From Rhizaria sp. SCN 62-66 (lineage: Eukaryota): a stretch of 20,000 nt of DNA. The translations under genes were made by a program, and so were the position numbers. The stretch is taken from positions 46,283 through 66,282 of the forward strand of contig MEDY01000137.1 of NCBI GenBank assembly GCA_001724265.1. The letters are read 5' to 3'. Positions within the stretch are counted from its first letter, which is position 1. Every line of letters starts with the position of its first letter. The notes below the pieces were generated by a model that had not been told where the DNA came from, ran no database searches, and saw only the letters and a program-made list of their open reading frames with translations. Shown in pieces: positions 1 through 20,000 of the stretch.

Positions 1-1846
1 CGGCGCGCGGGGCGGCCTCGAGCTGGGCAGCGGCGCCCGCGGCGAGCTCAGCCTCCTCTGCAGTCAGTGGAGTCGCAGTTTGAGAGTCAGCGGCGGAGCT
101 CTGTGACGCGAGAGTGGACGCAAGCGGGGGCGCGATGGGAGCGACAGCAGAAGCAGCAGCAGCAGCAGACACAGTCTCGTCGTTTCTGGCGGTCTTGATC
201 TTGCTCTTGATGGGGACGAGCGGGAACGAGTCGATGATGAAGTGGCTGTCAGGCGTGTTGGTGAACATGCACGTAACGCTCTTGACGTGATTCGCAGGGC
301 ATCCCGCCACCGCGCCGTACGTGCCGTGCTTGTCCGCCTTGTCCGCAGCCTTGGCCGCCGCGATGGACTCGGCCTCGGCGTCCTCGGCGCTGACGTTGCC
401 GCTGGCCAAAGTCATCGCTGCAAGCTTCTCTAGAGCACTGAACGCACTGTTGTCGACGGCGTTCACAGCGCCCGTGGAGATCGTTGTCTTACTGTCGGCA
501 CCGCTGCTCTTGTTGTTAGTCTCGGCAGAGTTGGTGTCGCAAGTTAAGCCGGGGAAGAGCGTGTTAATGAGCACGGTCTGCGTGTCGATGTCGGCCTTGC
601 TGACGCTGCGCTGCACTTCGAGCGGGTCCGCGACGGCCTCGAGCAGGTGGTTGTAGCGCGCGAGCTTGAATGCGTTGTCGGGGCCGAAGACGGGGAAGCC
701 GTAGTAGTACCCTCCTTGGCCACCGTCCGTGACGCCGGGCGGCGCGGGCGCGATGCTGGGGTCCAAGTGGGCGATGAAGATGGGGAAGCGAGTGTGGTCG
801 TACTTGTCCAAGTACTCAGGGCGCGGCTTATACCATGTGACCACCTGGCGCTCCACCACGAGAGACTCGATCGCAGTCCTGAGGGCACGGGGCAGCGTCA
901 CAGCAGTCGGGACAGGAGCAACGCCGGACTTTTCAGTCGTCTCGGCCTCAGCCTCAGTCTTAGCAGTCTCAGGGGTAGGCTCAGTCTTAGGCGCCTCAGA
1001 CTTGTCCTCACACTTGTTTTCATTTGCGGGCGTGAGATTTGCAGTCGTGAACTGAAGCGCAGTCTTGGCGGTGGCTGCGAAAGTCGCGTTGGCAAACACG
1101 CTGGCCTTGGTCATGGCCTGTGTCGTCCAGGGCCCCGCCGAAAAGACCACCTTCTTCGCGCGAAATGTGCCCTGGGTAGTGGACACGGCCACCTCCTCGC
1201 CGCCGGCCGCAAGCGTGACGTCGGTCACCTCGCAGCCGAGACGCGCGCGCGCGCCATGGGTCTGCGCAAGAACGTAGTGCGCCTCGATGCAGCGCTCGGG
1301 CGCGAGGATGCCCGCGTCGCGCTGGTACACCGCAACGTAGCCTTCGGGCAGCGTGAGACCAGGAAACCGCTCAGCAGTCTCGGCCGCAGAGAGGACCTCG
1401 TGGGGCAAGGAATGCTCGGTGCAGGCGCGGATCGCGCCGACCACGCCGGCGTCGTCACGCTGGCCGATGTCAAGCCCACCCGTGTAGTGCAGCAGCTTGG
1501 CCTTGGTCTCCGCCTCGAGCTCGTGCCACAGCGCGTAGGACTCCTGCAGCAGAGGCACGTACGCAGGGTGCTCCCAGTACGCCTTGCGGATGATGCGGGA
1601 CTCGCCGTGGGACGACCCGCGCGCGTGCGCAACGTGCGGAAAACGCTCAATGCCGAGCACCTTAAGCCCGCGGCGCGCGCAGTGGTACAGCGCAGCTGAG
1701 CCCATGGCGCCGAGGCCGATGATGATGACGTCGTGGAGAGTGTTTTGGTCGGCAGTGGAGTCCACGGGGAGCGGGCTGGGCCTGGAGCCAGGCTCATCGC
1801 GCATGGGGGTCAGGTAGTCGCGAGCGGTCGGCACAGGGACGGACAT
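1..1846 (-). CDS. FAD-dependent monomeric sarcosine oxidase / N-methyltryptophan oxidase (SolA/PIPOX family), 3' end outside window
   Basis: Own translation from ATG at 1846 is open to the window edge: MSVPVPTARDYL...DVIIIGLGAMGSAALYHCARRGLKVLGIERF (Rossmann GxGxxG, 1700-1717), GSSHGESRIIRKAYWEHPAYVPLL, VVFSAGPW, YYGFP, CMFTNTPDSHFIID (Cys at 269-271 matches the covalent-FAD cysteine motif of MSOX). Probably missed by the ORF track because no stop lies in the window. Confidence 0.92.
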   Translation of the reverse strand, partial: MSVPVPTARDYLTPMRDEPGSRPSPLPVDSTADQNTLHDVIIIGLGAMGSAALYHCARRGLKVLGIERFPHVAHARGSSHGESRIIRKAYWEHPAYVPLLQESYALWHELEAETKAKLLHYTGGLDIGQRDDAGVVGAIRACTEHSLPHEVLSAAETAERFPGLTLPEGYVAVYQRDAGILAPERCIEAHYVLAQTHGARARLGCEVTDVTLAAGGEEVAVSTTQGTFRAKKVVFSAGPWTTQAMTKASVFANATFAATAKTALQFTTANLTPANENKCEDKSEAPKTEPTPETAKTEAEAETTEKSGVAPVPTAVTLPRALRTAIESLVVERQVVTWYKPRPEYLDKYDHTRFPIFIAHLDPSIAPAPPGVTDGGQGGYYYGFPVFGPDNAFKLARYNHLLEAVADPLEVQRSVSKADIDTQTVLINTLFPGLTCDTNSAETNNKSSGADSKTTISTGAVNAVDNSAFSALEKLAAMTLASGNVSAEDAEAESIAAAKAADKADKHGTYGAVAGCPANHVKSVTCMFTNTPDSHFIIDSFPLVPIKSKIKTARNDETVSAAAAASAVAPIAPPLASTLASQSSAADSQTATPLTAEEAELAAGAAAQLEAAPRA

Positions 1847-2060
1847 GGGTCGCGGAGGGGACTGCAGGTGTGATTTTAGTTGATGTGACATTGGATGGCA
1901 GCGATGAGGAAAGGGAGCACGTGCGAAAAGAACGCAAGATGCGAGTGAGATGAAACCAAGATTTAGGCACTCAACGTGAATATCTCGTTGCGTATTAATT
2001 CAGTATAGTATTGAAAATTGCATATGGCTTTTGGATTCGGTTGAAAATTTCAATTTAAGG

Positions 2061-5000
2061 ATGCGTAACAACATGTTTAAACCCAAGATAGAACGCACTT
2101 CGGACCTCGTTTTGCGTTTGTGGTGGACCAGCGATTTTGGCGACTGTGGTCTGCTTTCACTCACGCGGACCCGACATCTTGCACGCGTAGGTGAACAGCC
2201 ACAACATCGACAGATCTCTGTGATTTCAACTTATACAACAGAAAGCTCACTATTCTATACGGATAAATTGTTTTTATCTCTTTAGTCCCTACTTTTCTCT
2301 TGCTGCACTCATTCCCGCCGAAGCTTGATCTCACTGATAAAGAGACCCATCCCAAAGCTTTCCCCGCGCGTCCCCTCCGCGACCACTCAGCGCAGCTCAT
2401 GCAAGGGCTGCCGCGCACATTTGAGGCAGGATGCGCGCCCATTATGCGTCTGGACTCGGACCAGCTCCACGTGAGCTACATTTCAGACGAACTGTACGGC
2501 CATGTGATGCTTGGACTTGCCGGCCTCACGCCTGGTGATGCCGTCAACCTCAAGCTCATCGCTCCTTCCAACGCCGCGTCCGCCTCCGGTGCGACGGGGA
2601 GCTTCGCGACAGCAGCACCGGGGACAGCTGTGGCTGGGGCGGCAGCGCCGGTGCTCGCTGGCGGCAGCCCGTTCGGCTCGTTTCTCGGTCTCACTTCAGG
2701 TTCATCCACATTATCAGCCAGTGGGATCTCAGCAGGTACTGCCTCGTCGTCCTCGTCGTCGCTCGTCTCGCAGCAGTGGCCGCCCGTTCCGTCCTACAGC
2801 GATACCGTGACTGACGGCACGCTCGACTACCACTACCAGCGTATCCTCCAGAACTCCGCGCTGCCCGAAGCCGACGCCCTCGCGCAGCTCGACAACTTCG
2901 CCACAGTGCCGCTCGACGTGCTCCAGGCGTCGCAAAACCGCAATGCGCTGCAGGAGCGGCTGCAGGCCATGGGCGCGCTTGCGATGTTTAACCTGAAGGA
3001 GTCTGAGAGCGGCCACTTCCCCCCGGGGTTCAAGTTCGACTGGACGATCACTCTGACGTACCACGGCCGCGAGCTCTCTGCCACGGGCTACGCCAAGGAC
3101 AACAAGAAGAACGCGAAGCAGGCCGCCGCGTACATTATGCGGCGCAAGATCGCGTACATCGACGACGTGCGGTTTAACCATGACAGCTCCCGCGAGCTCT
3201 ACACGTGCACTAAGGCCCCCTCTGTCATGGTGTCAAAGGCGGCCGCTGTGTCCGCCGCTGTTGCTGCGGGCGCGCCCTCTTTAACCGCGATCATGGGCGG
3301 CCCCAGTGCGTTTCCGCTGGGCGCCGGGCTAAGTACCCCCTTACACTTCAACCTCGGCGGCAGCGCAGGATTGATCCCGAATCCTTTTCCTCTCACAGTC
3401 ACTGGCATGACTGGCATCACTGGCATTACTGGCCAGACGGGCGCTGGCGGCGATGGTGTCGCTGTCTTCCCTTCATCAACTGCCGCTGGCGCTGGCGCTG
3501 GCATTGGCGCTGGTTTCAGTGCCGGCCTTGGCGCCACTGCTGCTATGACAGACTTAAACGCCACACCTCCCAGTGCCGTTAACAGCAGCGGCAGCGGCAG
3601 TAGCAGCAGCAGCGGTTCCCTCCCGCTCTCGTCCTCGGGGTCAGGTGTTCCGGTACGTGTGGCCACGCGTGTGGGCGAGAAAGTGCGCGCCGCTGTCGCC
3701 GCCGCGGCCGCCGATGCGACTGGCCCGTGGCTGGGCTCCGCTGCCGCTCACGGCCACTTGGCGGCGCTTGACGCAGTTGCCAATGATGAGAGTCGTGGCG
3801 GTCGCCAAGACCCAATCAGCAATCCCAACAACACGGTGACGCGTGTCTCTGGACTGAACTCTGCGTCTGTGATGAGTGATATCGACAACAACGAGTCCAC
3901 AAGCACCGACAGCACCGACACGAGCTCTATGCACCTAGGCAGCGGTGACGGCGAATGTTCTGCTGTTGGAACTCGCGGAACACATTGTACACGTGGGGCT
4001 GCGGTGAGTGACGAGTTCCAACAGAACGGCTATTGGCACACCTTCAACACCGTGCCAGTACCAGTGCCAGTGCCCTCATGGGTCAGTTTCGCTGCCTGCC
4101 CTCTACAACTACACCAACACATGACGGCAACCAACAGCAGCAGCAGCAGCAGCGATCACAGGAGCAGTGCAAGGGCTGTCGACGGGAGCACGCTTGCTGC
4201 TGATGCCGCTGCCGTGGCCGCGATCGCCCGCTCAAGCCTCAACTCTGCCGCGGTCTCCAATAGCTACAGCCCTGGCACCTCCCACGGCGCGGCCAGCGGC
4301 TCCGGCCCCCATAGTAGCAATGCCGGGGCATCCTCGGCGTCCGCAAGCCCCAGCAGCAGCGGCAGCAGCAGCGGCGGCGCATCATACGGCGGCCACCTAG
4401 CCTTGCGGGAGGCATTGGCCGAGGTTCTGACCGAAGCTTACCAGCCCTACAACAGTACAGCCAGCGCCAGCTCTGGTAGGGCAATGATGAGCGGCGCGGA
4501 CGCTGCCGTCGCCGCGGCCTCCATAGTCTCAGCGGCTGACTTAGTGGCTGTGCAGGGCGGGTACTTACCCGCGCTAAGGGCAGTGCTGCACGCGCTTGTC
4601 ACCATGGACAACACGACGACGCGTAAGTGTACCCGCGGCAAGAAGTCTAAGGGCCACTCGTCGAGCCCGAGTCAAGAAGCCACTGACAACTGCAAGACCG
4701 AGTCAAACAGCGCCAACAACAGCAGCAGCACAAGCAGTAGCAGTTCCATGTGTTCCGGTGGTACCGGTGACACCGCCGAGGAACGCGAGGAACCTGTGAC
4801 CGTGCTTGTCCAAGAGCCCTGCAAGCCTGAGACTCTGCAGCTGCTCGCCTCGCTCCGCATCACACCTATCCCAATCCCTCTCTTGCTCCCCAGCCTCAAC
4901 AGCAACAACAACATCAGCTCTAGCTCTAGCGCGAGTGCGACTTTTGGCAATAATGATATCGCTCTGCTCACGGCCACCTTGGGCTCGGCCACGTTGCCAC

Positions 5001-6772
5001 CTCCGGATTTCGCACAGCTCCCCGAGCTCCTCGCGCTGCATCGCCCACGTGCCGTGCTGCTTAGCTCCGGCGGCGGCCCCCACGGCCACGGTGGCGCTGC
5101 GCTCGCCCCCGAGAAGCTCTGGTCCGTTCTGTCGGCCGCAGTCTCGGCCGGATGCTGGGTCGTGGTGGACGAGAGCGGGGATTTGCAGACGGCGGCGGGC
5201 GCGACCGAGATGGGGGTCTCGCTGAACCCGCAGCCAATCGCGTCGGATAACGCCAGTAGCAGTGCCAGCGCCAGTGCCCGTGTCAGCGCTAGTGCCTGTG
5301 TGGACGCGAATGATGTGGGGACTGTTGTTGATGAGTCGGGTGTGTTTGTGCATCTAAGTACCCCCGGCTCGAGCCTTCTAAGTACCCGTCTAAGGGCCAT
5401 GATCGTCGCACGTGTCGCCGAGAAGTCTCTCGTCACGCAGTACCAGGACGCGGCTCTTACAGCGGCTCTAAGTACCCTCTCCAGTCTAAGTAGCAGCTCC
5501 CCCACCAATGCAACCCTCGACCCTGCGACAGCAGCTGCCGTTGCCAACGCCAAGGCTTACGTGGCGCAGCTACTGCTGCCTGCACTTCCTTTGGCAGCCA
5601 TCGCAACGCGTGCTATTAATACTCAGCAGGGCGGCGGCAGTCACGCGTCACCCCAGGTGTCATCCCAGGTGTTACCCCATGTGTATCGGCGCCGCGGCTG
5701 GCCCGTGCTCCCGCTCGGCTGCTGTGTCAGCATCGGCTCCGTGCCCGCCCTGGCTTCTCTGTCGCCGCTCTCCTGGATCGAAGCCCATCCGGCCGTCGCC
5801 GCGCATATCTCCGCCGCGCTCGCCGCAGCTGCGACGCTGCCGGCCGCCCCGTTCTTCACTGACTCAACTCGCGCAGCAGCAGCGGACTCTGGTGCGTTTG
5901 TGTCGCAGTCCCAGTCGCTGTCACTGGCGATGTCGTTATCTCAGTGCGGCGGCGGCGGGTTGGCTGCGGCCGCGCTACTGCAGGCGCTGCGCATGCGGAT
6001 GCGGCGAATGACGATGCGGGAGGCTGCTGCCGCCGGCATCACATCACTCGCCTCCGCGACGACTGCGACCGCTGTGGCCGCAACGGCGGCGGCGAATGCT
6101 GCTGGTGGCGTCGCGCCTGGCGATGCGAACTCTACGTTGTTTCCGAGCAGTATCGCGAGCGTCGGCTACGCGGCAGCGACGACGGCGACCGTCGACGGTC
6201 CCTGGCGCTATTACACTGTGTACAACGTGACCGTGGGGACCCGGGCAGCCGCTTTGGTTCACTCGGCTTGGGCGCATAAGCTGCTGAGCGACACTGTGCG
6301 CGCGGTAGTCAACGTACTGAACCGCGCTAAGGGGGTACTTACGGTGTCCGCGGGGCTAACGACTGTGTTCGCATCACAGCAGCAGCAACAAACTAGGAAC
6401 AGCACGCCGGTGCTGAAGGATGCCCTATCAGTGCCCGACGGCAATATCTGGATTACAATCGTGCCGCAATCTCCGCTCGGCGCACCCCAGAGCTACAATA
6501 ACAACAACAATAACAACAACAATGACAGCAATAATATCAATAGCTTCAGCAGTGGCACTAAGCGGAAGAAGCCCGAGACCGGCGCCGAGCTGTTGGCCGC
6601 GCTCGGCGGCAGCGTCCGCGCGGTCCTGGGCACAGCCTGTGTCGTCGGTCCGCAGTCCCCTCTGGCCGAGCTGGCGCGTCGTTCGCTTTTATTGCGCTTG
6701 GCAGGGGCGGACTATGACAGTGCAATCCGGGCTGCGAGGGCGATTGTCGCCGAGATGATGACCGCGGTATGA
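2061..6772 (+). CDS. Large protein with a dsRNA-binding motif (DSRM) and a degenerate PLP-dependent aminotransferase-like domain
   Basis: 1490-codon ORF 2300-6772. DSRM-like segment ~2936-3150 (NALQERLQ...FDWTITLTYHGRELSATGYAKDNKKNAKQAAAYIM). Aminotransferase-like blocks ~4385-6760 (GHLALREALA, VLVQEP, RPRAVLL, WVVVDES, SIGS, GNIWI, LLRLA). Start uncertain: a putative exon 2061-2190 joins in frame via a phase-1 intron 2191-2285; otherwise the first ATG is 2399. Confidence 0.75.
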
Positions 6773-6858
6773 CCGCAGAGTGCTATATCCAGATCATAGA
6801 CGCACTACATATTTGACTGTGTATTTGGGTGAGGGAATTACGGGTTTAGGGACAGTCA

Positions 6859-6895
6859 CGGCATTGTAAGTGAGTTTTTTTCACTTACAATGCCG
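6859..6895. repeat. Perfect 15-bp inverted repeat (hairpin, 7-nt loop)
   Basis: CGGCATTGTAAGTGA (6859-6873) - GTTTTTT - TCACTTACAATGCCG (6881-6895). Confidence 0.95.
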
Positions 6896-7778
6896 CGAGT
6901 GTACCAGATTTCGCACTATATATCGCATATAGCACTGTTTAAAATAAGTTGACCATATATCACGCAATACAATATTTTGTAAATCAAATTTTAGTTGTTG
7001 AATCGCATGTCTGCCCACTCATATTGTGTGTTTCCTGTTTTCTTCTCAGTGACCGTGAGCTAAGGGCCCTTAGAGGTGCAGACTGCGAGGGCGAGAGATG
7101 AAGGGTGGAGTGCGCCAGAATGAATTTCAACAGACCTACCAAATAGGCTCACACTTTACACCAATTCCAATGTCCTCCATTGCGAAGAAGACCAAGGTAC
7201 TTTCAAATCTATTTTGAAATCCCGCTCCCTGGATTGTAAATGTGCGCAAAATCGTGGAAAAGACTCACGGCTTGGTATGGTGTGCAACTGCGCGTTGGGT
7301 ATCACGACGGAAACCCAATCCTTTGCCGCTCTGCACGCTATCTTTGGCGCTGACCAACTTCATCACTCGTCTTGTGACCCTCTCTCATGTACCCTCAAAA
7401 GCTTTTCTTATGGACTAGCTTTGAGGAAGTGCGCGAAATGCCGGTCCAAAGTGCAGGTTGATGACGTTGGCGTTGCCTGAGCGTGTGGAACGTCATAAGG
7501 ATTGGTGAGCGAGCTTATTGCTCTCTCTTACGTCATGATACCGCCCGCGCTGTCGCTCGCCGGACCCTTTCTCGTCTCAGTCGAATTGTTGTCATTCTCT
7601 TTGCGATTGTTTTGCCGCGGCAAGACACTCACCTCAGAGTCGGCTCCGTTCTACACGTGGATGAGAAATTCCGCAGCTTCTAACTTGTTTTCCCTCCATT
7701 CTCTTCCCGACTTTTCTCTCTCTCTCTTCCTCGCCTTTCTCTCTGTGGTATCGTGCTTTGCTTGTGTCTCAATTTCAG

Positions 7779-8150
7779 CTTGCTAAGCTCGCTGCTCAGA
7801 AGGAGCAGGCCGTGTCGTACACGATCAAGTGCGGCGATGTCGTCTCTGCCGAGATTTTCGATGTCCCTGCCTTCGAGACCTACCTGACCTCCCACCTTAA
7901 GGCCAAGAAGGGTGGCCGCGCCGGCGACCTCGGCAAGTTGGTTGCCGTCTCGGCCACCGAGGAGGACGTCACCGTCTCGGCCGTCAGCGCCATGTCCAAG
8001 CGCTACGTCAAGTACCTCACCAAGAAGTTCCTCAAGAAGAACCTCCTCCGTGATCACTGCCGCGTTGTCGCGACGGGCAAGGCCTCGTACGCCATTAAGC
8101 CCTATAAGTCCGCTGCGTCCACCGAGGCCGCCACTGAGGAGTCCGCGTGA
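7779..8150 (+). CDS. RPL22: 60S ribosomal protein eL22 (main exon; first exon unresolved)
   Basis: YTIKC...IFDVPAFETYL...GRAGDLG...MSKRYVKYLTKKFLKKNLLRDHCRVVATGKASYAIKPY is the L22e signature. Strong C/G-ending codon bias. Pyrimidine tract plus CAG acceptor at 7778 (phase 0). Confidence 0.93.
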   Translation, partial: LAKLAAQKEQAVSYTIKCGDVVSAEIFDVPAFETYLTSHLKAKKGGRAGDLGKLVAVSATEEDVTVSAVSAMSKRYVKYLTKKFLKKNLLRDHCRVVATGKASYAIKPYKSAASTEAATEESA

Positions 8151-8339
8151 ATTGAATCAAATCGCGCAGGCTCAATGGCTTGACTTAAGTAAAGAACAAG
8201 TTTTTAGAACAGGCGTTCGCCGCAACATGCGTTCTTGAGGGCCACATAAGCTCTCTGAATACACAAACTCATCTTTAAAACCACAAAACAATCCCGTTTC
8301 AATGGTAGTATCGTATGTATTGCTTTGTCCCTATTATGA

Positions 8340-9323
8340 TTACCCCTTGGTGTGACATACAACGCTGCCATTACTCTTAACCACCAGAAACACGACCTGA
8401 ACGCTACCCTGCTGCATACCGTCATCCAGACTCTGTCCCTGCTGCTGCTGCTGCGCCGCCGCCGTCACGCCGGCACTATTGCGCCTGTAGATGGTGAGTT
8501 GGCCGGCGATTTCCCCCGAGTAGCCGCTGTCCAGCTGGCGCAGCTCGAGCGCGACGTCGGATGTGTGGGCGACCCTGGCGGCCAGCGCGCCGGCCGCGAC
8601 GGGGGGCAGCTCGCTGGTGAGGCAGCCGACGGGGTCCGTCACGGCCGCGGTGGCCGCTGCGAGCGACCAGGCCGCCGCGGGCACCGACGCGGCGGCCGCT
8701 GCGGCGACTGGACCTGCGGCCGGGGCGGCCGGTGACTGCGCGACGACCAGAGAGCAGCCTCCGGTGGCGGCGGCGGCGGCGGTCGCGGCGCAGGCCCAGT
8801 CGAGCGCGAGGTTATCATCACTATTGCAGAGAAGAGCGCTGACGTCGGCCAGCGAGTCGATGATAACGCACACACGCTGGGGTGAGACGGTGGCACTAGT
8901 TACTGCTGCCGAGGGGTGGCTGTCAGTCTACTTGATCATGCTCTTCGCTGCTGACGTGATGTGTTTAAGCAGGAACGCAAGCGCGCGCGCGCCGGCGGAG
9001 GAGTCGGGCCCCGCTGCGTCGGCAACCGCAGCCGCAGCAGCGACGTCGACGACCGTGAGCTGCTGCGACGTGACCGCAGTATCGAGCGACGCCGCCCCCA
9101 TCTTCCGCAGGATATGCGTGTAATGGTAGATCGGGTGTGATGCGCAATAAAACACGACGCGCGCGGACTGCGCAAGGCAGTGCGCAAGGAACGTGGCCGT
9201 GACGGCGTCGCCGGGGGTTGCCGTGGCGTCGTGGAGCGAGTAGACGGCGCCCGAGGCCCAGGCGGGTGCGGCTGCCGACCAGCCAAGCACGTCCGCAAGC
9301 GGATACTGCTGTGCAGAGGACAT
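8340..9323 (-). CDS. ELP6: Elongator complex subunit 6-like (RecA-like fold), with one in-frame TAG at 8928-8930
   Basis: ORFs 8928-9323 and 8340-8873 share a frame and are separated only by TAG plus 18 sense codons. N-half: VYSLHD...FLAHCL...HPIYHYTHILRKMG...LTVVD. C-half: VIIDSL, AHTSDVALELRQLDSGYSGEIAGQLTI. Both match ELP6 motifs. Ends in TAA. Confidence 0.8.
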
Positions 9324-9724
9324 GGATCAACTGCTTTAGAGCAATAAGCTGTGGTAAGCGTACTTTAAAGACTATTCTCTCGATGAGCGTTCGATTTGTT
9401 CCACCTAGAGCTTGTTTTTGGGCTGTCAAAAAGCAAAGGTGATTGGTGGAGCGTTCGTGGTGAAACGAATCAAGGGGGAAGGTCAGCAATCTTTGTAGGA
9501 GTATTAGTGGTCGTTAGAGGCAGTCAAGTGTATATTTAATTTACAGGGAAAGAACAAAGCAATATTGTCAGTATTTCCTGTTTAGCTGATATTCCGTTGA
9601 CGGTCTCTGTTGCGTCATCTATACTATGTCAACACAAGCTTCAATGGAATCCGATCCGACTTTGTCTCAACCTCTTGCTCTTCTTTCTTGCCCATTGTCT
9701 TCCTACCTTTGCAATGATAGACCA

Positions 9725-10569
9725 ATGTCTGTGAAGCACTGTTCTAGCTCGAGTGATCTTAGCAGCATCTGCTCCAATGCCGGCGGCAAGGTCGTTGTCG
9801 TCGATTTCCACGCCACTTGGTGCGGCCCCGTACGTCCATGCATCACTCGCTCCTTCTTCCCTTCCATCTAACCACGCAGTTTATCATCATCGTATTGAGT
9901 GTAGCTAAGGTGAAACTTCACATGTACGGTTTTATTTGTATTACCTAACTAATGTCACTTATTTTGTTCTACTTCACTCTGTTTCTGTTGTGCTATACCC
10001 AGTGCAAGGCGATCGCCCCGACCTTCGACTCCCTGGCTAGTGAGTACTCTTCCACCTGCGTCTTCGTCAAAGTCGACGTCGACGTGGCCAAGGACGTCGC
10101 CCAGGCTTACAGGGTCACTTCTATGCCCACCTTCGTATTTCTCCACAAGGCCCGTGAGGTCGAGCGCTTTTCCGGCGGCGACCCCAGCGGCTTAACTTCA
10201 ACCGTCGCCCGCCTGTCCCGCGAGCTCGGTCGCGGCTCTGCTTTCACGGGCGCGGGCGCCGGAGTAGCCGGCGGCGCTACTGCCGGCGCGGGCGATGCGC
10301 CCGTCAACCCTTGGGCGCGCAAGGACTTTAAGCCGCCCGGGATGGCGCAACTGCAAGCGAACTCGACTGGCAACCCCGCTCCCACCGCCGCCGCTCCCGC
10401 CGCCGCTGCTGCTGCTGCTCCTAAGAGTGGTGGCAGTGCGGAATTTGATGTGGTGTGCGACGGGGACGTGTGCCGCCGTGTTCCCCGCAACAACAACAAC
10501 GCTGCGGTAAGTAATAACAATCAGGATGACCAGAGCCAAGGATGGGGCAGCTGGTGCACTGTGATGTAA
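9725..10569 (+). CDS. Thioredoxin (WCGPC) with C-terminal extension ending in a CaaX box, ~223 aa
   Basis: Exons 9725-9829 and 10003-10569. Intron 9830-10002 (GTACGT...CAG) splits WCGP|CKAIAP. Also VVVDFHATW, FVKVDVD, SMPTFVF. Terminus is WCTVM-TAA. Confidence 0.92.
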
Positions 10570-11037
10570 ATCTGTTCGTATATGCGCATTCATTACGACG
10601 CTATACTACGTATCATGCAGCTATTGTCAGATATTTCTATATATACTCAAAGAAAACGTCCAAAAGAAACAAACAACTCATATTAAGTGAAATTTTAAAC
10701 GAGACATGTCAGTCTGTGCATGTGCCCAAGTGTGTGGGGGGTGTTGTGTTTGTGTGAGTGCGTGTGCGTGCGATTGTGTGAGCGCGATTGCTACCGTGAC
10801 TGTGAACTGTGATTTTGTTTGTTTGTTCTGAGTGACGATTGTTGTGACTGCAAAGAGACTCACAAACACGCACACGTCCACGGCACTTACCGCTTGCATG
10901 CACACTTCGCAAAACAAGAAAGTAACGGCTCGCAACAAAACACAATATTCACAAGCACATATCTCACAAGCAATTGCAAACACACAGGCATACACATAAA
11001 CACACAAATACCTCACTTCACCAAGCATAGCAAGCAG

Positions 11038-11850
11038 ATGGTCATGATACTCAGTCTCACTGAAATCCGCAACTCACCGTTCTTGCGGAACGTGTGTAAT
11101 TCTCTGTTTCTTCTTCTCTACGCACACAGCCCGCTGCAACCGCATCCCACCCTGCCCTCCGCGCCACCACCCTTCAAGGCCCGCCTCCTCCCTACTCGCC
11201 TGCGAACGCAGCCACCGCCGCCACCGCCACTGCCGCTGCTGCCCGGTCTCACTCCCCCTCGGCCGCCACCACCACCCACGCCCCCACCGCGCACGCTGCT
11301 GCTCCTGCCTCGCCCGCTGCGACCAGCGGTGCGGTGCCTGCGAGCCCCTCTGCGGGCGCCACGATGCTGCTTCGCGCCCTCGAGCTGCGTCGTTCGCAAT
11401 ACCAGTCTGCCGTCACGCCCGAGCAAGAGCGCGCGAGCATCATCCACCACCGCGCGCGCGCCGAGGCCGAGCTCGAGGCAGAGGCCGCCGTGCGCGCCAA
11501 GGCCGCCGCCGTGGCCGCCAAAGAGGACGCTGCGCGCGCGAAGCAGCGGCGCGAGGACGAGCAGCATGCCGCGGTTCTCAAAAAGCGGGTCGAGGCCGAT
11601 AAGCTGCGCAGGATCGAGGAAGCGCGGTACGTCATATGAAATGATACATATATTTGTAATTCTGTCATGTACGTTAGCGTTTTATCTTATTATTTGTGTT
11701 GATGTTTGGCTTCAAACTCACTTGTATCTTGATTTAATGTCGATGCAATCGTTGTTTTTCGCTGCATACAGCGAGCGCGAGCGTGCTCTGGCGGCCATTA
11801 AGGCGGCCAAGGCCGCGGGTGGCGGCACGACGCCGCCGCTCCAGAAGTGA
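11038..11850 (+). CDS. Hypothetical ~190-aa protein: Ala/Pro-rich N-terminus with PPPY motif, charged helical/coiled-coil C-terminus
   Basis: Exons 11038-11040 (ATG only, tentative), 11130-11626 and 11772-11850. Intron 11627-11771 (GTACGT...CAG, AT-rich) joins RRIEEAR|ERERALAAIKAAK in frame. GC-rich exon versus AT-rich intron contrast. Confidence 0.7.
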   Translation: MVMILSLTEIRNSPFLRNVCNSLFLLLYAHSPLQPHPTLPSAPPPFKARLLPTRLRTQPPPPPPLPLLPGLTPPRPPPPPTPPPRTLLLLPRPLRPAVRCLRAPLRAPRCCFAPSSCVVRNTSLPSRPSKSARASSTTARAPRPSSRQRPPCAPRPPPWPPKRTLRARSSGARTSSMPRFSKSGSRPISCAGSRKRGTSYEMIHIFVILSCTLAFYLIICVDVWLQTHLYLDLMSMQSLFFAAYSERERALAAIKAAKAAGGGTTPPLQK

Positions 11851-12771
11851 TTGTTCTGTTCATCACATGGTACCTGTGACGTATACGTCCATTGATCTTC
11901 ACGTTCTAGACCTCTCTTGATCGACGCCATTTGCTTGCGACGCAAAGTGACTGGCTGTAAGCATGGCTTACTATCATACCCGTTGTTTTTAGCATTCGAT
12001 CAGGCCAGCTGTAATTGAGTAGACTACCGGTTATCATGCAGCTTGTGTCGTGTTCATTGCAAACGAATACATATCAGAGGTGTTAAACTAATGGTCATAA
12101 TTCACGTGTGTTTTCGTCTGTATAAACACGTCAATGGTGTGGTGCACTAAAAAACATTTTAAAAAAATTATGAGAATCTACTCTATTGCTTGTTTTGTTA
12201 ATTGAATTGGCGAACGTGCCAAACGGTAGCAGGCACCTCAGAGGCTGGAGCACGATTCAAAAACAAATTCATGAAAGACATAGCATCGCGTGCAACTGCG
12301 CTGGCACGGACAGAAGAGAGCACTAAATGGCAAACAACAACGACGATGCTGAGGTGAAAAATACGCGATGAAAATAGACAAAACAACACAAGAAAGGAAA
12401 GCGAGAGAAGGAAAGCAAAGCAGGAAGGAAAGTAACGCAGCATAATTAGATAGATACACTGGGGGTAACAGAGCTAGGGTAAGAATGAAGGACACTTGTG
12501 ACTGGCCGTGCAAAGCAGTGCTTACGGTTACTCGACAGAAGAGAAACACTGCAAGGATTCTCGAAATGTTTCGAAATCGTTCGTCACACATGTAGATCAC
12601 AACGCAATAACAATAAACAATAATAACTCTATAGCAATGGTACAAGCATTCGCATGAGCGATGACAAGTACTGTGATAAATCAAGAAGCAAGTGATAAAG
12701 TGCTCCAAACTCATCGAATGTGAATCTCAAGCCCTCAACCGGCTCAGTCATCATCTCCGTCCAACCATCGC

Positions 12772-13875
12772 TTACACCTTATTGGTCTCGCTCTTGCCGC
12801 TATTGTTGTTATTGTTAGTATTAGTGTTGTTGTCGTTCACAACACTGTCGTGGCTGCTGCGGCCGGCGCCGTTGGCCCCACCGCGGAGGAACGACCTCCG
12901 CGCGCCGCCCTGAAACACCTCGGTGGCCTTTTGGACCTCATTGACGCTGCTGCTGGGCGTAACGCGGTCGCCAACCCACTCGCCGCTGCCGAGCTGATGG
13001 TCATGGTCGTCGTGGCCGCCACCGCCGCCGCCACCGCCGCCGCCACCGCCGCCGCGACGGCCACCGCGACCACCACCGCGACCGCCACCGCGACCGCCAT
13101 CGCGACCGCTGCCGCTGCCGCTGCCGCTGCCGGCACTGTTCCCGATGTTGCCGCTTTTGCCACTGTTGCGGGCGCCAGAGCCAGAGCCAGAGCCAGAGCT
13201 AGGGGCAGCGGGGGTAGAGAGAGTTGTAGTCCGCTTCTGGGACCTGGTGTCGAGGACGACTTGCCAATCAGAGCCGTCGCCCTCAAACTTACCCTTGCCG
13301 CTGCCGCTGCCGCTGCCGCTGCCGCTGCCGCTGCTGCTACTGGTGATGTTGCTGTCGTTGCCGCTGCCTCGGCCACGGCCGGCCTTGCTGCCGCCGTCCC
13401 GGCTCCCGTGACTATCCTTGCCGTCCCTGTCCTTGGAGTCCTTGCCGCCCTTGTTGAGGTCCTTACTGTGGTCCTTGTCCCTGCTCTCCTTGCCATCCCT
13501 GCCACTGCCGCTGTGACTGGAGTCCTTCGCGTGCGCGCTGATATTCACGCTGGTGTGGCTTGACGTCACATAGCGCGGCTTCCCGTCGTCCTTACTGTCA
13601 CGGCGGTCACGGCCGTCCTTGTTGGCCGCACCACCCTTCTGTGACTGTTGAGACTGCGACTGGAAATGGGATCCGCCGTGGCCGCGAGCGCCGCCGTCTT
13701 TGTGAGAGCCATCATTCGCATCCTTACCAGTAATCGCGTTGTGACCACTAATGCTGTTGGTCTTATTCTGCTCACGCTCGCGCTCAGGGTTGCGCTCAAC
13801 AGACGGCTTGAAGCTGTTCTTGCTGCTGCTCGCGGCGGGGCCGTCGCGCCAAGAGCCGCCGCCGCCGTTGCCGCT

Positions 13876-13916
<41 letters not shown>

Positions 13917-13950
13917 TGGGCTTGTGGCCGTGCCCGCTCCCAAACGCAAA

Positions 13951-13982
<32 letters not shown>

Positions 13983-13987
13983 CGGAG

Positions 13988-14018
<31 letters not shown>

Positions 14019-14292
14019 CAGAGACAGAGACAGAGCCAGAGACAGAGACAGAGCCAGAGCCACCGGAGTGGGAGTGGGACTTGTTCGCGGCTGCGGAGGC
14101 GGCGGTGGCCTTGGCAGCGCGCGCGGCCTCACCTGCGGCCTTCTTGGCGGCCTTCTCGGCGGCCTCGCGCTCCGCCAGCACTTCCTCGCGGCTGCGGATG
14201 TCGCCGAACGGGTTAGACCTAGGCGGCCCGGGGATCACGATCCCCGCGTCGGCCGCGGCCGCAGCGGCTGCGGTGCTGGAAGACGAAGCGAA

Positions 14293-14334
<42 letters not shown>

Positions 14335-14988
14335 GCTGTTGAAGCCTGAAGAGCGGGCGGGACCGTATGACGCACCTGAGCCCGAGCCTGAGCCTGAGCC
14401 GTAGCCGGCGCCGGAGCCGCCGCCACTGCGGTAGCTGGAAGAGGAGGAGCTGTGTGCGTGGGACCCGAAGCCGAGGCGCGCGACTGGTACGGGGGCGGCG
14501 GCGGCCGCCACGGCGGCGGCTTGCATGGCGGGCATGGCAATGACGTCCTGCGCGGCCTTGGAGTCGTAGACGTTCACCGTGATTTCCTTGCCCTGAATAG
14601 CAGAGCAGAGAGCGAGAAATGGATATGCAGACAAAGATAGAATCATGTGAGAATAAAACTTGGGCATAAGTTTAAAAAAAAAATTACATATATATGACTT
14701 CAATCAATGTATAGAAACGGAGTGTGATATATGTACCTGAAAGAGGACCTTGCTCATGCGGAGCAGCCCCTGTAGCGCCTCAGCGCTCGAGACCTCGATG
14801 ATGGCCTGCGACCGGCTGGGACGGGCGTTGACCTTGATGGAGACGTAGGGCGTGCGGCCAAGCCAGGCGCGGACGCTGTTCTCGGTGACGCTGCTGGGCA
14901 GGCCCGCGACGATGGCTTCGTAGGGTGGACCGCTCGGGATCTTATTGTAGCCACCGCCGCCGCCGCTGCTGCTGCTGTAGCCACCTTT

Positions 14989-15024
<36 letters not shown>

Positions 15025-15451
15025 CTTGTTATAGCCGCCGCCGCCGCCGCCGCCGCCGCGGGCGTTGTCCTTGCCGCCGTAGGGCCGGCCGCCGTGTCCG
15101 TGGCCGCCGCCGCCGCCTTTTTGGCTACTGTTGCTGTTGCTGTCAGCCGCGGGCAAGTGCGCCTGAGGCAGGTTGAGCTGGCGCTGGGGCACGTGCGGAG
15201 TGTTGTTGTCGTCCTCGGGGATGAAGTCCGCCCAGCTGCCGCCCTGGATGAGCTCGGCAAGAGCTGTGCGCAAGACCGGCGCGGGCGGGGACGAGGAGGA
15301 GAGGCGTGGTTCGGTTTGTTGGTGAGAAAGGGCGAGTGGTGGGGAGGAAATGACGGGGAGTGAAAGGATGAGATATCAGCACGGATATGCAGTGGACAAA
15401 GACAAAGATAGTATATATGATGTGCTTAGAACTATGCGTACCTTGATCCAT
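12772..15451 (-). CDS. eIF4B/eIF4H-like RRM protein with Gly/Ser- and RGG-rich regions, ~785 aa
   Basis: Exons 15451-15442, 15263-14737 and 14592-12772 join in frame via GT-AG introns: MDQALAELIQGGSWADF...PPYEAIVAGLPSSVTE...AIIEV...LFQ|GKEITVNV (RRM)...PRSNPFGDIRSREEVLAERE. SWAD, PPY-RRM and NPFG are eIF4B-family hallmarks. Confidence 0.75.
13876..14062. repeat. Coding microsatellites (GCC)n and (GCCAGA)n encoding poly-Gly and (Gly-Ser)n
   Basis: (GCC)n at ~13876-13915 and (CCAGAG)n at ~13952-14062. Further GCC runs near 14294-14331 and 14988-15058. Confidence 0.9.
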
Positions 15452-15958
15452 TACGTGGAACTATCGTTTAGGAGAACAAGAGGGAGTCGGGACAAAAGAA
15501 GTGAAGAGCAAAGGGAAGACGTGAGCGTCGGTGGATTTGGAATGAAACAGGTCTTGGTAGAGTGGCCATGTCCGTGTACTGACCAGAAAACAAAAGCTTA
15601 GGTGACAAACAAGGGCGTTCTCTGTGGAAATTTAACGGGTCGCGAGGATGTCACGTTGATCGCACTCTACGGGTCTTCGCCAAGGAATTGCTGTGGAATC
15701 TCTGTCAGCCACTGTGTGGCCGTTGGGTGGGGGAGATAGGGTTCCGAAAAATGTCTGCCTGTCACCAAATAGTAAAATGATACGACAGCTACGCGTGACT
15801 AGTGATGACATTAAAATTATGCATGTATTCACCATTGAATGTTTTTGTAGCTGCCTTTAAGTCGGCACCTCTCACAGCGCCCACATAGCGTCAATAAATA
15901 CGAATATAAGCAACTACCACTACCACGAACTACCTTTGTTCTCCTCTTGTGGTTCCAC

Positions 15959-18883
15959 TTAGAGGTCATCCCGCAGGTCCTGATCGGCCGGGAACATCTC
16001 CGCATCGCAGCTCATCCCTTCCTCCATCTCCTGCACATTCGTAAAGGGCGTGAACCGGTCCGCCGTCTCGAGCACCTCGGTCGGCATCCACCCGTTCTCC
16101 CACCACAGCACGGCCCGGTCCACGGCGCGCTCTTCCGGAACGGGGAAGCCCTTGCCGTCGGAGAAGACGGGCGCGTCCGTGGCCACAAGCACCACGGCGT
16201 CGGCACTCGCCTGCGCCCAGTAGACGTGGCGGAACACGCCCGCCCACGCCGCAGCGACCTGCGCGGGGGACTCGCAGTCCACTGCAGTGAAGGCTGGGAA
16301 GTCGTCGGAATCCTCAACGACTCCATGTTCCGCAGAAGCATACTGCGAATCCTCCGTCCGTCCGCTCGCGTCGGCGTTTGAACCACTGGTAGATTGAGAC
16401 TGGTTCTCGCTAGAGGTTAAACCACTCGCGCTTGCACGCGCGGCATCCCCTTTGGTGAGATCGCGCGAACCCGCGGTCGCCGCGGTCGCAGCGGCCGCAG
16501 CAGCCGCATTGTCGCCCCCATTGCTCGAGTCCCTCTGGTGGCTGTTCTTGCCCGCCTTGCAGTGCGCGGGCAGCAGCGGCACGCGGCGGATGATCGCGGC
16601 CCCGGGCGCAAGCGTGGCCTGCAGTCTCCGCAGCACGTGCGGCGCCGTCAGCGACGGGTCCGCCACGGTGTCCTGGATGATCAGGTGGTACTGCTTCACG
16701 GGCCGGTGGAGCGCGGGCGCTGCGAGCAGCAGGGGCGCAGCGGCGGCCGGGTCGACGATGATGCAGCCGCTCGCCGCGACGGCCTCCGCCTCGGCCTCCG
16801 CGGTCGCCGCAGTCGCCGCGGTCGCAGCTTCAGCGTCAGCCGCGTCGGCCGTTGTGGCGTCGGAAGACTTAGCAGTGGCACTGGAGTCGCTAGCTGCGTT
16901 CGCGGGAGCAGCAACAACCTCCGCGTCAACCACAGTTGAGCCACTCGCGCTCTTAGCAGCGCTGGACGCTGCCTCCAAGCCGCCGCCGTTGTTCTCCGAC
17001 AAGGCCTCCTTGCTACCGCTCAGCAGGGGGAGCTCCTTGGTCGCGGCCACGTGCGCCGCCACCGCCGCCTCGGCCTCCGCGGACGGAAACAACGCCGCCA
17101 CGAATGCCGACGGCGTGCAGAGTGCGGAGTACGCGCGGACGCCCCCGGCCAGCGGCGGCAGCGCCAGGGACGCGCCCGTGGGGGACGTGGCGTTGTGAGC
17201 GGCCGTGTCGCGGTCGACGGCAAGGCTGGCCGTCACACTGCCAGCACGGTCAGAGCCAGAGCCCACAGTGTCGGAGTCAGCGTCGGCGTCGGCGTCGGGA
17301 GCGGCCGCGCTCGCCGGTGCACTGCTGGGGCGAGCAGCGTTCAGAGCTGAGCTGACGGTAGTCGCTGCAGTAGCAACGGTAGTGGCGCTGGCGCTGTCAG
17401 GAGCCGCTTGCCGTTGTGACGTGGGTAGAGTGTCGAACCCGGCCCAGATAACTGCCTCGGCAGCCGCGGCGGCCTCGGCAGCGCCCGGGATCCCCTCCTC
17501 GGCCGCCTCGGCCGCCGCCGCCGCCTCCGCAGCCGCTGAGCACGCCGAGTACCCGTTCGAGTGCTCCAGATTCGCCACCGCAGCCGCGACGCGCGCGGCG
17601 GTCGCGCCTTCGAACGCGAGCTGCACGGGGTGATCCGGCGGGCCGTCCACGGTCACGTACGCGCGGGACAGCAGCTCGCGGGCGGCGTCGCGCGCCACCA
17701 GATCGCTGTCGACCGAGTCCGTGACTGCGTGGGGGAAGTAGCGGTCGAAGTGGGCCGGCAGCACAGCGGCGGCCGAGGCGCCGAGCAGGAGCACCGACGT
17801 CACGGGCGCGTGCGTGAAGATGCAGGCAGACAGCATCAAGCACTGCGACGGCGACAGCGGCGCAGCGGGGGTCGGGACGGGCGCAGCAGGCGCGTTGTGG
17901 GCCGCGACCGCAGTTGCGGCCGCGGCGGCGGCGGCCGCGGTGGTCGAGACGAGAGCCTGTGTGAAGACGAACGGCGTGGGGTAGGTGTCGTCGCCGCCGT
18001 CGTAGACGGCCTGAAACTCGAATACAACCTTCGTTTCTTCGGCGTCATCCTCTAACGCCTCCAAAACACTGTTCTTGACGCTAGATGTGTGGTTGTTGGC
18101 GGCGCTATTGGCAGTGTTGACAGAGGAGCGTGTGAGGGCCGCGATGCCCCCGGCAGCCGCGGCCTCCGTCGGCGTCATTGCAGAGCCACCCTTGCCGTGC
18201 TTGAGCTGCTGCTGCAGCTGCAGCGCGAACAGGGGCGCGGTGGCGTGGCGGACGACGCGTATGCGCAGCGTCGGGTTTGCGGCCGAGCGCTGGTCGAACA
18301 CGATGGTGCCATCGTGCAGCGCGATGTCTCCGGCCAGCTGAGCCGCGGCCAGTTCGCGCGCCATGTCGTCCAGGTTGCGCAGGCCGCCGGGCGCGGCGGC
18401 GCTATCACTCCCATCCTCATCGTCGAAGTCGTTGGTATCGAACGGCTTCGCGTCAGAGCTAGAGCCAGCGCCAGCGCCGGCGGCTGAGAGGGCGGCGGAT
18501 AAGGCGGCGGCGCGGGCGCTTGTCGTGCTTGCCTTGTTAGCGGCAATGGGGGACGCAAAGAGCGCGCGGGCAAGGTTAGCGGCGTCGCGGTCTGACAGTG
18601 AAGCTGCAGGAGCGAGTGTGCTGGTGCTAGGGCTAGGGGTGTTGTTGTTGTTGTTGCTGTTGTTTGAGGTTGTGAAGGCGGAGGCGGGGAGATGTACAAC
18701 CGAGCCAACAGGGAGCAAGCACGACTGGAACGCAAGCGAAGCGCCAAGAGAGGGCTTCTGAGCGAGAGTCGAGACGCTGCGAGTGGAAGCGTGCTTCGAC
18801 AGAGCAGCGGAGGCCGCGGCTGACGTGGTTGAGAGTGCAGCTGACACGACGCCGCGGGAGGCGACTGCGGCGGCGCGCTTCAT
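15959..18883 (-). CDS. Degenerate SAM-dependent methyltransferase / spermidine-synthase-like fold protein, possible mitochondrial presequence, ~974 aa
   Basis: Likely start MKRAAAVASRG at 18883 (Arg/Ser/Ala-rich, acid-free, RSVS motif). SVLLLGASAAAVLPAHFDRYFPHAVTDSVDSDLVARDAA resembles motif I/II. YHLIIQD, LQATLAPGA and VFRHVY...VVLVAT resemble later strands of this fold. Confidence 0.6.
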   Translation of the reverse strand: MKRAAAVASRGVVSAALSTTSAAASAALSKHASTRSVSTLAQKPSLGASLAFQSCLLPVGSVVHLPASAFTTSNNSNNNNNTPSPSTSTLAPAASLSDRDAANLARALFASPIAANKASTTSARAAALSAALSAAGAGAGSSSDAKPFDTNDFDDEDGSDSAAAPGGLRNLDDMARELAAAQLAGDIALHDGTIVFDQRSAANPTLRIRVVRHATAPLFALQLQQQLKHGKGGSAMTPTEAAAAGGIAALTRSSVNTANSAANNHTSSVKNSVLEALEDDAEETKVVFEFQAVYDGGDDTYPTPFVFTQALVSTTAAAAAAAATAVAAHNAPAAPVPTPAAPLSPSQCLMLSACIFTHAPVTSVLLLGASAAAVLPAHFDRYFPHAVTDSVDSDLVARDAARELLSRAYVTVDGPPDHPVQLAFEGATAARVAAAVANLEHSNGYSACSAAAEAAAAAEAAEEGIPGAAEAAAAAEAVIWAGFDTLPTSQRQAAPDSASATTVATAATTVSSALNAARPSSAPASAAAPDADADADSDTVGSGSDRAGSVTASLAVDRDTAAHNATSPTGASLALPPLAGGVRAYSALCTPSAFVAALFPSAEAEAAVAAHVAATKELPLLSGSKEALSENNGGGLEAASSAAKSASGSTVVDAEVVAAPANAASDSSATAKSSDATTADAADAEAATAATAATAEAEAEAVAASGCIIVDPAAAAPLLLAAPALHRPVKQYHLIIQDTVADPSLTAPHVLRRLQATLAPGAAIIRRVPLLPAHCKAGKNSHQRDSSNGGDNAAAAAAATAATAGSRDLTKGDAARASASGLTSSENQSQSTSGSNADASGRTEDSQYASAEHGVVEDSDDFPAFTAVDCESPAQVAAAWAGVFRHVYWAQASADAVVLVATDAPVFSDGKGFPVPEERAVDRAVLWWENGWMPTEVLETADRFTPFTNVQEMEEGMSCDAEMFPADQDLRDDL

Positions 18884-20000
18884 CTTCGCAGTCGCAAAGC
18901 GAGCGGTGCGCGGAAAATGACCAAAGCGCGCGTGGTGGGCTAAGGCGGGGTGTCTGTTGGCTGTGAAAGTGAAGACCTGATCAAAATAGGGGTGGGGCGC
19001 GAAAGACGGCGTGACAGACGGGGTTTGAGAGTGTGAGTCACGGGGTAATGGATGCAGCGCAATACAGACAACATTGAATGAGAACATATATAAACATGTA
19101 CTAGATTGATGCATGTTTTGTCTATAAAACGCTGTTATATGTCAGAACAACGATGGAAGTAGAACGAAAATTGCTGTGGCGATTGGTGACCACAACTCGT
19201 CTCCGCGGTAGGTTCGAGTCAGACTCGGCCGACCGTGGGCGAGGCAGTTCCACTGTTACAGCAGTTTGCACAATGCATTTTTAGAAATGAGACAAAACGA
19301 ACGAGTTGTACGCGCTACTAGTCTGCCTAGACAATGTTGTTGTATACCTAAACCTGGACGACAACAAGTTGTAAACGGGCGTTCGGAGTTGGAGACTGGT
19401 TGCTTCACCGTCAGCCCACCACAAACCTCCTTTGGGGTTTTAGAATGACTTTGAAGAGCGCAATGACACCGTCAGTTGCGCACTGCACGCTGAACTCCAC
19501 GCAAAACATGTTGTCTTTTGCTTACCTATTTAATTGTTCCTGGCGTAACTGTGATGTTGCACATCAGCAAATGCATGCCTCGCTCTGTCGTCACCACGTC
19601 CCCTTGGACAATCCCTCTCATAGCCACGTAGTAATCTCGAACAACCCCACCAATCGAAGCAAGGTTTCGTTGCATCTTATGTTGTCAGTTCCGGCATCTT
19701 TACGTTGTGTCTTTCTTCTCGCAGTCTTGATGCTTCTCAGCAAATCTGTCAGGATACCTCGAACCATGTCATGCCGTCCTCACATGTTTTTCCTTCGTAA
19801 CCCTACGCTTCTCCCTCTTTCGCATCTCTGTAGTCTCTTGTCACATCAGCAACTTCAAAACGGCGTGTTGCCAGTTGCTTAATTGGTCTGTATTGGCTTT
19901 AGAACGCCTTTCCCCGTCTTTGCACGCACTCGTACAGCCCGTCAAGCCCTTCCTTGGTAGCGAGTCTGAAAGGTATTTCTCTGTTCTCGCCACTCCCCCA

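Follow-up and report, generated by a model that had tools for sequence, protein, structure and literature searches.

The 20,000-nt window, the whole stretch of Rhizaria sp. SCN 62-66 DNA that was analysed, contains a stop-free frame of 1501 codons (2267-6772) that holds a dsRNA-binding domain (dsRBD) together with a part derived from a class I aminotransferase (Table 1). The first methionine of this frame is at nt 2399, and the database entry for the protein (P0002) starts at Met16 (nt 2444). Low-complexity sequence makes up 43% of the 1457-aa protein, and no Rfam family was found within 1500-8500. The initial annotation had placed both domains in one gene, which is borne out by the single frame and the ordered aminotransferase blocks described below. 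At the level of DNA, the two parts are genuinely fused.

Table 1. Features of the fusion gene, with positions in the window.
Feature	Position	Strand	Basis or remark
Uninterrupted open reading frame of 1457 aa, counted from Met1	2399..6772	+	No intron evident
dsRBD, aa 180-250	2936..3148	+	Pfam, independent profile
Ser/Ala/Gly/Asn-rich linker, about 410 aa	3155..4381	+	Low complexity
360-nt in-frame stretch, aa 515-635, absent from some contigs	3943..4302	+	Ends not GT-AG
N-terminal part of class I large domain, aa 663-926, in four blocks with insertions between them	4385..5176	+	
Preferred Lys-loop register, aa 982-1005	5342..5413	+	Profile posteriors, register scores
Earlier proposed Lys-loop, aa 1109-1131, also without Lys	5723..5791	+	Not the preferred register
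Probable small domain, aa 1290-1457, with Asn-rich insertion and Arg1433	6266..6769	+	Marginal profile match

The presence of a dsRBD from 2936 onwards was confirmed by two profiles. An 87-aa piece matched PF00035 at aa 182-247 (E=2.6e-4, model positions 3-62 of 66) with 21.9 bits, just below the curated cut-off of 23 bits, and the whole protein as query gave E=0.021. A second, independent profile, built from 34 bacterial RNase III dsRBDs, scored 8.2 bits at aa 181-245, more than any of 200 local shuffles (at most 2.6 bits) or the reversed control (-5.4 bits). Most RNA-contact residues are preserved: of the three regions that define a dsRBD (excerpts of PMC4748816), region 1 retains Glu186 and region 3 retains Lys236, Lys237 and Lys240. 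The His motif of the region 2 loop is non-canonical, with Phe211 in the His column and His206 displaced to another place in a longer loop; the protein may therefore bind RNA weakly or in an altered way. The third-position GC of the domain is 0.89.

The linker that follows had no Pfam match. Contigs of one sample (X1, identical to X2) skip its 360-nt stretch, with 97 letters on the shorter side, and this is probably a deletion allele. None of the 15 joints listed in the fusion gene (of 27) is GT-AG, and joints that had a short side were put down to repeats from other organisms. The two SNPs listed for run X4 are both synonymous; together with the only large deletion judged credible, the in-frame one in the linker, they are weak evidence of selection.

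Insertion-tolerant profile alignment found the class I blocks in order (Z=6.6; 0/100 shuffles reached the score). Among the controls, the reversed model gave Z 2.6, a class II oxoamine-synthase profile of 12 sequences gave Z 0.9 (attained by 19/100 shuffles), and 16 other insertion-rich pieces of the same genome ranged from Z -1.5 to 2.8. Shuffling in 40-aa blocks, which tests block order, gave Z 4.6-4.8 (0/100). The initial annotation expected a fold-type-I match for 4385-6760. This was strong for aa 663-926 (Z 8.0; 0/500 shuffles), where hhalign also matched aa 801-926 to the class I alignment with E=3.3e-4, but aa 926-1457 alone matched weakly (Z 1.7-2.2). Class I homology is strongly supported in aa 663-926, marginally in the C-terminal domain and weakly in the stretch that separates them. 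The weak match in the fold's middle third counts against the scaffold reading proposed below.

When the C-terminal part, whole or in pieces, was compared with Pfam, NCBIfam and PDB sequences by standard searches, no aminotransferase match was significant; the best NCBIfam match was PRK07550 (E=0.1). Of the two Pfam families named in the initial annotation, PF00035 was matched but PF00155 was not. In plain hmmsearch runs, neither the class I nor the MocR-like profiles told the fusion protein apart from shuffles. With hhalign, neither the C-terminal pair nor either of two candidate Lys-loop pieces matched the class I alignment. As this gene shows, insertion-inflated protist genes can conceal domains from Pfam. 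Atlas features scored 0.86 for the class I aminotransferase fold, which we treat as a lead only. Matches to a Polycomb EED insertion fell on an Asn run and were rejected, and an alignment in which N- and C-terminal fragments were mixed (A4) was discarded as misaligned.

The aminotransferase-derived domain does not appear to be MocR-type in particular. Over the whole region the MocR-like profile did not outscore its reversed version, and on the N-terminal part it reached Z 6.2, yet remained below the general class I profiles. Pfam and NCBIfam gave no GntR/MocR family match in the fusion protein, where the dsRBD occupies the N-terminal place. The MocR comparison drawn in the initial annotation is therefore kept as an analogy, not as membership.

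Several residues are kept in aa 663-926, namely Tyr663, Gly665, Gly721, Pro807 and Asp924. As annotated, the PLP-pyridine Asp is retained: Asp924 (nt 5168) falls in a column that is Asp in 70/70 rows, with posterior 0.91-1.0. The C-terminal Arg also holds up by alignment. Arg1433 (nt 6695) occupies the carboxylate-Arg column (Arg in 79/84 rows) with posterior 0.19-0.60, Arg1427 competing for the position. Three PLP-ring residues are replaced, the stacking aromatic by Lys809, Asn-Pro by Gly896-His897 and Tyr by Gly927. Gly721 is followed by the bulky Tyr722-Leu723, where reference rows are mostly small or polar. With Tyr663, Gly721 and Asp924 kept, and Arg999 and Arg1433 probably so, more is retained than a pure scaffold would need.

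The Schiff-base column is Lys in 84/84 reference rows. Two of three profiles place Ser991/Ser992 (nt 5369-5374) in this column, with posterior 0.79-0.97 for aa 985-995, and Arg999 (nt 5393) in the phosphate-Arg column (0.69-0.89). By itself, aa 982-1005 is a weak match (29/1000 shuffles reach its score). The third profile assigns Lys1009 (nt 5423) a posterior of 0.24-0.57 in the Lys column and Lys1052 up to 0.34; the Lys1052 register scored worst or second worst of four, and its stretch is helical in both structure models. The Lys-free loop originally proposed at 5729-5776 is probably misplaced: the Lys-column posterior for aa 1110-1125 was at most 0.02 in 12/12 settings, aa 975-1035 outscored it with 3/3 profiles, and 44/1000 shuffles reached the score of aa 1109-1131. 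The Schiff-base Lys is probably absent. The domain had been described as catalytically dead, and loss of catalysis is indeed probable, given the three PLP-ring replacements, which lie in the well-aligned part, and the Ser that two of the three profiles favour at the Lys position. It is likely rather than proven, since one profile still admits Lys1009. The Asn, Tyr and stacking aromatic are lost whichever Lys register applies.

The unguided AlphaFold2 model of the C-terminal part had a pLDDT of 37.7, and no fold was found, another point against a scaffold. Neither this model nor a guided one had a Foldseek match at E<=0.001 (best 1.9e-3, guided). The guided model reached a pLDDT of about 85-96 in the core blocks, a value that is partly circular. 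Over aa 662-1005 it matched solved enzymes with Z 10-12 and rmsd 3-4.4 Å across 130-170 residues, a match that is circular for aa 662-925. Those of its matches that extend beyond the Lys loop of the solved enzymes end at aa 1000-1004.

The C-terminal domain (aa 1290-1457) was matched by its profile at a level reached by 1-4/200 shuffles, 23/1000 local shuffles and 169/1000 block shuffles. Its only relative found is P0003, a 95-aa C-terminal fragment with 37% identity over 90 columns, which alone did not match the class I profile (15-27/200 shuffles). This diverged relative conserves the C-terminal fold, keeps the equivalent of Arg1433 and lacks the Asn insertion, which favours a scaffold. When compared with longer proteins, the dsRBD piece recovered only itself among 872 candidates, and P0003 recovered 0/8000; the dsRBD piece against proteins of similar length gave 0/12. 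Metagenome scans yielded no relative; one metagenome match (L026) was a chance match. None of nine viral contig stretches held a relative. That these searches turned up no relative with both domains is a point against a scaffold. The search for a paralogue in the gene's own genome was also negative, weak matches over low-complexity stretches being discounted.

The genome encodes two Piwi-domain genes and a Dicer-like ORF (G000:C37) of 4732 codons, in which no dsrm match was found. As this ORF retains two RNase III domains, large insertions alone need not mean decay. The fusion gene is the only PF00035 match in its own genome (1/1 candidate), a lower bound from an insensitive search. The genome gave no PF14709 or RdRP match, negatives that are uninformative. 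Ordinary PF00155 genes number seven (nine matches, as introns split two of the genes), which makes the enzyme function redundant. This redundancy and the RNAi genes speak for a scaffold. Against it, excerpts of PMC13547706 report that in Plasmodiophora dsRBD proteins did not interact with the RNase III enzyme in two-hybrid assays.

We propose, with a probability of about 0.5, that the gene product is an RNA-binding scaffold in which an aminotransferase pseudoenzyme is tethered to a dsRBD. A class I aminotransferase would have lost its chemistry and been fused to the dsRBD, with a long flexible linker between the two. Enzymes of fold type I form dimers or tetramers (PMC9309667), and the dead domain may still fold and self-associate in the same manner. 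The dimer would then display two flexibly tethered dsRBDs, giving avidity for duplex RNA. More speculatively, the fusion protein might provide dsRNA binding in trans to the Dicer-like protein without a detectable dsRBD, or might instead stabilise or regulate structured mRNAs. The case draws on one genome and one fragmentary relative, through sequence and models.

A second reading, possible but doubtful, is that of a ligand-sensing RNA regulator, with PLP, PMP, a PLP-amino-acid aldimine or another phosphorylated or carboxylated metabolite held non-covalently in the pocket. Ligand binding would re-orient the two dsRBDs of the dimer, making the protein an RNA counterpart of MocR/GabR. The kept Tyr663, Gly721, Asp924, Arg1433 and probably Arg999 correspond to contacts with phosphate, pyridine nitrogen and substrate carboxylate (PMC9309667), and in NF45 nucleotide binding persists in a dead active site (excerpts of PMC3467086). 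However, three of the ring contacts are lost, the bulky Tyr722-Leu723 follow Gly721, the MocR-like profile is not preferred, and a low-complexity linker of which 120 residues are deletable would couple the domains poorly. Characterised MocR regulators require PLP (excerpts of PMC5320631), whereas several PLP contacts are lost here. A dimerising module, the other option of the initial annotation, fits better than metabolite sensing.

It is unlikely that the aminotransferase part is a decaying relic, a partly unfolded passenger of a protein that would work, perhaps in RNA granules, through its dsRBD and disordered regions only. The high low-complexity content, weak homology after aa 926, poor unguided model and near lack of relatives would all suit a relic, but 800 codons of frame remain intact, order and hydrophobic pattern of the blocks are retained, and P0003 conserves the extreme C-terminus. 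We consider it quite improbable that the protein is still an enzyme, brought to RNA by the dsRBD, with Lys1009, Lys1052 or a relocated Lys809 as the Schiff-base Lys. Asp924 is kept, and Lys809, in the ring-stacking column, faces the cofactor site by alignment; against this stand the Ser preferred by two profiles, the poor and helical Lys1052 register, the position of aa 1000-1004 in the guided model and the ring residues lost in any register. Two separate genes or an assembly artefact are highly improbable: no RNA contig or single read among the mapped runs covered both domains, but the frame runs 1501 codons without a stop, the protein was called in both Logan and ENA (possibly from a common source), run X4 had depth in 30/30 bins, and a 980-nt contig starts before the dsRBD and ends inside the linker. 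In the poly(A) run, the dsRBD bin had no depth, which, like the lack of an RNA contig across both domains, counts against the scaffold.

Loquacious, TRBP and DRB1 have two or three dsRBDs each and are not known to carry an enzyme fold. Like the proposed scaffold, they are separate dsRBD proteins in cells with Dicer and Argonaute (excerpts of PMC4748816); for the fusion protein, likeness to a Dicer partner comes entirely from the co-occurrence of genes in the genome. A dimeric pseudoenzyme whose dsRBDs are switched by non-covalently bound vitamin B6 or an amino acid and which serves in trans a Dicer without a dsRBD would be a eukaryotic, RNA-level counterpart of MocR, a combination we regard as a long shot. 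If true, it would tie small-RNA production to metabolic state; either a metabolite sensor or a Dicer partner would directly connect RNA silencing with the cell's amino-acid or vitamin B6 status.

Among the titles and abstract openings of the literature searched, no dsRBD-aminotransferase fusion was found. The following comparisons draw on excerpts of the cited papers. As proposed for the fusion protein, NF90/ILF3-NF45 joins a dsRBD to a catalytically dead enzyme fold serving dimerisation, and NF45 retains ligand binding, as the ligand-sensing reading would have it; unlike in the fusion protein, the dead fold is a nucleotidyltransferase (DZF) rather than PLP fold type I, and two dsRBDs follow it in an obligate heterodimer (PMC3467086). 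If the fusion protein is a folded pseudoenzyme, PLP fold type I would join NF90/NF45 among enzyme folds reused as dsRNA-binding scaffolds, and the MocR design would have arisen again with RNA as its target. MocR/GabR regulators share the N-terminal nucleic-acid-binding domain, linker and class I fold, used for regulation as a dimer as predicted here, but they are bacterial and bind DNA through a GntR helix-turn-helix (PMC5320631, PMC4944035); their YczR group retains the Lys (PMC4944035). LCB1/SPTLC1 of serine palmitoyltransferase is a fold type I protein without the PLP lysine, which the fusion protein probably lacks too, but it belongs to the class II branch, lacks a dsRBD and forms half of an active heterodimer (PMC3794620). 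Plant methionine S-methyltransferase (MMT) is eukaryotic and has an appended C-terminal aminotransferase domain, its N-terminal partner being a methyltransferase (PMC9135737). SHMT1, a PLP-dependent protein, binds RNA, as is proposed for the fusion protein, but as an active enzyme, on its own surface and without a dsRBD (10.1101/2023.03.17.532973).

The gene under study encodes 1457 aa from the first Met at nt 2399 (43% low complexity), in which a dsRBD and a linker (3155..4381) precede a C-terminal domain whose derivation from a class I aminotransferase is well supported by profile comparison. No aminotransferase match was detected by Pfam, NCBIfam, PDB sequence search or plain hmmsearch; clusters in the ESM Atlas pointed to PF00155 at 0.86, which serves as a lead only. 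We aligned aa 655-1457 to class I profiles (from 46 and from 84 non-redundant sequences) and to a MocR-like profile (from 41), with long insertions made cheap. Against local shuffles the general class I profile gave Z 6-7.5 whichever gap setting was used; with block shuffles Z was 3.0-4.8, and the real score was unreached by any shuffle of either kind. Controls gave Z 2.6 (reversed class I model), 0.9 (class II profile) and -1.5 to 2.8 (16 further insertion-rich pieces from the same genome), and hhalign matched aa 801-926 (E=3.3e-4). As the general profile beats its controls, whereas the MocR-like profile gained nothing over its own reversed copy across the whole region, class I origin is well supported and the MocR type is not. 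The aminotransferase fold proposed in the initial annotation thus stands as to origin, although Pfam misses it. Because the signal is uneven (Z 6.0-8.0 for aa 655-930, 0.8-2.4 for aa 926-1330 and 2.4-2.8 for the last 130-170 aa), a complete fold is only probable.

The dsRBD of the same annotation was borne out. Pfam PF00035 matched aa 182-247 (model positions 3-62 of 66, E=2.6e-4 with an 87-aa piece as query) at 21.9 bits, under the cut-off of 23, and a profile of bacterial RNase III dsRBDs, made from 34 of 35 fetched loci with one unpublished locus excluded, scored 8.2 bits at aa 181-245 (top of 200 local shuffles, 2.6). The accessible text of PMC4748816 defines three RNA-contact regions; the helix-1 Glu of the first is present as Glu186. 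The lysine patch is also present (Lys236, Lys237, Lys240), and the loop-2 His motif is non-canonical. This was the single PF00035 match found in the genome, a lower bound.

A single-sequence model, with a pLDDT of 37.7 and zero Foldseek matches, was uninformative. In a second model, whose guiding alignment was restricted to aa 662-925, the core blocks reached a partly circular pLDDT of about 85-96 and the remainder stayed mostly below 60. VIA-align placed this model on PatB, HisC, AspAT and further chains of fold type I, with Z 10-12 and an rmsd of 3-4.4 A; the matches span 130-170 residues and reach aa 1005, past the guided part. Going by the Lys numbering of the target structures, the Lys loop presumably precedes this end, consistent with a Lys column (the Schiff-base Lys position) near aa 991.

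Compared with the conserved set in the accessible part of PMC9309667, Tyr663, Gly721, Pro807 and Asp924 are kept, the last being the PLP-pyridine Asp already read as retained. The stacking aromatic is replaced by Lys809, the Asn-Pro pair by Gly896-His897 and the Tyr at Asp +3 residues by Gly927, a loss of three ring contacts that holds whatever the register. For the C-terminal Arg also described as retained, Arg1433 aligns to the carboxylate Arg and is common to the 95-aa relative P0003, although Arg1427 competes. The Lys loop had been placed at 5729-5776, a position that found no support here: aa 975-1035 outscored aa 1095-1150 with 3/3 profiles, and the Lys column posterior for aa 1110-1125 was <=0.02 in 12 settings. 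For aa 985-995 it was 0.79-0.97 with two profiles, a register with Ser991 or Ser992 at the Lys and Arg999 at the phosphate Arg. The third profile divides the column between Lys1009 (0.24-0.57), Lys1052 (up to 0.34) and Ser991, and each Lys-loop segment alone is weak (29 and 44 of 1000 shuffles). The catalytic Lys is probably absent. Under the preferred register aa 1087-1289 (5657-6265) would be an insertion, yet one with non-repetitive segments, among them the motif first read as the Lys loop and, near aa 1258-1279, a predicted beta-hairpin; it possibly arose by partial internal duplication.

With a probability of about 0.5, we read the gene product as a pseudoenzyme scaffold. Homology and residue losses are established; we infer that the dead class I domain would fold and dimerise in the manner of its own family, displaying two tethered dsRBDs that would bind RNA, and that it might serve a Dicer-like protein in trans. 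A non-covalent ligand sensor is a doubtful alternative, favoured by the retained phosphate, pyridine and carboxylate contacts and set beside the three lost ring contacts. That the domain is a decaying passenger seems unlikely. Less likely still is retained catalysis with Lys1009, Lys1052 or Lys809 as the Schiff-base lysine, the first two being the lysines to which one of three profiles gives part of the Lys column. Two genes or an artefact would be very improbable: the frame is stop-free throughout, run X4 gave depth in 30/30 bins, and two protein copies (Logan, ENA; possibly of common source) are identical over all 1457 residues.

The domain architecture is real at the DNA level. The window has a eukaryotic character, with coding stretches rich in GC, spacers richer in AT and a neighbouring gene (RPL22) split by an intron. 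Four listed contigs of poly(A) run X3 matched the linker and C-terminal part with zero mismatches, possibly through DNA carry-over; among those listed, none covers the dsRBD or joins it to the C-terminal domain. An in-frame 360-nt segment (3943-4302, ends not GT-AG) absent in one sample is most simply a linker deletion allele. Both listed SNPs were synonymous changes. Upstream of Met1, 2267-2398 is pyrimidine-rich with AG sites and could be an intron acceptor, with an exon further upstream.

HMMER against 1.84 billion representatives returned the protein itself and P0003, a metagenomic fragment (E=2.8e-4) with 37% identity over the C-terminus and without the Asn insertion. Searches of longer and similar-length proteins and of viral contigs found nothing, and no paralogue was found in the genome, which holds seven ordinary PF00155 genes. 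The architecture is known from a single genome; the one relative is fragmentary. Judging from the accessible parts of the papers, NF90/NF45 is closest in working, its dsRBDs being borne by a dead, dimerising enzyme fold (PMC3467086), and MocR is alike in layout (PMC5320631, PMC4944035); the gene product belongs to neither. LCB1 is a fold type I precedent without the Lys, but of a different class (PMC3794620), and plant MMT bears an appended aminotransferase domain (PMC9135737). No dsRBD-aminotransferase fusion appeared in the literature searched, at the level of listings and with most subscription papers outside coverage; the architecture is apparently an undescribed variation on known designs.

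The Dicer-like frame, swollen by insertions, has a helicase, a weak Dicer-dimer match and two (tandem) RNase III domains, and stops about 75 aa past the second; dsrm had no match within it. A possible splice donor overlaps its stop codon, and no dsRBD-like exon was apparent by eye downstream. A search for RdRP in the genome gave no match and was uninformative.

Features of the window and of other contigs (G000) of the same genome
Feature	Position	Strand	Remark
FAD-dependent oxidoreductase, divergent neighbour	2-1855	-	Pfam DAO, E=1.4e-34
Stop-free frame of the gene under study	2267-6772	+	frame scan of window
Ribosomal protein L22e (RPL22), intron-split	7169-8150	+	
ELP6-like gene	8340-9326	-	
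Thioredoxin	about 9700-10569	+	
Insertion-rich frame, 970 codons	15959-18883	-	no Pfam match
Dicer-like open frame, 4732 codons	G000:C37 about 21886-36084	+	L233, L234
Piwi-domain genes (two)	G000:C125 46467-47369; G000:C66 9866-10990		one within a 2146-codon open frame

No functional link of the L22e, ELP6-like and thioredoxin neighbours to the gene was apparent. The oxidoreductase, which we take to be sarcosine-oxidase-like, likewise bears long low-complexity insertions. By eye, the 970-codon frame contains blocks reminiscent of a methyltransferase of the spermidine-synthase type whose glycine loop is degenerate, and may encode another enzyme domain that is hidden or dead.

Follow-up and report, generated by a model that had tools for sequence, protein, structure and literature searches.

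The window, a stretch of 20,000 nucleotides, carries on its minus strand a gene of the ELP6 family (positions 8340–9323) that starts with the ATG at 9323–9321, spans 327 codons and ends with the TAA at 8342–8340; it was recognised by its Pfam family (PF09807), by an ortholog and by a fold model. Translation of this frame encounters a TAG at codon 132 (8928–8930, minus strand), where the minus-strand letters read AGC ATG ATC AAG TAG ACT GAC AGC. This is the sole internal stop between the initiating ATG and the terminal TAA, and it is unchanged in three further contigs described below (X1, X4 and L001). Codons 1–131 (8931–9323, minus strand) represent the product that would be made if UAG terminates and are identical to a database protein, P0002. 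Codons 133–327 (8343–8927, minus strand) contain a conserved strand (RVCVIIDSL) together with the blocks SGYSxEIxGQLTI and CHTKG, which were located by alignment, Pfam and translation.

Several other genes surround ELP6, and the window organism appears as a compact, GC-rich-coding eukaryote (GC3 0.71–0.84) with AT-rich spacers and introns. A DAO protein gene (2–1891, minus strand), whose product resembles sarcosine oxidase and N-methyltryptophan oxidase and has long low-complexity insertions after the FAD domain, runs off the window. Two long genes at 2399–6772 (plus strand, 1,457 codons) and 15959–18883 (minus strand, 974 codons) encode Ala/Ser/Thr-rich proteins in which no Pfam family was detected at E 0.001. 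In the region 7480–8150 of the plus strand, an RPL22e exon (Pfam, 94.4 bits) starts at 7779 after a splice-like TTTCAG; neither a start codon nor a first exon was found for it. An RRM gene of the eIF4B/4H-like type (12772–15451, minus strand) consists of a 10-nt first exon (15451–15442), two introns and a coding region with very long Gly, Gly-Ser and Asn runs, and gave no Pfam match at E 0.001.

With X placed at the TAG, the 327-residue product scored 46.8 bits against the Pfam ELP6 family PF09807, for which the gathering cut-off is 31.6 bits, and the single aligned stretch, residues 38–191, bridges the TAG. When searched singly, the N- and C-terminal halves reached 15 and 25.2 bits, respectively, both below the cut-off. 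An exhaustive HMMER profile search of 1.84 billion representative proteins (E ≤ 0.001) returned 8 proteins. Among these were P0002, which corresponds to the N-terminal product and matches it at 100% identity over its 131 aa; P0003, a 351-aa relative without interruption, whose residues 1–351 align in the same frame with residues 1–327 of the window product at 49% identity (E 9e-55); and P0004, which has 254 aa and is 36% identical. A word-index protein search with the whole product gave no match, and the same type of search with residues 1–131 against candidates of 118–377 aa found P0002 only; neither revealed the ancestral codon in a nearer relative. An uninterrupted frame is present in the ortholog P0003 and in the DNA of a relative, L002, and is absent from the window ELP6. 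Judged by these alignments, the sequences on either side of the TAG are one gene in one frame, which bears out the claim of an earlier, sequence-only reading of this DNA that a single in-frame UAG lies within an otherwise intact ELP6. Downstream of the TAG there is a single in-frame ATG, encoding the Met in ...DDGMQQG... near the C-terminus; as the frame offers no usable ATG beyond the TAG, stand-alone expression of the C-terminal half is impossible and was ruled out.

To place the TAG within the protein, we used an AlphaFold2 model calculated from a 7-sequence alignment (mean pLDDT 67.2, pTM 0.72), which consists of one alpha/beta domain. Structural comparison matched this model with KaiC chains at Z 19.0 and, slightly lower, with chain 4a8j_C of an Elp456 entry at Z 17.2 (rmsd 3.4, 229 residues aligned, model residues 5–326), a chain that we take to be Elp6. 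The yeast Elp456 chain 8at6_F was also in the Foldseek match list, and a PDB sequence-profile search with the ELP6-family alignment gave 0 matches at E up to 1. The window ELP6 is thus predicted to be a single RecA/KaiC-like domain. It has the Pfam score and the RecA/KaiC-like fold in common with Elp6 of the Elp4/5/6 ring of Elongator (PF09807; PDB 4A8J, 8AT6), from which it differs in being very divergent and broken by a stop at codon 132. Because the TAG is situated inside this single domain, termination there would destroy the protein, and because the fragment 1–131 would lack most core strands, a working Elp6 would require that the TAG is bypassed.

Within the domain, the TAG belongs to a loop (codons 129–150; 8874–8939, minus strand) that connects helix 110–128 with strand 151–156, has low pLDDT values and varies in length among relatives. 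More precisely, pLDDT is below 50 for residues 132–147, and the TAG opens this segment, so that its earlier assignment to a linker fits the predicted disorder and the length variation of the loop. P0004 lacks the loop, P0003 has 13 more residues in it, and the relative's DNA L002 encodes the loop as a continuous open frame without a stop. If the TAG were bypassed, the loop residues past SMIK-X would read TDSHPSAAVTSATVSPQR. In the whole model, 93 of 327 residues have pLDDT values below 50, so that a random hit would land in such a segment only ~28% of the time.

The next question was whether the TAG is genuine DNA. The stretch 7500–10700 is present in bioreactor and wastewater metagenome runs of 7 studies from 2015–2025, and contigs of 4 runs were compared with the window stretch. 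A contig of run X1 (7992–10700) is identical to the window, and X1 is possibly the window's own source. A contig of X4, which stems from a different study (2025), covers 8811–9048 without a gap or a differing letter; the run has the character of DNA, as its contig 9047–10102 retains the intergenic region and the thioredoxin intron. In addition, a metagenome scan with a 3-sequence profile detected 2 loci, L001 and L002, of which the former is a separate JGI contig of 5,527 bases that is identical to the window in 984 of 984 bases of the gene. The truncated 131-aa product is recorded on 7 contigs from 4 source collections; no full-length near-identical protein was found among the 1.84 billion representatives, the next full-length match being the one with 49% identity. 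Between studies, the stretch 7500–10700 shows one T>C difference in 3.2 kb, although contigs drop minor variants and a minor allele or heterozygosity is invisible in such data. As far as the contigs show, sequencing error is excluded: with the same letters in assemblies from separate studies and years, we consider it next to impossible that the TAG is a sequencing or assembly error. The sequence-only reading had allowed for a CAG>TAG error or allele; the error falls away given the same letters in independent assemblies, and the nonsense allele has become the most likely reading. On the RNA side, poly(A) RNA contigs of X5 cover 8957–9316 and spare the adjacent intergenic DNA and the thioredoxin intron, so the ELP6 gene appears to be transcribed. 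The X5 contigs end at 8957, short of the TAG, and X6 provided no cover on ELP6; the absent RNA cover over the 3' half of the gene was given no evidential weight.

A very short in-frame spliceosomal intron that excises the TAG (8931–8896, 36 nt; 8955–8920; or 8955–8896) would leave the protein intact, and the sequence-only reading had offered the 36-nt span GTAGAC...AACTAG (8896–8931, minus strand) as such an intron. This span does restore the frame, is bordered by GT...AG and has a length that is a multiple of 3, and its removal would leave a loop similar to the short one of P0004. However, it is unlike all four introns in the window. These are the 173-nt intron of the thioredoxin gene (9830–10002, plus strand, GTACGT...CCCAG), for which an X6 RNA contig joins 9829 to 10003; a 145-nt intron of gene 6 (11627–11771, plus strand); and the 178-nt and 144-nt introns of the RRM gene (15441–15264 and 14736–14593, minus strand), the last three being placed by frame and homology-like continuity. 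All 4 are 144–178 nt long, start with GTAC, end with CAG and have a GC content of 0.32–0.53 and a T content of 0.28–0.44. The candidate, in contrast, has 36 nt, reads GTAG...TAG, has a GC content of 0.58 and a T content of 0.14, and is devoid of a pyrimidine tract; it lacks the GTAC/CAG borders, the length of 144–178 nt and the T-richness that make up the intron profile of the window, in which one of the four introns is RNA-verified. Moreover, 372 stop-removing GT/GC-AG pairs exist around the TAG, 7 of them of the GT type and shorter than 100 nt, and in-frame GT-AG pairs are so plentiful by chance that the mere existence of one is no evidence. Larger GT-AG introns around the TAG were rejected, as they would remove conserved blocks or conflict with the continuous RNA contig 8957–9135.

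Codon usage within the candidate span also bears on this point. Using a codon table trained on the other window genes, we obtained for the 11 codons past the TAG an in-frame score of +0.09 bits per codon versus -0.91 and -1.12 off frame, which is the pattern of the rest of ELP6. Calibration with 11-codon windows showed that 18.5% of true coding windows score lower and that 11.8% of stop-free noncoding windows score as high. GC3 is low in these codons (5/11; 7% of coding windows are equal or lower), which is one point in favour of a non-coding nature, and gene 6 may hold a 38-nt intron at 11092–11129, which would likewise speak for very short introns. On the other hand, the in-frame bias within the candidate and the continuous coding of the loop in L002 both argue against splicing. 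Taken with the splice-site, length and composition comparisons, they make the tiny intron a disfavoured explanation, and we hold any of the three short introns to be quite improbable. The start of gene 6 (11038–11363, plus strand) is relevant to whether the organism has very short introns at all. The sequence is coding-like from 11130 (+14.8 bits versus -63.6 and -34.1 in the other frames), there is no ATG before 11364, and position 11129 ends a pyrimidine tract with CACAG. Either the 38-nt intron joins the coding region to the ATG at 11038, or a ~375-nt intron from a GTGAGT near 10754 joins it to the ATG at 10706.

We then considered how UAG is used in the window. The 8 gene models comprise 4,639 codons, of which a single one, in one of the 8 genes, is an in-frame TAG, as expected from the earlier count of one in several thousand codons. 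The gene ends are visible in 7 genes, and the earlier statement that all of them are TAA or TGA holds under the new gene models, with 4 TAA, 3 TGA and no TAG; this is a small sample, and 0/7 would be expected ~13–20% of the time if TAG accounted for 20–25% of stops, a share that is assumed and not measured here. The thioredoxin gene of the L002 relative also ends in TAA. If it were a sense codon, UAG would account for 1 in 142 Gln codons or 1 in 322 Leu codons, and 0 tRNA genes are located in the 20-kb window.

UAG-only reassignments are known in protists (PMC5304391, PMC11687900). UAG-only lineages are described with 384 UAG in 71 genes and with 204 in 126 genes (PMC5304391); other UAG-sense protists have UAG in 78–91% of genes, where it provides 6.5–32% of the codons in its synonymous family (PMC11687900). 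In-frame UAG combined with terminators that are UAA or UGA only, as seen in the window, is also a feature of Rhizaria sp. exLh (UAG=Leu), Iotanema spirale (UAG=Gln) and phyllopharyngean ciliates (PMC5304391). However, these UAG-only lineages have 1.6–5.4 in-frame UAG per gene or UAG in 78–91% of genes, frequently where Leu or Gln is conserved (PMC5304391, PMC11687900), whereas the window has one TAG in 8 genes and at a non-conserved site. The hallmark of a UAG-sense code, namely numerous UAG codons in frame in the majority of genes and at conserved sites, is absent from the window. A UAG reassignment of the established type, which the sequence-only reading had put forward, is disfavoured by this usage. 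No pertinent publication on the genome or the genetic code of such a wastewater eukaryote was among the matches listed by a literature search.

What, then, is the TAG? The most likely reading, which we favour tentatively and give somewhat less than an even chance, is that it is a genuine premature termination codon created by a single-base nonsense change that arose recently in ELP6 and has reached, or almost reached, fixation in a population of very low diversity. Translation would in most cases end at residue 131, the product, devoid of the majority of the RecA-like core strands, would not provide an Elp6 subunit, and the organism would run with little or no Elp6 beyond that produced by basal near-cognate readthrough. 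Termination at the TAG, the youth of the change and the loss of function are all three points that we infer. The age of the change was addressed with a Tajima-type relative-rate count using P0004 as outgroup. Downstream of the TAG, this count gave 20 window-unique versus 20 P0003-unique changes, compared with 5 versus 8 upstream. The equal numbers downstream indicate that the post-TAG half was constrained like the intact ortholog for nearly all its history and, as there was no long-term relaxation, the stop, if disabling, must be recent. Given the very low diversity between studies, a recent mutation could be present in all samples.

Other observations agree with a nonsense allele. The TAG is invariant in X1, X4 and L001, and the truncated P0002 is found on 7 contigs. 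The way UAG is used in the window is that of a codon without a sense role, with a single occurrence, at a non-conserved position, in 8 genes totalling 4,639 codons. The lack of a full-length near-identical protein, of a known readthrough motif and of a usable ATG past the TAG would also be expected for such an allele, and a single lesion in an otherwise conserved gene is the typical look of a young pseudogene. Young unitary pseudogenes and single-lesion nonsense alleles have one stop, no frameshift and intact conserved blocks on both sides, as does the window ELP6. The window case departs from them in two respects, a lesion in a loop that tolerates change and no TAG among the 7 visible terminators, which leave room for a functional bypass. 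Indeed, three points speak against the nonsense allele: the absence of TAG from the terminators, which counts weakly; the placement of the TAG where the protein is predicted to tolerate it best, at the beginning of a disordered loop of variable length (~28% by chance); and the apparent transcription of ELP6. Furthermore, loss of Elp6 in yeast abolishes Elongator-dependent U34 modification, and how a null allele could become fixed in a free-living organism would therefore need explaining.

The main rival to the nonsense allele is that UAG is decoded at least partly as an amino acid throughout the organism, a reassignment still incipient or ambiguous that would be due to a suppressor tRNA or to a weaker response of eRF1 to UAG; we consider this unlikely while ranking it above the remaining alternatives. 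UAG would then be nearly gone from terminators and just emerging at tolerant sense positions. The terminators lend this weak support, seven being a small sample, and further points in its favour are the non-conserved loop position of the lone in-frame TAG, the otherwise intact and transcribed gene with a post-TAG rate equal to that of the ortholog, the in-frame bias retained by the 11 post-TAG codons, and the protist precedents for UAG-only reassignment (PMC5304391, PMC11687900). Yet one UAG in 8 genes and 4,639 codons is far below all known cases in these studies (1.6–5.4 per gene), no tRNA gene occurs in the 20 kb, and the loop of the L002 relative is without any stop. A bolder version, to which we assign a lower likelihood than to decoding in general, is that this deeply divergent wastewater organism is at the earliest stage of a UAG stop-to-sense change, with UAG purged from terminators and read fully or ambiguously by a suppressor tRNA, and with the ELP6 loop codon among the first sense UAGs. 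The codon-capture and ambiguous-intermediate models predict such an intermediate state, which to our knowledge has never been seen in a nuclear genome. Decoding could also be confined to ELP6, with a near-cognate tRNA reading UAG in a programmed manner and producing low, possibly regulated levels of full-length Elp6. The location of the TAG in a loop and the intact, in-frame and codon-biased downstream half would suit such readthrough. However, functional readthrough in cellular genes normally yields a C-terminal extension and does not bridge a domain, and the context AAG-UAG-ACU-GAC is not known to be a readthrough motif of the kind of UAG-CARYYA or UGA-CUAG. The predicted fold of 130 nt around and after the stop is not significant (z -1.02; 29 of 200 shuffles at least as stable), so that UAG ACU GAC is accompanied by neither a known stimulatory 3' context nor a significant downstream structure. 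The sequence-only reading had further speculated that readthrough of ELP6 might act as a feedback sensor of translation fidelity. A literature search for a link between Elp6 and readthrough gave general Elongator papers only, among the matches listed. We view gene-specific readthrough as rather improbable.

The organism could instead possess a second, intact ELP6 at another place, the TAG copy being a dead allele or paralogue, and such a second copy might escape notice since contigs drop minor variants. However, the exhaustive profile search revealed no full-length protein closer than 49%, though the truncated form is on 7 contigs, and the word search over 118–377 aa gave P0002 alone. We therefore regard a second copy as very improbable, and the intact ELP6 paralogue that the sequence-only reading had named as a counter-case was not encountered in these searches; as a whole, that reading is partly supported. 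Finally, restorative A-to-I editing of the mRNA could convert UAG to UIG, which would be translated like UGG (Trp), a process known from filamentous ascomycetes. In these fungi, the correction concerns 'pseudogenes' and takes place at particular life stages. A-to-I editing of premature UAG codons is described for fungi (PMC11156358, PMC10776026), and 71 such 'pseudogenes' are reported for Fusarium graminearum (PMC10776026). The fungal system favours U at -1 of the edited A and so often edits UAG (PMC11156358), the codon present here, and the Fusarium and Neurospora cases share with the window a lone premature UAG in an otherwise intact conserved gene. They differ in that the window TAG is known from DNA alone and that an ascomycete affiliation is without support: editing of this kind is known in some ascomycetes only, and nothing ties the organism to them. 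In addition, the predicted fold, which is not significant, puts the A in an internal loop and not in a hairpin loop. Editing is accordingly a highly improbable explanation for the TAG.

If the TAG is a simple nonsense allele, the gene would be an ordinary young pseudogene, showing only that a free-living microbial eukaryote tolerates the loss of Elp6. If it is decoded, the organism would have a rare UAG-only code variant outside the ciliates and the first with very low UAG usage, representing a transitional stage of codon reassignment. Settling the matter would be cheap either way, since public data sets from wastewater and bioreactors of 2015–2025 contain the organism repeatedly.

Regarding the host, the organism is uncultured and was encountered in wastewater, bioreactor and activated-sludge data only, in data sets from 2015–2025. 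RPL22e of the window is 43% identical to its best named match, which comes from a Monoraphidium MAG, and RPL22e profile scans of genome contigs and viral contigs gave no locus. A closer relative is represented by the RPL22e protein P0014, which is 77% identical and encoded on a 112-kb contig. A protein-atlas query with the adjacent DAO protein provided no taxonomic lead. The divergent thioredoxin-ELP6 pair of the window (8340–10569) is kept in the relative (L002, 155–1887), where ELP6 is 49% identical and the thioredoxin gene is without the 173-nt intron. The ELP6 protein P0003 and an RPL22e protein, P0015 (59% identical), are both encoded on a 2,933-base JGI contig, probably the same one.
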